From: an uncultured Planctomycetota bacterium
Lineage (GTDB): Bacteria > Planctomycetota > Planctomycetia > Isosphaerales > Isosphaeraceae
DNA: 64,000 nt
Reading direction: 5' to 3'
Assembly: GCA_963845755.1 (NCBI GenBank)
Contig: CAWJTV010000024.1
Span: 32,001-96,000, forward strand
Every line of letters begins with the position of its first letter. The first letter of the stretch is position 1. The notes beneath the pieces were generated by a model. The model made no database searches. It saw only the letters and a list, made by a program, of their open reading frames with translations, and was not told the origin of the DNA. Shown in pieces: positions 1 through 64,000 of this stretch. The position numbers were made by a program, and so were the translations under genes.

Positions 1-1
1 G

Positions 2-3000
2 GTCCTGTCGCAGTCGCTCACCCGCGACGATGGGATCGCGATCGATTCCGAGCTGACGATCTACCAAGCCGACGGCAGCACCGTGGTCCCGTACTACGGC
101 AGCCCCTCGGGCGCGTTCAACGACGACGGCTTCCAGGACGCCGACGCCGTCATCTACGACCTCATCATGCCGTACACGGGCACTTATTATGTGAAGGTCA
201 GCACGTTCTCCGTCACCGACTCGCTCGGCATCGTTCATAATTCGGATATCGGTGACTATGAACTGTTCATGTATAGCTTCGCCACCTCGTCGTCCGACCC
301 CACGCCGGCCGCGGACGGCGACACGCTCATCGGCGGCTCCGGACAGGACACGCTCATCGGTAGCTCAGCGAGCGATCTGATCGAGGTCGTACCGGGCGAC
401 TCGGTCAGCTCCGGCTCGGGTGCCGACACAGTCGACGTGCTGCCGTACGACATCGCGATCGCCGACCCGCCACTCCAGGTCGGGAGCCCGGTCGGGCTGG
501 ACGGCAGCTTCGTGGCATCGAACCCGGGCATGGCCTACACGTATGACTGGCACGTGGTCAGCAGCAACGGCCAGGTGATCGACGACGGCCTCGGGACGGC
601 CGCGGTCAACGACGGCACGGGGACGACGGCGTTCCAGTTCACGCCGCGGGCCGCGGGCGATTATACCATCACGCTGACGATCACCGACGGATTCGGCGGC
701 GTCAACCAGGCGACACTCGCCGAGACCGTCGGGACGATTACCCCCTTCACGACCCAGATCGGGACGGGCGCCAGCGAGCTCACAGGGACGTCCGGCACAC
801 CGATCACGTTGACCGCGACGGCGACCGGCACGTATCCCGTCGCATCCTACTCCTGGGACGTGTCCGCCCCGGGTTCGACGACGCCCCCGGCGCCGGGCTC
901 CGACTCCTCCTACACCTTCACCCCCACAGCCGCCGGCGATTACGACGTAACACTGACCGCGACCGATACGAACGGGGATGTCTCGGTGTCGACGCTCACA
1001 GTCATCGTCCCCTACGTCGCCCCCTCGGTGCAGATCGTCGGAGTACCGTCGAACGAGTTCGTGGCCGAAGGGTATTCGTTCTCCCTGGCCAGCGTCGTCA
1101 ACAACCCGACGCCGGGAGACAACCTCACGGAATCGTGGACGGTCACGGCCGACGACGGCTCCCAGTCGCCCTTTACCGAGTCGGGTCCGACCGTGACCTA
1201 CACGCCGGACGACATCGGGACTTACACCGTCACGCTCGATCTGTTCGATGCCAACAACCAGGTCGTTGCGTCGGTATCCCAGCAGATCATCTCGATTGGC
1301 GTCGCCCCGAACGCGACGATCTCGGGCGGACCGCAGGGAGGGACGACGACAGAAGGCACGTCCGTCTCCTTCTCGGGCGCCGCGAGCAGTCCGAGCACGG
1401 TCACCTCGGCCAAGGGCTTCTATTACTCGTGGAGTGTGATGCTCGGCGCCTACACCTACGTCGCCCCCACGACCCCAACGATCAACGACACGAGCTTCAG
1501 CTTCACGCCGGGCCAGGCGGGGACCTTCGTCGTGTCGCTCTCCGTCACGGACTATCACGGATTCACCAGCGTTGCTGCTACCGAGACGGTCGAGGTTGCT
1601 GCGGTCCCTCCGTCGGTGACGATCACGGGCCTGCCCGCCGGCAGCGTCAGCGAGGGAACGACCGTGGCTCTCGGCAGCGTCGTCAACAACCCCAGCGCCG
1701 TGCTCCAGAGCGCCGGGTTCGCGGAGGTATGGACCGTCCTGTTCGACGGGGCGACGTACGGACCGTTCAACGGCCCGGCGCTGAACCTCACGCTCGGTTC
1801 CGTCGGCAGCTATACCGTGGAGTTGACGGCCACGGACGCCGAGGGGGTCTCGTCCACGGCGACTCAGGTGATCACCGCCACGGATACCGCTCCGGTGCTC
1901 ACGCCATCGACCTCGCCAACGATGCAGCCTCCGCAACAGGCGACGATCACCGCGTACAATCTCGGCAGCGTGACGGGCCCCGGCCTCGACAATAATCCCG
2001 GGTTTGTCACGGTAGACTGGGGCGACGGCAGCCCCGCGACGACGTTCCAGATCTCGTCCCAGGGTTCGCTGGGACTTCAGGCTCACGCCTACGAACTGCC
2101 CGGCAATTACGAAGTGACCGTCACCGTGGTCGACATCTACGGTCTCTCCGGCTCCGAATCGTTCTCGACGACCGTGGCTCCGGTCGCACCCGCGCCGGAG
2201 ATCGAGGACGCCCCGGCCTCCCTGAACTCGGGTTCGTCCGTGACGCTGGGCAGCAGTGTCACCGACTTCAGCCAGGTCGAGACGGCTCTCGGCTATACGT
2301 ATGCCTGGAGCGTTCTGTTGAACGGCTCCCCGATCACGCTTCCGGGCAACCCAGCGACCAACGGCCCCAACCTCGATTTCACGCCGGAGGTCGGCGGTAC
2401 CTATACGGTCGAGCTCTCCACCACAGACGCCAGCGGCTCGATCGGCGCCGCGTCTCCGCAGACGATCGTTGTGAACAACGTGCCGCCGACCGCGTCGTTC
2501 AGCGGCCTCCCGGCGAGCAGTCTCCCCGGCACCGCCATCACCCTGACCGGATCGGCCACCGACCCGAGCACCGTTGACACCGCCGCGGGCTTCACGTTCG
2601 ACTGGACCGTAACCGGACCGGCCAAGGTCCTTTTCACCGGCACCAGCACGACCGCCAATCCCGGCTTCACGTTTACGCCCGTCGTCGCGGGCAGTTATAC
2701 CGTCGCGATGACGGCCGTCGACAGCAACGATCTCTCCGGCTCGACCAGCCAGACATTCAGCGTCCAGGCCGTCGCGCCCAGCTTGGGTACCATCTCGGCG
2801 CCTTCGACGGTGAACAGCGGCGTGGCATTCTCGGTTTCCGACACCTTCACTGACCCCGATCCGGATGTGACCCACACCGCGGTCTGGAACTGGGGAGACT
2901 CGACGACCTCGACCGGCACGGTCACCGAGCCCCACGGCTCGACGCCGGGACAGGTGAGCGGCTCGCATACCTACACGATGGCCGGCACTTACACGATCAC

Positions 3001-4246
3001 CCTGACGCTCACCGGCAGCGACGGCCTCACCGCCCAGGCCACCGCCCAGGTGGCCACCACTCAGTCGATCATCATCCTGGACCCGACGGCCGGCGGTGCC
3101 CTCTCGCTGTCTGGCAACGCGACCATCGATGTCTCAGGTCTCATCGCGGTCGACTCGAACGCGACCACGGCCGTTTCCGCCAGCGGCAACGCGTCGGTCA
3201 CGGCCTCCAGCATCCAGGTCGTGGGGAAGGTCCAGAAGAGCGGCAACGCCAAGTTCAACCCTGCGCCTACGACCGGGGCCAAGTCCGTGGCCGACCCGCT
3301 CTCCGGGCTGTCGCTGCCCAGCACGTCGGGCCTGACCAACCATGGTGCCGAAAGCCTCTCAGGGAACGTGAAGGCGACGATCCAACCCGGCATCTACAGC
3401 GGGATCGCTGTCTCGGGCAACGCCGCTCTGACCCTGGCCAGCGGAATCTACATCATCGAAGGCGGCGGGCTCACCGTCTCGGGCAACGGTAGCATCACCG
3501 GCTCGGGCGTGATGATCGTCAATGCCGGCAGCAGTTACCCCAGCAAGGGTGGAACGTATGGCAGCATCAGCCTCAGCGGCAATGGTACCTACAGCCTGAG
3601 CCCGGCGACCAGCGGGACCTACGCGGGGATCGTGATCCTCCAGCCCAAGGACAATACCAAGGCCCTCACCCTGAGCGGCAATGCCTCCGGGATGAGTGGG
3701 ACGGTCTACGCTCCGGCCGCCCAGTTGTCGGAGAGCGGCAATGCCCAGCTCGACGCGTCCCTGATCGTCGATATGCTGACGATCAGCGGTAATGGGACAG
3801 CCGACAGCCTGACGTTGGATTCTTCCGAGGGAATGGTCGCTTACAGCCTGGCGCAGCTCGGCTCGGCGTATGGCATGGACTCCGCGTCGCTAAACTCTGG
3901 GATGAAGAGCACCGGACTCGGTCTGCTCCTCCCAGACGACGTTGGGCTTGATGTCGGAGGGGTCTCAGTCCCGTCGGCCCCGGGTTCGGTTCTCGCGTCC
4001 GTGGATCTCGCGCTGATCGACGGGAGTATGGCCCTGGATCCGACGACCTCATCGATGAACCTGGTGGTCCGGATGCAATCGGACTTGCCCGGAGTGGAAA
4101 TGGGAAAGACCTCTCGAGCGAGCCACACGCCGCAAGGTCCGACCATCGACGCTGCCACCCTGGATTCCCTGCTCAGCGGTGGATGGCGTGCACGATCGTC
4201 CTGGATCGCCGACCGACCTCGTCCTTCGATCAAGAGGTTTCTCTGA
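2..4246 (+). CDS. Giant secreted/surface protein, 5'-partial: PPC-like domain, RTX-like GGxGxD repeats, multiple PKD/Ig-like domains, C-terminal SGN-rich beta-helix
   Basis: Frame is open from base 2 (VLSQSLTRDDGIAIDSELTIYQADG...), so the true start lies upstream of the window. Motifs include GDTLIGGSGQDTLIG, recurring Y(S/T)W..F.FTP...G.Y.V.L...D units, DWGDG/WNWGD PKD motifs and many xSGNx repeats. Ser/Thr-rich. Confidence 0.85.
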   Translation, partial: VLSQSLTRDDGIAIDSELTIYQADGSTVVPYYGSPSGAFNDDGFQDADAVIYDLIMPYTGTYYVKVSTFSVTDSLGIVHNSDIGDYELFMYSFATSSSDPTPAADGDTLIGGSGQDTLIGSSASDLIEVVPGDSVSSGSGADTVDVLPYDIAIADPPLQVGSPVGLDGSFVASNPGMAYTYDWHVVSSNGQVIDDGLGTAAVNDGTGTTAFQFTPRAAGDYTITLTITDGFGGVNQATLAETVGTITPFTTQIGTGASELTGTSGTPITLTATATGTYPVASYSWDVSAPGSTTPPAPGSDSSYTFTPTAAGDYDVTLTATDTNGDVSVSTLTVIVPYVAPSVQIVGVPSNEFVAEGYSFSLASVVNNPTPGDNLTESWTVTADDGSQSPFTESGPTVTYTPDDIGTYTVTLDLFDANNQVVASVSQQIISIGVAPNATISGGPQGGTTTEGTSVSFSGAASSPSTVTSAKGFYYSWSVMLGAYTYVAPTTPTINDTSFSFTPGQAGTFVVSLSVTDYHGFTSVAATETVEVAAVPPSVTITGLPAGSVSEGTTVALGSVVNNPSAVLQSAGFAEVWTVLFDGATYGPFNGPALNLTLGSVGSYTVELTATDAEGVSSTATQVITATDTAPVLTPSTSPTMQPPQQATITAYNLGSVTGPGLDNNPGFVTVDWGDGSPATTFQISSQGSLGLQAHAYELPGNYEVTVTVVDIYGLSGSESFSTTVAPVAPAPEIEDAPASLNSGSSVTLGSSVTDFSQVETALGYTYAWSVLLNGSPITLPGNPATNGPNLDFTPEVGGTYTVELSTTDASGSIGAASPQTIVVNNVPPTASFSGLPASSLPGTAITLTGSATDPSTVDTAAGFTFDWTVTGPAKVLFTGTSTTANPGFTFTPVVAGSYTVAMTAVDSNDLSGSTSQTFSVQAVAPSLGTISAPSTVNSGVAFSVSDTFTDPDPDVTHTAVWNWGDSTTSTGTVTEPHGSTPGQVSGSHTYTMAGTYTITLTLTGSDGLTAQATAQVATTQSIIILDPTAGGALSLSGNATIDVSGLIAVDSNATTAVSASGNASVTASSIQVVGKVQKSGNAKFNPAPTTGAKSVADPLSGLSLPSTSGLTNHGAESLSGNVKATIQPGIYSGIAVSGNAALTLASGIYIIEGGGLTVSGNGSITGSGVMIVNAGSSYPSKGGTYGSISLSGNGTYSLSPATSGTYAGIVILQPKDNTKALTLSGNASGMSGTVYAPAAQLSESGNAQLDASLIVDMLTISGNGTADSLTLDSSEGMVAYSLAQLGSAYGMDSASLNSGMKSTGLGLLLPDDVGLDVGGVSVPSAPGSVLASVDLALIDGSMALDPTTSSMNLVVRMQSDLPGVEMGKTSRASHTPQGPTIDAATLDSLLSGGWRARSSWIADRPRPSIKRFL

Positions 4247-4325
4247 GAGGCTGTGTGAGAGGTTGTCTTGGCCCCGAATGAGGGCGGAATCGTATCGCTC
4301 GGGGCATGAGCCCGAGAACCCATCA

Positions 4326-6134
4326 TTACGCGACTGTCCCTTCGGGACTTCCCACACATCCCTTGGGACCTTGACCGGCCTGCACCGCGGCGATCGTGAT
4401 GATCCGGATCAGGTCATATTTCAACATCCAGGCGATCGTCGCGCGGGCCTTGTCATGGTCGATGCCGGCGTCGCGGAAGAGGATGTCCAGGTCGGCGACG
4501 AAGCAAGAAGGATCGGCCCGCTCGAGCGCGCGTCGCAGCAGGCTCGCGTCGGCGACGCGGCGATCGGCAGCGTGGTTTGTCAGCGGGAGGGTCAGCAACG
4601 TTTCCAGCACCATCGGTGCCCCCGGTGTCAGGGCGAGCTGGGTGGGACCGTGGGCGTCGAGCCAGCGAGTCGGGTAGCCGGCGAACGACCGCTCGGGCGG
4701 CGGGTAATGGGCCGGCACATCGCGATCGTCGCCGTCCCGGGCGCGAACTCGGGCGTAATCCTGACGCTGCGTCTCCTGATCGCGCCAGAGGGCCTCGTAG
4801 GCCGCGATCACGCGTGGCCATGCGAAGAGGTCGAGCGCCCGCTTGCGGGCTGCGGCGCCGAGCGACGCGCGGAGGGCTTCGTCTCCGACCAGCCGAGCCA
4901 GGGCCCCCCCGGCGGCGGCGACATCCACCGCGACGGTCTGGCTGACCTCGGCGAGGAAGTGGTCATAGTCGAGCTCACCGAACATCAGTCGAGACGTCGC
5001 CGCACCCGAGGCGCCGCGGACCATCGTGGCCGGCACCAGCAGACCGGTCCGGCCATCGTCGACCAGGTCGCGGTAACCGTCCCAGTCGGTGGCGACCACG
5101 GGCAGCCCACTGGCCATCGCCTCGACGATCACCAGGCCGAACGTCTCCTGGATGTTGTCGACGAGCGAGACGACCAGGTCCGCCGCCCGCCAGACGTCGA
5201 AACGCAGGGACGGGTCCATGCCGTTGACCCAGGTCACCGTGACGCCGGATGCAAAAGCGCGAGCTCCCTCGGCGAAGGCGTCGCGGATCGCCGGATTGGG
5301 AGCCCAGCCGGACATCAGCAGGCGAACGGTGCGGCCGGTCGCCTTCGCCGCCAGATCAACGCCACGAAACATCGGAAACGGGTGCGCCTTGGCGTGGTGC
5401 GCGAATCGTCCCACGAACAGGACGACGATCTCGTCATCGCCGATCCCCAGGGCCGTGCGCACCGCGGCGCGTTCCCCGGCTGTCGCGGGACGGAACCGTT
5501 CGGTGTCGACGCCCAGGGGAATCGTCTCCAGCCGGACGTTCCGCCCGGGCCTCCCGCCGTGCCGGTCACGGAGATACTCGGCATAGCGATCGGTGACCGA
5601 CCGCACCATCGTCGCAACGGCGCGCGACGTGCAGATCAACGCGTCGTGCGGCTCGAACGGCGCGGTGACGTACTCGCAGAGCTGTTTCACCGCGTTGGCG
5701 GAACAGAGCGTGTGGGTTACGCCAGAGAGTGCGAACGACCCGGCCCCCAGCCACTGGCGGGCCCAGGCGTATCGCGAATCGATCGGGAAGGGAAAGTAGA
5801 GTTGATGCGCCGGGGGTTGGTGAGCGAAGTCGTCGTGGAAGAACCGTTCCTCGAAGATCCGGAGCCGTCGTGTCCTCGACCGGCTCGAGGGGTGCTCGCG
5901 ACAGAACCGCTCGAGTGAGACCGCGGCGCCGCGGTGGCGAACCAGGACGGCCATCTCGGTCCAGGTTCCGTGCGTCAGGTACGCGTCGAAGAACGACCGC
6001 CCCGCAACTTGCCGGCCGACCAGGCCGGCGGCCCGGTCCCCGACGGACCCGCCGCGGACCGAGATCGGCTCGACGTAGGCGTCGTCATCGTAGAAGATCC
6101 CGATGTTGCACGGCCGAAGATCGGCGTCGATCAC
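4326..6134 (-). CDS. Glycosyltransferase family 4 (GT-B), long form
   Basis: IPLGVD, LFVGR, DNIQETFGLVIVEAMASGLPVVATDWDGYRDLV (E-x7-E motif). Confidence 0.9.
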   Translation of the reverse strand: MIDADLRPCNIGIFYDDDAYVEPISVRGGSVGDRAAGLVGRQVAGRSFFDAYLTHGTWTEMAVLVRHRGAAVSLERFCREHPSSRSRTRRLRIFEERFFHDDFAHQPPAHQLYFPFPIDSRYAWARQWLGAGSFALSGVTHTLCSANAVKQLCEYVTAPFEPHDALICTSRAVATMVRSVTDRYAEYLRDRHGGRPGRNVRLETIPLGVDTERFRPATAGERAAVRTALGIGDDEIVVLFVGRFAHHAKAHPFPMFRGVDLAAKATGRTVRLLMSGWAPNPAIRDAFAEGARAFASGVTVTWVNGMDPSLRFDVWRAADLVVSLVDNIQETFGLVIVEAMASGLPVVATDWDGYRDLVDDGRTGLLVPATMVRGASGAATSRLMFGELDYDHFLAEVSQTVAVDVAAAGGALARLVGDEALRASLGAAARKRALDLFAWPRVIAAYEALWRDQETQRQDYARVRARDGDDRDVPAHYPPPERSFAGYPTRWLDAHGPTQLALTPGAPMVLETLLTLPLTNHAADRRVADASLLRRALERADPSCFVADLDILFRDAGIDHDKARATIAWMLKYDLIRIITIAAVQAGQGPKGCVGSPEGTVA

Positions 6135-6214
6135 GAGTTCCCCCGGTCCGATGTTCGTACTCTCAAGGCCGGCGCATCGATGGCCGACGACCGTCGGGTG
6201 ATATCATTCTAATC

Positions 6215-7540
6215 TCAGAGTCGCACCCGCACTCCCAGGCGCCCGAGCAGGCCCGTGACGGCGCAGACGAACACCGCCATCCCCATTGAGCCGGCAAGGA
6301 TCACCCACACCTGCGGTGAGCTCTTGTACTTCAGGACGGTATCCCCCAGTCCGGCCAGTGAAAGGGACTCGACGATGATCGGATGCAGGAAGTAGGCGAC
6401 CAGCGGATTGGCCCCGGCGGGTCGGACGAGGATCGACCAGCCACGATACCCCGCCATGTCGATGAATCGATAAAGGAGCATCCAGGTGACGCAGGTCAGC
6501 GCGGCAGACCAGAAGCACCAGGTCGGCGTCGCCGCGATCTTGTTGATGCCCTCAAATGGATCCGTGACGAGCCCGGCCAGCAGAAGGCCGACGGTGAACG
6601 TCGTGGCCCAGGAAAGCCGATCGCGAGGCGTCACGACATCGCTGTCGCGCCGGAGGATCGTTCCGAGCAGACAGCCAGCCATCGTGATCGCGGCCAAGGA
6701 GCCCAAGGCGTCGCCGAGGCTGACGTACTTGTCGATGCTCTTGACTCCCTCCGCCAGGACTTTGAGCGGCTGCACCGCCCCTCCCAGCCAGGGTTTGTCA
6801 TCCAGCCGCGTGAACAGCCCCCCGTGTTGCATCGCCAGGTGAAGGAGCATGAGGATCGCCAGCGCACCCATCAACCATTCGCGACGCCGGCCCACGAGCA
6901 GGGTGAGCGTGGCGACAGTCAGGTAAGCCCAGCCGATCAGCCCGAGGATTCCCCACCAGCCGGTTTGCATCCAGACCCAACCTTCAATGCGGCCGAGGAA
7001 GGGGACCTCGGAGGTGCCCGGCTCGCGACGATAGAGCGACAACAGAACAATGAGTCCCACGATGCCGAGCGCCTTGACGACGGTCAGCACGGTCCGTCTC
7101 GCGGTGTGCTCGCGAGGCACGTCGCACCACGCCAGAATGATCGCGATGGAAGCCAGCACGCCCCACAGAGGCTGGCCGCGCGTCTGGCTGTCCTCGCTGT
7201 TGTATACGATCACGCCCATGAACAGGAGCCCCGCAGTGCGAATCAGGATGTGGCCGAATAGGGCCCAGGTCGACTTCCCGGCCCCGCGCCCCCGTTCGAA
7301 TGCCAGGGGGATCGACACTCCGACGATAAACAGAAATGCGGGGAACACCACGTCGGCCAGAGTCATGCCGTCGGCGCTGGGAGGCTGAATGTGGTGCATC
7401 CACGACGGGGCACCGTGGCCCAGGTCGTTAACGAAGATCATGAGCAAGATCGTCAGCCCGCGCAGCACGTCGACCGAGATGATCCGCCCGCCCTCCGTCG
7501 GTGCCCTATTGCTCGAAACCTCGACGGATTCCATCGTCAT
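6215..7540 (-). CDS. DUF5009 / heparan-alpha-glucosaminide N-acetyltransferase-like (NagX-like) membrane acyltransferase
   Basis: RIISVDVLRGLTILLMIFVN, LADVVFPAFLFIVGVSI, WWGILGLIGWAY, GINKIAATPTW, PAGANPL; many TM helices. Confidence 0.85.
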   Translation of the reverse strand: MTMESVEVSSNRAPTEGGRIISVDVLRGLTILLMIFVNDLGHGAPSWMHHIQPPSADGMTLADVVFPAFLFIVGVSIPLAFERGRGAGKSTWALFGHILIRTAGLLFMGVIVYNSEDSQTRGQPLWGVLASIAIILAWCDVPREHTARRTVLTVVKALGIVGLIVLLSLYRREPGTSEVPFLGRIEGWVWMQTGWWGILGLIGWAYLTVATLTLLVGRRREWLMGALAILMLLHLAMQHGGLFTRLDDKPWLGGAVQPLKVLAEGVKSIDKYVSLGDALGSLAAITMAGCLLGTILRRDSDVVTPRDRLSWATTFTVGLLLAGLVTDPFEGINKIAATPTWCFWSAALTCVTWMLLYRFIDMAGYRGWSILVRPAGANPLVAYFLHPIIVESLSLAGLGDTVLKYKSSPQVWVILAGSMGMAVFVCAVTGLLGRLGVRVRL

Positions 7541-8103
7541 CGAGAAACCCCCTTGCCCTTTTCAGACTGGCGATGACTCCCACTGGCCGGGCCCTAATAA
7601 CTTGGCCCGCCGATGCCCTTGCCGCCCCCCGCCGACCCGAACTCGTGCCGTTCATTGCGAGTGCAGGCGTGTTCATCGTACGGGTCGCCATCGCCGCATT
7701 GCTCCCAGATAAGGACGAATTAGTCTATCGCCTTCCTGGGAACAAGACAAAGGATGAAACAGCTTTAGACATGCGCTTCAGAAGGAGACGCCAGGATCCA
7801 CCACCGCTCGGGTCGCTCTCTCCAAACCATCGAAACTGGCTCTGATTTCCCGATCGGTGTCATTCGCGCCGTCATACCGCTCCGCCCGCCTCATCCCGTT
7901 CACAACAGCGCTCCCGCAGTGAAACACTCGGAGATATAATCTCCCGCCCCCACTTTGGCAAACGGATTGTCGCAGAACTCAAGAATCGGGCTGTTCGAAA
8001 TGCCGTTTGCGAGATCCGGTCATCCGGCTAGAATCGGGTAGATTGCTCGCATGTTGGGCTGCGTCACGGGTGGCCGTTCCTTCTCAACAGCCGTGAGGGC
8101 CTG

Positions 8104-8436
8104 ATGTCCACGACCATGATGGTTCCTGTCACAATCTCATCCGAGACTCGATCTTTCCTCGACCGACTCGGGCAGGCCGAGGATCTAGAGAAGATGATCG
8201 ACCGGGCCAGGCACATCGTGACCGGTCTTCAATCGATCGACGTCGTGCTCGACGCGGCAACGGAGGAGATGCCTCCGGGAGTGGTGCTCTGGGCCCACCG
8301 TGAGGATGTTGGCCCGGAGAGCGACTCGACGCATCGAGACTGGATCGAGTGGATGGCCGCAACATTCCCGCCCGAGGTTTGCCAGAACTTCACCCTGCTG
8401 TCGATCTATCCGCGGCTGTTATCCTTGGTCTCTTGA
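8104..8436 (+). CDS. Hypothetical protein (110 aa)
   Basis: ATG with upstream GAGG, coding-like codon usage, sigma70-like TTTGCG-N17-TAGAAT at about 8006-8034. Confidence 0.65.
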   Translation: MSTTMMVPVTISSETRSFLDRLGQAEDLEKMIDRARHIVTGLQSIDVVLDAATEEMPPGVVLWAHREDVGPESDSTHRDWIEWMAATFPPEVCQNFTLLSIYPRLLSLVS

Positions 8437-8497
8437 CTTGCCCTTGGGCGTGCCAAGTACCGATGTTCCGTTCGCATTCACCCGAGTCGGTTGCCGC

Positions 8498-9587
8498 TCA
8501 GATCGCCGCCGCGATCGCCCGGCCGACCTCCTCGGTCGAACGCGGTGCCCCCCATGTCCCGTGTCCGCGGCCCTTGCTCGCAGATTTGTTCGATCGCGCG
8601 GAGGATCGCGTCATGGGCATCTTGATAGCGCGCCGCCTCCGCGCCGGGTGCCTGGCCGAGGAAGTCGAGCATCATCGCCGCGGACCAGATCTGGCCGATC
8701 GGATTGGCGATGCCCTGGCCGGCGATATCGGGGCGCTGCCATGGACCGGTTCGAACAGCGACGGGAACCGGCGCGTCGGGTTGAGGTTCGCCGAGGGCGC
8801 GATGCCGATCGTCCCGGTGCAGGCGGGGCCCAGGTCGGACAGGATGTCCCCGAACAGGTTGCTCGCGACGACCACATCGAACCAATGGGGGTTGCGGACG
8901 AAGTGCGCCGTCAGGATATCGACGTGGTAGCGGTCAACGCGCACGTCGGGGTATTCGCGCATCATCGCCTCGACCCGCTCGTCCCAGAACGGCATCGAGA
9001 TCGAGATGCCATTGCTCTTGGTGCAACTGGTCAGATGCTTCTTCGGGCGCGACCGCGCCCGCTCGAAGGCGAATCGCAGGATGCGATCGACCCCGGTTCG
9101 CGTGAAGATCGCTTCCTGCACGACGAATTCGCGCTCGGTGCCCGCGAACATCCGGCCGCCGACGGACGAGTATTCGCCCTCGGTGTTCTCTCGGACCACG
9201 AGGAAGTCGATGTCGCCGGGCCTGCGATCGGCCAGCGGGCATGGGACACCGGGCATCAGGCGCACCGGGCGGCAGGTTGACGTACTGATCGAACTCGCGG
9301 CGGAACTGGATCAAGGAGCCCCAGAGCGAGATGTGATCGGGCACTTTCGCCGGCCAGCCGACGGCGCCGTAGAAGATCGCGTCGTGCCGGCCGATCAGCC
9401 CCTTCCAGTCGTCGGGGAGCATGGCGCCGTGCTTCAGGTAATAGTCGCAGCTCGCGAACTCGAAGTGATCGAACGCGAGGTCGAGCTGGAACCGGCGTGC
9501 GGCCTTTTCCAGGACGCGCAATCCCTCGGGAACGACTTCCTTGCCGATGCCGTCACCTGGAATCACGGCGATCCGAAATGATCTCAT
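8498..9587 (-). pseudogene. ttuC: Tartrate/D-malate dehydrogenase (decarboxylating), split by three single-base frameshifts (possibly sequencing errors)
   Basis: MRSFRIAVIPGDGIGKEV..., [51 protein letters not shown]; frameshifts at about 9272, 8730 and 8540; GGAGG RBS. Confidence 0.85.
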
Positions 9588-10020
9588 GGATATTCCTCCG
9601 GAGATGGCGGTGCCGCGCGGAGCCGTCGTGCGGCAGCCCGACGCCTGGTGCAACCACTCTTCATTGCAGGAGGGGGAAGTGATGGCCCGTGATCGGTGGG
9701 CAACACCCACCCGGACGCAGCCGGTGACTTCCGCTCTCCATGCCACGCTCAGTGACCAGGGTAATGCGAGGGCCCGGATGGGGCCAGGCCTCAATCTTCG
9801 GACTCGACCCCACCCCGGCAATCGTTCCTCAGGTTCCTGTTGTCGAAGGAAACCGATCTGGGTTCGTTCCGGCGGACGCGGCCAGTTCAGTACTCCTACG
9901 CCGTCGCGAGCCGTAAAGGTAGCCGACTGTCGAACACACCGGCTTGAAGCCGATGGCGGTTCTTCCCAACAATTCTCGGACAGAGCTCGAACGAACAAAG
10001 CCCGGGATTGCCCTCGGTTT

Positions 10021-10038
10021 TTTCGCAACATTGCGAAA
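10021..10038. promoter_or_regulatory. Perfect palindrome TTTCGCAA-CA-TTGCGAAA, candidate operator
   Basis: 8-2-8 inverted repeat in the divergent intergenic region between the dehydrogenase and the lipoprotein gene. Confidence 0.4.
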
Positions 10039-10322
10039 TGATATGCCTTGACTCATTGGCAGGATGCTATAGCGGGGCCAGACTGATCGGCGATCGGCCC
10101 GCGCGGTGCCACGAGGGATGGAGTGGCCCTGTTGAGTGATCCGCTAACTTTCCAGTAAATGTCACCTCCCGTGACCGACTGTCACGAAATCAGCCGAGCC
10201 GACAGTTTACGCGACTTGGAAATCGTGACCGGATACGAGAAATTGACTCGGGAAAACACCATCTTCGTGCCGATGGGACAACTGCGCATGCCGCATTCGG
10301 CCTTCGACCCGGAGCTTCCCAG

Positions 10323-10754
10323 ATGAGTCGCCTTATCCTCGTCGCCCTCACAACCCTCATCCTGCCGGGCTGTAGCGTGCTGGACCGCGTTGACATGACG
10401 ATTCAGCAACTCGATACGTCGAACCGTCTGCTGTCCAGGACGAACGAGCAGATGGTCTCCATGAATCAGCGGATGCTCGAAACCCAGGCGCTGATGATCG
10501 AGTCCAATCGCCACGTCGTCGAATCCAATCGCCTGGTGGCGGAGAGCATCAAGAACGTCATCCAATCCAACGCTAAAGTCGATAGATCGAATGAGAATAT
10601 GGACAATACAAATGAGAACATGAAAAAGACGCTTGCCGGAATGGCCGAGAGTAACCGGAACGTCACCCGCAGCAATGCGTTGATGACGGAGATGAATGAG
10701 AAGATGGGCGTGATGATCCAGACGATGCAGAAGATTCCGGGATTGAAACCGTAG
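10323..10754 (+). CDS. Coiled-coil lipoprotein with strict heptad Asn repeats
   Basis: Lipobox LPGC after a hydrophobic signal; about 15 heptads [LMV]xx[STM]Nxx. Confidence 0.8.
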   Translation: MSRLILVALTTLILPGCSVLDRVDMTIQQLDTSNRLLSRTNEQMVSMNQRMLETQALMIESNRHVVESNRLVAESIKNVIQSNAKVDRSNENMDNTNENMKKTLAGMAESNRNVTRSNALMTEMNEKMGVMIQTMQKIPGLKP

Positions 10755-10779
10755 ACCGGACTCCACGATTCGAAATACC

Positions 10780-10805
10780 GAGGGCCGGAGCGAACCCCGG
10801 CCCTC
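10780..10805. terminator. Hairpin between convergent genes (probable bidirectional terminator)
   Basis: GAGGGCCGG-loop-CCGGCCCTC, 9-bp stem. Confidence 0.6.
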
Positions 10806-10830
10806 CGTTCAATGTCAGCCAGTTCGCGAT

Positions 10831-11028
10831 CTATGCGGTCGCGTCGTGAATCTTCTTCTTGGCAGCGTCGCCGGCCTCCTCGATCTTATTCCCGGCCTGG
10901 TGGGCCTTGTCCTTAACCCAATCCTTGGCCTCTTCCGCCTTCTCGCCGATCTCATGTCCCACTTCTTTCGCCTTGTCGGCGACTTTGTGGCCGGCGTCCT
11001 TCGCCTTGTCTTTGAATGATTCAGCCAT
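10831..11028 (-). CDS. Small LEA/CsbD-like general stress protein
   Basis: K/D/E/A-rich 11-mer amphipathic repeats (KDKAKDAGHKV, ADKAKEVGHEI, KDKAHQAGNKI); AGGAG RBS; alternative start at 11034. Confidence 0.8.
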   Translation of the reverse strand: MAESFKDKAKDAGHKVADKAKEVGHEIGEKAEEAKDWVKDKAHQAGNKIEEAGDAAKKKIHDATA

Positions 11029-11084
11029 CGTCATCTCCTGACTGTAAGGGTATCCCTGGCGAAACTGGTTCCGTCGGGATAAGG

Positions 11085-11100
11085 AGCAAAGCGCGTGCCG
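11085..11100 (-). promoter_or_regulatory. sigma54 (-24/-12) promoter for the LEA/CsbD-like gene
   Basis: Minus strand reads CGGCACGCGCTTTGCT (GG-N10-GC; matches YGGCACG-N4-TTGCW), about 55 bp upstream of the start. Confidence 0.7.
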
Positions 11101-11390
11101 TTGCGGCTTGGCTCAGCCAATCCCGATCGGTACGCCTGGGGTACTCTCTGATGACTCCTGATCCAACCGAATCGCGGTAAAACGTCGTTCGACTGGAGTA
11201 CACGAAGAGCACCTGGAGCAATTCAATGAGCAGATGGCCGTTCGCGTACAGCGCGGTGAACCGCTCCTCGCGTCGCGAGCCCGCGTCTGATAATCGCAAT
11301 TGTGTTAGGTTGCGTTCGATCGTAGCGAGTATGCCGCCTGTGACCTCGCGACGGTCTTTGGGTCGCTTTCGATGCCTACCAGGAGGGATA

Positions 11391-11428
11391 GGCCTTGCGA
11401 TAGCAGACGGACAAAAACCAACGGTCTA
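11391..11428 (+). repeat. Left terminal inverted repeat
   Basis: GGCCTTGCGATAGCAGACGGACAAAAACCAACGGTCTA. Confidence 0.8.
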
Positions 11429-11711
11429 CCGTGTCCGCTTGTCCAGAAGACGGTGCGCGGCTCCTGCGCCTTCGGTCACGAAAGGCGGAATTGTTGCGCC
11501 TTCCAGCCAACGCTGATGCGTCCGTCGCCGCTGGGCGCGGGCTTGCCTGGCGAGGAATTCGTGGCGTTGCCCCCCGAGTCCGCGAGTCTTCTCGCGGGGC
11601 GAGTGCGCCTTTGTACGCGGAAGGCGCAGCCGGAGCGGGGACGGCGTTAGGCGGGGGCACAGGGAATTATCTCCGGCAAAATCGGCCGGGAAGAATCCCC
11701 GCCGAGACGTC

Positions 11712-11757
11712 TTGCAAATCCCCACTCGTGTAACCATACTAGTTACACGAGTGGGGA
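11712..11757 (+). promoter_or_regulatory. sigma70-like promoter overlapped by an Rrf2-type operator
   Basis: TTGCAA-N17-CATACT; the -10 box lies in the 7-nt loop of a perfect 16-bp inverted repeat TCCCCACTCGTGTAAC/GTTACACGAGTGGGGA containing TGTAA-N9-TTACA. Confidence 0.7.
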
Positions 11758-11804
11758 CGTCCCCACGCCGAATCTCGTGCGAGGCCCCAACCACGGAGAT
11801 GGGC

Positions 11805-12707
11805 ATGAAGCGAGGCGTTTGGCTACTTGGACTGTCGCTGTCACTCGGGATGGCTTCGGCCTCGCCGGGGCAGTTGTTCAAGACTGCGAAGGTCCCTGAG
11901 GGCACGCGAGTGCATCGGAACCTGGAATACGTCAAGGGGGGGCACCAGCGGCAGAAGCTCGATCTCTACGTCCCCGAGAAGGCCGACGGCCCGCTGCCGG
12001 TCATCGTCTGGGTCCATCCCGGTGCCTGGATGTTCGGCGGTAAGGAGGAATGCCCGGCAATCCCCTTCCTCAGCAAGGGGTATGCCGTCGCTAGCATCAA
12101 CCATCGCTACAGCCGGCAGGCCCCGTTCCCGGCCCAAATCGAGGACTGCAAGGCCGCGATTCGCTGGCTGCGGGCTAACGCCAAGACCTACAACCTCGAC
12201 ACCGAACGCTTCGGTGTCTGGGGGGCGTCCTCGGGTGGGCACCTCTCGGCTCTCCTCGGGACCTCGGGCGACGTGAAGAACCTCGAAGGCACCCAAGGCG
12301 AGACGGGTCCGTCGAGCCGGGTTCAGGCGGTCGTCGATTGGTTCGGCCCGACCGACGTTGCAAAGATGGGCGGTATGCATGACGGCAGCGACTCGCCGGA
12401 GTCCCGCCTGCTGGGTGGTCCGGTGCAGGAGAACAAGGACAAGGCCGAGCGGGCGAACCCCATCGCCTACGTCTCGAAGGACGACCCGCCCTTCCTCGTC
12501 ATGCACGGCGACCGCGATAATATGGTGCCCTTCAATCAGAGCGAGTTGCTGTACGAGGCCCTGAAGAAGGCCGGCGTCGATGTGACGTTCAAGCCCGTCA
12601 AGGGGGCCGGGCACGGCACCCGAGAATTCGGCACCGAGGAGAGCATGAAGCTCGTCGAGGACTTCTTCGACAGGCACCTGAAGAAGGGGGCCGGAGCTTC
12701 ACGATAG
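11805..12707 (+). CDS. Secreted alpha/beta hydrolase (BD-FAE/HSL-like esterase)
   Basis: Signal peptide; HPGAW oxyanion motif, GASSGG nucleophile, HGDRDNMV, GAGHG; GGAG RBS. Confidence 0.9.
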   Translation: MKRGVWLLGLSLSLGMASASPGQLFKTAKVPEGTRVHRNLEYVKGGHQRQKLDLYVPEKADGPLPVIVWVHPGAWMFGGKEECPAIPFLSKGYAVASINHRYSRQAPFPAQIEDCKAAIRWLRANAKTYNLDTERFGVWGASSGGHLSALLGTSGDVKNLEGTQGETGPSSRVQAVVDWFGPTDVAKMGGMHDGSDSPESRLLGGPVQENKDKAERANPIAYVSKDDPPFLVMHGDRDNMVPFNQSELLYEALKKAGVDVTFKPVKGAGHGTREFGTEESMKLVEDFFDRHLKKGAGASR

Positions 12708-12741
12708 GCCCGGTCAGGTGATAGGGACCATCGGAGAGGCG

Positions 12742-13176
12742 ATGCTCAGTTCCAAGCTCACCGTCGGAATCCACATCCTGACCCTGCTGGCGTTGACGCC
12801 GGGCCAGGCCCAGACCTCCGAGTACATCGCCGGGAGCGTGAACACGAATCCGGTCGTGATTCGGCGGCTCCTCGGCCTGCTCCGCGAGGCGGGCATCGTC
12901 GAGTCCCAGGGCGGACACGGCGGCGGCTGGCGGCTCGTGCATCCCGCCGAGCGAATCACGCTCCTCGATGTCCTCCGGGCGGTCGAGCCGAAGGGCGACA
13001 CCATCGCCCTGCATCGGGGCGAGCCAAACCCGCTCTGCCCCGTGGGGCGGAACATCCAGGGTGTCCTTACCGGAGTTTATGGCGAGGTTGAGCGACGGAT
13101 GGATGAGCAACTCGCCCGGACGACCATCGCGGGCGTCCTGGGCTCGGTCCACAAGCAGGAGCGGGAACGGGCGTAA
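12742..13176 (+). CDS. Rrf2-family transcriptional repressor, single-Cys YwnA/HypR/SifR-like type
   Basis: TSEYIAGSVNTNPVVIRRLL wHTH, GGHGGGWRL, ITLLDV, PNPLCPVGRNI; only one Cys, so no 3-Cys Fe-S ligand set. Confidence 0.9.
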   Translation: MLSSKLTVGIHILTLLALTPGQAQTSEYIAGSVNTNPVVIRRLLGLLREAGIVESQGGHGGGWRLVHPAERITLLDVLRAVEPKGDTIALHRGEPNPLCPVGRNIQGVLTGVYGEVERRMDEQLARTTIAGVLGSVHKQERERA

Positions 13177-13188
13177 GCCCCTTTTTTT
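13169..13188 (+). terminator. Short intrinsic terminator
   Basis: GGGC-GTAA-GCCC followed by CTTTTTTT. Confidence 0.5.
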
Positions 13189-13195
13189 GCCATCA

Positions 13196-13218
13196 TGTGT
13201 AACAAAAACGGTTGCACA
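13196..13218. promoter_or_regulatory. Second Rrf2-type operator
   Basis: TGTGTAAC-AAAAACG-GTTGCACA (TGTAA-N9-TTGCA), same geometry as the 11719-11757 site. Confidence 0.7.
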
Positions 13219-13244
13219 AGAGAGCCTTTTCAAAGGAGGAGACG

Positions 13245-14105
13245 ATGGGAGCGAGTCGAACCGGATTGGGTCTTGCGGCGATGCTCGTCGCCACGGCGGC
13301 GGCCCTCACGGGGACGGTCCGGGCTCAGGAGGGCAAGGCGGACACCGAGGGCCGCAAGCGGCAGGTGGTCGAGCTGCTCAAGAGCATCGAAACCGGCGAC
13401 GCGAAGCCGGTTGCCGTTATCAACCCGAAGAAGTACATCCAGCACAACCAAGCCGTCGCCGACGGCCTGGAGGGCTTCGGGGCTCTGCTCAAGCAGCTCC
13501 CGCCCAATTCGGCGAAGGTCAAGACCGTGCGAGTGTTCCGCGACGGCGATTTCGTCTTCACGCACACGGATTATGACTTCTTCGGCCCCAAGGTCGGTTT
13601 CGACGTCTTCCGCTTCGAGGACGGGAAGATTGTCGAGCACTGGGACAACCTTGCCGAGAAGGTGAAGCAGCCGAACCGCAGCGGCCACACGCAGACCGAC
13701 GGGCCGACCGAGGCGAAGGACCTCGACAAGACCGATGCCAACAGGACGCTGGTGCGGGCCTTCTACGAAGACATCCTGATGAAGGGCAAGAAGGAGAAGC
13801 TCGCCGACTACTTCGGCGACACGTACATCCAGCACAGCCCCGGCCTGGGTGACGGCGTCGAGGGATTCAGTCGGCTGGTGGGGATGGTCGCTACCCCGAA
13901 CAGCCCCATCAAGTTCGACAAGATTCACAAGGTGCTGGGCGAGGGGGAGTTCGTCCTGGTCATGAGCGAGGGGTCGTTCCGCGGGAAGCCCTCGGCCTTC
14001 TACGACCTGTTCCGGGTCGAGGGTGGCAAGGTCGTCGAGCATTGGGACGCCATCGAGGCCATCCCGCCCAAGTCGGAGCGGAAGAACGACAACGGCAAGT
14101 TCTGA
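13245..14105 (+). CDS. Secreted tandem SnoaL/NTF2-like domain protein
   Basis: Signal peptide; duplicated YIQH..DG / DxFRxExGKxVEHWD; AAGGAGG RBS. Confidence 0.85.
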   Translation: MGASRTGLGLAAMLVATAAALTGTVRAQEGKADTEGRKRQVVELLKSIETGDAKPVAVINPKKYIQHNQAVADGLEGFGALLKQLPPNSAKVKTVRVFRDGDFVFTHTDYDFFGPKVGFDVFRFEDGKIVEHWDNLAEKVKQPNRSGHTQTDGPTEAKDLDKTDANRTLVRAFYEDILMKGKKEKLADYFGDTYIQHSPGLGDGVEGFSRLVGMVATPNSPIKFDKIHKVLGEGEFVLVMSEGSFRGKPSAFYDLFRVEGGKVVEHWDAIEAIPPKSERKNDNGKF

Positions 14106-14155
14106 AGCCCGAATTCCCCTTCCTCTCCCTCGGAGATGCCCGCAATATCGCTCCG

Positions 14156-14214
14156 CCGAAGAGCCTTGCTTATGGCCGCCCTCGTCGCAGCCGGCCATAG
14201 GGAAGGCTCTTCGG
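14156..14214. repeat. Long imperfect hairpin inside the cassette
   Basis: CCGAAGAGCCTT..TATGGCCG-13nt-CGGCCATA..AAGGCTCTTCGG. Confidence 0.7.
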
Positions 14215-14313
14215 ACGGATGTCGGCCAAGGGAACATAAAGGCCGTTCCAGGACGGAGCGTTACCAGTGCGTGATTTGGGGCAGATCGCGCACCGCTGAA
14301 CCGACACTCACCG

Positions 14314-14351
14314 CCGAGTGTTGGTTTTTGTCCGTTTACTATCGCAACCCC
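14314..14351 (-). repeat. Right terminal inverted repeat
   Basis: Minus strand GGGGTTGCGATAGTAAACGGACAAAAACCAACACTCGG (38 bp, starts GGGG like Tn3-family IRs). Confidence 0.8.
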
Positions 14352-14409
14352 GGATACGGAAACACTCCCCCTGCATGGTCGGCCTCGCGACGATGCCGCC
14401 GGTGGCCGA

Positions 14410-14560
14410 GGGTTTCGCGTGACCGACACCGGAGTCGGGATGGCGCCGAGCTCGCTCGCCAGAGCCTTCGACCTCTTCGCCCAAGGCGACCGGACGTTCG
14501 CCCGCTCCGAGGGTGGGCTCACGCTCGTCAAGAGCCTCAATGAGATGCGCGGCGGCGCCG
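14410..14560 (+). pseudogene. Histidine kinase HATPase_c remnant
   Basis: RVTDTGVGM...AFDLFAQGDRTFARSEGGLTLVKSL; G1 and F boxes present, G2 box GLGIGL collapsed to GL; no upstream part. Confidence 0.7.
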
Positions 14561-14649
14561 CCACGGAGAGCGATATTGACGCAGGCCCGGCGGTCGGCGG
14601 GCCATATGATGATGGTCTTCACCGGCCCACCGCGAGGCCGCCTTCGCGC

Positions 14650-17646
14650 TCACGACGGCTCGATCGTTTTACCTCCCGGCGTAATCGTGAACTCCGTGGT
14701 CCCGATGAGGGCGCTGCCCGAGGCGCTGGTCACGCCCGGCAAGACCGTGAGCCGGCCGCCCGTCCGGAACGACTGGGTGCCGGCGAGCTCGAGCGTCACC
14801 GAATCGCTCGCAGGCGTGTACGTGACCGTGAATCTCTTGATCGGATGCACGACGCGATCGAGGCCCCTGTTGACCTTCTTGAACGTGACGGTTCTCAGCT
14901 CGTAATTCCCCGGATTCGACACGGCCGCCGCGCCGAGCGGACCGTTGAAGTCGAGCATGAATCCGACCAGGACCGCCTTGCCGACCGGTCTGCCATTCTT
15001 CTTCAGCTTGCGCTGGAAGACAGGCTGCTCGCCGATGATCATCGCGGGAGACGGTGTCGGTGTCGATTGCGGTAGTACGTTGACCTTGGTGGCTTGGCTG
15101 GCCGCCGTGACGGTTATGGAGGTCGTCGTCTGAGCGCCCGCGATGGCACTGTCGGTCACCGTCAAGGTATAGCCGGTGCCGGGCTCGCTCAGAGTCAGGT
15201 CGGAGAAAGTGGCGACGCCGTTGACGACCGTCACTGTCAGGGTCCCGCCCAGGATTGCGTCGCCCGGGTTGTTCCCCAGGGCGACCGTCACGATGCCGCC
15301 GCTGGCCGCATTCCCCAGGCGGTCCTCGACCTCGACGGTCAGGCCGAAGGGACTGCCGGCGACGACACTCGACGGCGGCTCGGTCTTGATCGTCAACTGG
15401 CTGGGGATCTCATAACCGGCGAGATCGGGAACCAGGAGGTTCGCGACCGGCGTGCCCAGCCCGGAGGCCAGGTCGTAGCCGGGTCCGGCGGGGTCGCCGT
15501 TGTTGCCGTAGAGGATGTCGTGGAAATCGGCGGCGGGGAGCGAGTAGAGCGCGGGCAGGGTCTGGGTGTCGCCGGTCAACGGCGTGCCGCCGGCAAGCAC
15601 CCGACCCTGGTCGGCGATCGCGATCAGGCCGGCCCAGATGGGAGAAGCGGCGCTGGTGCCGGCGTCCCCGAGCCAGCCGACCGCCGACGCCGAGACGGAA
15701 GAGCCGCTGAGCGTGCTCGTGAAAACGTCGTATTCCTGGGCGGCCCCGGAATCCATGGAGACGTCGGGCAGCGCGCGGGCATCGTCGGGATCCATGCTGG
15801 TGGGGACGACGCTGCCCTGCCACGCCGGCTCGGGCTCGACGGCGCTCAGGCCACCCCCGCCACCCCCGCTCGTCCCGCTCTGCGTCCCATCGCCCCAGGC
15901 GACTTCACCCGAGGGGCCGGTCCCCGGGTAGTCGCCGGCCGAGTCGATGACGATCGAGGTACCGCCGACGGAAACAATATTGGGCGAGGCGGCCGGATCG
16001 TTCGCAGCGATCTCGTAACTTCCGTCCTCGTAGATCCCGGAATCGCCCGCCGCGGCGAGGAAGGTAACGCCCGGCGTCGTGAAGTCCGAGTCGAGCGACT
16101 GCTCGTCTATCCCCGACGCGGCCACGGATGACTCGGGCTCGCCGTAACTCAGGGTGACGACCGAGACCCCCGGAAGCTTCGAGGCCTGCTGCATCGCTTC
16201 GATCAGGTTTTCAAAGGAAGCCGTCGGGTTGTTGGGCTCGTAGGCCGCATTGTAAACGATGATCGACGCACCGGGCGCGACCGCGTGCGCCCACTCGACG
16301 TCGAGCGAGGCCTCGCCGACGATGGCGTCGTTCTGCGTGGTAACGCCGTCCTGGTCCACGACCTTGAAGCTCGGAGGAGCCGGGATCCCGAAGAACTGGT
16401 CGAAGGTCGTCAGGTCGGCCCCGAGCGTGGGGTCGACCCCCTCCTCGACGATGGCGATCGTCTGGCCGGAACCGTCGCCGGTGACGGTCGTGCCCCCGGG
16501 CCCCGTGAAGCTGATCTGGTTGATCCCGTAAGCGTCCCGAAGCTGCTCGGGGCTGACCTGGCCGCTGAATAGTGACAGCTCGCCAGCGACGGTATACGTA
16601 TCCGAAGCCGCGTCGGTGACCGCAAGATAATTCGTCCCCCCCACGTCCTGGTAGGTGATCCCGGTCGGAATCTCTTCGGAGTCGCCGAGGGGATCGGCGA
16701 GGAAGGCCGTGAGCGCGGAGTTGATGTGCACAACCCCGGGACCACCGCCATAGAGCGACGAGGTCGTCGTGGCCAGGATGAAGTTGTCCTGCGAATCCAC
16801 CGTGATGCCGGCGCTGTCGATGTCGGGGACGCTCGTCAGGCCGAGCGTCGGGACGAACGGCGCGGGGCTGCTTCCCGTGTCGTAGAAGAGGTTGAATCCG
16901 ACGGGCACGTGGATCGCCGTGGTGGAACCCGCGGGTACGTAGGGCATCGTGGTGAGGACCGTCCCCTGCGAGTCGACGGCAACCCCCTCGGGTGAGGCCG
17001 AGCCTCCATCGCCGGCCGGAGAGGCGACCAGGACGGTGGCGACCCCACCCGATGACCCGTAGGTCAGCCGCATCACAAAATCCCAGTTGTTCGACTCGGC
17101 GGCGATCACGAGCGAATTCTGGTAGACGCCGAAATCGCCGTACGTCGCGCCGGTAAGGCTGATCTGGCCGCTGAGATCGACCGGGGCGTCCGTCTGGACG
17201 TCGAAGACTTTCGACGCATTCACCATGTCGTTCGGCAGATCGTCGTACTGGGAGGACGTTCCGCTGACCGGGTTGAAGACGAAGAGTTGACCGTTGGGCT
17301 GGAGCTCGAGGATGTCGCTGGAGCTCTCGATGGAGGGGAGCGAGGCCGACGAACCGACCGCGGTCAAGGCGCCGGGAAACGCGGATGCGCCGGTCGTGCC
17401 GAATACGCTGGCACTGACCAGGAAGCCGTTGGACGCGACCTCGGCGACCGCCTGCTGCTGGCCCGAGGACCGAGTGGTGCTGTCGTAGCTGACGAAGATG
17501 TCACCGGACGTGTCGAACGTGATACCGGCGATCCCCGGAAACGTCAGACTCAGGACCACTCTTTGCTCGAACTGCTGGAGGCACGGACGAAGCTGCCGGC
17601 CGCGTCGATCGCCACGCGGTCCGGGCGTGCGGGGGTGCGAAGCCAT
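14650..17646 (-). CDS. Secreted S53 (sedolisin-family) peptidase with planctomycete export signal and Ig-like domains
   Basis: N-terminal RRGRQLRPCLQQFEQRVVLS; GSGQTIAIV, EASLDVEW (E-x3-D), AAAGDSG, SVGGT, GTSAASP, GYDLASGLGTP. Confidence 0.9.
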   Translation of the reverse strand: MASHPRTPGPRGDRRGRQLRPCLQQFEQRVVLSLTFPGIAGITFDTSGDIFVSYDSTTRSSGQQQAVAEVASNGFLVSASVFGTTGASAFPGALTAVGSSASLPSIESSSDILELQPNGQLFVFNPVSGTSSQYDDLPNDMVNASKVFDVQTDAPVDLSGQISLTGATYGDFGVYQNSLVIAAESNNWDFVMRLTYGSSGGVATVLVASPAGDGGSASPEGVAVDSQGTVLTTMPYVPAGSTTAIHVPVGFNLFYDTGSSPAPFVPTLGLTSVPDIDSAGITVDSQDNFILATTTSSLYGGGPGVVHINSALTAFLADPLGDSEEIPTGITYQDVGGTNYLAVTDAASDTYTVAGELSLFSGQVSPEQLRDAYGINQISFTGPGGTTVTGDGSGQTIAIVEEGVDPTLGADLTTFDQFFGIPAPPSFKVVDQDGVTTQNDAIVGEASLDVEWAHAVAPGASIIVYNAAYEPNNPTASFENLIEAMQQASKLPGVSVVTLSYGEPESSVAASGIDEQSLDSDFTTPGVTFLAAAGDSGIYEDGSYEIAANDPAASPNIVSVGGTSIVIDSAGDYPGTGPSGEVAWGDGTQSGTSGGGGGGLSAVEPEPAWQGSVVPTSMDPDDARALPDVSMDSGAAQEYDVFTSTLSGSSVSASAVGWLGDAGTSAASPIWAGLIAIADQGRVLAGGTPLTGDTQTLPALYSLPAADFHDILYGNNGDPAGPGYDLASGLGTPVANLLVPDLAGYEIPSQLTIKTEPPSSVVAGSPFGLTVEVEDRLGNAASGGIVTVALGNNPGDAILGGTLTVTVVNGVATFSDLTLSEPGTGYTLTVTDSAIAGAQTTTSITVTAASQATKVNVLPQSTPTPSPAMIIGEQPVFQRKLKKNGRPVGKAVLVGFMLDFNGPLGAAAVSNPGNYELRTVTFKKVNRGLDRVVHPIKRFTVTYTPASDSVTLELAGTQSFRTGGRLTVLPGVTSASGSALIGTTEFTITPGGKTIEPS

Positions 17647-17671
17647 GGCTGTCTCCTCGGCTCAGAACGCC

Positions 17672-17700
17672 ATAATATCAATCGTGCTTGCAGTCATCAA
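17672..17700 (-). promoter_or_regulatory. sigma70-like promoter for the S53 gene
   Basis: TTGATG-N17-TATTAT, 25 bp upstream of the ATG. Confidence 0.5.
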
Positions 17701-18192
17701 GGCGGCGGAGCGAAATTTGGAGGTCCGAGAGCCAGGGAGAGATTTCCAACGGTGGGATCGTTCCAAAGACCTCGATCGGCGGCTTGAGAGTAGGGGCGGT
17801 TCTCCGTGGCCAACCCTGAGATGCCAGCGAGCGACGCTGGCCCGAGCCGTCGCCGGATGCCTGGCCGACCCCCGCGCGGACCGGTACGATCGTCAACCGA
17901 CCGTGCACCCGAGCTAATTTCAACGTTGCGGCATCCTGAATTATAAGACATCTTCTTCCCGAGAGGATCGAAAGTTGCGTGACGAGTTCGACCGACTCCA
18001 AGGAGTACGCTCGACGAGTCCGATGTCGGCTGACTCCTGGGGCGTGGTCGCGATGGAGACGCCTTAGACTTCTCGACGGTGGACGGCTACGATGGACCTC
18101 GAGCAAGAAGGCTGGAGATGCCGCATGCGGACCAGCTACAATTTATTGAACAAATAATCACTTATTCGACCGAAAGACCCAGGATCTCTGCC

Positions 18193-21561
<3,369 letters not shown>

Positions 21562-21563
21562 GG

Positions 21564-22619
21564 TCAGCGGAGTAGCCAGCGCGCCAGGTTGAGATAGAGG
21601 AGGATGGTGATCACGTCCGCCCCAGCCAGGGCGATCGGCCCGGCGGCGACGCGCGGTTCCTTCCGCAGCAACCGTAGCACGAACGGCAGGGCCGTGCCCA
21701 GCACCGCGGCACCGGCGACGCCTCCGGCGATGCCGCCCAGCAGGCAGAGGGCGACCCGCCCCTGGCCGAGCCAGACCAGCGCCACCATGGCAATCACGGA
21801 GCCGGCACCCAAGCCGAGCATCAGGCCCGTGGCCAGCTCGGTCGTCAGCTTCCTCGGGATCATCTTCCACGACGGCGGCTCACCGTGCAGCACCTGCAGC
21901 GCCAGGCTCACTGATTGGCTGCTGACGCTCTCCGCCAGGTTCAGCACCACGGGGATGAAGAACGCCAGCGCGACCACACGCTTCAAGTCTTCCTCGTAGA
22001 TACTGGAGAGGATCGCCGCCAGGATGCCGGCCACGATGTTGCAACCCAGCCAGGGGAAGCGTTGGCGGAAAGCCCGCACCGGCGAATCATCCAGCATCGC
22101 GCCGGCCTGGACGCCGAGGAGCTGGAACAAGTCGTCGCGCACCCTCCCGTCCTTGAGCTCGCTGATCTCGTCGGTGTACAGCTCGACGTCCACCACGCCG
22201 AGCAGGTGCCGCTCCTCATCCACCACGGGGAAAGCCAGGAAGCGGTGCTGGATGAAAAACTCGCACGCCTCCAGCACGGTCGTCCGGGCCGGCAGGGCGA
22301 CCACCTGATGCACCATGATCTCGGCTACTGGCTGTTCGGGCGATGCGAGGAGCAGGCGTCGCGTCGGCACCACGCCTTTGAGGTGGCCGTCCTCGTCCAC
22401 GACATACAGGTAAAGGATCCGCCCCTTCGGCGGGTGCCGGCGCAGGCCGTCCAGCGCCTGACCCACCGACTGACTCGCGAGTATCCGCGCGAAATCCTCG
22501 TGGAGGTGGCGGGCCACCGGGTCGTTCAACGCGGCCTTGGTCAGCGAGGTCGCCACAATAGCGTCTCCTTTCCTGGACCGAGTGTGCGCAGCCGCATCAG
22601 CGGAGTGTTCCTCACCCAT
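21564..22619 (-). CDS. mgtE: Magnesium transporter MgtE (CBS pair plus membrane domain; lacks the N-terminal domain)
   Basis: YLYVVDE..L.GVV, FPVVDE, R.PWL, FFIPVV, ADVITILLY. Confidence 0.85.
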   Translation of the reverse strand: MGEEHSADAAAHTRSRKGDAIVATSLTKAALNDPVARHLHEDFARILASQSVGQALDGLRRHPPKGRILYLYVVDEDGHLKGVVPTRRLLLASPEQPVAEIMVHQVVALPARTTVLEACEFFIQHRFLAFPVVDEERHLLGVVDVELYTDEISELKDGRVRDDLFQLLGVQAGAMLDDSPVRAFRQRFPWLGCNIVAGILAAILSSIYEEDLKRVVALAFFIPVVLNLAESVSSQSVSLALQVLHGEPPSWKMIPRKLTTELATGLMLGLGAGSVIAMVALVWLGQGRVALCLLGGIAGGVAGAAVLGTALPFVLRLLRKEPRVAAGPIALAGADVITILLYLNLARWLLR

Positions 22620-23180
22620 GACGCTGACGGGAAACCGACGACGTGTTTCGACGAAGGAGAGACGGCAGGGGCGTCACCAGCCACCGCCGTTGGTGATGAA
22701 GAGCCTGAGGAAGCACGCGTGTTCGGAAGTGGGCTCGAGATTCATCGGACCTCAATCAACCAGGCGGTCACCACGACCCAGGAGTGCCTGTCCCCACGAT
22801 CCACGCTCAATCCGAGTGTGTCGCACCAGAGACGGAATTTATCTTACGACCGAACTGTAGGGCTTGCAAGGAAAACGACAAAGATACATCCCCAGCAAGA
22901 TGGGCGATCTGTTCGGGTTGTGCCGGGGATATTCTCGGCGTGGAAGCCGCCAGGCGGCATGAGACTCTTCGCGATGAAACCAGACTACTCCATACATCAG
23001 GATTAACCAGTCGGACGATCGACCCTCAGTCTTTCCATCTTCCTCAATCGGTAAAGCCACCTGACGTCGGTGTCGATGATCCTTAAAGGGGCTCATAAGC
23101 CCGTTCTCAACCGTGTTAGACGGATCGAGTTCAATCCCCGTTGATGGATCTCCTAGATGAGAGGGCGCGGAGAACACCCG

Positions 23181-24299
23181 ATGATTTCGCGAATGATCCT
23201 GGTCGGCCTGGTCGCCGTTTTAGGTGTGTCACTCCCGAGCCGGTCGGAGTCCGGCGGCTGGTTGACCTCGGCTCACGATTGGGTCATGACCCAGCTTGCC
23301 GAGTGGGACACCTATACCCCCGAAGAAGACGGCTGCTTCATCGTGACGGAGGAACCCGACCCCTTACCACAGGGAGCAACCCAGGCCACGGCGCACGCGA
23401 ACACGACAGCCTCGTTCGCGTTCGACTTCATCCCGGTCGCCAACGATCTCGCCAAGGGGCTCGCCGATGAGCTGAACCGCCTGGCGAAGGGTCTGGACAC
23501 TCTCGCAACGACCAACGCCCTCGCGGAGTCGCCGTCGGATTTCGTGGCGGTTTCCTCGAGCGATTCCATCGAGTTGAAACTCGCAGTCGAACTTCGCCGG
23601 ATCGCCGAGGCATCAGCGAGCGTCGAAACTCTCTCCTCGAAAGCAACTCCCCGGCCTCGGGAAGCCGCCTCAGACCCAGCGATCGACGAGATCTTCGCGG
23701 ACAGCTCGCAAGTGTTCGCGCCGACGGAACTAGGGCGGGTCGCGGCGGTCGAGCCGCTTGTCCCTCAGCCTCGCGAAGCCGGCGCGGACATTGCGATCGA
23801 TGGGCTCTTCGCGGACGTCTCGCAAGTGTTCGCGCCGACAGACCAAGGGACTGCCACGATCGCCCAGCCCGAACCGGCCCCGATCGCAGCCCGACCGATA
23901 ATCGAGCTGGTCCAGCCGCTCCTGGACCTCGAGACGGATATCGCCGCGGAGTTGAATCGATTCGCCGAGGGAATCGCGATCCGTCTCGAGAATGCGTGGC
24001 CACGGCCGGTCCGGATCCGAACGTTCGAGCTGATCAAGGTCCCGGCGGATCTCGAATCGGGGATTGCCTATGAGTTGAATCGGGCATCCGAGGGCCTGGG
24101 AAGCATCCCTCCGGAAGCCCGAAAAGTCGGCGACGCCTTACCCCGGATTCCGGCGAGCGAACCCGTCGCTCATCTCGAGGGCAGCCCCAACCACGGCGAG
24201 GCGAGCATCGGGAAAGCCCTGAGTCTCTCGCGCGATGCCGCCTTTGCCTGGATGAACGTATTGACCGGGATGACACCGGTCACGATGACGTCGCGATAG
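23181..24299 (+). CDS. Hypothetical exported acidic protein with internal repeats
   Basis: Signal peptide MISRMILVGLVAVLGVSLPS; repeats DLxxxIAxELNRxxEG and PREAxxDxAIDxxFADxSQVFAPT. Confidence 0.75.
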   Translation: MISRMILVGLVAVLGVSLPSRSESGGWLTSAHDWVMTQLAEWDTYTPEEDGCFIVTEEPDPLPQGATQATAHANTTASFAFDFIPVANDLAKGLADELNRLAKGLDTLATTNALAESPSDFVAVSSSDSIELKLAVELRRIAEASASVETLSSKATPRPREAASDPAIDEIFADSSQVFAPTELGRVAAVEPLVPQPREAGADIAIDGLFADVSQVFAPTDQGTATIAQPEPAPIAARPIIELVQPLLDLETDIAAELNRFAEGIAIRLENAWPRPVRIRTFELIKVPADLESGIAYELNRASEGLGSIPPEARKVGDALPRIPASEPVAHLEGSPNHGEASIGKALSLSRDAAFAWMNVLTGMTPVTMTSR

Positions 24300-24382
24300 C
24301 CCGTTTTCGAGCGGCGAGGGGACTGGCGCCGAGTCTTCGAGGCACCTGTCCCCTTCCCGTCGCGTCGTCGGGGACGCACGGC

Positions 24383-25861
24383 TTACCCGGAGGACTCCGC
24401 CGTGCGTGCATCCGCTGGCTTCGGCACGACGAAGCTGGCCGCCAACCCGACGGCGAAGACCGTTGATGCGCCGACCAGGGCGAACCAGGGAAAGGCCAGC
24501 CGGGTGCCGAACTTGGCGTAGGTGACGGCGACGACACCGGCAAGCACTCCGATCATCGCCGCCTTCTGACCGACGCGACGGGTGAGGATTCCCAGCAGGA
24601 ACAGCCCCAGCAGGATACCCGAGACGAGTCCGGCGATTGCCAGCGCATTGTTCACCACATTGTCCTCCAGCAGGCGGGCGCCGAAGGCCACGGCGGCCAG
24701 GACGACGCCCCAGACCACCGTCATCACCCGCGAGACGCGCATCAAGTGCCGCTCGTCGCTGCGACCGGTGACCGGCCGGTACAGGTCGTTGACGATCGTC
24801 GAAGCCGCCGAGTTCAACGAACCGGCCAGGGTTCCCATCGCGGCGGAGAAAATGGCCGCGATCACCAGCCCGAGCACGCCAGTCGGCAGGTAGTGGACGA
24901 TGAAGTAGGTAAACACCTGGTCGGAACTGGCCACGCCGGCGCCGGTTGATCCCACACCGACCGAGGGTGGAAAGACCTGGTAGAACACCCAGAGGCTGAC
25001 GCCGATCAGGAGGAAGAAGGCGAACTGGGCCAGGACGATGAAACCGCTGGACACCAGCGCCGTGGCCGCCTGCCGCTGCGAGCGGGCCGAGAGATAGCGC
25101 TGGACCATGAGCTGGTCGGCCCCGTGAGTCGCCGTGTTCAGGACCATGCCGCCGATCAGCCCGGCCCAGAAGGTGTAAGGCTGAGTCAGGTCGGTCGAGA
25201 AGTCCAGGAGCCGGAACTTCCCGTTGGCCTGGGCCGTCTGGAACAACTCGCTCCAGCCGCCGGGGAGCTTGCCGGCCAGGATCATCAAGGCGACCAGCGC
25301 GCCGACGAGATACACGCTGAACTGGATGACGTCGGTCCAGATCACGGCCTTCATCCCTCCGAGGAAGGTGTAGACTACCGTGATCACGGCCACGGCGACG
25401 ATGGCCGCTTGGGGCGGCCAGCCGGTCAGGTGCTCGAGCACGGTCGCCGCCAGGAAGAGACGAAGGCCGTCGCCGAGCGAGCGGGCCACGAGGAACAAGA
25501 GCGAGGCCGTCGTCCGGGTCGGCCCGCCGAACCGGTCCTGCAGTAATTGATAGGCCGTGAAGATCTCTCCGCGAAAGTACGCCGGCAGGAGGATTGTGGC
25601 CACCACTACCCGCCCTAGCAGATAGCCGAACGCCAGTTGCAAGAACCGGAAATCGCCCCCATAAGCCACGCCAGGGACGCTCAGAAACGTGACGATGCTC
25701 GTCTCGGTCGCGACGATCGAGATCATCACGGCCCACGTCGGGATATTGCTCTCGCCGAGGAAATACCCCTTCAAGCCCTGGGATCGCGAGCCCAGCCAGG
25801 CCCCCAGCGCGGTGCATCCGGTGACGTAGACGGCGATCACGGCCAAGTCGATAGGGTTCAT
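24383..25861 (-). CDS. Sodium:solute symporter (SSS family)
   Basis: YFLG, SIVATETS, YTFLGGMKAVIWTDVIQ, DQLMVQRYL; about 13 TM helices. Confidence 0.92.
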   Translation of the reverse strand: MNPIDLAVIAVYVTGCTALGAWLGSRSQGLKGYFLGESNIPTWAVMISIVATETSIVTFLSVPGVAYGGDFRFLQLAFGYLLGRVVVATILLPAYFRGEIFTAYQLLQDRFGGPTRTTASLLFLVARSLGDGLRLFLAATVLEHLTGWPPQAAIVAVAVITVVYTFLGGMKAVIWTDVIQFSVYLVGALVALMILAGKLPGGWSELFQTAQANGKFRLLDFSTDLTQPYTFWAGLIGGMVLNTATHGADQLMVQRYLSARSQRQAATALVSSGFIVLAQFAFFLLIGVSLWVFYQVFPPSVGVGSTGAGVASSDQVFTYFIVHYLPTGVLGLVIAAIFSAAMGTLAGSLNSAASTIVNDLYRPVTGRSDERHLMRVSRVMTVVWGVVLAAVAFGARLLEDNVVNNALAIAGLVSGILLGLFLLGILTRRVGQKAAMIGVLAGVVAVTYAKFGTRLAFPWFALVGASTVFAVGLAASFVVPKPADARTAESSG

Positions 25862-26330
25862 GCTGGCGAGGTCTCTGTTGGCGCCGGGGGAAACTGCCGA
25901 AGCAAGGCGGGCGACTCAAGGATGGTGAGTTGGAGGAACTGCTGGCGAAATCCTTCATCATTCATCAAATCAAGACGGTCTCGATCCCAGGTCACGCGAT
26001 ACAATGCCTGAGAAGCGAGAGCCAGATTGAGGTAACGCTCGTCTTTCGGGTCGCGCTCGAGCTTGGGCACCTCGGGTACGTCGGAGTGCATCACGGCCCG
26101 GCCGAGGACGTCGCGCAGGAACGCCTCAAGCGCTTCATCCGTCAAGGCGGGAAGTTTCCGTCTGACCTTTGGGCGGCTCAGAACGTCGCTGACTTCGGCC
26201 AGGACCTCCGAGCTGATGTGCAGGGCGAGCCTGCAGTTCGAACAAGCTCGTAGCAGGCACAGGCTGGTCCCTTCTTATTGGCCAGTGCCTGGACAAACAC
26301 CTTGCAGTCGAAGACAGCCACAGGCGTCAC
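25858..26330 (-). pseudogene. PIN-domain toxin (putative TA toxin), frameshifted at about 26233
   Basis: VAVFDCKVFVQAL...ISSEVLAEVSDVLSRPK...RDPKDERYLNLA; GTGA overlap with the antitoxin stop, ATGA overlap with the SSS start. Confidence 0.8.
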
Positions 26331-26590
26331 GACGTCTTGCTCGGCCCACCATGTTTCTCCCGCCAAATGTCCTCCCGCACTTCTTCAACCAGGGCCGCTA
26401 GATCCTCATCGGTCCTCCCGCTCTGCTCGAAGTTGCGACGAACCGGGGCGAGGATGGCATCGAGACTCTCCGCCTGGATATCGCGATCGATCAAGCGATG
26501 GATATCGGGAACAACCTCCTGACCGACCTGGTCCGCTCGCTCGGCAAGCCGCTTCTCTTGCTCGGGACTGAGGCTAATCGTAATGGTCAT
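26327..26590 (-). CDS. Putative antitoxin (RHH-like N-terminus)
   Basis: MTITISLSPEQEKRLAERA...LDAILAPVRRNFEQSG; directly upstream of and coupled to the PIN gene. Confidence 0.75.
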   Translation of the reverse strand: MTITISLSPEQEKRLAERADQVGQEVVPDIHRLIDRDIQAESLDAILAPVRRNFEQSGRTDEDLAALVEEVREDIWREKHGGPSKTS

Positions 26591-26646
26591 CTGTCATCTA
26601 GCCGGGGTGCTCGGGTCCAAACCTCTAGGGTATCAACCGGCGGCAA

Positions 26647-27835
26647 CTAAGGAAACGACACCTTGCCGAGCAGCTTGGGCGCCGACGCGCCGGTGACCGG
26701 TGGGAGACATGCGGCCTGACCACGCAGTGTCATATCGGCCAGGACGGCGAAGGCCATCGCCTCGCGGGCGTCGGACGACACGCCGAATTCCTCGGATCGC
26801 CGGATCGGGACTGGAGCAAGGGCCCCGGAGATCCGTTCCATCAGGGCCGGATTCTTCACGCCACCCCCGGCCGCGATGACCTCCTCCACCGGCGGCCCGA
26901 TCTGAGCACACTGATGGAGTCCCAGCGCGATCGTCCGCGCGACGAACTCGGTGAGGGTCGCCATCAGGTCGGCGTCGAAGCCGTCGTGACGCTCGGCCAC
27001 CCGGGCGACGAACGCATCGCCGTACATCTCGAAGCCCGTCGATTTGGGCGGCCGGCGCACGAGGAAGGGATCATGATCCAGCAACTCGGCGAGGAGTGAT
27101 TCGTTGACGCGCCCGGCCTCAGCGAACCGGCCCTCTCGATCGCAGGGCAGTGTGCCGCCGGAGAGCCGGCGCGCCAGCCGGTCGAGCGGGGAATTGGCCG
27201 GCCCGGTGTCGAAACCGAAGACGCGGCGCCGGATCGTCGTCGAGCACGGTCAGATTCGCGATCCCGCCGAGGTTGAGGATGGCCCGCCGGCGCCTCGGCT
27301 CGTCCCGGGCTCGCCCGCCGAAGAGCACGACATCGGCGATCGGTGACAGCGGCGCACCCTCGCCGCCGGCTGCGATGTCGCGGGCCCGGAAGTCGGAGAT
27401 GACATAGCACCCCGTCCGGACTGCGATGATGTCGCCGTCGCCGACCTGGAGCGTTGCACGCAGTGCGCCGGTAACTCCACTGTGATGATAAACCGTCTGG
27501 CCGTGCGAGCCGATCAGGTCGATGTCGTGAGGCGAGAGTCCGGCCTCTGTGAGCGTCGCCAGGCAGGCCGCGGCAAACGCCTCGCCGACCATGACATGCA
27601 GTTCGGCGATGCCACGGACGTCGAGGTCAGCGATACCCATGACCCGGCGCTTGACCCCGGGGTCGTGCGGATGTTCGCGGTAACGGAGCAATTCGACCCC
27701 GACGTCACCCCCCTGCCCCGTCATCCGGCAGACGGCGACATCAATCGAGTCGGCGCTGGTGCCGGACATCAGGCCGACGACGAGGCGTGCGGGCTTATGG
27801 CTGCGTTCGAGGAGATCAGAGAACGGATGGGTCAT
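26647..27835 (-). CDS. anmK: Anhydro-N-acetylmuramic acid kinase, one frameshift at about 27225
   Basis: GLMSGTSADSID, IGSHGQTVYH, DFRARDIAAGGEGAPL, LNLGGIAN, FDTGPAN, PPKSTG, GGGVKN, REAMAFA. Confidence 0.9.
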
Positions 27836-28517
27836 GACGAATAATCCCCGGTCCTGCTGGCATCGGTCCCCTCTCTCGTCCGTCGCGACGAAAGCGGAGA
27901 GTCCTCGGCGATCCCCACGGCGTCAGGGGGATGGTAGGACCGCCGGCTGGCGGCGCGGATCGTGGCACAAAGTGGCACACTTTATCATAAAATGGGAAAG
28001 TCCTCATCCTCGATCTCGTTGGCCGCAAGCGAGTTCGGGACGACCGCCTGCCGAGTCGGTACGCTCGGGTCTGGCGACCGGCCGTCGGCCGACGGCGACG
28101 GGTTCCGGTATCCTCTGACATCGCTCGATGGCGTCTCGAATGCGGCGGGGAAGTGATCGTTGCGAGCCCTCTAATGAACCCTCTATGATTAGTATGCCTT
28201 AACTTTGGAAATCCTTAAATGCACCTATGCTCGAAATTACGATTTTTATTACCCGAACCCTCAACAGGAGTGGGAATTGGGATTTTTTTCAAGAAAAAAA
28301 TGGCTGTGGACTGCGCGGGACCGCCGGCCTGGCCAGGGGCGGGAAAGCGGCGGACGACGGGGTGATCGGACCCGAGGGCCTCTCGAGGCCCACGCCCAGG
28401 CGGCCGCCGTGACGGGCACGGCCACCGGTGGTCTTCGGCGAGGACTCTCGAAGAGCGACACTTCTCGCGGAACACCACCAGTTTGGTGGACCCACGAGTC
28501 GGATCCCATGGCGACCC

Positions 28518-28722
28518 TTACGCCGAAGACGTTGCGAGGCCGGCAATCCCGATCGCCCGGCGCTTCACTTCGGGGTAATGCGGATGCTCGCCCTGGGACG
28601 ATTACTCGCGCGCCCGCTACCAGGCGGGCCTGCGCCCACTGCCGGCACGCCAAGGTGTCCGGCCGCGCTCGCGGATGGGTCAACAGCCCCAGGGTTCCCG
28701 TGTCGAGGACGATCAGCCGCAT
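28518..28722 (-). pseudogene. Truncated PIN-domain toxin
   Basis: MRLIVLDTGTLGLLTHP...CRQW....LVAGARVIVP, then the sequence degenerates where EIADYEVRRE is expected. Confidence 0.65.
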
Positions 28723-28952
28723 GAGCCAAACCGCGGCCGGTCGGACAGCCGGTCTTCATCGACGACGCGCATGAGATAGTCCAGGGTCTCGTGCTGCTCG
28801 ACATCGTCTCCGATTTCCTCGATGGTTTCGAGGGCAGCCAGGGCGAGCGCGTTCCGCTGACGGATCTCATCCTCGGTGAGTCGGACAGCCTTGCCCCGAT
28901 CATCGAATGATCGCAGGGAGGGCGCGGTCGAGGTGGCCGTTGTCATGGTCAT
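28713..28952 (-). CDS. Small acidic putative antitoxin
   Basis: 79 aa, GGAGA RBS, DEDRLSDRPRF tail, overlaps the PIN start. Confidence 0.65.
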   Translation of the reverse strand: MTMTTATSTAPSLRSFDDRGKAVRLTEDEIRQRNALALAALETIEEIGDDVEQHETLDYLMRVVDEDRLSDRPRFGSCG

Positions 28953-29340
28953 TGTGTCTTCTCCAGCTCGTGCGAACGATCGTGCCTCCAGCAACCGATT
29001 CTACCACCTGGGTCGGGCAGCGGGCACTTACCCAAAAGCCGTAAGGAATCTGTTCTAGGGCATTGCTCCCCCCGAACCGTGCACTTATAGTCACGGAAGG
29101 CGCAAAGATTGCGACTTTCGTGATTCAGGCTACTCCGGCGGCATGGGGCGGAGAAGGCCCAGATGCCCGGGAAATTGTGGCTCCCGGCCTGTCGGGGCCC
29201 GTGAGGGCACACGAGGTCGGATCGCGCCTTTCCACGCGGAAGACGCACTAGCCCCGGTCCCGTCGAAGTGAGCGGAGCCGCCCCGCGGCCGATCTCTACT
29301 GCCGGCCGCTGCCCATCACTATTGCCGGGATGTTTTCCTC

Positions 29341-30840
29341 ATGATCAGCACAAAATGGGTCCGCGTCGCCTCGCTATTCCTCGCATGGAACGGCGTCGCG
29401 ATCGTCGTCGCGGCCCGTGGGGCGGACAAGCCGAACATCGTTTTCATCATGGCCGATGACCTCGGCAATGCCGACCTCGGCTATCGCGGCGCCGAGATCA
29501 AGACGCCGAACATCGACAAGCTGGCCACGACAGGAGTCCGTTGCGAGTCCTTCTACGGCATGCCGGTGTGCACCCCCTCGCGGGCCGCGCTGATGACGGG
29601 CCGTTACCCGATCCGTCACGGGCTCCAGACACTCGTGATCTTCCCGAGCCACGGCTACGGTTTGCCGACCGATGAGCGCACCCTGCCCCAAGCCCTGAAG
29701 GCGGCCGGCTACCAGACCTACATGGTCGGCAAGTGGCATCTCGGCCATGCCGACCGGAAATTCTGGCCGCAGAACCGCGGCTTCGACCACTTCTACGGTA
29801 ACCTCGTCGGCGAGGTGGATTACTTCACCAAGGAGCGCGGCGGCCTGATCGACTGGCAGCGCAACGGCGAGTTCCTCAAGGAGGACGGGTACTTCACAAC
29901 CCTCATCGGCAATGAAGCGGTCAGGCTGATCGAGGCCCAGGACCCGGCGAAGCCGTTCTTCCTCTACTTCGCCTCGCTGGCCCCCCACGCGCCCTATCAA
30001 GTGCCCAAGGAGTACAGCGACCGTTACGCCTCCATCCAGGATGAGCAGCGGCGGGCCTACGCCGGCATGATCACGGCGCTGGACGATCAGGTCGGCCGCA
30101 TCGTCGCCGCGCTCGAAAAGAAGGGGTCGCGCCAGGACACGATGATCGTCTTCGCGAGCGACAACGGCGGAGCGACCAGCGCCCTCTTCGCCACGGGCGC
30201 GCGCTCGCCGGAAGACCGCAAGAAGAGCGGGGGCGTCGGCCTGGGAGAGAAGCCGCCCGCCTCGAACGGCCATTTCCGCGGCGGGAAGGGGTCGCTCTAC
30301 GAGGGTGGCGTGCGCGTCCCGGCGTTCGTCAACTGGCCGGGCAAGCTCAAGCCGGGTGTGGTTAATCAACCGGTCCACATGACGGACATCATGCCCACGT
30401 TGCTGGCGCTCGCCGGCGGAAAAGGGGCCGACGATCATCCGTTCGACGGCAAGGACATCTGGGCGACGCTGGCCGAAGGAAAGCACTCGGCTCACGAAGA
30501 GATCCTCGTCAACGTCGAGGCCATCCGGGGCGCCATCCGCAGGGGCGACTGGAAGCTCGTCCGGATGGCCACGTACCCGGGCAAGACGGAGCTGTACAAC
30601 CTCGCCGAGGACCCGGGAGAGAGGAACAACGTCGCCGATCAGCATCCCGAGATCGTCCGCGAGCTGGATGCTCGGCTGGTCGCCTTTGCTCGCGAGATGA
30701 AGCCGAGCGAGTGGATCAAGGCACAGCCCGCCTTCCTCGGCGCCCAGAGTTCCACCCTCTTCGATCCCGATTTCGACATCGAGGACGGCGGGCTTCCGAC
30801 CGAGAAGCCCGCCCTGCCGAAGAACGAGCCGAGGCGATGA
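29341..30840 (+). CDS. Arylsulfatase (S1, formylglycine-dependent; ArsB-like)
   Basis: KPNIVFIMADDLG, CTPSRAALMTGRY, GKWHLG, SDNG, GGKGSLYEGGVRVP; signal peptide. Confidence 0.95.
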   Translation: MISTKWVRVASLFLAWNGVAIVVAARGADKPNIVFIMADDLGNADLGYRGAEIKTPNIDKLATTGVRCESFYGMPVCTPSRAALMTGRYPIRHGLQTLVIFPSHGYGLPTDERTLPQALKAAGYQTYMVGKWHLGHADRKFWPQNRGFDHFYGNLVGEVDYFTKERGGLIDWQRNGEFLKEDGYFTTLIGNEAVRLIEAQDPAKPFFLYFASLAPHAPYQVPKEYSDRYASIQDEQRRAYAGMITALDDQVGRIVAALEKKGSRQDTMIVFASDNGGATSALFATGARSPEDRKKSGGVGLGEKPPASNGHFRGGKGSLYEGGVRVPAFVNWPGKLKPGVVNQPVHMTDIMPTLLALAGGKGADDHPFDGKDIWATLAEGKHSAHEEILVNVEAIRGAIRRGDWKLVRMATYPGKTELYNLAEDPGERNNVADQHPEIVRELDARLVAFAREMKPSEWIKAQPAFLGAQSSTLFDPDFDIEDGGLPTEKPALPKNEPRR

Positions 30841-31234
30841 GGAGCATAGCGGTTTCGCCGTACTCGAGCGAATCACTCCGACCCGCTACCCGACGATCGC
30901 AAGGCCCGGTTCAGATGCACTCGACGCATCGGCATTGGTTCGAAGGCGCGATGATTGCGCCTTTCGTGCCTTTAGACGCAGGAATCGCATAGCATTCGAG
31001 AGATGCTAGGCGACCGATCGCCGCCTCCTGAACGCCACGTCTTCCCAGTTGAGCGAGACCGGTCTAGAGGATTCGGAGGATGCGGCGCGTCTCCTCGTAG
31101 CTCGGTTCCAGCTCCAATTAGTCAGAAAGGGTAGACGCTATCTCTCAGGCTGGCCCGCGACGGCGACGGGCCTGCTATCATGGGGTTGACCGGCGGGCAG
31201 GTCCGCCCGTTCCGTCGAAGGAGCTTCGGATCGC

Positions 31235-31609
31235 ATGAGCTACTACACGGACATCGAGTTCACCTTCCGCGACGGGGAACCCCCTGAGATCGAGGCGATA
31301 CTTGCCCGTGCCCGCCCCTATCTCGAATCCCACGAGCGGGGCTACTCCGTCGAGGATGTTCTGGAAGACTTGCAGCGTGGGCTCCAGGAGGAGAGGGGCG
31401 ACTTCAAGGGTATCTGGTCCGACGACATCGAGGGCCTGATGGCACATGTCTCCGCCGCCTTCCCGGGCGTCACTTTCTTCGTCCGTGGCATGGGCGAGGA
31501 GTACGCCGATATCTGGCTCCGCATGTTCAAGGATGGGGAAGTCGTCTTCCAGGTCGGCCCGTTCGAGGACGAACTCGATTCGGCCCTCAGCGACGGCGAA
31601 GACGAATAG
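31235..31609 (+). CDS. Hypothetical acidic protein (124 aa)
   Basis: AAGGAG RBS, coding-like codon usage; S..FP...F...G.GEE..DIW...F..G pattern. Confidence 0.7.
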   Translation: MSYYTDIEFTFRDGEPPEIEAILARARPYLESHERGYSVEDVLEDLQRGLQEERGDFKGIWSDDIEGLMAHVSAAFPGVTFFVRGMGEEYADIWLRMFKDGEVVFQVGPFEDELDSALSDGEDE

Positions 31610-31722
31610 GGTATTCCCAATCTGACACCGGGCGGCTCCGAGGCCCTTACGCCGGTTTTCCGTTCCCTTGCGACTCACGCCCCGTGAGGCCCGGACATCC
31701 GGGAGGGCCGCGGGCAGATCCA

Positions 31723-32817
31723 TCACTTCGTCCCGGGCATCGCCGCGATCCACTGGCGCACCAGTGCCACGCTCTCCTCGTGCATCAGCCGCTTGCCCAG
31801 CTCGGGCATCATGACGCCCGGGTGAGTCGAGGCGATCCGGTAGGCGATGATGGATTGATCGGGCCGGCCGGGGACGATGTCGAACGCCCGCCCGCCCGAG
31901 CCGAGCCCGGCGGCCACGGGCACCTTGTAGACGCCGAAGCTGGTCGGGTTGCGCTGGGAAGCCAGCAGGTCGAGCCCGGAGTTGCGCGCCGGGCCTTCGG
32001 GATTGTGGCAGTGGGCGCAATTGATCTCCAGCCAGGCGCGGGCGCGGTCGTCGAGCGGGCCGCTTTTCGGGTCGTCCCACACGGCCAGTCGCGGCGCTTC
32101 GGTCGGGGACGGCGCCCCGGCCAGTGCGCCGAGGCGCGTCCAGTGCGCGAGCTGGTTCTCCGTCCCTTCGCGATAGGCAAACTCGCGGTTGAGGAGTCGC
32201 GCCTTCGGGCCGATCGGCACCATCGTCTCGCCGGCCTTGTGGCAACCCTTGCACTGGTTGCTATTGGGGATGATGTAGTTGTTGGTCCGCGTGCGGCCGT
32301 CGGTGTGGATCCAGCTCACGTCAACCATGTCGCCGGCGACGTCGAGGGTCGCCTCGGTCTGGGCGTCGTTCCAGATATACGGCCGGCCGACCCAACCGTC
32401 GGGCTCGCGTTCAAGGATCCGGGTCTCGATCAGCCGGCGTCCTTTCGACGGGTCGCGCGCATCTCGCGGGTAGGCGAACGTCTTGGCGATCACCGTGCCC
32501 ACGGGGAACTCGAAGGCGTCAACGTCGCGGTACGTCGCGTGCGTGCCCGCCGGCAGCTTGACGAACCGGAATTTCTCGGCGTAGTCGCTGAACAGCGGCG
32601 AGTTGAGGTCGTAGGGGATCACCCCCTCGGCCGGTCTCTGCGCGGCGGGCTCACCGGCGAACAGGGCGTACTGCGAGAGCTTCTCGAACGGCCGCGACGG
32701 GGCTGGCGCCGCGGCAGGCACAGGCACAGACCGCGACCCACACCCCGAGATGGCCAGCAGGAGCACGCCGGCCCAGGCGGCGAACATCCTGGGCCTCATC
32801 ATGAGTCGCGCGCTCAC
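31723..32817 (-). CDS. Diheme c-type cytochrome lipoprotein (SO2930/TIGR03806-like)
   Basis: Lipobox ISGC; YDLNSPLFSDYAEKFR, FPVGTVIAKTF; CKGCH and CAHCH; MMPELG. Confidence 0.85.
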   Translation of the reverse strand: MSARLMMRPRMFAAWAGVLLLAISGCGSRSVPVPAAAPAPSRPFEKLSQYALFAGEPAAQRPAEGVIPYDLNSPLFSDYAEKFRFVKLPAGTHATYRDVDAFEFPVGTVIAKTFAYPRDARDPSKGRRLIETRILEREPDGWVGRPYIWNDAQTEATLDVAGDMVDVSWIHTDGRTRTNNYIIPNSNQCKGCHKAGETMVPIGPKARLLNREFAYREGTENQLAHWTRLGALAGAPSPTEAPRLAVWDDPKSGPLDDRARAWLEINCAHCHNPEGPARNSGLDLLASQRNPTSFGVYKVPVAAGLGSGGRAFDIVPGRPDQSIIAYRIASTHPGVMMPELGKRLMHEESVALVRQWIAAMPGTK

Positions 32818-34142
32818 TTCAAGCCCTCGATCGAGACCGGTGCCAGCGCCTTCAAGGTTCCGTCGTACGCTTTGACGTCGCGGACCAGGTTGGGTGTCTT
32901 CCCCTTCTCGGGCTCGGAGGCGGATGCCTTCAGGGCGGGAGCATCGAAATTGGCGAAACCCGCCTTCCCATTGTCGTGGATGCGGATCGCCAGCTCGTCG
33001 GGCAGCTTGCCACTGACCGCTTTCTTGGGATCGACAACGCCGTCATAGAGCATGTCGGGAAGCGGGGTTCCCAGGGCTTTGGTCAGCAGCTCCCCGAGTG
33101 CCCCGGCCGGCTTCTCCCCGTTGGACGCGAATCGGTTGTTGTGGACGTGGATCGCCTCGCAGAATGGGTCGTACGTCGCGTCCGCGAGTGGCTTGTCCAT
33201 GATCAGATAGCTGACGACCGAGAGGCCCGCGGTCTGGTTGTGCTCGATCGTATTGTCGAAGATCTCGACCTGGTCGTTGGCCATGACCATGATCCCGCTG
33301 CCCGGTGGGACGCTCGCCACGGTGTTCCCCTTGGGGGCGAAATTCTCGTGGTTGTTGGCGAGCACCCGGTTCTGGAAGACGCGACAGTGGCGGCCGTCCT
33401 TCTTGGGCAAGTCGGGCATCGTGAAGACGAGGATGCCGCCGGAGTTGTCGGTAGCGAGGTTCTCGAAGACGTCGGCTCGGGTCGAGTTCTCGATCTCGAT
33501 CCCCGCCACGTTTTGCCGGACCGTGTTGCGCCGAACGATGATGTTCTCCGACTGGCCCACGTAGATGCCCGCGTCCGACGCGCCAATCGCCGTGCAGTTC
33601 TCGATCACCACATCCGTGCAGATGACGGGGTAAAACCCGTAGCCGCCGTTGGTCTCCTTCGGCCCGCCGGTCCACTCGGCGCGGAGGTTGCGGAAGATCA
33701 GCTTTCTGGTCCCCTGAGCCTTGATCGCGTCGCCGCGGGCGTCTTCCACGGCCAGGTCCTCGATGGTGACGTTCTCCTTGCTGGTGACGAGCAGCCCCTC
33801 ACCGCCGGTCCCCTGCCCCTGATCCTTGAAGTTGAGGATCGTCTTGTCCGGCCCCTGACCTCGAACCGTCACACCACTGGCGTCGAGCGAGAGCGTCGCA
33901 CGGAAGTCGAACCGACCCGCACCGAGTTCGATGACATCACCCGGCTTGGCATTGATCATCGCCGTCTGGGCCTTCTTCGGAGCATCCGGGCCGGGATCGA
34001 TCCGGATCATGCCGGTGCTCTCAACACCGCTGGTTGAACCTCCGGCCGACGGAGCCCCGGTGGGAACCGGCTGCTCCGAACACCCGGCGACGAACACCGC
34101 GGCACCGCAAAGGGCCACAGTGGAGAATCTCACGATGCGCAT
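32814..34142 (-). CDS. Parallel beta-helix lipoprotein (TIGR03805-like)
   Basis: Lipobox VAGC; NGGYGFYPV, GASDAGIYVGQS, NVAGIEIENS, NSGGILVF; 4-bp overlap with the cytochrome gene. Confidence 0.85.
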   Translation of the reverse strand: MRIVRFSTVALCGAAVFVAGCSEQPVPTGAPSAGGSTSGVESTGMIRIDPGPDAPKKAQTAMINAKPGDVIELGAGRFDFRATLSLDASGVTVRGQGPDKTILNFKDQGQGTGGEGLLVTSKENVTIEDLAVEDARGDAIKAQGTRKLIFRNLRAEWTGGPKETNGGYGFYPVICTDVVIENCTAIGASDAGIYVGQSENIIVRRNTVRQNVAGIEIENSTRADVFENLATDNSGGILVFTMPDLPKKDGRHCRVFQNRVLANNHENFAPKGNTVASVPPGSGIMVMANDQVEIFDNTIEHNQTAGLSVVSYLIMDKPLADATYDPFCEAIHVHNNRFASNGEKPAGALGELLTKALGTPLPDMLYDGVVDPKKAVSGKLPDELAIRIHDNGKAGFANFDAPALKASASEPEKGKTPNLVRDVKAYDGTLKALAPVSIEGLK

Positions 34143-34395
34143 GACGGTTCTCCCTGTCCAAAGAGGCGGACCCCTTCGCCTCGCGGAGCTATCCCCTTTG
34201 ATCTCCCCGAGACCGGCGTCGGCCGCTGCACATAGATTCTATGTCCACACTCGAACAAACGCCATGTACGATCGTTGGCGACGACCCGGTAAGAAACAGC
34301 CCTGACACACTCGACCATCGGCGCGACGTGAAGGCTCTTGTACGATAGTCCCGTTGTCGCGTATCCGAAGGACGACCAGGGCCGAGGGCGAGGCC

Positions 34396-35082
34396 ATGCA
34401 ACTGATCCGGAAGATCCGGTTCTCGATGGGGACGATCATGATGTTCGTCCTCATGGTCGCATCGGCCATGGCCCTGTTCGTGAAGATCCAGGAGTATACC
34501 GATTCCGCTGCCTTGCCGGGCTTGAAGACCGACGTCCCCAGCCTGTTGATCCTCGCCATCGTCCTGACCGCCGTCGCCCTCGGCTCGTGGAAGGAACATA
34601 CGGTCGTCCAGATCATGCTCCAGGTGACGCTTGCCTGTTTCATCATGCTGACGTTGATCTGGATCGGCGAGGCCCAGTACGAACGCGCGGTTCGCTACTG
34701 GTGCCAGACGACGTTCGCCGCGACGGTCACTCTCCCCATGATCGCCCGGAGGTTCGTCAAGACAGGGATGGCCCGAGGTCCGCGCCGGGATTGGTGGAAG
34801 AAGTCGTGCGAATCCGTCTTCTTCTCATTCTTGACCATGATGCTCGTGGCCGCCGGAGGCGTGTTCCAGCTCGCTGTCTACGAGGCGACAGCCTCCCTTC
34901 CGATCGTCAAGAGGGCAGTGACCCCGCCGACACCCGTTTTCCCCAACCCCGCCTTGACGGTCCCGCCGCCGCCGGTCCCTCCAACCGTTGTTCCCGATAC
35001 CCGCGATAACGAATCGCCGGCCCTTCCGCCGGGCTTCCCGCCAGGCGTCGCTCCTGTCGTCCCCAAGGACGCGGGCGAGTAA
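34396..35082 (+). CDS. Hypothetical membrane protein with Pro-rich C-terminal tail
   Basis: About 5 hydrophobic segments; N-terminal RFSMGTIM motif. Confidence 0.7.
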   Translation: MQLIRKIRFSMGTIMMFVLMVASAMALFVKIQEYTDSAALPGLKTDVPSLLILAIVLTAVALGSWKEHTVVQIMLQVTLACFIMLTLIWIGEAQYERAVRYWCQTTFAATVTLPMIARRFVKTGMARGPRRDWWKKSCESVFFSFLTMMLVAAGGVFQLAVYEATASLPIVKRAVTPPTPVFPNPALTVPPPPVPPTVVPDTRDNESPALPPGFPPGVAPVVPKDAGE

Positions 35083-35113
35083 GCAGCCGCGCAGGAGGAG
35101 CCTGAGTCGCCTT

Positions 35114-35788
35114 TCAATCGTCCCGCAGGCCGTTCCCAGGACCGGGATAGGATCGGGCGTACGTGGGCAACTCGATGCCCGCCGCCAGCCGCGGACACGA
35201 AATCGCCGCGCCGGCCGCGATCGTCAGAGGCAAGACGCCCGCCCAGGTCGGCAGACCGTAGTCTTCCTCGTCGTCCACGGGAGGGCCAGTGCGGACCTTG
35301 GCCGACGCCTCGTCGATCGGCAGCGAGAGGACCAACGTCGCCTTGAGCTCGCCGGGCGTCGGAACCCGAATGTCACGCCAGCGCCCCGGGACCAGGTGCT
35401 CGGCCAGGACCTGGAGGACCCGGGCCTTCTCCTCCGCGTCGTCCACCGCCTGGGCCGTGCTGAAGACAACGACCGAGCGGTAGTTCATCGAATGGTGGAA
35501 CGCGGACCGGGCCAGGACCAGGCCATCAACCAGCGTGACCGTGACGCAGACGTCAACCCCACCGGCAAGCGTCTTGAGCATCCGGCTTGCCGGCGACCCG
35601 TGGACGTAAAGCCGCTCGCCCACCCGTACGTGGATGGTCGGGATCACGAACGGACGCCCGTCGACCACGAATCCCACATGACAGATCAGCGCCTCGTCGA
35701 GGATGGCGTGGATCAGCGAACGATCATAGGCGGCGCGAGCGGGGAGGCGTCGCACGGTCGTCCGCTCGGTACGAGGGATCTCGTTCAT
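35114..35788 (-). CDS. Pyridoxamine 5'-phosphate oxidase-like flavin-binding protein (NimA-like)
   Basis: [53 protein letters not shown]. Confidence 0.9.
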
Positions 35789-35883
35789 GCGGGGTTTCGC
35801 TTTCTATCGGCCTGAGTGTTTCGGTCTTGGGGATCGGGATGGAGACCAATCATCCTATCGTGACTCAAGGGCATTCGAGGAGG

Positions 35884-36051
35884 GATTCTGGATTCCCGAT
35901 TCCGGATTCCCGATTCCGGATTCCCGATTCCGGATTCCCGATTCCGGATTCCCGATTCCGGATTTCCGATTGCGGATTCCGGATTCCCGATTCCGGATTT
36001 CCGATTGCGGATTCCGGATTCCCGATTCCGGATTCCGGATTCCCGATCCTG
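35884..36051. repeat. Tandem heptamer array, 24 x GATTCC(C/G)-type units
   Basis: 168 bp = 24 x 7; mostly alternating GATTCCC/GATTCCG with two GATTTCC-GATTGCG variants. Confidence 0.95.
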
Positions 36052-36096
36052 GTTCGCGGAACCGTGTTCTTCCGGGTCATCGGCCGATTCCCCCGG

Positions 36097-36125
36097 TTGA
36101 CCTCGGCCCGGTCAAAACGGACAAT
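36097..36125 (+). promoter_or_regulatory. sigma70-like promoter for gpmA with an overlapping palindrome
   Basis: TTGACC-N17-GACAAT; TTGACC-N7-GGTCAA inverted repeat. Confidence 0.45.
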
Positions 36126-36173
36126 GCGACGACGTGCCCGAGGGATAGACCATGCGGAATCGCAGGAAATCTT

Positions 36174-36920
36174 ATGATCAAGCTTGTCCTTCTGCGCCAC
36201 GGCGAGAGCATCTGGAACAAGGAGAACCTCTTCACCGGCTGGACCGACGTCGACCTGTCCGATCATGGCAAGGCCGAGGCCAGGCGGGCCGGGGAGCTCC
36301 TGAAGGCGGAGGGATTCACCTTCGACGTCGCCTTCACGTCAGTCCTGAAACGGGCGGTCCGCACCCTCTGGATCACGCTCGACGAGCTGGACCTGATGTG
36401 GATCCCCGTGGAGCACTCGTGGCGGCTCAACGAGCGACATTACGGGGCGCTACAAGGTCTGAACAAGGCGCAGACCGCGGCGAAGTACGGCGATGATCAG
36501 GTCCTGACCTGGCGCCGCAGCTACGACGTTCCGCCGCCGGCCCTCGAGCCGTCCGACTCTCGCTATCCCGGCTCCGACCCGCGCTACCGCGACCTCAGCC
36601 CCTCCGAACTCCCCGTGACCGAGTGCCTCAAGGACACCGTCGCGCGGTTCCTCCCCTACTGGCACCAGTCGATCGTGCCGACGATCCAGACTGGCAAGAA
36701 GGTCATCATCGCGGCCCACGGCAACAGCCTGCGGGCGCTGGTGAAATACCTCGACAAGATCTCCGACGAGGAAATCGTCGGCCTGAACATTCCGACCGGC
36801 GTGCCTTTGGTCTACGAGCTGACCGAGCAACTCGAGCCAATCCGACATTACTACCTCGGCGACCCCGAGGAGGTCGCCAGGGCCGCGGCGGCCGTCGCCA
36901 ACCAAGGGAAGGCGAAATAA
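36174..36920 (+). CDS. gpmA: 2,3-bisphosphoglycerate-dependent phosphoglycerate mutase
   Basis: [46 protein letters not shown]. Confidence 0.97.
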
Positions 36921-36938
36921 CGGTGAGCGGTCCCGAAT

Positions 36939-37148
36939 TTAGAACAGCGTATAGATGAACGGCATCGCGGCGGTGCTGGAGAGCAGGATCAGCGTGCCCA
37001 GAAGCAGCATGACGATCATGATCGGAAGCAGCCACCACTTCTTGTTCTGGGCCAGGAATGCCCAGAACTCGCTGGCCAGGCTTTCGCCCTGGGAGTCGGC
37101 AGCCGCTTTCTCGAACTCACTGGGTGGTTTGGGGGTCATCTCGTTCAT
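36939..37148 (-). CDS. DUF5989 / SxtK-like small membrane protein
   Basis: FWAFL..NKKWWLLPI...PFIYTLF. Confidence 0.85.
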   Translation of the reverse strand: MNEMTPKPPSEFEKAAADSQGESLASEFWAFLAQNKKWWLLPIMIVMLLLGTLILLSSTAAMPFIYTLF

Positions 37149-37185
37149 CGTCACGATCCTGATCGGTAAGGGGACTGGCGGCTCG

Positions 37186-37602
37186 TTAAAACTGCTTGAA
37201 ATAGCGCCTCAGGTCGGCCGGGGCTGACTTGGGACTCCAGTACGATTCGAGGTTGGATGAACGGGCGCGCTGGAGCGGGTCGCGGCCGATGAGGCGGAAC
37301 ACCAGGCCGATCGGCACGAACAGGCCGTAGAACATCGCCAGGAGTATGACCTGTGAGACCGTCCAGCCGATCGGGAAGGCCAGGACCATCCAGCCGACAA
37401 AGATGAAACGCACCCACTCGGGGTGCGCCAGGCCCGCCAGGCCGACCACCAGGGCGAGGGCCGCAAAGGACCAACCGAGGGACGTGTGTCCCTTCACCAG
37501 GGCCTGCCAGAGGGCGACCCCGCCGAAGAAGACGAGCCAGAGCCCGGCGAACTGCCGTAACGTCGAGCGGTTCGGTTGGAACTGGATATCGGCCCATCTC
37601 AT
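37186..37602 (-). CDS. SxtJ-family membrane protein
   Basis: LRQFAGL, WMVLAFPIGW.VS, PIGLVFRLIGRDPL, SYW, Y.KQF. Confidence 0.85.
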   Translation of the reverse strand: MRWADIQFQPNRSTLRQFAGLWLVFFGGVALWQALVKGHTSLGWSFAALALVVGLAGLAHPEWVRFIFVGWMVLAFPIGWTVSQVILLAMFYGLFVPIGLVFRLIGRDPLQRARSSNLESYWSPKSAPADLRRYFKQF

Positions 37603-37630
37603 CGGCGGCCTCGTGAAATCGGATATCCGC

Positions 37631-39485
37631 TCAATCGAGCTGGAACTGGGCCAGATAGGCCTCGCGGGCATCCAGACCGGCCGCGCGCCGCGGCGTCCTT
37701 GACGATCACGACGTCTTCCATCACCAGGGCGTCCATGTCGGTGGCCAGGAAACATCGGTAGGCGTCCTCGGGCGTGCAGACGATCGGCTCGCCACGGACG
37801 TTGAAGCTGGTGTTGACCAGCACCGGACATCCGGTCAGTCGGTCGAAGGCTTCGAGCAACCGGTGGAAGCGCGGGTTGCGCTCCTCGTCGATGGTCTGGA
37901 GCCGAGCACTGTAATCGACGTGGGTCACCGCCGGGATCTCGGAGCGAACCACGTTGACGCGCCGACGCAGGTCGGGGTCGTGCTCCATCACCCGCAGGAC
38001 CTCGGCGTCGACGGGAACCCGGCGCGGCTCCAGGACGGGCGCGACCAGGAGCATGTAGGGGCTCTCGTGGTCCGGCTTGATGTCGAACCATTCGGACGCC
38101 CGTTCCCGGAGCACGGCCGGGGCGAACGGCCGGAAGCTCTCGCGGAACTTGATCTTGACGTTCATGGTGGCCTGCATCGCCGGGGAGCGGGGATCGCCCA
38201 GGATGCTGCGCGCACCCAAGGCCCTGGGCCCGAATTCCATCCGCCCCTGGAACCAGCCGACGACCTTGCCGTCGGCGAGCAGGCCGGCGACGTGGTCGAG
38301 CAGCTCGCACTCGTCGTCGAACCGCCGCCGGGATCGGCCGTGAGCGGCCAGGAATCGCTCGATTTCGTCGGTCGAGAAGCCCGGGCCGAGGAAGCTCCCC
38401 TGCTGGGCGTCGCGGCCGCCGGGATGGCGAGGGTGATCCAGGAGCTGGTGCCAGACGAACAGGGCCGCACCGAGCGCACCGCCGGCATCACCGGCGGCCG
38501 GCTGGATCCAGAGATCGTCGAAGTCGCCTTCGCGGAGCAGCCGGCCGTTGGCCACGCAGTTCAGCGCCACTCCACCGGCCAGGACCAGGTGCTTCATGCC
38601 GGTCTGCCGGCTCACGTGGCGGCCGATCCGCAGGACCGCCTCCTCGGTCACGGCCTGGATGCTGGCAGCCAGGTCCATGTGCCGCTGCTCCAGGGGAGAC
38701 TCCGGCGCCCGCGGCGGGCCGCCAAAGAGACGATGGAACCGTCGATTGGTCATCGTCAGCCCCTGGCAGTACTGGAAATAGTCCATGTCGAGCCAGAAAC
38801 TGCCGTCGGGTTTGAGGTCCACCAAATGCTCGAGGATCAGGTCTCGATAAATCGGCCGCCCGTAAGGGGCCAGACCCATCAGCTTGTATTCGCCGCTGTT
38901 GACCTTGAAGCCGCAATAATAGGTAAACGCCGAATACAGCAGGCCCAGCGAGTGGGGGAACGCGATCTGGTCAACCAGGCGGATGCGATTCCCTTCGCCG
39001 ACGCCGAAGGTGGCCGTGCTCCACTCACCGACCCCGTCCAGGGTCACGATCGCCGCCCGGTCGAAGGGACTTGGGAAAAACGCGCTGGCGGCGTGACTCT
39101 CATGATGGTCCGTAAAGATCAGCCGGGCGCGGGTCCGCCCCCCGAGTCCGCGGCGCAAGGTCCGCCGCATGTACAGCTTATCCTTGAGCCACAAGGGCAT
39201 CGCCAGGCGAAAGCTGCGGAACCCCGCCGGCGCGAAGGCCAGGTAGGTCTCGAGCAGGCGTTCAAACTTGGTCAACGGCTTGTCGTAAAAGGCGACGTAG
39301 TCCAGGTCGTCCGTCGCGATCCCCGCTTCTTGCAAACAAGAGTGGATCGCCTTCGCAGGAAACGCCGGATCGTGCTTGATCCGCGTGAACCGCTCCTCCT
39401 GGGCCGCGGCGACGATCCGTCCATCGACCACGAGTGCCGCGGCGCTGTCGTGATAGAAGGCAGAAATCCCCAGGATCGCGGCCAT
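37631..39485 (-). CDS. Carbamoyltransferase (NodU/CmcH/SxtI family), frameshift near the C-terminus at about 37685
   Basis: ILGISAFYHDSAAAL, AQEERFTR.KH, HHESHAASAF, GEYKLMGLAPYG, EFGPRALGARS, NTSFNVRGEPIV; family-typical end AQFQLD* is in the shifted frame. Confidence 0.93.
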
Positions 39486-39804
39486 GTTTCGCTAAACCTC
39501 TGCGGGTCTCTTCCGGCCCGGCCTTTGGCCAGAGCCATGCGGTCCCCCATCATAACCGAGGACGACCGTGTCTTTCCATGCCGTCGGAAAGCCCGAATCC
39601 CCAGGCAAATGCGTAACTGAGGAGATCCCGAGAGGCTCTATATCCTGGGTCAGGAAAAAGAAAGTATGACTTGAGATTCAAGCACGTTCTATGAGAAGAT
39701 ACAGGACAAATCGGGATCAAAATGGGTCGTATGGGTTCACGGGCTGTCGATCCTTTTCGAATCCCTTCCTCACTTAAAGTGGACAAACGTTTCCGGTAAC
39801 CACC

Positions 39805-40626
39805 ATGACGTCGCTCACCATCCGCTCGCCGCACCATTCAGCATCCGAGACCCCTCAACACATCCCCGCCAGGTCCCTGACCTCGCCCTGGATGTGGATG
39901 GTTGTCGCCTGTCTCCTCCTGGGAATCTCCGGTGGGATCCGGTACTGGCGCGAGCAGCAGTTCGCGACCCTGGCCGCGGAAAGTGGCTCCCCTCCCTTCC
40001 AGTTGGCTGAATTACCCCGGACCCTGGGTGACTGGCGATCCGAGGAAGCCGCGGACGGCCAGCTCGACCCCAAGGTGGCACAGATCGCGGGATCGACCGA
40101 CTATATTGTCCGGACCTATCTGAACGAGAAGAGTGGCGATCAGATGTCAACCCTGATCCTCTACGGGTTGGCGGAACAGGTCTTCGGCCACATGCCGGAT
40201 GTTTGTTATCCGTCCGCCGGCTATCAATTGGTCAAGGGACCTGTGGATCGTGAGTTGAAGGTGCCCGGCTTGAAGGACCCCGTGCGATATCGTTGGGCGA
40301 TTTACATGAAGCGGATCGGCGGGCTCGGGACCTATCAAGAGGCCTACCACACGTTCTACCATGATGGCCAATGGATGCCCGATACCTCGAATCGATGGAA
40401 GTCGTTCCGTTATCACCCCGGCATGTTCAAGATCCAGCTCGGCCGTACCGTCTCGGGCTTGAGCGATGAGGTGAATGGCCCGAGTGAAGCGATACTCAGC
40501 GCGCTCGTCCAGGAGATCAACAGCCGAGTGGCTCCCAAGTCGGCCGTCGAGGCGAGCAAGACCACACCGGTCTCCGAATCGCCGGCACCCCAGCCTGCGA
40601 CTCCACAAGGGACAGGAGCCGGTTGA
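39805..40626 (+). CDS. epsI: Exosortase-associated EpsI-family protein
   Basis: N-terminal TM, LPRTLGDW, RTY, HMPDVCYPSAGY. Confidence 0.8.
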   Translation: MTSLTIRSPHHSASETPQHIPARSLTSPWMWMVVACLLLGISGGIRYWREQQFATLAAESGSPPFQLAELPRTLGDWRSEEAADGQLDPKVAQIAGSTDYIVRTYLNEKSGDQMSTLILYGLAEQVFGHMPDVCYPSAGYQLVKGPVDRELKVPGLKDPVRYRWAIYMKRIGGLGTYQEAYHTFYHDGQWMPDTSNRWKSFRYHPGMFKIQLGRTVSGLSDEVNGPSEAILSALVQEINSRVAPKSAVEASKTTPVSESPAPQPATPQGTGAG

Positions 40627-40773
40627 TCGGCCGTGATCTCGAAGGGTTTACGAGAAGCTCCTACGACGCGAAAACTTCCTCGTGCATCCTCTCATACGGC
40701 CGCCATTGCGGGCCTCGGTCGGTCACGACCATCGGCCTGACGGCTTCCTCATCCGCCGGCATCAAAGTCGAAT

Positions 40774-41040
40774 TCAGATGAGAGGGCTCTTCGTCTGACC
40801 AGAAGTGCGAGGCCGACTGTCCGGCCTCCTGATGAGCGCTGTGAACGTTCGTACAAAGGCTAGAACCACCATGCCGATCCCGCCCACAACGAGCACGATC
40901 AGCAGTACCGGTGTCAAATAGAGGGCCAACGCCACCGGGATCAGTTGGCTCAGACCCCGCGCACTTGATGTCTGTTCGTTCGTCGCTCTCGACATCAGGC
41001 CGAGCCCTCGAAACCGTGCTGAACGGATCTGGCTGGTCAT
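40774..41040 (-). CDS. Small hypothetical membrane protein
   Basis: GGGGAGG RBS; hydrophobic LALYLTPVLLIVLVVGGIGMVVL segment. Confidence 0.55.
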   Translation of the reverse strand: MTSQIRSARFRGLGLMSRATNEQTSSARGLSQLIPVALALYLTPVLLIVLVVGGIGMVVLAFVRTFTALIRRPDSRPRTSGQTKSPLI

Positions 41041-42049
41041 GTCGAAATCCTCCCCCAATTCGTGGGCAAGCGGCTCCAGGGTCGACTCCCGTGGTCTTCG
41101 AGAGGCCCGCTGAAATTCCCCCACCGCTCATTCCCACCTGCGGGTCACGTCACGATATCACTCATGTTCATTTTCACGAACGGTCCCGTCACACCTTCAA
41201 CGACCCGCCCGTCGTATCCTCAAAACATCTCGAACTCGCGACGGCCCTTGAACGACCCTATCAATGGATTCTAGGCTTCACCAGGAATTCTAGATCGGAA
41301 AACCCAAGTCCCAAACACGATTGTCAAAAAAATGATCCACTTTCCCGGAAACGCTCATTATAGCTATATCGCGTTTAATTTCAACCGACCGATGGGGTTT
41401 TTTGAAGATCAAACCCTCCGACGGTCACCAGATGGGATGGTACAACGTAATCCGCGATAGAATAGAGAGATCAGGTGAACTCCCGCACCCACTCCGGGAA
41501 TGGCGAGACGCCGGGTCGGAGCTATGCAAACCGCTCCTGCACGGGAGAATTGTGTTTTCCATGGCATAGAGTTGGTCTGAAAGAACGGCCGCGCAGTGGC
41601 GTCTTGAACCTTGAGTCAGTGGCAGAGAATGTCAAGATAGGCAATCTAGAAGACAATAATCGAGCGTTTGCCAAGTGAACTGATGTCTCGTGTTGCATCC
41701 GGTCAACGTTCGGCTCGTTCTGGGGGGTCGTCCGTCGCCGAACATGCAATTTTAATTTGACTAGGATCGACGGGGTCGATTAGAGTTTGACCAATGAACT
41801 CGCGCTAAATACTGCCGCTGGGAGCAATCGCGCCACCTTTGGGGAAGAGTTACTGCCCGCATGCACCATGAGTTGAACGATTTCAAGATCACAACTCGTG
41901 GACCGCGGTTTCCTGGTGAATCGGTCGTCCCATCGAACTCTGAGTTGCACCCTCGCAACCCCCGGTGGCCACGTCGGCCTCGATCGCAAACCGGCTTCAT
42001 CCTCTTGATGTTCCTCCAACACGATCCGTTTTGGTGAGCGACATACACG

Positions 42050-44406
42050 ATGGACACCCTCGACAGGCCCGACTCGAACCTCCCGGCTCGATATTCCGCG
42101 AATTCATTCCGGGTGCCGGCGCCGATTGCGATGCCCCCACGCGATCTGGCAACCACATCGATGCCCCAGCTCACCCCCCGACTCATCCTGCGTGGACTGA
42201 ACCGTCACTGGTGGCGGATTCTCTTGCTCTGGCTGGTGGTGTCCACTCCCCTGGCTTATCTGATCTACGTGGTCGTCGAGCCGACCTATGAGGCATTCAG
42301 CTTGCTCCAGATCGAACCGACAACGGAACGGCTCTTCCAGCTCTCCGCGCAAAGCTTCGCGGAAGGACGGGCTTACGAGCCTTACTTGCAGACGCAAGTG
42401 CAACTGATCACCAGCGATGTAGTGCTCGACCAGGCCCTCTCCCGGGACGCCCGGATCGCCAAGCTCCCGATGATCGAGGAGTCGGATGACCCGAAGGCCG
42501 ACCTTCGCAAGCAGATGGACGTCGGGATCGTGAACAAGAACACCTACCTGATCCGGGTCGCCCTGGCCTCCGGGAATCCCGAAGAGGCGGCCTTGATCGT
42601 CAACGCGGTGGTCAACGCCTACATGGATCAGCATACCGAGTATCACCGGTCCGCCAACAAGGCGCAACACAAAAGCTTGACCGAGGAGCTCGAAAAGCTG
42701 GCCAAGGAGATCCTCGGGAAGAAGAACGAGCTGAGGGCCCTGGTCGATAAGGGTCACGCCCAATTCGCGCCCGACAACCTGAAGATGAATCCGACGAAGG
42801 GCGATGATTCCGGGGCCCGGACGCTACTCCCAACCGTCACGGAAGAGCAGTTCACCCAGACGTCCAACACGCTGCTCCAGATCGAGATGAAGCTGCTGGA
42901 AGAAAAGGCGCATCTCAAGGCGGCCGAGGCCGAACTCGAGAGGGTCAACCTGGAGATGACCGAGAGCCGGACCCAGGAATCTGCCGGGGAGCTCTCGGCT
43001 CGAGTCGAGGAAGAGTTCCTGAGGGATCCCGAAGTGGACGCCCTGGCCGGTCGGATCAGGGACGCACAGAAGGAACTGGACAAGGTCAAGTCGCTGTTAC
43101 GGCGGCCCGGCGACCCGCGCGGGTCGTGGCCGAGAACGCGGTGCGGGAACTGAGAGAAGAGTGGGCCACGGCCTGGGAGCAGAAAAGCGAGAAGATCGAG
43201 AGGATGCTGCTGGCCGACGACGACCGGCGCATGCAGCCGGAATTATGGAAGAACAAGATCGTCGATATCAAGGTCGAGATCGAGAAGTTGAAGGAGCAGA
43301 AGGTCACTCTGGGCGAACGGCTCGAGAACTTGAAGGTCGATACCAAGGCCCAGAACAACGGCACCCTCGCCGCGGGGATGGTGAACCAGGAGCTGTCGAG
43401 CTTGCTGAAGATGCAGGAGATCATCAACCAGAAGCTCGAGCAACTGAATTTCGAGACCAAGCAGGACGTATATCGCATCTCTCAGCACGACCGTGCGGGA
43501 GTGCCGAAGGTCGCCTCGAACAACAAGCGGCTCAAATACATGGCCGCCGCGCCCGTGGGCATCCTGTTCCTGCTGCTCGGGGTGTTCCTGCTCGTGGAAG
43601 TCAAGGCGGAGCGGGTCGCCGATCCGGATGCCTTGTCCATGCGGACGCAGTCGGAGGTCTATGCGCTGCCGCCGCTGCCGACGGCCCGGTCGATCCGCAA
43701 ACGGAGCTCCCTGCAGGCGGACGACCAGATCGAGCAATTCATCCAGCGGCTCGACCACCTGCGGTTCGCGGTCTGCGGCAACCCGGCGGACCTGGAGAAG
43801 GGGCGCTGCGTGCTGATCACCAGCGCCATCGGCCGCGAGGGCAAGACGACGCTGGCCGCCCAGTTGGCGGCGCGGTGCGGCAACGCGGGGATGTCGACCC
43901 TGCTGATCGATGCCGACTTGCGCCGGACCGGACTCTGCTCGCTCCTCGACGTCGTCGAGGGCCCCGGCCTCAGCGACGCGCTGATGCAGGACGATCCCCC
44001 CGCCACGGATCTGGTCATCCCCGTCCAGGGGGGGACGTTCCACCTGCTCCCCGCCGGCACGCCGACCGCAGATGCCAGCCGCCTGCTCCAGAATCGGAAG
44101 CTCGGCATGCTCGTGACCCAGTTTCGCCAGATTTACGACCTGGTCATCATCGATTCCCCCCCGGTCCTCCCGGTCCCTGATGCCTTGATCCTCGGACGAT
44201 GGGCCGACGGCGCGGTGCTCGCCGTACGGTACGACATCAGCCGGTTCCCCCAGGTCGAGCGAGCCCGCCGTCAGCTCGACGGCGCGGGCATTTGCGTGCT
44301 CGGGACTGTGATCAACGGCATGCGGAACTCCGACTCGTACTATGGTGGTTATAGCTACAGCAGACGTCCGACGACTCCCCAACCGGATTCCACCGCCGCG
44401 ATCTAG
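42050..44406 (+). CDS. Wzc/GumC-like polysaccharide co-polymerase with BY-kinase domain, frameshift at about 43120
   Basis: N-terminal TM, YLQTQVQLITS, coiled coil, second TM, Walker A SAIGREGKTT, LLIDADLR, IIDSPP, Tyr cluster SYYGGYSY. Confidence 0.9.
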
Positions 44407-44580
44407 AATACCGTTAGAATGCCGATCCCTTGTCGTCGCGACCGGGCCGAGCCCGGGGCGAGGGTCGAGCCCTCGGGCGACTGCGGCACCGCCCGGAGTG
44501 TTGAACGTCCTCGATCGCGGCCGGCGCGGATCTCCGCAGCAGGCCGTTGCCTTGATTGTTGGTTGAACTGATTGGCCACA

Positions 44581-44653
44581 CTCTCCCCTTGGGGGGGGAA
44601 CTAGAGGGGGAGTCACCCCCACCCCAACCCTCCCCATCCCGTAAGGAGGGGAG
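44581..44653. repeat. REP-like G/C-tract palindromic element
   Basis: CTCTCCCCTTGGGGGGGGAACTAGAGGGGG...CCCCACCCCAACCCTCCCC...GGAGGGGAG in the wzc-exosortase spacer. Confidence 0.45.
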
Positions 44654-44868
44654 TCACTATTATCCCCCTGGTGGATGCACAGACAGGTGCAACCCATAGG
44701 GACGGAGTCCGCGCCGTGGCCGAGCCGAATCAGGCGACTCATCCACGAGACAGTGGCCGGGCACCGGCCGTTTCCGACGGAGACGCGCCGGCCCAGGAAG
44801 GTCGAAGCCGACCACAATCAATGATGAAGACCCCTGGCGCTGAATTGTCGAGGATGGGAGCCGACGAG

Positions 44869-45957
44869 ATGATCACGACCAATCCCAGCGGGGCGCTGGT
44901 AACTTCGAACTCGGATGGACCGTCCACCACCTGGGATGACCCGCAATCGCGGGCCTGGTGGTGGGCGTTGGGAATCGTGACGCTGGCGCTGGCCTGCTCC
45001 TATGCGCCCAACTTGCATTACCTGTACCGAACCTGGTCCGACGACCCGAACTATTCGCACGGATACCTGGTCGTCCCGATTGCCCTGTTCATTCTGTGGC
45101 GGCGGCTCAACGAGACGCCTTGGGAACGGCCTCGAGCCGTCATCCGGGCGCCATGGTGGGGCTGGGTTTCCCTGGCGATCCTCATCGCGATCCGATGCCT
45201 GGTCTATGAGCGCGGCTACCGATGGGTGGAAACGGCCACCCTCCTGCCTGTGATCGCCTGCCTGACCTGGACCTTCGGCGGCGGGTCGCTCCTGCTCCGG
45301 ACCTGGCCCGCCATCGGCTTCCTGGCCTTCATGCTCCCCCTGCCGCAGTCCGTCAACGAACTCGTCGCGCTGCCGCTGCAGCGGATCGCCGCAACGGGGA
45401 GTCATTTCCTGCTCCAGCTCTCGGGGTTCTGGGTGATCCAGCAAGGGAACGTCCTGCACCTGAAAACGAAGTTCGACATGCGGCCACTCGATGTGGCGCT
45501 GGCCTGCAACGGCCTGAGAATGCTGATGACCCTGGCCACCACGGTCACGGCGACGGTCTTGCTGATCCCCCTGCCCACCTGGAAGCGAATCGTCCTGCTG
45601 GCCAGCGCCATCCCGATCGCCCTGGTCAGCAACACCGTCCGGATCGTAGCGACCGGGTGGTGCTACTACTATCTCGAGGGGGATCGGGCCACGGAGTGGG
45701 CACACGACATCTCGGGCTGGTTGATGATGCCCCTGGCGCTGATCCTGGTCGGGCTGGAGTTGCAACTCCTGGCGTGGCTGATCCCCGAGAAGGACGAGGA
45801 TGAAGAGGTGATCCACCCCGCCTTCGTCTCCATGAAGAAGCCGAGCGTTGAGAAACCGGCCCCCGGCCCCGGCGCGGGGAGCAAGCGCGGCTGGTTTTGG
45901 ATTGGCAAGGACTCGAGCAAGAAGCCGAGTAATCAGGATCTGAGCGATCTGCCCTGA
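44869..45957 (+). CDS. Exosortase / archaeosortase-family protein
   Basis: YSHGYLV, FMLPLP, PLQ, GNVL, VALACNGLR (Cys), NTVRI (Arg), AHD (His). Confidence 0.92.
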   Translation: MITTNPSGALVTSNSDGPSTTWDDPQSRAWWWALGIVTLALACSYAPNLHYLYRTWSDDPNYSHGYLVVPIALFILWRRLNETPWERPRAVIRAPWWGWVSLAILIAIRCLVYERGYRWVETATLLPVIACLTWTFGGGSLLLRTWPAIGFLAFMLPLPQSVNELVALPLQRIAATGSHFLLQLSGFWVIQQGNVLHLKTKFDMRPLDVALACNGLRMLMTLATTVTATVLLIPLPTWKRIVLLASAIPIALVSNTVRIVATGWCYYYLEGDRATEWAHDISGWLMMPLALILVGLELQLLAWLIPEKDEDEEVIHPAFVSMKKPSVEKPAPGPGAGSKRGWFWIGKDSSKKPSNQDLSDLP

Positions 45958-46080
45958 GCCTCGGCTTTCCGGCAACCGGCCCACCTGCCGTGCCACCGAT
46001 CCTCGCCCCGTTTGCGGGGTGCGCAACTTGCCATCGGGCCGCGCGGTGGGGCGGCCGGTCCCCGAGAGTTGGAATCCTCG

Positions 46081-47052
46081 ATGATCATTTCCCAGACGCC
46101 GTTTCGCGTGAGCTTCGCCGGCGGCGGCACCGACTTGCCTGCCTTCTACCGGCGGGAGTACGGGGCCGTCCTGAGCACGACGATCGATCAGCACATCTAC
46201 GTGACGATCCACCGGCGGTTCGAACCGACCATTCGTGTCAGCTACTCTCGTACGGAGACCGCATCCACTCTCGATGAGGTCCAGCACGAACTGGTCCGCG
46301 AGGCCATGCGGCTGACGGAGATCGACGAGTCCCTGGAAATCACGACCATCGGCGATGTCCCCGCGGGGACCGGGATGGGTTCCAGCAGCAGCTTGACCGT
46401 CGGCCTGCTCGCGGCACTGCATGGTTACCGGCATGAGGTGGTCGGCCCTCGGGTCCTGGCCGAACAGGCGTGCCGGATCGAGATCGATATCCTGAACAAG
46501 CCGATCGGCCGCCAGGACCAGTACGCCGCGGCCTACGGCGGGCTGAACTATCTCCGATTCAACCCGGACGACTCCGTTGACGTCCAGCCGGTTCCCTGGC
46601 GGGCCGAAACGCGGACGGAGCTGGAACGGCGGACTTTGCTGGTCTATACCGGCGAGACGCGGGACGCCAACGTGATCCTGGAGCGGCAATCCGTGGCGAC
46701 CGCGGACCGCATGGACGTGCTCCGCTCGATGCGGGACCTGGCCGAGGGGATGCGGCACGCCCTGACCGAGGACGACCTCGACCGATTCGCGGAATTGCTC
46801 CACGAGGGATGGGTGCTGAAACGGTCGCTCGGCTGCGGGATCAGCAACAGCCGGATCGACGAATGGTACGAGGCGGCGCGGCGGTCCGGCGCCATCGGGG
46901 GCAAACTGCTGGGGGCCGGTGGCGGCGGATTCCTGCTCCTCATCGCCCCGCCCTGGCGACATCGAGCCATCCGGGAAGCCCTGGGACGGCCCCGCGAGTT
47001 GCCGTTCCGGATCGCCCGCCACGGCAGCCGGAACATCTTCATCCAGAACTAG
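46081..47052 (+). CDS. GHMP kinase, HddA-like heptose-7-phosphate kinase (copy 1)
   Basis: TPFRVSFAGGGTD, PAGTGMGSSS, IGRQDQY, GGKLLGAGGGGF. Confidence 0.88.
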   Translation: MIISQTPFRVSFAGGGTDLPAFYRREYGAVLSTTIDQHIYVTIHRRFEPTIRVSYSRTETASTLDEVQHELVREAMRLTEIDESLEITTIGDVPAGTGMGSSSSLTVGLLAALHGYRHEVVGPRVLAEQACRIEIDILNKPIGRQDQYAAAYGGLNYLRFNPDDSVDVQPVPWRAETRTELERRTLLVYTGETRDANVILERQSVATADRMDVLRSMRDLAEGMRHALTEDDLDRFAELLHEGWVLKRSLGCGISNSRIDEWYEAARRSGAIGGKLLGAGGGGFLLLIAPPWRHRAIREALGRPRELPFRIARHGSRNIFIQN

Positions 47053-47095
47053 CCGGCCGACACCGGGCATCGGCGGACAACGAGCCAGATCCATA

Positions 47096-47824
47096 ATGCA
47101 TAATCGTCTAAAACAGATAATTAAATCCGGATTCGATAAGCTTGGTCTGAAAGTGACCAGGACCTTGAATCTGCCCGTCGGGGTCGATCTCTGTCTCGAT
47201 CTCCGGCGGAGCCTGCCGCATGGTCGTCTCAAGACGATTTTTGATGTGGGTGCAAACATCGGACAGACGGCACGAACGTTCTCGAGGTCCTTCCCCGGGG
47301 CGAGGATCTTCTCATTCGAGCCGTGTGAGGTGACCTACAGGCAACTCGCGGCCAGTACCAGGAGTCTACACAATGTCCGATGCATTCAATCGGCACTGGG
47401 AGTGACCGATGAAACCCGGCGACTCTACCACCAGAAGGACTCCCAATGGAACTCGCTGGCCGAGGGAGTGAATCAGGTGACAGAGGTCGGGTCGTACGAG
47501 GACGTAGCAGTCACATCAATCGACGACTTCTGCATACGCGAGGGGATCGGGGAGATCGACCTCGTGAAGACGGATACCGAGGGATTTGACCTCGAGGTCA
47601 TTCGCGGTGCCGCGGGGATCCTGAGGAGCGATCGGGTCCTGTTCGTTTACAGTGAAGTCACCTTCAATGAGTCCGATACCAAGCACACCAACTTCTTCCA
47701 GTTGTCGGAATTGCTCGGGGATTACCGCTTCCAGTTCGTCTCCTTGTACGATCAGTTCACTCGTCCCAACCTGATGGGGAGCACTTACGCCAATGCCCTG
47801 TTCGTCAATCCGACGGCGCTGTAA
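47096..47824 (+). CDS. FkbM-family methyltransferase
   Basis: FDVGANIG, FSFEP, IDLVKTDTEGFDLEVIRGA. Confidence 0.9.
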   Translation: MHNRLKQIIKSGFDKLGLKVTRTLNLPVGVDLCLDLRRSLPHGRLKTIFDVGANIGQTARTFSRSFPGARIFSFEPCEVTYRQLAASTRSLHNVRCIQSALGVTDETRRLYHQKDSQWNSLAEGVNQVTEVGSYEDVAVTSIDDFCIREGIGEIDLVKTDTEGFDLEVIRGAAGILRSDRVLFVYSEVTFNESDTKHTNFFQLSELLGDYRFQFVSLYDQFTRPNLMGSTYANALFVNPTAL

Positions 47825-48028
47825 GTGGGCGAGATGGACCCGCGACGCTCACCCCGAGGCCCGCTCGCTATCCGTTACCGAACCAAGGAAATGGGAGGGG
47901 AGGATCGGCCCTTTCACCTCTCGCGGAGGTGGACTCCGGACCGGGTTTGCGAACGTGGCTCATTCCAGAATGGCCGGATACGAGCGCAACACTCGGGATT
48001 TGCACACACGGGAAACTCGGAAGCATCG

Positions 48029-49108
48029 ATGAGTCACTCTCCTTTGAAGGTCTTCACGGATAGGGCCTACCTCCCCGAGGAGCTGAAACACTGCCTGATG
48101 CTGATTCCCTTCTGGGGAGATCACCACGCTCATGATGGCTTTGCCCGGCTGGAACGAGAGGGAAAGGAGTTCGTGCAGTTAGTCGCCCCGGAAGACGCCG
48201 AAGTCGCCCTGCTCCCGTTCGATGGCAGTCACTTGCTCAAATTTCGCGGCGGTCCCAACCCGCGGGCGGTTGAACTCGCGGCCCAGTTTGTCGAGCGAGC
48301 CAGGACGGCGGGCCTCCGGACGATCATCATGGTCAATAGCGACTCGACCGCGGCGATCCCGTTGCCCGACGTGATCGTCTTCCGAACATCCCTCAATCGC
48401 AGAACGCGTGCGCCCCATGAGTTCGCGTTGCCCGCCTGGCACGAAGACCTGGTGGTGAACCACCTGGGCGGCCAGATCACCCGCAAGGAGCGGCCCGAGG
48501 TACCGAGCGTGGGCTTCTGCGGACTCGCGGCGACGACCAACCCTCGTCTCAAACGCCGATTGAAGATGGTGATTCACCAGTTGGCCCGAGCCGCGGGTTT
48601 CTACATCGACCATAACGATGGGATCTACCTGCGACGGAACGCCATGGACGCCTTGTCCGGTCATCCCGCGGTCCGGACTCGGTTTATCACCCGATCGGAT
48701 TGCTTCCTCGGGGTGGCCGAGACTCCCGAGACGATCGCACGGATGCGACGCGAATATGTCGATAATTTGATCGACAGCGACTACGCGCTTTGCCTGAGGG
48801 GCTATGGCAACTTCTCCTTCCGGTTTTTCGAGGCCATGTCCGTCGGTTCCATCCCGGCCCTCGTCAACACCGAGTGCGTCCTCCCCTATGACTTCATGCA
48901 CGATTACCGGGAGTATTGCGTCATGGTGCCGGAAGACCGGCTCCGTGGAATGGGGCAAGCCATCAGGGAGTTCCATGCTCGTGTCTCGCCCGAGGGCTAC
49001 CTGGAACTCCGGCAGCGAATCCGCGAGTTTTGGGTCCAGTGGTTGTCTCCCGAGGGGTTCTTCCGAAACATCCCGCTGCACTGGAGGCATCGGTCTCCGA
49101 TCGTTTGA
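48029..49108 (+). CDS. Exostosin-like (GT47) glycosyltransferase
   Basis: VGFCG; SDYALCLRGYGNFSFRFFEAMSVGSIP. Confidence 0.75.
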   Translation: MSHSPLKVFTDRAYLPEELKHCLMLIPFWGDHHAHDGFARLEREGKEFVQLVAPEDAEVALLPFDGSHLLKFRGGPNPRAVELAAQFVERARTAGLRTIIMVNSDSTAAIPLPDVIVFRTSLNRRTRAPHEFALPAWHEDLVVNHLGGQITRKERPEVPSVGFCGLAATTNPRLKRRLKMVIHQLARAAGFYIDHNDGIYLRRNAMDALSGHPAVRTRFITRSDCFLGVAETPETIARMRREYVDNLIDSDYALCLRGYGNFSFRFFEAMSVGSIPALVNTECVLPYDFMHDYREYCVMVPEDRLRGMGQAIREFHARVSPEGYLELRQRIREFWVQWLSPEGFFRNIPLHWRHRSPIV

Positions 49109-49152
49109 GATGCGAGGGCAATGGATGTTTTTTCACCCAGAAGGGCCCGGTG

Positions 49153-50451
49153 ATGGCGGCTGGAGTTAAGGCTTTGCTCCTGGCGGGCGGCCTGGGGACC
49201 CGGCTCCGTCCCCTGACCGACACCATCCCCAAGTGCCTGGTCCCGATCGTCGGTCGTTCCCTGCTGGATTACTGGATCGAGCGTCTGACCGAGGCGGGAA
49301 TCGCCGAGGCGCGGATCAACACGCACGCCCACGCCGAACGGGTGCGGGAATTCATCGGCTCGGTCAACGCCGAGGAGCGGGTCCGCCTGGTGGAATCGCA
49401 TGAGGCCGAGCTACTGGGCTCGGCTGGCACGATCGCCGCCAATGCCGATCTGGCCGACGACGTCGGTGATGTCGTCATCATCTATGCCGACAATCTCAGC
49501 GACGTCGACCTGCGGCCCCTGCTCGCGTTCCATCGGCGGCATGGCGACCCGATGACGATGATGTTGTTCCGGGCACCCAACCCGCGAGCCTGCGGAATCG
49601 CCGAGCTGGACGCACAAGGCCGGGTCGTGTCGTTCGTCGAAAAGCCGGATCGGCCCGCGAGCGACCTGGCCAACGCGGGGTTGTACGTGGTGAACGCGGC
49701 GGCCTACCGGGAGATCGCCGCGATGCGGGCGTTCGACGTGGGGTTCGACGTGCTCCCCCGGTTCGTGGGACGGATGCGAGGCTGGCTCTGGGGGGGTTAC
49801 CACCGGGACATCGGGACACTCGAAGCCCTGGAAGCCGCCCATCGCGACGCGCGAACTGTCTTCCCCGATCGGCCCGCATCCGGGCGAAACGGGACTCGGC
49901 CGGCCGTTTTTCTCGACCGCGATGGGACCCTGATCGAGCACGTACACTACCTGTCCGACCCGGCGCGGGTGCGTCTCCTGCCCGGCGCGGCCGAAGCCCT
50001 GAGACGGCTCCGCCAGGCCGGCTTCGCCCGGGTCCTGGTGACCAACCAGTCGGCCATCGCCCGGGGGATGCTCACCGTGGAACGGCTCTCGGAAATCCAC
50101 GCCGAACTGGAGCGGCAGCTCGCGGAATCCGGCGCGTCGATGGACGCCATCTACTACTGCCCGGCCGCGCCCGCCGGCGATGACCGGACCGTGGTGGAAT
50201 GCCCGGACCGCAAGCCGGGGCCCGGCATGCTGCTCACCGCTTCGGCTGAGATGGGGCTCGATCTGGCGGCCTCGTGGATGGTCGGCGACCTGATCAGCGA
50301 CGTACTCGCCGGGCTCAACGCCGGATGTCAGAGCATCCTGGTCCGGTCGGGCCAGACCGCCCCATCCGAGGTCGCCACCGCGACCGCGGACGGACGGACG
50401 CTCGTTGCCGCCGATCTGGCAGCCTCGGTCGATCTGATCCTCGGGCAGTAG
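49153..50451 (+). CDS. Nucleotidyltransferase (HddC-like) fused to GmhB-like HAD-IIIA phosphatase
   Basis: LAGGLGTRLRPLT..PK, FVEKP, DIGT; then FLDRDGTL, VTNQS, YYCP, RKPGPGM, MVGD. Confidence 0.88.
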   Translation: MAAGVKALLLAGGLGTRLRPLTDTIPKCLVPIVGRSLLDYWIERLTEAGIAEARINTHAHAERVREFIGSVNAEERVRLVESHEAELLGSAGTIAANADLADDVGDVVIIYADNLSDVDLRPLLAFHRRHGDPMTMMLFRAPNPRACGIAELDAQGRVVSFVEKPDRPASDLANAGLYVVNAAAYREIAAMRAFDVGFDVLPRFVGRMRGWLWGGYHRDIGTLEALEAAHRDARTVFPDRPASGRNGTRPAVFLDRDGTLIEHVHYLSDPARVRLLPGAAEALRRLRQAGFARVLVTNQSAIARGMLTVERLSEIHAELERQLAESGASMDAIYYCPAAPAGDDRTVVECPDRKPGPGMLLTASAEMGLDLAASWMVGDLISDVLAGLNAGCQSILVRSGQTAPSEVATATADGRTLVAADLAASVDLILGQ

Positions 50452-50486
50452 ACTGCCTACTGCCTACCACCTACTGCCTACTACTG
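50444..50486. repeat. Short heptamer repeat (CTGCCTA)n with an inverted copy
   Basis: GGCAGTAG then CTGCCTA CTGCCTA CCACCTA CTGCCTA. Confidence 0.75.
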
Positions 50487-50489
50487 AAA

Positions 50490-51503
50490 ATGAAAATCCT
50501 CCTGACCGGCGGCGCCGGCTATGTGGGCAGTGCCTGCCTCCGCTGGCTGCTCGCCCATGGGCACGATCCGATCGCCTACGACAGCATGTATGAAGGAAAT
50601 GTCGGGGCGGTCCCCGACGCGGCCGAACGGCTGATCCAGGGCGACATCGCCGAGACGGACCGCCTGGCGGACGTGCTGCGGCAGCACGGCATCGAAGCGG
50701 TGATGCACTTCGCGGCGCGGGCGTCCGTCCCCGAGTCGGTCGCCGATCCCGAGGCGTATTATCGCGTCAACGTGGCCGGGACCAAGAGCGTGCTGGACGC
50801 GATGCGGGCCGCTGGAGTCCGCAAGATCCTCTTCAGCAGCACGGCGGCGACCTACGGGTTCCGCGCCGAGATGCCGCTCCGCGAGGATTCGCCACAAACG
50901 CCCGAAACCCCTTACGGTACGACCAAACTGGCCGCGGAGTGGCTCATCAAGGATTATACCCGGGCCTACGGGATGGGTTACACCGCGTTGCGGTACTTCA
51001 ACGCCTCGGGGGCCGACCCCAGCGGCGATTTCGGCGAAGATCGCCGCCACGAAGCCCACCTCATTCCCCTGACCCTTCAGGTTGCCGTGGGCCGCCGGCC
51101 CAAGGTCATGATCTACGGGGACGATTATCCGACCCGGGACGGGACGTGCGTGCGCGACTATGTCCATACCTCAGACCTGGCCCAGGCGCACCAGCTCGCC
51201 GTGGAGTCCCTCGAACCGGGGATGGGCCGAGCTTACAACCTCGGCTCGGGGATCGGCGCGACCGTGCTCGAAGTCGTGCGGGCCTGCGAGGAAGTGGCGG
51301 GCCGGCCGATCGCGCACGAAGTCGTTGGCCGCCGGCCCGGCGACCCGGCCGTGCTGATCGCCAGCTCGGAGAAGATCGTGCGGGAGTTGGGCTGGTCGCC
51401 CCGCCATTCCGACATCCGCGAGATCGTCCGGACCGCCTGGGAGTGGCACCACCGCCATCCCGGCGGTTACACGGCCGGGGCGATCGGCGAGGGGGGCGCA
51501 TGA
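50490..51503 (+). CDS. galE: UDP-glucose 4-epimerase
   Basis: TGGAGYVGS, HFAA, FSSTAATYG, YGTTK, LRYFNASGA, RDYVH, RRPGDP. Confidence 0.92.
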   Translation: MKILLTGGAGYVGSACLRWLLAHGHDPIAYDSMYEGNVGAVPDAAERLIQGDIAETDRLADVLRQHGIEAVMHFAARASVPESVADPEAYYRVNVAGTKSVLDAMRAAGVRKILFSSTAATYGFRAEMPLREDSPQTPETPYGTTKLAAEWLIKDYTRAYGMGYTALRYFNASGADPSGDFGEDRRHEAHLIPLTLQVAVGRRPKVMIYGDDYPTRDGTCVRDYVHTSDLAQAHQLAVESLEPGMGRAYNLGSGIGATVLEVVRACEEVAGRPIAHEVVGRRPGDPAVLIASSEKIVRELGWSPRHSDIREIVRTAWEWHHRHPGGYTAGAIGEGGA

Positions 51504-52549
51504 AAGCCGCCTTGATCGGCACCGGTCAGATCGCCCAGCAGCACCTGGCCTGCCTGCGCTCGCTCCCGGATGTCACCCTGGCCGGGGTCTGCGACCTGTC
51601 GCGCAGCCTGGCGGAATCGGCCGCCGAGCGATATGGGATCGCCGCCTGGTTCACCGACCACCGGGCGATGCTGGACGAAATCGGGCCGGATGTCGTCCAT
51701 ATCACGACGCCGCCCCAATCCCACTTCAGCCTGGCGATGGACGCGCTGGCGGCGAGGGCTCACGTGATCGTCGAGAAGCCGATCGCCACCGCCCACGATC
51801 AGGTCGCCGTCCTGCTCCGCTCGGCCGCCGAACGGGAGCGGGTCCTGATCGAAGACTATAACTACCTCTACAACCCACCCATCCGGCGGATCCGGGAGCT
51901 GGTGCGGTCGGGCGAGCTGGGCGAGGTTGTGGACGTCGAGATATCGATCTGCGTGAATATCTTGGCCGCGGAGAGCCCGTTCGTCGATCGCAGCGTCCCG
52001 CACCCTTGCGTCTCCCTGCCGGGGGGCGCGATCGCCGATTTCTTGTCGCACCTGGCGTCGCTGGCCCACCTCTTCGTGGGGCCTCATCGAGCCGTGCGCA
52101 CCCACTGGTCGAAGCGGTCCACCGGATCCCCCCTGCCCTCCGATGAATTCCGGGCCGTCGTCGCGGCGGAGCGCGGCACCGCCTTCTTGAGCTTCAGCGC
52201 CCACGCGCAGCCCGAGATGCTCTGGGTGCGGGTCAATGGCACCCGGATGCGCGCCACAGCGGACCTGTATGACGGGAGCCTGGTCGTCAATCGGCTGGAT
52301 GACGGCCCCAGGCCGATCGCGCGGCTGCGTGATCGCCTTCGCGAGGCGCGGGACGTCCGCCGGGCCGCACGCCGCAACCTGCTCGGGAAATTCGCCGCCG
52401 GACCGGGTCCTTATGCCGGGCTGTGGGACCTGCTGGCACGGACCTACCGGGCGGTGGAGTCGGGGACCGAGCCGCCCATCTCGACACACCAGATTGCGGA
52501 AGTCAATGACCTGGTCGCCGCCTTGACGGCCGAGGAGTTTCGATTTTGA
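51500..52549 (+). CDS. Gfo/Idh/MocA-family oxidoreductase
   Basis: LIGTGQIA, TTPP.SH, VEKP. Confidence 0.88.
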   Translation: MKAALIGTGQIAQQHLACLRSLPDVTLAGVCDLSRSLAESAAERYGIAAWFTDHRAMLDEIGPDVVHITTPPQSHFSLAMDALAARAHVIVEKPIATAHDQVAVLLRSAAERERVLIEDYNYLYNPPIRRIRELVRSGELGEVVDVEISICVNILAAESPFVDRSVPHPCVSLPGGAIADFLSHLASLAHLFVGPHRAVRTHWSKRSTGSPLPSDEFRAVVAAERGTAFLSFSAHAQPEMLWVRVNGTRMRATADLYDGSLVVNRLDDGPRPIARLRDRLREARDVRRAARRNLLGKFAAGPGPYAGLWDLLARTYRAVESGTEPPISTHQIAEVNDLVAALTAEEFRF

Positions 52550-53589
52550 GAGTCTTGGTCACAGGAGCGTCGGGATTCCTGGGCCGCCATGTCGTCGCCG
52601 CCCTGTTGCGTCGCGATCATGCGGTCCGTGTCTTGATCCGGCCCACGGCCCAGATTGACGATCTCGACTGGGCGGATCGCGTCGACGTCGTCCGAGCCGA
52701 CCTGCGCCGGCCCGGTCCGCTGGCACCGGCCTTCGAGGGAGTGGATGTCCTGGTCCACCTGGCGGCCCGTGTGGGAGGCAACGAGAGTGCCCAGATGGCC
52801 GATACCGTCGTGGGTACCGAGCGGCTCCTGGAAGCCATGGCCGGCGCGTTCGACCCGCAGGCTGGTGCTGGCCAGCAGCTTCTCGGTCTACGACTGGGTG
52901 CCGTCCGCGGGATCCTGACCGAGGAATCGCCGCTGGAATCCGACCTCTACCAGCGCGACGGCTACGCCATCGCCAAGACGTGGCAGGAGCGGATCGTCCG
53001 TCGTATGAGCCAGGAGCACCGCTGGGACCTGACGGTCATCCGGCCCGGGTTCATCTGGGGCCGGGACCATGAATACCTGGCAGGACTCGGGCAGAGGCTC
53101 GGGCGGTGGCACCTGGTCTTCGGCCCCTCGACCCGGCTGCCGCTGACGCACGTCGAGAACTGCGCCGACTGCTTCGCCGAGGCGGTGGAGAACCCTCGGG
53201 CCGTCGGCCAGACGTTCAACCTGGTCGACGGCCACGACATAAGCTCCTGGCACTATCTGGGCGAGTACCTCCGGCGCAACGGGGCACGCGGGCATCGGAT
53301 CCCGGTCCCCTACGTGGCCGCGCTGTCGGGTTCGCTGCTGGCCGACGGGATCAATCGGCGGCTCTGCCGCGGCCGGGCGAGACTCCCCGGCCTCTTGATC
53401 CCCTGCCGGTTCCGGGCCCGATTCAAGCCGCTCCAATTCAGCACCCACGCGCTCCAGGAGGTCCTGGGATGGCGTCCGCCCCTGGATCTCGCGGAATGCC
53501 TCCGGCGTACCTACGACGCCAAACCGGCAGGCTGGCACCCCGAACCCATCATGCCCCCGGAACCCTACCCTGAACTCCACAATGCCTGA
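52546..53589 (+). CDS. NAD-dependent epimerase/dehydratase with a compensating frameshift pair at about 52848 and 52898
   Basis: VTGASGFLG, VHLAA, YAIAK, RPGFIWG; the expected RRLVLASSFSVY is in the alternate frame. Confidence 0.85.
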   Translation: MRVLVTGASGFLGRHVVAALLRRDHAVRVLIRPTAQIDDLDWADRVDVVRADLRRPGPLAPAFEGVDVLVHLAARVGGNESAQMADTVVGTERLLEAMAGAFDPQAGAGQQLLGLRLGAVRGILTEESPLESDLYQRDGYAIAKTWQERIVRRMSQEHRWDLTVIRPGFIWGRDHEYLAGLGQRLGRWHLVFGPSTRLPLTHVENCADCFAEAVENPRAVGQTFNLVDGHDISSWHYLGEYLRRNGARGHRIPVPYVAALSGSLLADGINRRLCRGRARLPGLLIPCRFRARFKPLQFSTHALQEVLGWRPPLDLAECLRRTYDAKPAGWHPEPIMPPEPYPELHNA

Positions 53590-54859
53590 ACCGCTGACCA
53601 TCGGCTACCTGACCAGCTTCTATGCTCGCGTCGGTGACACCTACATCCGGCGCGAGGTCGAGCAGTTGCGCCGGATGGGGTACGTCGTCCACACGTTCTC
53701 TCAGCGCCGGTCCGACCCGAGCGAACTGGTCGGCGACGAGATCCGCCAGGAGCGCGCACGGACGGTGTACTTGCTGGAGGCCGGCCCGGCCAAGCTCACC
53801 CTGGCCGGGCTCAGGCTGGCGATGCGGGCGCCCGGGAAGTTCCTCAGGGCCATCCGGCAGGTGCTCCGCGCCGTCCCGTCGGGGATGGAGAAGCGGTGGA
53901 CCCGGAGGGTCGCCTACCTGCTCCAGTCCGCCTACCTGGCCGAACTCCTCGATGCGAAGGAGGTGCAGCACCTGCACAATCACATCGGTGAGAGCTCGGC
54001 CGTGCTAGCCATGCTCGCCGCGATGATCCGAGATATCCCCTACAGCCTGACGATCCACGGCCCGGGCGAGTTTGACCGGCCTGCCCTGTTTGCGCTGGGC
54101 GAGAAGATCCGGCACGCGGCCTTCGTCGTCGCGGTCAGCGAGTTCACCCGGAGCCAGCTCTACCGCTGGGCCGACTACCGCGACTGGCCCAAGATCCAGG
54201 TTGTCCGGGTGGGGACCAGCCCGACGTTCCTGGAGCACGGCCCCGTGGCGATCCCGATGGCCCCTCGCCTGGTGAACATCGGCCGGATCGTCGAGCAGAA
54301 AGGCCAGGCGATCTTGATCCAGGCGGCGGCCGCCTTGCGGGAGCGAGGCCACGACTTCGAGCTGGTGATCGTGGGCGATGGCCCGATGCGCGGCGAGATC
54401 GACCAGCTCATCGACCAGTTCGGCTTGCGGGGCCAGGTGCGGATCGCCGGCTATCTGAACGAACAAGGGGTCATGGAGGAGCTCCTGGCCGCCCGGGCCC
54501 TGGTCCTGCCCAGCTTCGCCGAGGGGCTGCCCGGCGTCTTCTTCGAGGCGATGGCGCTGGGCCGCCCGGTGATCAGCACCTGCATCGCGGGCACCTCGGA
54601 GCTGGTCGAGCCGGGCAAGAACGGCTGGTTGGTCCCGGCCGGAGCGGTCGAGCCGCTGGCCGACGCCATGGCCGAGGCCGTGACGGCCGATCCGATCGAA
54701 CTCGAACGGATGGGCCGCGCCGGCGCGGCGCGGGTCGCCGAACTGCACAATCCATCGACGGAGGTGCGTCAACTCGCCGGCTTGTTCGCGAACCCGGGCG
54801 CGACCGCGAACCGGGCGCACGGGCATGTCCCGCGATCCGACGCCGTGACCGCACGCTGA
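53582..54859 (+). CDS. Glycosyltransferase family 4 (WcaL-like)
   Basis: HLHNH, TIHG, IGRIVEQKG, PSFAEGLPGVFFEAMALG. Confidence 0.9.
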   Translation: MPEPLTIGYLTSFYARVGDTYIRREVEQLRRMGYVVHTFSQRRSDPSELVGDEIRQERARTVYLLEAGPAKLTLAGLRLAMRAPGKFLRAIRQVLRAVPSGMEKRWTRRVAYLLQSAYLAELLDAKEVQHLHNHIGESSAVLAMLAAMIRDIPYSLTIHGPGEFDRPALFALGEKIRHAAFVVAVSEFTRSQLYRWADYRDWPKIQVVRVGTSPTFLEHGPVAIPMAPRLVNIGRIVEQKGQAILIQAAAALRERGHDFELVIVGDGPMRGEIDQLIDQFGLRGQVRIAGYLNEQGVMEELLAARALVLPSFAEGLPGVFFEAMALGRPVISTCIAGTSELVEPGKNGWLVPAGAVEPLADAMAEAVTADPIELERMGRAGAARVAELHNPSTEVRQLAGLFANPGATANRAHGHVPRSDAVTAR

Positions 54860-54919
54860 GGCCCGCGAGATGATCGATCCCCTCCCGCCACCGAGACATC
54901 GATTCGAGTGACCCAGACC

Positions 54920-55561
54920 ATGGCTCAAGCCCAATCCATCGACTCGAGTCCCCTCGGTCCGCTCCGTGTGGACGGGAAGGACCGCAGGGAGCCCCCCCCT
55001 CTAAACCCGGGGACTCGAAACCTCAATCCACCCGGGATCGGATTCCTCGCCCTTCTGCTCGAAGATTGGCGCACCTACGACCACGATCTCTTCGAACCCG
55101 GTTTCTGGACGGTCGCGCTGCACCGATTCGGCAACTGGCGTATGAGCTTCCGTTTCAAGCTGGTGCGAGCCCCACTCACCCTGATCTACGTGTTCCTGGG
55201 ACGGCTGGCCGAACTTATCGGCGGCATCCACTTGCCGTACACCGTACAACTGGGCCGCCGCGTGCGAATCTGGCACCATGGCGGGATCGTGCTCCATGCC
55301 CGGTCGATTGGCGACGACGTGCATATCCGCCACAACACCACCTTCGGCATTGCGACCCGCGACCGCGGCCGCGCCATTCCGACGATCGAGGACCGAGTGG
55401 ACATCGGCTGCGGTGCCTGCGTGCTGGGCGACGTGACGATCGGTCATGATAGCCTGATCGGAGCCAACGCCGTGGTAGTGACGGACATTCCGCCGTACTC
55501 GACGGCCGTCGGCATACCGGCCCGCGTCATCAAGCAATCCCCGCCGGATCCCCACTCATGA
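54920..55561 (+). CDS. Serine O-acetyltransferase-like (WcaB/CysE) hexapeptide acetyltransferase
   Basis: WHHGGIV, PTIEDRVDIGCGACVLG, IGANAVV, GIPAR. Confidence 0.85.
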   Translation: MAQAQSIDSSPLGPLRVDGKDRREPPPLNPGTRNLNPPGIGFLALLLEDWRTYDHDLFEPGFWTVALHRFGNWRMSFRFKLVRAPLTLIYVFLGRLAELIGGIHLPYTVQLGRRVRIWHHGGIVLHARSIGDDVHIRHNTTFGIATRDRGRAIPTIEDRVDIGCGACVLGDVTIGHDSLIGANAVVVTDIPPYSTAVGIPARVIKQSPPDPHS

Positions 55562-56592
55562 ACCCACTCGGAATCGTCGCGATCGGCCGGAATGAGGGCG
55601 ATCGGCTGCGCCGTTGCCTGGACTCCGTGGTCGGACGCGGGCTGCCGGTGGTCTATGTCGATTCGGGCTCGACCGACGGCAGCGTCGACCTGGCGCGCGC
55701 CAAGGGGGCCGAGGTCGTGGAACTGGACCTGTCGCGGCCATTCACCATGGCCCGGGGCCGCAACACGGGCTTCGCTCGCCTGGAAGAAATCGAGCCGGAC
55801 GTCCGCTTCGTCCAGTTCGTCGACGGCGACTGCGAGGTCGTCGACGGCTGGCTGGAGCGGGGACTGGCGGCGATCGAGGGCCACCCCGAGATCGGCGCGG
55901 TCAGCGGCCGGCGCCGCGAGCGATTCCCCGAGCGATCGATCTACAACCGAATCGCCGATATCGAGTGGGACGCGCCGGCCGGCGAGGTCAAGTATTGTGG
56001 TGGTGATGTCCTGATCCGCACCGAAGCCTTCCGGCAGATCGGCGGGTATGATCCCACGCTGATCGCCGGCGAGGATCCGGAGCTGAGCGTGCGGCTCAGG
56101 CAGCACGGCTGGACGATCCTTCGCATCGACGCCGAGATGACCCTGCACGACATGGCGATGACCCGGTTCAGCCAGTGGTGGAAACGGGGCGTGCGCTCGG
56201 GTTTCGCTTTCGCCGAGGGGGCCGCGATGCATGGCAGGCCCCCTGAACGGCACTGGGTCCACCACGTCCGCAGCATCGTCTTCTGGGGCATCGCGCTGCC
56301 GATAACGATCATCGTCCTGGTCATGGCCTGGCTGGCCTTCGGCTGGCCGACGCGCGATGCCGGACTACTGCTGGTCCTGGCCTACCCGCTCCAGGTGCTC
56401 CGAATCGCGCGTTACTATCACAAAGTTGGGCTGCCGTGGCGCCTCGCCTGGCTGTACGGCGGGTCCTGCGTGCTGGGCCGCTTCCCCAACGCCCTCGGCG
56501 CGATGCGATACTGGTCCAGCCGGCTCCTGGGCCGGCGCCAGGGCCTCATCGAGTACAAGATCGATATCCACAGAGACCCGCAGATCACATGA
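55558..56592 (+). CDS. Glycosyltransferase family 2
   Basis: IGRNEG, YVDSGSTDGS, ARGRN, FVDGD, IAGEDPEL; C-terminal TM segments. Confidence 0.9.
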   Translation: MNPLGIVAIGRNEGDRLRRCLDSVVGRGLPVVYVDSGSTDGSVDLARAKGAEVVELDLSRPFTMARGRNTGFARLEEIEPDVRFVQFVDGDCEVVDGWLERGLAAIEGHPEIGAVSGRRRERFPERSIYNRIADIEWDAPAGEVKYCGGDVLIRTEAFRQIGGYDPTLIAGEDPELSVRLRQHGWTILRIDAEMTLHDMAMTRFSQWWKRGVRSGFAFAEGAAMHGRPPERHWVHHVRSIVFWGIALPITIIVLVMAWLAFGWPTRDAGLLLVLAYPLQVLRIARYYHKVGLPWRLAWLYGGSCVLGRFPNALGAMRYWSSRLLGRRQGLIEYKIDIHRDPQIT

Positions 56593-57539
56593 ATAAACTC
56601 TCGAATGCGGCTTGCCGACTCGCGGTCGAGCCCCCGTTCCGGCTCCTCACGAAAGCCCTGCTGAAATTGCTCCCGGTCTCGGTCCGCACGCGCGCGCTGT
56701 GGGATCTCTCGCCGCGGCCCCATTATCTCGCGGGGACGCTCTTCGCGGCCGGTCAGGCGAAAGATAAGGGCATCGGCGAGATCTCCGTGGCCGAATTCGG
56801 CGTGGCCAGCGGCCAGGGACTCCTGGCGCTTCAGCATGAGGCCGCCCTGGTCGAGCGCGAGACGGGCGTCGCCATTCGGGTCTTCGGGTTCGACGCCGGA
56901 CCGACGGGACTCCCCGACTTTTGCGGCGACCACCGCGACCTGCCCGACCTCTGGCGTCCCGGCGACTACCCGATGGACGTCCCGCGGCTGGAGGCGCGGC
57001 TGGATCCCCGGACGACCCTCGTGCTCGGCGACGTCCGCGAGACCGTCCCCTCGTTCTACGCCAAGCATGACCCTCCGCCCTTCGGCTTCGTCGCCATCGA
57101 CCTCGACCTCTATAGTTCGACGACCTCGGCACTCGAGCTCCTGTTCCACAACGATCGTCGCATGTTGATGCATACCGCGATGTACTTCGATGACATCGAA
57201 CTGTCGGGCTGTCATCGGTTCGCCGGCGAGCTGCTCGCCATCGACGAGTTCAACGCGGGGTGCCAGGACGTCAAGATCGACATCTGGCGGGGCCTGCTGC
57301 TCGGACGGCCGATGCACGAGGCATGGTGGCTGCGACGCATGTTCATGGCCCATGATCTGGCCGCGATCAGTCGGGTGACGCTGGATCGCGCCAAGAACCA
57401 TCTGATCGACCTCGGGAATTCCCTGCTGGGAGGTATCATTGAGCCGGTATTTCATCGCGGGTGGGGCCGGGTTCATCGGCAGCCACATGGCCCGAACGCT
57501 GCTCCAGAGGCCGGAAGCCCAAGTCGTCGTCTACGATAA
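56589..57539 (+). CDS. TylF/MycF-like SAM-dependent (sugar O-)methyltransferase-fold protein; 3' end uncertain
   Basis: EFGVASG, FGFD..GLP, GDVRETV, IDLDLYSST, YFDD; 100-bp overlap with the next gene suggests an indel near 57400. Confidence 0.6.
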   Translation: MNKLSNAACRLAVEPPFRLLTKALLKLLPVSVRTRALWDLSPRPHYLAGTLFAAGQAKDKGIGEISVAEFGVASGQGLLALQHEAALVERETGVAIRVFGFDAGPTGLPDFCGDHRDLPDLWRPGDYPMDVPRLEARLDPRTTLVLGDVRETVPSFYAKHDPPPFGFVAIDLDLYSSTTSALELLFHNDRRMLMHTAMYFDDIELSGCHRFAGELLAIDEFNAGCQDVKIDIWRGLLLGRPMHEAWWLRRMFMAHDLAAISRVTLDRAKNHLIDLGNSLLGGIIEPVFHRGWGRVHRQPHGPNAAPEAGSPSRRLR

Positions 57540-58405
57540 TTTCAGCTCCGGCCGGGCGTGGCACCTGCCGGATGATCCCCGACTGACGGTGGTGCGGAGC
57601 GACCTGAAAGACCTGCCCGCCCTGACCAAGGCCATCGCCGGGTCGGACGCGGTCTTCCATTTCGCCTCGAACCCCGACATCGCCAAGGCCGCCACCCAGC
57701 CGGACATCGACTTCTGGGAAGGGACCTATCTGACGCAGAACCTGCTGGAGGCGATGCGGGTCGCGGGCGTCCCCCGGCTGATCTATGCCTCCGGCAGCGG
57801 GGTGTACGGCGACACCGGGGAAACGGCAGTCGCCGAGACCTACAGCCCCCTGCTGCCCATCTCGACCTACGGCGCCAGCAAGCTGGCCTGCGAGGTCCTG
57901 ATCTGCTCCTACACGCACATGTTCGACGTGCAGGGGGTCGGCTTCCGGTTCGCCAACGTGGTCGGCCCGCGCCAGACCCACGGGGTCGCTTACGATTTCA
58001 TCCGCCGGCTCCTCCGGGAACCCGCGCATCTGGAGATCCTCGGCGACGGGCAGCAGAGCAAGTCGTACATCCACGTCGCAGACGTGGTCGACGCCCTCCT
58101 GCTCTTGCACGACCGGGGCTGGAACGGCTTCGACGTCTTCAACGTGGCCACCGAGGATTACGTGACCGTCCGCCAGATCGCCGATCTGGTCGCGGGGCGA
58201 CTGGGACTATCCGGCGTGTCTTATACATTCACCGGCGGGCGACGAGGCTGGAAGGGGGACGTGCCGGTCGTCCGGTTCGACACCACCAAGCTGCGCGGCC
58301 TCGGCTGGACCAACCGGCGGACCTCGGTCGAGGCCCTGGTTCAACTCGATCGACTCCATGATCGCCGACGCCCGGGCCGGGATGTTCGACGCGAAGCCGG
58401 CCTGA
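57439..58405 (+). CDS. NAD-dependent epimerase/dehydratase, frameshift at about 58340
   Basis: GGAGFIGSH, YASGSGVYG, YGASK, RFANVVG, KSYIHV, GWKGDVP; natural end NSIDSMIAD...PA* is in the shifted frame. Confidence 0.85.
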
Positions 58406-58463
58406 ACCGAACCCCCGCAACCGCCCGTCGCGGGCCGAAATCCCATTGGGAGTTGACCACTCG

Positions 58464-59783
58464 ATGAATGTTGGAATCCTCGGAGGGGGCATCACCGGGA
58501 TCACCCTCCAGCGCTACCTGCAACATCCCAGCGAGGTGCTCGAGGCCGACCAACGCCCCGGCGGCCTCTGCCAGACCATCTTCAAGGACGGCTTCGGCTA
58601 CGACATCGGCGGCCACATCCTCTTCTCCAAGAGTGAGCAGATCAACCACCTCGTCGAGGAGCTCCTCGGCGAGAATTGCGGGTACGCCAAACGGGCCAAC
58701 CAGATCTACTTCAAGAACCGCTTCGTCAAGTATCCGTTCGAAAATGGGCTGGGCGTCCTCGATCGCGAGGACATCTACAATTGCCTCATCGGCTACCTCA
58801 AGCGGGACGAATACCCCGATCCGACCAATCTGCGGGAATGGTGCTACCGACGCTTCGGCAAGGGGCTGGCCGAGCTGTACCTCATCCCCTACAACGAAAA
58901 AATCTGGAACCTCACCACGGAGAGGATGAGCCTGGAGTGGGTCGACCGCATCCCCAGCCCGCCGCTGGAGGACATCGTCAAGTCGGCCCTCGGATACGAG
59001 ACCGAGGGATACCTGCACCAGCTCTACTTCAAGTATCCCAAGAAGGGGGGCGTCGAGGCGCTGGTGGACGCGACGCGCAAGCCGGACGGGGCCGTCTCGT
59101 GCGGCTACCGCGTCGAGAGCATCCGCCGCCAGGGGAAGGGCTGGGCGGTCGCCGGCACCGGCGGCAGCCGCCATTTCGACCGGATCGTCGTCGCTTTCCC
59201 GATCCATGACGCGATCCGCTGCTTCGAAAGGGTCCCCGACGAGGTCAAGGCGGCTGTCGCCGGATTCCGGTACAACACGATCAATATCGTGTTCATCGCC
59301 GTCAACGACGAGTCGCTCATGCAGCACAGCGCCCTCTACATCCCCGACCCCAACGTCGTCACCCACCGGTTGTGCTTCATGGGCTTCTTCAGCAAGGAGC
59401 TGGTCAGACCCGGCACCTCCTCGCTGATCGCCGAGATCACCACCAACCCCGGCGACGGGGTCCATGAGATGTCCGACGCCGCGCTCACCCAGCGAGTCGT
59501 CGAGGACCTCCACCGCGAGGGCCTCCTGGACAAGCAGAAAGTCATCGTCACCGACGTGACCCGCCGCAAGTACGGCTACCCCGTCTACGACCTGAACTAC
59601 TACAAGAATATCAAGATCGTCAACGACTACTTCGACTCGATCGGCGTCCCCCTCTGCGGACGGTTCGCCCAGTTCGAGTACATCAACTCCGACGAGTGCA
59701 TGCGACGGGCCATCGCCCTGGCCGACCGGCTCAACGCCTCGGATGACCGAGAAACCCCGGACGACCGGAGACCTCCGACGTGA
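58464..59783 (+). CDS. FAD-dependent UDP-galactopyranose-mutase-like / protoporphyrinogen-oxidase-like flavoprotein
   Basis: GGGITG, GGLC, DIGGHILFS, YPKKGG, YGYP, GRFAQFEY. Confidence 0.75.
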   Translation: MNVGILGGGITGITLQRYLQHPSEVLEADQRPGGLCQTIFKDGFGYDIGGHILFSKSEQINHLVEELLGENCGYAKRANQIYFKNRFVKYPFENGLGVLDREDIYNCLIGYLKRDEYPDPTNLREWCYRRFGKGLAELYLIPYNEKIWNLTTERMSLEWVDRIPSPPLEDIVKSALGYETEGYLHQLYFKYPKKGGVEALVDATRKPDGAVSCGYRVESIRRQGKGWAVAGTGGSRHFDRIVVAFPIHDAIRCFERVPDEVKAAVAGFRYNTINIVFIAVNDESLMQHSALYIPDPNVVTHRLCFMGFFSKELVRPGTSSLIAEITTNPGDGVHEMSDAALTQRVVEDLHREGLLDKQKVIVTDVTRRKYGYPVYDLNYYKNIKIVNDYFDSIGVPLCGRFAQFEYINSDECMRRAIALADRLNASDDRETPDDRRPPT

Positions 59784-60760
59784 TCATGACCCGTAGCCCC
59801 CTCCGGATCTCGCTCGGCGGCGGCGGGACCGACCTGCCGTCCTACTATCAAGAGCACAGCGGCTTCCTCATCGCCGCGGCAATTGATAAATATATATATA
59901 TTCTAATTCACAATCGGTTCGTACCGCGAATCCTCCTGAAGTATTCGCACATGGAGGAGGTGGAGCGGATCGAGGACATCAAGCACCCCTTGATACGCGA
60001 GGCGCTGCGGTTGGTGGGCTGGGACAATCTCTGGCTGGAGATCACCAGCATGGCGGACATCCCGGCGGGCACCGGCCTGGGATCCTCCGGCAGCTTCACG
60101 ACGGCCCTGCTCAAGGCGCTGCACGTGCAGAAGAAGAACCTGATCCATCCGGGCGAGCTGGCGGAGCAGGCCTGCCATATCGAGATCGACCTCCTGAAGG
60201 AGCCGGTGGGCAAGCAGGACCAGTACATCGCGGCCTACGGCGGGATCACCTGCTTCCGGTTCATGCCCAATGGGCAGGTGGAGGCATGGCCGTTGAAGAT
60301 CAGCCAGCGGACGCTCTACGACATGGAGGATCACCTCCTGCTGTTCTTCACCGGCTATACGCGGTCGGCCGGGGAGATCCTCAAGGAGCAGGACGTCAAG
60401 AGCAAGGGGAACGACGCGAGCATGGTCGCCAATTTGCACTTCGTCAAGCAGATCGGCAGGGACATCAAGGAGGCGTTGGAGCGGGACGACTTGCAACGGT
60501 TCGGCGAGCTGATGAATACGCACTGGGAGTACAAGAAGGCGCGGTCGTCGTCGATGAGCAATGACCGGATCAACCATTGGTACGAGCTGGCGATGAAGAA
60601 CGGGGCGCTGGGAGGTAAGCTGATCGGGGCCGGCGGGGGCGGCTTTCTGATGTTCCTGTGCGAGGAGCGGGCGCGGGTGCGTCAATTGATGGCCGAGGAG
60701 GGACTCGAGGAAGTCCGGTTCCGGTTCGATTTCGAAGGGACCAAGGCGGTGATCGCATGA
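59780..60760 (+). CDS. GHMP kinase, HddA-like (copy 2)
   Basis: SPLRISLGGGGTD, PAGTGLGSSG, VGKQDQY, GGKLIGAGGGGF. Confidence 0.88.
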   Translation: MIMTRSPLRISLGGGGTDLPSYYQEHSGFLIAAAIDKYIYILIHNRFVPRILLKYSHMEEVERIEDIKHPLIREALRLVGWDNLWLEITSMADIPAGTGLGSSGSFTTALLKALHVQKKNLIHPGELAEQACHIEIDLLKEPVGKQDQYIAAYGGITCFRFMPNGQVEAWPLKISQRTLYDMEDHLLLFFTGYTRSAGEILKEQDVKSKGNDASMVANLHFVKQIGRDIKEALERDDLQRFGELMNTHWEYKKARSSSMSNDRINHWYELAMKNGALGGKLIGAGGGGFLMFLCEERARVRQLMAEEGLEEVRFRFDFEGTKAVIA

Positions 60761-61467
60761 GTCGGTTCCCGGTCGCGATCCTGGCCGGCGGTCTGGCGAC
60801 CCGGCTGGGACCGCTGACGCGCGAAACGCCCAAGTGCTTGCTGGACGTGTCGGGTCAGCCCTTCGTCCACCACCAGCTCCGGCAGCTCCACGGTCAAGGG
60901 GTCCGGAAGGTCGTCCTCTGCCTGGGCCATTTCGGCGAGAAGGTCGTGGAGGCCGTCGGTGACGGCTCGGCCTTCGGCCTGGAGGTCGCCTACTCATTCG
61001 ACGGACCGGAATTGCGCGGGACCGCCGGGGCGATCCGGCGGGCCCTCCCCCTGCTCGCGCCGGCCTTCTTCGTGCTCTATGGCGACTCCTACCTCAACTG
61101 CGACTACGCGGCCGTGCAGGACGCGTACGAGGCCGCCGGCATGCTGGCCCTGATGACGGTCTTCCGCAACGAGGGACAGTGGGACACCAGCAACGTCGAG
61201 TTCAACGGGGGACGGATCGTGGCCTACGACAAGGTCACACGCAGCCCGGCCATGCGGTTTATCGATTACGGGCTCGGGGTCTTGTGCCCTCGGGCTTTTG
61301 ACACCGTTCCCGATCGCGGTACGTGCGACCTGGCCACGGTCTACCGGGAGATGCTCCGGCGCGGAGAGCTGGCGGGATTCGAGGTGACCGAGCGGTTCTA
61401 CGAGATCGGCTCGGAGGCGGGACTCGCGGAGACGAGACACCTCCTGACCGGCTGCAACACAGTCTAA
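60757..61467 (+). CDS. Nucleotidyltransferase (HddC-like, copy 2)
   Basis: LAGGLATRL..PK, GTAGA, YGDSY, IDYG, FYEIGS. Confidence 0.88.
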   Translation: MSRFPVAILAGGLATRLGPLTRETPKCLLDVSGQPFVHHQLRQLHGQGVRKVVLCLGHFGEKVVEAVGDGSAFGLEVAYSFDGPELRGTAGAIRRALPLLAPAFFVLYGDSYLNCDYAAVQDAYEAAGMLALMTVFRNEGQWDTSNVEFNGGRIVAYDKVTRSPAMRFIDYGLGVLCPRAFDTVPDRGTCDLATVYREMLRRGELAGFEVTERFYEIGSEAGLAETRHLLTGCNTV

Positions 61468-61494
61468 CCGAGGCGCGCGGCGCCGGGGGAGATC

Positions 61495-62091
61495 ATGTCA
61501 CACTCAACCCAGTTCTTATCCGAGGCCAAGCAGGTCATCGACGGCCTGGACGTCGAGGCCATCGAGCGGATGGCGACGCACCTGGAGGAGGTCCGCCGGC
61601 GCGGCGGCCGGCTCTTCATCCTGGGCGTCGGCGGCAGCGCGGCCAACGCCTCGCACGCCGTCAACGACTTCCGCAAGATCGCGGGCATCGAAGCCTATGC
61701 CCCGACCGACAACGTCTCGGAACTGACGGCGCGGACCAACGACGAGGGATGGCCCACGATCTTCGTGGAATGGCTGCGGGTCAGCCGGCTGAAGTCCGAG
61801 GACTTGATCCTGGTGCTCTCGGTGGGAGGCGGCAACCTGGAGAAGAACGTCAGCCCGAACCTGGTCACGGCGCTGAAGTTCGCCCAGGAGGTCGGCACTC
61901 CGGTGATCGGCATCGTCGGCAAGGATGGAGGCTATACTGCGAAGGTCGCGGCCGCCTGTGCGATCGTGCCGACCGTCAACCCCGATCACATCACGCCCCA
62001 CTCGGAGGCGTTTCAGGCGGTGGTCTGGCACTTGCTGGTCTCGCACCCCAAGCTGAAGGCGCGGCAGACGAAATGGGAGTCCGTCAAGTGA
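61495..62091 (+). CDS. gmhA: SIS-domain phosphoheptose isomerase (GmhA-like)
   Basis: GVGGSAANASHAVND, TARTND, SVGG, SPNL, HSE. Confidence 0.8.
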   Translation: MSHSTQFLSEAKQVIDGLDVEAIERMATHLEEVRRRGGRLFILGVGGSAANASHAVNDFRKIAGIEAYAPTDNVSELTARTNDEGWPTIFVEWLRVSRLKSEDLILVLSVGGGNLEKNVSPNLVTALKFAQEVGTPVIGIVGKDGGYTAKVAAACAIVPTVNPDHITPHSEAFQAVVWHLLVSHPKLKARQTKWESVK

Positions 62092-62653
62092 AGCCGGCGG
62101 TGCCCCAGGAGCGACCGAACCGCGCCGTGTTCCTCGATCGCGACGGCGTGCTGAACCGGGCCATCGTCCGGGACGGTCGGCCTTACCCTCCCCAGACCCT
62201 CGAGGCGTTCGAGATCCTCCCGGGCGTGGCCGAGGCGGCCCGACGGCTGTATGCTGCCGGGTTCCTCCTGATCGGCGCGACGAACCAGCCGGACGTTGCC
62301 CGCGGCACCCAGCGTCGCGAAGTCGTGGAAGCGATGAACGCCCGGCTCCGGTCCGAGATGCCGCTTGACGAAATCCTGGTCTGTTACGAGGATGGCGATG
62401 ACTGCCCCCGGCGCAAGCCCAACCCCGGCTTGTTGCTGGAGGCGGCCGAAACACATCGAATCGACCTGCCGGCCAGCTTCATGGTCGGCGACCGCTGGCG
62501 AGACGTGGAAGCCGGCCGGCGCGCCGGCTGCCGCACCGTGTTCCTCGATCGGGGTTATTCGGATGCCGGCCCGATCCCCCCGCCGATCACACGGCCCCCG
62601 ACCTGGCGGCCGCCGCCGACTGGATCCTTTCTCAAACCCAGAACGGAGGATGA
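62088..62653 (+). CDS. gmhB: D-glycero-D-manno-heptose-1,7-bisphosphate phosphatase (GmhB-like), frameshift at about 62572
   Basis: FLDRDGVLN, TNQPD, RKPNPG, MVGDRWRD; natural end ADHTAPDLAAAADWIL is in the shifted frame. Confidence 0.85.
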
Positions 62654-62656
62654 CCC

Positions 62657-63376
62657 ATGACGCGCCTAGCCGACCTCAAGGTCAAGATCTTCGCCGACGG
62701 CGCCGACCGCGCCGGAATGCTCGACCTGTACCGCAACCCGATCATCAAGGGTTTCACGACCAACCCGACCCTGATGCGCAACGCCGGCATCGGCGACTAC
62801 GAGGCGTTCGCACGCGACATCCTCCGAGCGATCCCCGACCGGCCGATCTCGCTGGAGGTCTTCTCCGACGAGTTCGCCGAGATGGAAACGCAGGCCCGAC
62901 GGATCGCGTCCTGGGGCGACAACGTCTACGTCAAGATCCCCGTGACCAACACCCAGGGCGAGTCGTCGGTCCCGTTGATCCGCCGGCTGGCCCGGGAGGG
63001 GGTGAAGCAGAACGTGACGGCGCTGATGACCGTGGCGCAGGTCCGCGACGTGGCCGCGGCGCTGGGCTCGGGACCGGCGGCCTGCATCTCGGTGTTCGCG
63101 GGGCGCATCGCCGACACCGGACGCGACCCCGTGCCGCTCATGGCCGCCGCCGTGCACCTGATGGCCATGTATCCCCAGCTCGAGCTGATCTGGGCCAGTC
63201 CGCGCGAACTGCTTAACATCTTCCACGCCGATTCGGTCGGCTGTCATATCATCACGGTCACCCACGACACGCTCAAGAAGCTGTCGCTCGTCGGCAAGGA
63301 CCTCGATGAATACTCGCTGGATACCGTGAAGATGTTCCGCAATGATGCGGTCAAGGCCGGCTTCCAGCTCGGTTGA
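62657..63376 (+). CDS. tal: Transaldolase (short type)
   Basis: IFADGA, GFTTNPTLM, ISLEV, VYVKIP (Schiff-base Lys), NVTA, SVFAGR, IWASPRE. Confidence 0.9.
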   Translation: MTRLADLKVKIFADGADRAGMLDLYRNPIIKGFTTNPTLMRNAGIGDYEAFARDILRAIPDRPISLEVFSDEFAEMETQARRIASWGDNVYVKIPVTNTQGESSVPLIRRLAREGVKQNVTALMTVAQVRDVAAALGSGPAACISVFAGRIADTGRDPVPLMAAAVHLMAMYPQLELIWASPRELLNIFHADSVGCHIITVTHDTLKKLSLVGKDLDEYSLDTVKMFRNDAVKAGFQLG

Positions 63377-63599
63377 GCGTCCCGAGTCCGCAAGGCCGTC
63401 TCGCCCACCCGCTCGAGGAGCTCCGTTACAAGGTCGACAATCGCTTGCAGTCCTACTACAACCAGGCCCGGAAACGCGCCGGCGGAGTCCGGCCTCCCAA
63501 GTACCCGATTTACAGCTAAGCCCCGCACGACCATCCTTGCCGTGGACCGTGCTCGAGCTCCTCGCCGAAAGGAGACCCGACCCATTAGCAGGTTGATGT

Positions 63600-64000
63600 C
63601 TGAGTCGTCTGCATTCCGAGCTCCGATACCGCCTGCGGAACCCGATCGAGTACCGGCTCGACCTCATGAAGGCCGGCCTCCGGCGGGTTCTGAAGCCGGG
63701 AGTTGAGACCATCCGCTTCCTGATCGTCAGCGACGGGGGTGCGACCGCGAGCGAGGCGCAATTCAACCCGTTGCGGCACCATGCGACCGCACTGCGGGAC
63801 CGGCTGGGAGTCGTGTTCCAACACATGCGCCTCCCGGAGGGCCTGCGACTCGGCCGGGCCGACCTCGCCTCCTTCCACGCCATCGGGCTAAAGCTGTCGT
63901 TCCGGACGCCCGATGCGGAAGCGATCCGGATCGCCTCGCACTTCCGCGGTCGGATTTCCGAGGCCGGCACGAAACTCGTGTACTTCGACGGCGACGACGA
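63600..64000 (+). CDS. Hypothetical protein, 3'-partial (probably glycan-related)
   Basis: Open frame LSRLHSELRYRL...SEAQFNPL...KLVYFDGDD to the window end; start is ATG 63666, or 63596 with an indel. Confidence 0.55.
   Translation, partial: MSRLHSELRYRLRNPIEYRLDLMKAGLRRVLKPGVETIRFLIVSDGGATASEAQFNPLRHHATALRDRLGVVFQHMRLPEGLRLGRADLASFHAIGLKLSFRTPDAEAIRIASHFRGRISEAGTKLVYFDGDD

Follow-up and report, generated by a model that had tools for sequence, protein, structure and literature searches.

Integrons and nested insertions apart, there is little explanation of how Tn3-family elements come by their passenger genes. The locus described here raises this question in a simple form. In the window (the whole stretch of 64,000 nucleotides of DNA that was analysed, from a soil planctomycete), a block of three genes lies between two Tn3-type ends with no transposition gene beside it. 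How did this block move, and how was it put together? The cassette is a clean case of an element that is missed by gene-based annotation, with an empty site in hand.

Ends, target duplication and an empty allele

We found that the cassette is bounded by terminal inverted repeats of 38 bp, within the 38-40 bp of the Tn3 family. The left repeat (11391..11428, plus strand) has the tip GGCC and corresponds to the end next to tnpA in autonomous relatives. The right repeat (14314..14351, minus strand) has the tip GGGG, is the cargo-side end and lies within an 84-bp conserved end block. The two are identical at 30 of 38 positions and at 26 of 28 over positions 5-32. They form the longest inverted repeat within 9000-17000, with one repeat at each end of the element and none internally. 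Both are flanked by the 5-bp target duplication GGATA (11386..11390 and 14352..14356, plus strand), which is a single copy in the empty allele. A sequence-only reading of the window had already given these repeats, with their coordinates, letters, matches and flanking GGATA, and we reproduced all of it. It had also suggested looking for further copies in the genome: a search of the 14.3-Mb assembly with a profile of the ends gave 13 sites scoring at least 24 (best score in a shuffled copy, 22.1).

The same reading proposed an empty site. One soil-metagenome contig of run X2 joins 11385 to 14352, omitting 2966 bases. Exactly 5 letters at the junction fit either side; the contig covers the short side with 32 letters and the long side with 184, the latter free of substitutions. 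The empty allele comes from this one contig (depth 4.2, matched at 85% likeness), in one of the four runs compared. These four were taken from 16 listed runs, of which 12 with a small share were left out, and stretches of the window uncovered in runs X1, X3 and X5 were not counted as absence. No empty site was found among 41 genomes of GTDB relatives, none of which spanned the junction. The duplication together with the empty allele implies mobilisation in trans by a cognate transposase.

Five of the nine two-ended elements of the window's inverted-repeat type have perfect 5-bp duplications, a count that leaves out the inverted-repeat pairs L004, L005 and L038 (other subfamilies, no duplication). 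The four elements without a duplication count against the explanation that we favor. The insertion-site flanks are biased: 15 of 22 cargo-side ends have A at -4, and G occupies -1 in 1 of 48. There is no longer common target, however, and we rejected a fixed target site. Several flanks are common to different loci and represent one inherited insertion.

Cargo genes and their predicted regulation

All three cargo genes are on the plus strand. The first (11805..12707) encodes an alpha/beta-hydrolase esterase of the BD-FAE family (PF20434, E 6.4e-74), whose N terminus, judged by eye, is signal-peptide-like. The second (12742..13176) encodes an Rrf2 repressor of the YwnA/SifR type with a single CPV cysteine (PF02082, E 3e-33; E 1.6e-26 against the YwnA structure 1XD7). 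The third (13245..14105) encodes a double SnoaL-like protein with a signal-peptide-like N terminus and two stretches matching PF12680 (SnoaL_2). These domain searches bear out the esterase, Rrf2 and double SnoaL cargo of the sequence-only reading. No domain match to transposase or resolvase families was found inside the cassette; that is, it holds passenger genes without a transposase or resolvase, as a mobile insertion cassette (MIC) does. The claim that only three genes lie inside was thus right about transposition genes, but it overlooked the resolution site and duplicated core described below.

A predicted Rrf2 operator, TGTAA-N9-TTACA (motif taken from PMC9218516), lies at 11729..11747 and is the only exact match in the 14.3-Mb assembly. 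A second predicted operator, with one mismatch, is upstream of the SnoaL gene (13198..13216); it is the weaker of the two because one-mismatch sites number 27 genome-wide. The last cargo gene is followed by a hairpin with 23-bp arms and no T tail (14156..14214), which a terminator scan did not call, and a promoter scan found nothing. The cargo is predicted to be a self-regulated unit, with a cysteine-sensing Rrf2 repressor and its own predicted operators, and repression would probably be released by quinones or oxidants. The three genes are a putative stress-response block of ~3 kb. At another locus (G000 C19), a paralogous esterase piece and Rrf2 gene (86%) are decayed and are without B sites (see below).

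Autonomous relatives encode a transposase and a small tyrosine recombinase

Autonomous relatives have the layout end - B' - cargo - B - half - A - 175-aa tyrosine recombinase - tnpA - end, and the window's ends are common to elements that encode TnpA (L112, L063 and L223). L112 has an intact 980-aa Tn3 transposase that ends 52 bp from its inverted repeat; this tnpA-adjacent repeat is identical to the right end of the cassette at 35 of 38 positions. The tnpA-side end of L063 is identical to the left end at 35 of 38. The transposases of these relatives match PF01526 and PF13700 and score 995 bits with NF033527 (cut-off, 500), and their best named relatives are actinobacterial (44-51%). A class-wide search for TnpA at a very strict threshold gave matches in 3 of 201 genomes, all of the window's own family. 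The cognate TnpA beside near-identical ends, together with the empty site, upholds the earlier view of a non-autonomous Tn3-family cassette moved in trans.

In contrast to these relatives, the window's own assembly contained no intact cognate tnpA, although at 87.9% completeness this is no proof of absence. PF01526 matched one 56-residue piece with a stop, and the L112 TnpA had no match. Likewise, no intact recombinase was found in this assembly, the best match (63% over residues 1-117) being truncated, and no other transposase families adjoined the ends in this genome (ORF listing, by eye). The helper is therefore not visible, which counts against the favored explanation.

The recombinase gene is upstream of and colinear with tnpA, with the site upstream of it, in L112, L063, L128, L200 and L223. 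Its product is 175 aa long in 91 of the best 120 relatives, with only 3 longer matches. It matches the catalytic domain only (XerA 103-273) and is modelled as one catalytic domain that retains R40, K64/K73, H124, R127, H150 and Y159. Its best solved relatives are archaeal XerA proteins.

A resolution site and a second core palindrome

Within the cassette a resolution site (11465-11628) is retained; autonomous relatives have this site ahead of the gene for the 175-aa recombinase. The site has three parts, all on the plus strand. Palindrome A (11465..11489), which in autonomous relatives is ~19 nt upstream of the recombinase start codon, is a putative accessory or operator site. A half site that repeats an arm of A (11494..11504) is a second putative accessory site, and palindrome B (11604..11628), with 9-bp arms and a 7-bp spacer, is the putative crossover core and a point at which ancestry switches. 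A copy of the core palindrome, B' (14268..14292, plus strand), is found in the same orientation near the right end, 59 bp inward from it. The cargo thus lies between two direct core sites, an arrangement that could make it an exchangeable unit.

We compared 75 distinct loci with a recombinase gene. A was upstream in 49, B in 59 and both in 45; the rates in shuffled sequence were 4.4% for A and 0.3% for B. Conservation drops to background directly after B in 31 loci, although the cargo-side half of B belonged to the search pattern and its conservation is partly by construction. Conservation also drops to background directly after B' (33 ends). B'-type sites were direct in 11 of 32 loci and inverted in none; two of the 11 had no end-like DNA outside. 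Two findings count against the explanation that we favor: with the strict pattern 21 of the 32 loci are without B', and the spacers of B and B' differ at 5 of 7 letters. Most tyrosine recombinases would not tolerate such a mismatch. With IntDOT, as reported in PMC2817482, a match of one or two bases is enough. In two subfamilies (L115/L164 and L210), elements without cargo have just one core, at a distance of 59 bp from the end. No circles or circle junctions were seen. One locus, L243, is two whole elements in tandem.

Mosaic ancestry and cargo turnover

Sequence comparison indicates that the window resembles enzyme-less arms to the left of B and autonomous elements to the right. Over the 100 nt before B, identity to the enzyme-less arms L069, L219 and L068 is 70%, 66% and 62%, against 52-57% for six arms of the autonomous type (mean of the baseline 53, its 95th percentile 59). 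Over the 50 nt after B, in contrast, identity reaches 86% with the autonomous-type L112 and L200 but 44-50% with the same three enzyme-less arms (baseline 50). Run X1 contains the cargo, as pieces over 11617-14103, most of them 98-99% alike. The X1 contig parts from the window at position 14 of B (11617), and 274 unlike letters follow. Matching also starts at position 14 of B in three other locus pairs.

Arms that are at least 80% alike have unrelated DNA after B in 68 of 75 pairs, and the cargo is common but the arm different in 4 pairs; these pair counts are not independent. A cargo edge of ~45 nt after B is common to the window, L112 and L200, and one of ~40 nt before B' is common to the window, L113 and L072, despite different inner genes. 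Thus, some cargo changes inside the interval by other routes. One and the same kinase-cargo leader stands next to B' in elements with three different types of end; the leaders of L068 and L219 are identical at 23 of 25 positions, but their outer 59 nt match at only 28 of 59. Ser/Thr kinase genes were 5 of the 13 cargos examined, a possible route for the spread of such genes in planctomycetes. An IS adjoins B in L223. A search for a native donor locus with a pseudo-site gave one weak candidate only (G000 C34).

How the cassette was probably built

Based on these results we think it likely that this is a trans-mobilised non-autonomous Tn3-family insertion cassette that recently transposed as one unit and was assembled by recombination at B. 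A helper transposon would have supplied TnpA, producing a cointegrate and the GGATA duplication. Resolution of the cointegrate at B would have been the work of the helper's small tyrosine recombinase, perhaps with the aid of A and the half site as accessory sites, by analogy with TnpI at the IRS. The mosaic ancestry suggests a crossover in B between two partners: an enzyme-less end module (IR-A-half-B), common across the family, and an element of the autonomous type, which would have contributed its cargo arm. With such ancestry the cassette would not be the product of one plain deletion. More speculatively, the same recombinase could excise or import cargo as a unit. The res site and duplicated core would explain how the cassette was built, and the family appears to swap passenger genes at a fixed recombination site with an unusually small enzyme.

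It is also conceivable, at somewhat less than even chances, that this is a Tn3 branch whose resolvase, a bare 175-aa catalytic domain with loose site specificity, is used as a cargo exchanger. Cargo bracketed by B and B' could leave as a circle and enter an empty element at its single core; chromosomal DNA could also become cargo through capture at look-alike half sites. The duplicated core around the cargo offers a testable mechanism for passenger uptake. If it works, a recombinase with a catalytic domain only would also bear on what purpose the core-binding domain serves.

Could the cassette be an ordinary deletion derivative, that is, a plain MIC in which B serves only to resolve cointegrates, apart from an occasional swap between transposons, B' is only a regulatory binding site near the end, comparable with the DR2 copies of Tn5401, and cargo arrives by unrelated routes? 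According to the accessible parts of PMC7157771, Tn5401 has a copy of the TnpI binding site (DR2) close to each end, and res exchange between Tn3 members is published. The differing spacers of B and B', the common cargo edges around different inner genes, and the IS beside B in L223 are also consistent with this possibility. We nevertheless consider it unlikely, because B' is a full two-armed palindrome that is always direct (11 versus 0), cargo-free forms in two subfamilies have one core exactly at the B' position, the identical kinase-cargo leader stands behind three end types, and turnover directly after B is very high.

Two other possibilities seem far more remote. The sequence-only reading took the GGCC tip, in place of GGGG (box A), as a sign that the cassette may now be immobilised, a relic frozen by mutation. 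According to the accessible part of PMC9579193, the TnpA of Tn4430 makes contacts with box A (conserved 5'-GGGGT), G4 among them; in addition, a helper was not found in the window's own assembly. This claim fails, and we regard it as very improbable. More ends carry GGCC than any other tip (35 of 52 distinct family ends; 3 of 6 among tnpA-side ends). It is on at least one end in all five elements with a perfect 5-bp duplication; these include L223, with GGCC on both ends, and L063, with GGCC on the tnpA end. Furthermore, the insertion is polymorphic, with an empty allele that is near-identical, and a GGGG tip is usual in the Tn3 family but not defining, since TnXax1 has GAGGG (PMC4337579, accessible part). 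It is equally hard to credit a TIME-COMP, a composite of two miniature elements flanking chromosomal genes. Miniature elements of 434-437 bp with this type of inverted repeat exist (L065 and L115), and such composites mobilise intervening DNA (accessible parts of PMC4133298 and PMC13367494). However, the cassette does not contain two complete miniature elements: it has one inverted repeat at each end and none inside, which contradicts a composite unless the inner repeats were deleted without trace.

Comparison with known systems

Integrons, like the window's family, have a tyrosine recombinase beside a site where passenger DNA changes. The family differs from integrons in that its recombinase is not an IntI (78 bits with the model TIGR02249; cut-off, 265) and in that the 32 loci included no multi-cargo array lying between core sites and devoid of transposon ends.

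The comparisons that follow are with the accessible parts of the cited papers. The TnXax1 MICs of Xanthomonas (PMC4337579) are like the window's cassette in having passengers between Tn3-family inverted repeats, no transposase and a 5-bp duplication; likewise, their family has non-GGGG tips and they need a transposase in trans. In contrast, the window's cassette, with 38-bp inverted repeats, has retained a complete res site together with a second core, and its parent type uses one small tyrosine recombinase rather than TnpS plus TnpT. TIMEs, IS101, TIME244 and TIME-RES (PMC4133298, PMC13367494) are also non-autonomous Tn3 derivatives that retain res, and are the counterpart of the 434-437-bp elements, but have serine-resolvase res sites. 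A TIME-COMP carries cargo between two whole elements, whereas the window's cargo is between two cores in one element. In the exchange between TnTsp1 and Tn5501 at res site I (PMC7157771), the crossover site is likewise where homology ends; a single crossover exchanges the arms in that case, whereas the second core in the window could make cargo excisable.

Tn4430 and Tn5401 (PMC2847244, PMC7157771) resemble the autonomous relatives in gene order: a tyrosine resolvase gene immediately precedes tnpA and is colinear with it, and upstream of the resolvase gene is a site with a core and accessory sites. Tn5401 also has extra binding sites near its ends (PMC7157771), but the end copy in the window is a full core palindrome that bounds cargo. 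TnpI is a full-length protein with a core-binding and a catalytic domain, whereas the 175-aa recombinase is a catalytic domain only, with the HxxR histidine at residue 124 (His234 in TnpI). Its site is ~165 bp (palindrome, half site and core), and its accessory part is an inverted pair plus a half site; the IRS is 116 bp, with the core IR1-IR2 and two direct repeats, DR1 and DR2.

In the literature covered, which leaves out most subscription papers, ISfinder, TnCentral and supplements (for example Table S3 of PMC4337579, which could list MICs that keep res), there was no description of a 175-aa recombinase of this kind or of duplicated core sites. Three types of Tn3 resolvase are listed in the accessible part of PMC7157771: TnpR, TnpI, and TnpS plus TnpT. 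Judged from its sequence, the 175-aa recombinase fits none of these in size or site layout. If it does exchange cargo, it would be a fourth resolvase type and part of a gene-capture platform distinct from integrons, one that spreads Ser/Thr kinase genes, among others, in planctomycetes.

The cassette, its ends and its empty site

We found that the 3-kb cassette, which lacks a transposase gene, is almost certainly a real Tn3 cassette mobilised in trans. As the sequence-only reading had described, its 38-bp inverted repeats (IRs) lie at 11391-11428 and 14314-14351 and are identical at 30 of 38 positions (26 of 28 over positions 5-32), and GGATA flanks both ends. That reading had also proposed a search for the empty site. 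We found this pre-insertion allele, with a single GGATA, in X2, a soil-metagenome sequencing run. A 216-nt contig joins 11385 to 14352, skipping 2966 bases; exactly five letters fit either side, and the long side has no substitutions in 184 letters. Four of 16 metagenome runs were compared with the window, and the empty allele is one contig (depth 4.2, 85% likeness) from what is possibly the source sample; it demonstrates existence, not frequency. The target is a stretch of gene fragments, and therefore no gene was broken by the insertion. The insertion point is within ~2 nt of an older junction, already in the empty allele, between two unrelated fragments (11345-11390 and 14358-14416; by eye TolB-like and ABC substrate-binding-like) with paralogues on contigs C5 and C24 of the window's assembly, G000.

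Of the family's 121 genomes, 29 contained the IR pattern (reversed-pattern control, 0), and 12 of 13 exact matches among GTDB genomes were in planctomycete records. Five of nine two-ended elements have a perfect 5-bp duplication: the window's cassette, L063 (GGATC; G027:C18:61878-74864, 12,987 bp, tnpA frameshifted), L128 (TGATC; 5,693 bp), L223 (GCCTC) and L069 (TTCTT; enzyme-less). No duplication flanks L064, L065 or L219; at L115 it is four letters long. Locus L112 encodes an intact 980-aa Tn3 transposase whose gene stops just short of an IR that matches the window's right end at 35 of 38 positions. No intact helper was found in the window's own assembly (87.9% complete). L063 carries genes for DabA, an antiporter-type subunit and carbonic anhydrase, which together make up a transposon-borne module for inorganic-carbon uptake.

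The GGCC tip had been read as a possible sign of immobilisation. This idea did not hold up. With a search pattern that admitted both GGCC and GGGG, GGCC is the tip of 35 of 52 distinct ends (GGGG 14, other 3); it is also found at 3 of 6 tnpA-side ends and on all five duplication-flanked elements. It is a family trait, not damage. In excerpts of the papers, Tn4430 TnpA contacts a GGGGT box A (PMC9579193), from which GGCC deviates, as do the GAGGG tips of TnXax1 (PMC4337579).

Targets at cargo-side ends are biased toward xAyTC-like pentamers, with A at -4 in 15 of 22; G at -1 occurs at 1 of 48 ends overall. The Xanthomonas MIC paper, in excerpt, gives TACTC(G) as a common duplication (PMC4337579). 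Three ends (L201, L202, L210) are nested, with an outer GGGG 38-bp IR ~50 bp beyond older IR-like sequence. Other Tn3 subfamilies are represented by miniatures and solo ends, some of them GGCC-tipped, at G000:C24:214518-214812, C26:172881-173146, C6:62855 and C40:91228.

A resolution site and a 175-aa recombinase

The sequence-only reading listed the inner genes correctly (an esterase, an Rrf2 regulator and a double SnoaL gene) but overlooked a res site at 11465-11628. This DNA matches the region upstream of a gene for a 175-aa tyrosine recombinase, itself ahead of tnpA in autonomous elements, and comprises two 25-bp palindromes, A and B, with a half site between them. Upstream DNA was sufficient for this comparison at 75 distinct recombinase loci, of which 49 had A, 59 had B and 45 had both; shuffled controls gave 4.4% for A and 0.3% for B.

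The recombinase family (2437 proteins at E 1e-30, 96-307 aa; three matches exceed 307 aa) retains the catalytic residues, and 91 of the best 120 relatives are exactly 175 aa. The protein aligns to XerA residues 103-273 only, and its predicted fold is a single catalytic domain (pLDDT 84; TM 0.76 over the query, 0.52 over XerA). FimB and FimE are exceptions to the two-domain architecture of tyrosine recombinases. In simple members, a core-binding domain usually accompanies the catalytic one (PMC8138268, section 7, in excerpt). The matching catalytic histidine is residue 124 here and residue 234 in TnpI, the latter as inferred from context in an excerpt of PMC2847244. One metagenomic protein (P0122) fuses this type of recombinase to a protein kinase domain.

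The recombinase is not tied to the TnpA of the cassette family. Its gene is also found ahead of Tn3 transposases that are more distantly related and, judged by eye, of parA-like genes, and five plasmid records carry it; these varied partners and the plasmid occurrence fit a general resolvase. Recombinases 53-69% identical (loci L283, L286, L296 and L298, and plasmid records) have the same A/half site/B layout and adjoin parA-like genes or sit on endosymbiont plasmids, which suggests that they may be used as plasmid multimer resolvases.

B as the probable crossover point

We compared arms (the DNA from IR through B). Left of B, the window was 70%, 66% and 62% identical to the enzyme-less arms of L069, L219 and L068, and 52-57% identical (baseline 53) to six autonomous-type arms. 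Right of B, its identity was 86% to L112 and L200, both of autonomous type, and at the baseline level to L069, L219 and L068. In run X1, a contig with the same cargo, mostly 98-99% alike, departs from the window at 11617, position 14 of B. Three more locus pairs begin matching at position 14 and others at the edge of B. Mean column identity across 31 close loci was 0.45-0.91 through the end of B and 0.24-0.37 beyond. For 58 distinct sites, DNA after B was unrelated in 68 of the 75 pairs whose arms were 80% or more alike, and four pairs had common cargo and different arms; these pairs are non-independent. Exchange at res is known in Tn3 members (PMC7157771, in excerpt). We think it likely that the cassette was assembled by crossover at B, with res retained.

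A second core and possible cargo exchange

Cargo-side ends have 84 bp in common: the IR, 21 bp, and then a B-like palindrome, B' (14268-14292 in the window). Directly after B', identity falls from 0.40-0.87 to 0.25-0.30 (33 ends). A strict B' pattern beyond B was direct in 11 of 32 loci, including the window, and never inverted; end-like DNA lay outside B' in 9 of these 11. Miniature elements of 434-437 bp are cargo-free, with the res core itself 59 bp from the end, as is L210, of another subfamily. In L201, from the genome that also holds L210, a kinase gene lies between B and B', and the same kinase leader adjoins B' in elements with three different types of end. The single-core and bracketed forms therefore differ as predicted by one recombination between direct cores.

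Several results count against exchange. The spacers of B and B' agree at 2 of 7 letters, a mismatch that most tyrosine recombinases do not tolerate. Cargo edges are common to elements with different inner genes, and among the loci compared there was no circle and no multi-cassette array. Tn5401 has near-end resolvase sites that are not crossover points (PMC7157771, in excerpt); on the other side, IntDOT tolerates such a spacer mismatch (PMC2817482, in excerpt). That B and B' work together in cargo exchange or capture is a tentative reading, and we lean slightly against it.

At G000:C11:1293302-1293415, beside an end of a sister subfamily, two core sites are just 64 bp apart. The 64 bp match the kinase-cargo leader, and the join lies at a TGCG-like spot, as if excision of the cargo had used a look-alike half site.

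Cargo and sister elements

The cassette encodes a BD-FAE esterase, the Rrf2 regulator (closest solved structure, B. subtilis YwnA, E 1.6e-26) and the double SnoaL protein. The regulator retains the CPV cysteine, the quinone sensor in SifR. The SifR/HypR operator, TGTAA-N9-TTACA (PMC9218516, in excerpt), has a single exact match in the 14.3-Mb assembly, ahead of the cassette's esterase gene, and a one-mismatch copy lies ahead of the SnoaL gene. The cysteine and the operator sites argue that the cassette is probably a self-contained unit inducible by electrophiles or oxidants. Five of 13 cargos examined were Ser/Thr kinases that bear TPR or WD40 repeats; the rest had a STAND NTPase, DabA plus carbonic anhydrase, redox enzymes or unnamed genes.

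The same-genome sister L219 (G000:C33:404562-408466) has an enzyme-less res arm, a Ser/Thr kinase-TPR gene broken into two frames, B' and an end, and is without a duplication. The window also holds a relic of the same recombinase/res system (29056-29247 and 29341-30837). It has the first codons of the recombinase gene, then a stop (29056-29247 region), with A at 29080-29104, B at 29223-29247 and a sulfatase gene, its probable cargo, at 29341-30837. Nearby, on the minus strand (~30900-30985), is a piece of an enzyme-less res arm. Clear IRs were absent.

Comparison with known systems

A partial literature search, without ISfinder and TnCentral, turned up no account of a 175-aa enzyme of this kind, nor of cargo enclosed by duplicated cores. 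The parent of the cassette works like Tn4430 with TnpI, but differs in two defining features, the enzyme domains and the site layout. As far as the excerpts of the papers go, the cassette itself works like a MIC (PMC4337579), and IS101 and TIME244 likewise keep res (PMC4133298, PMC13367494).
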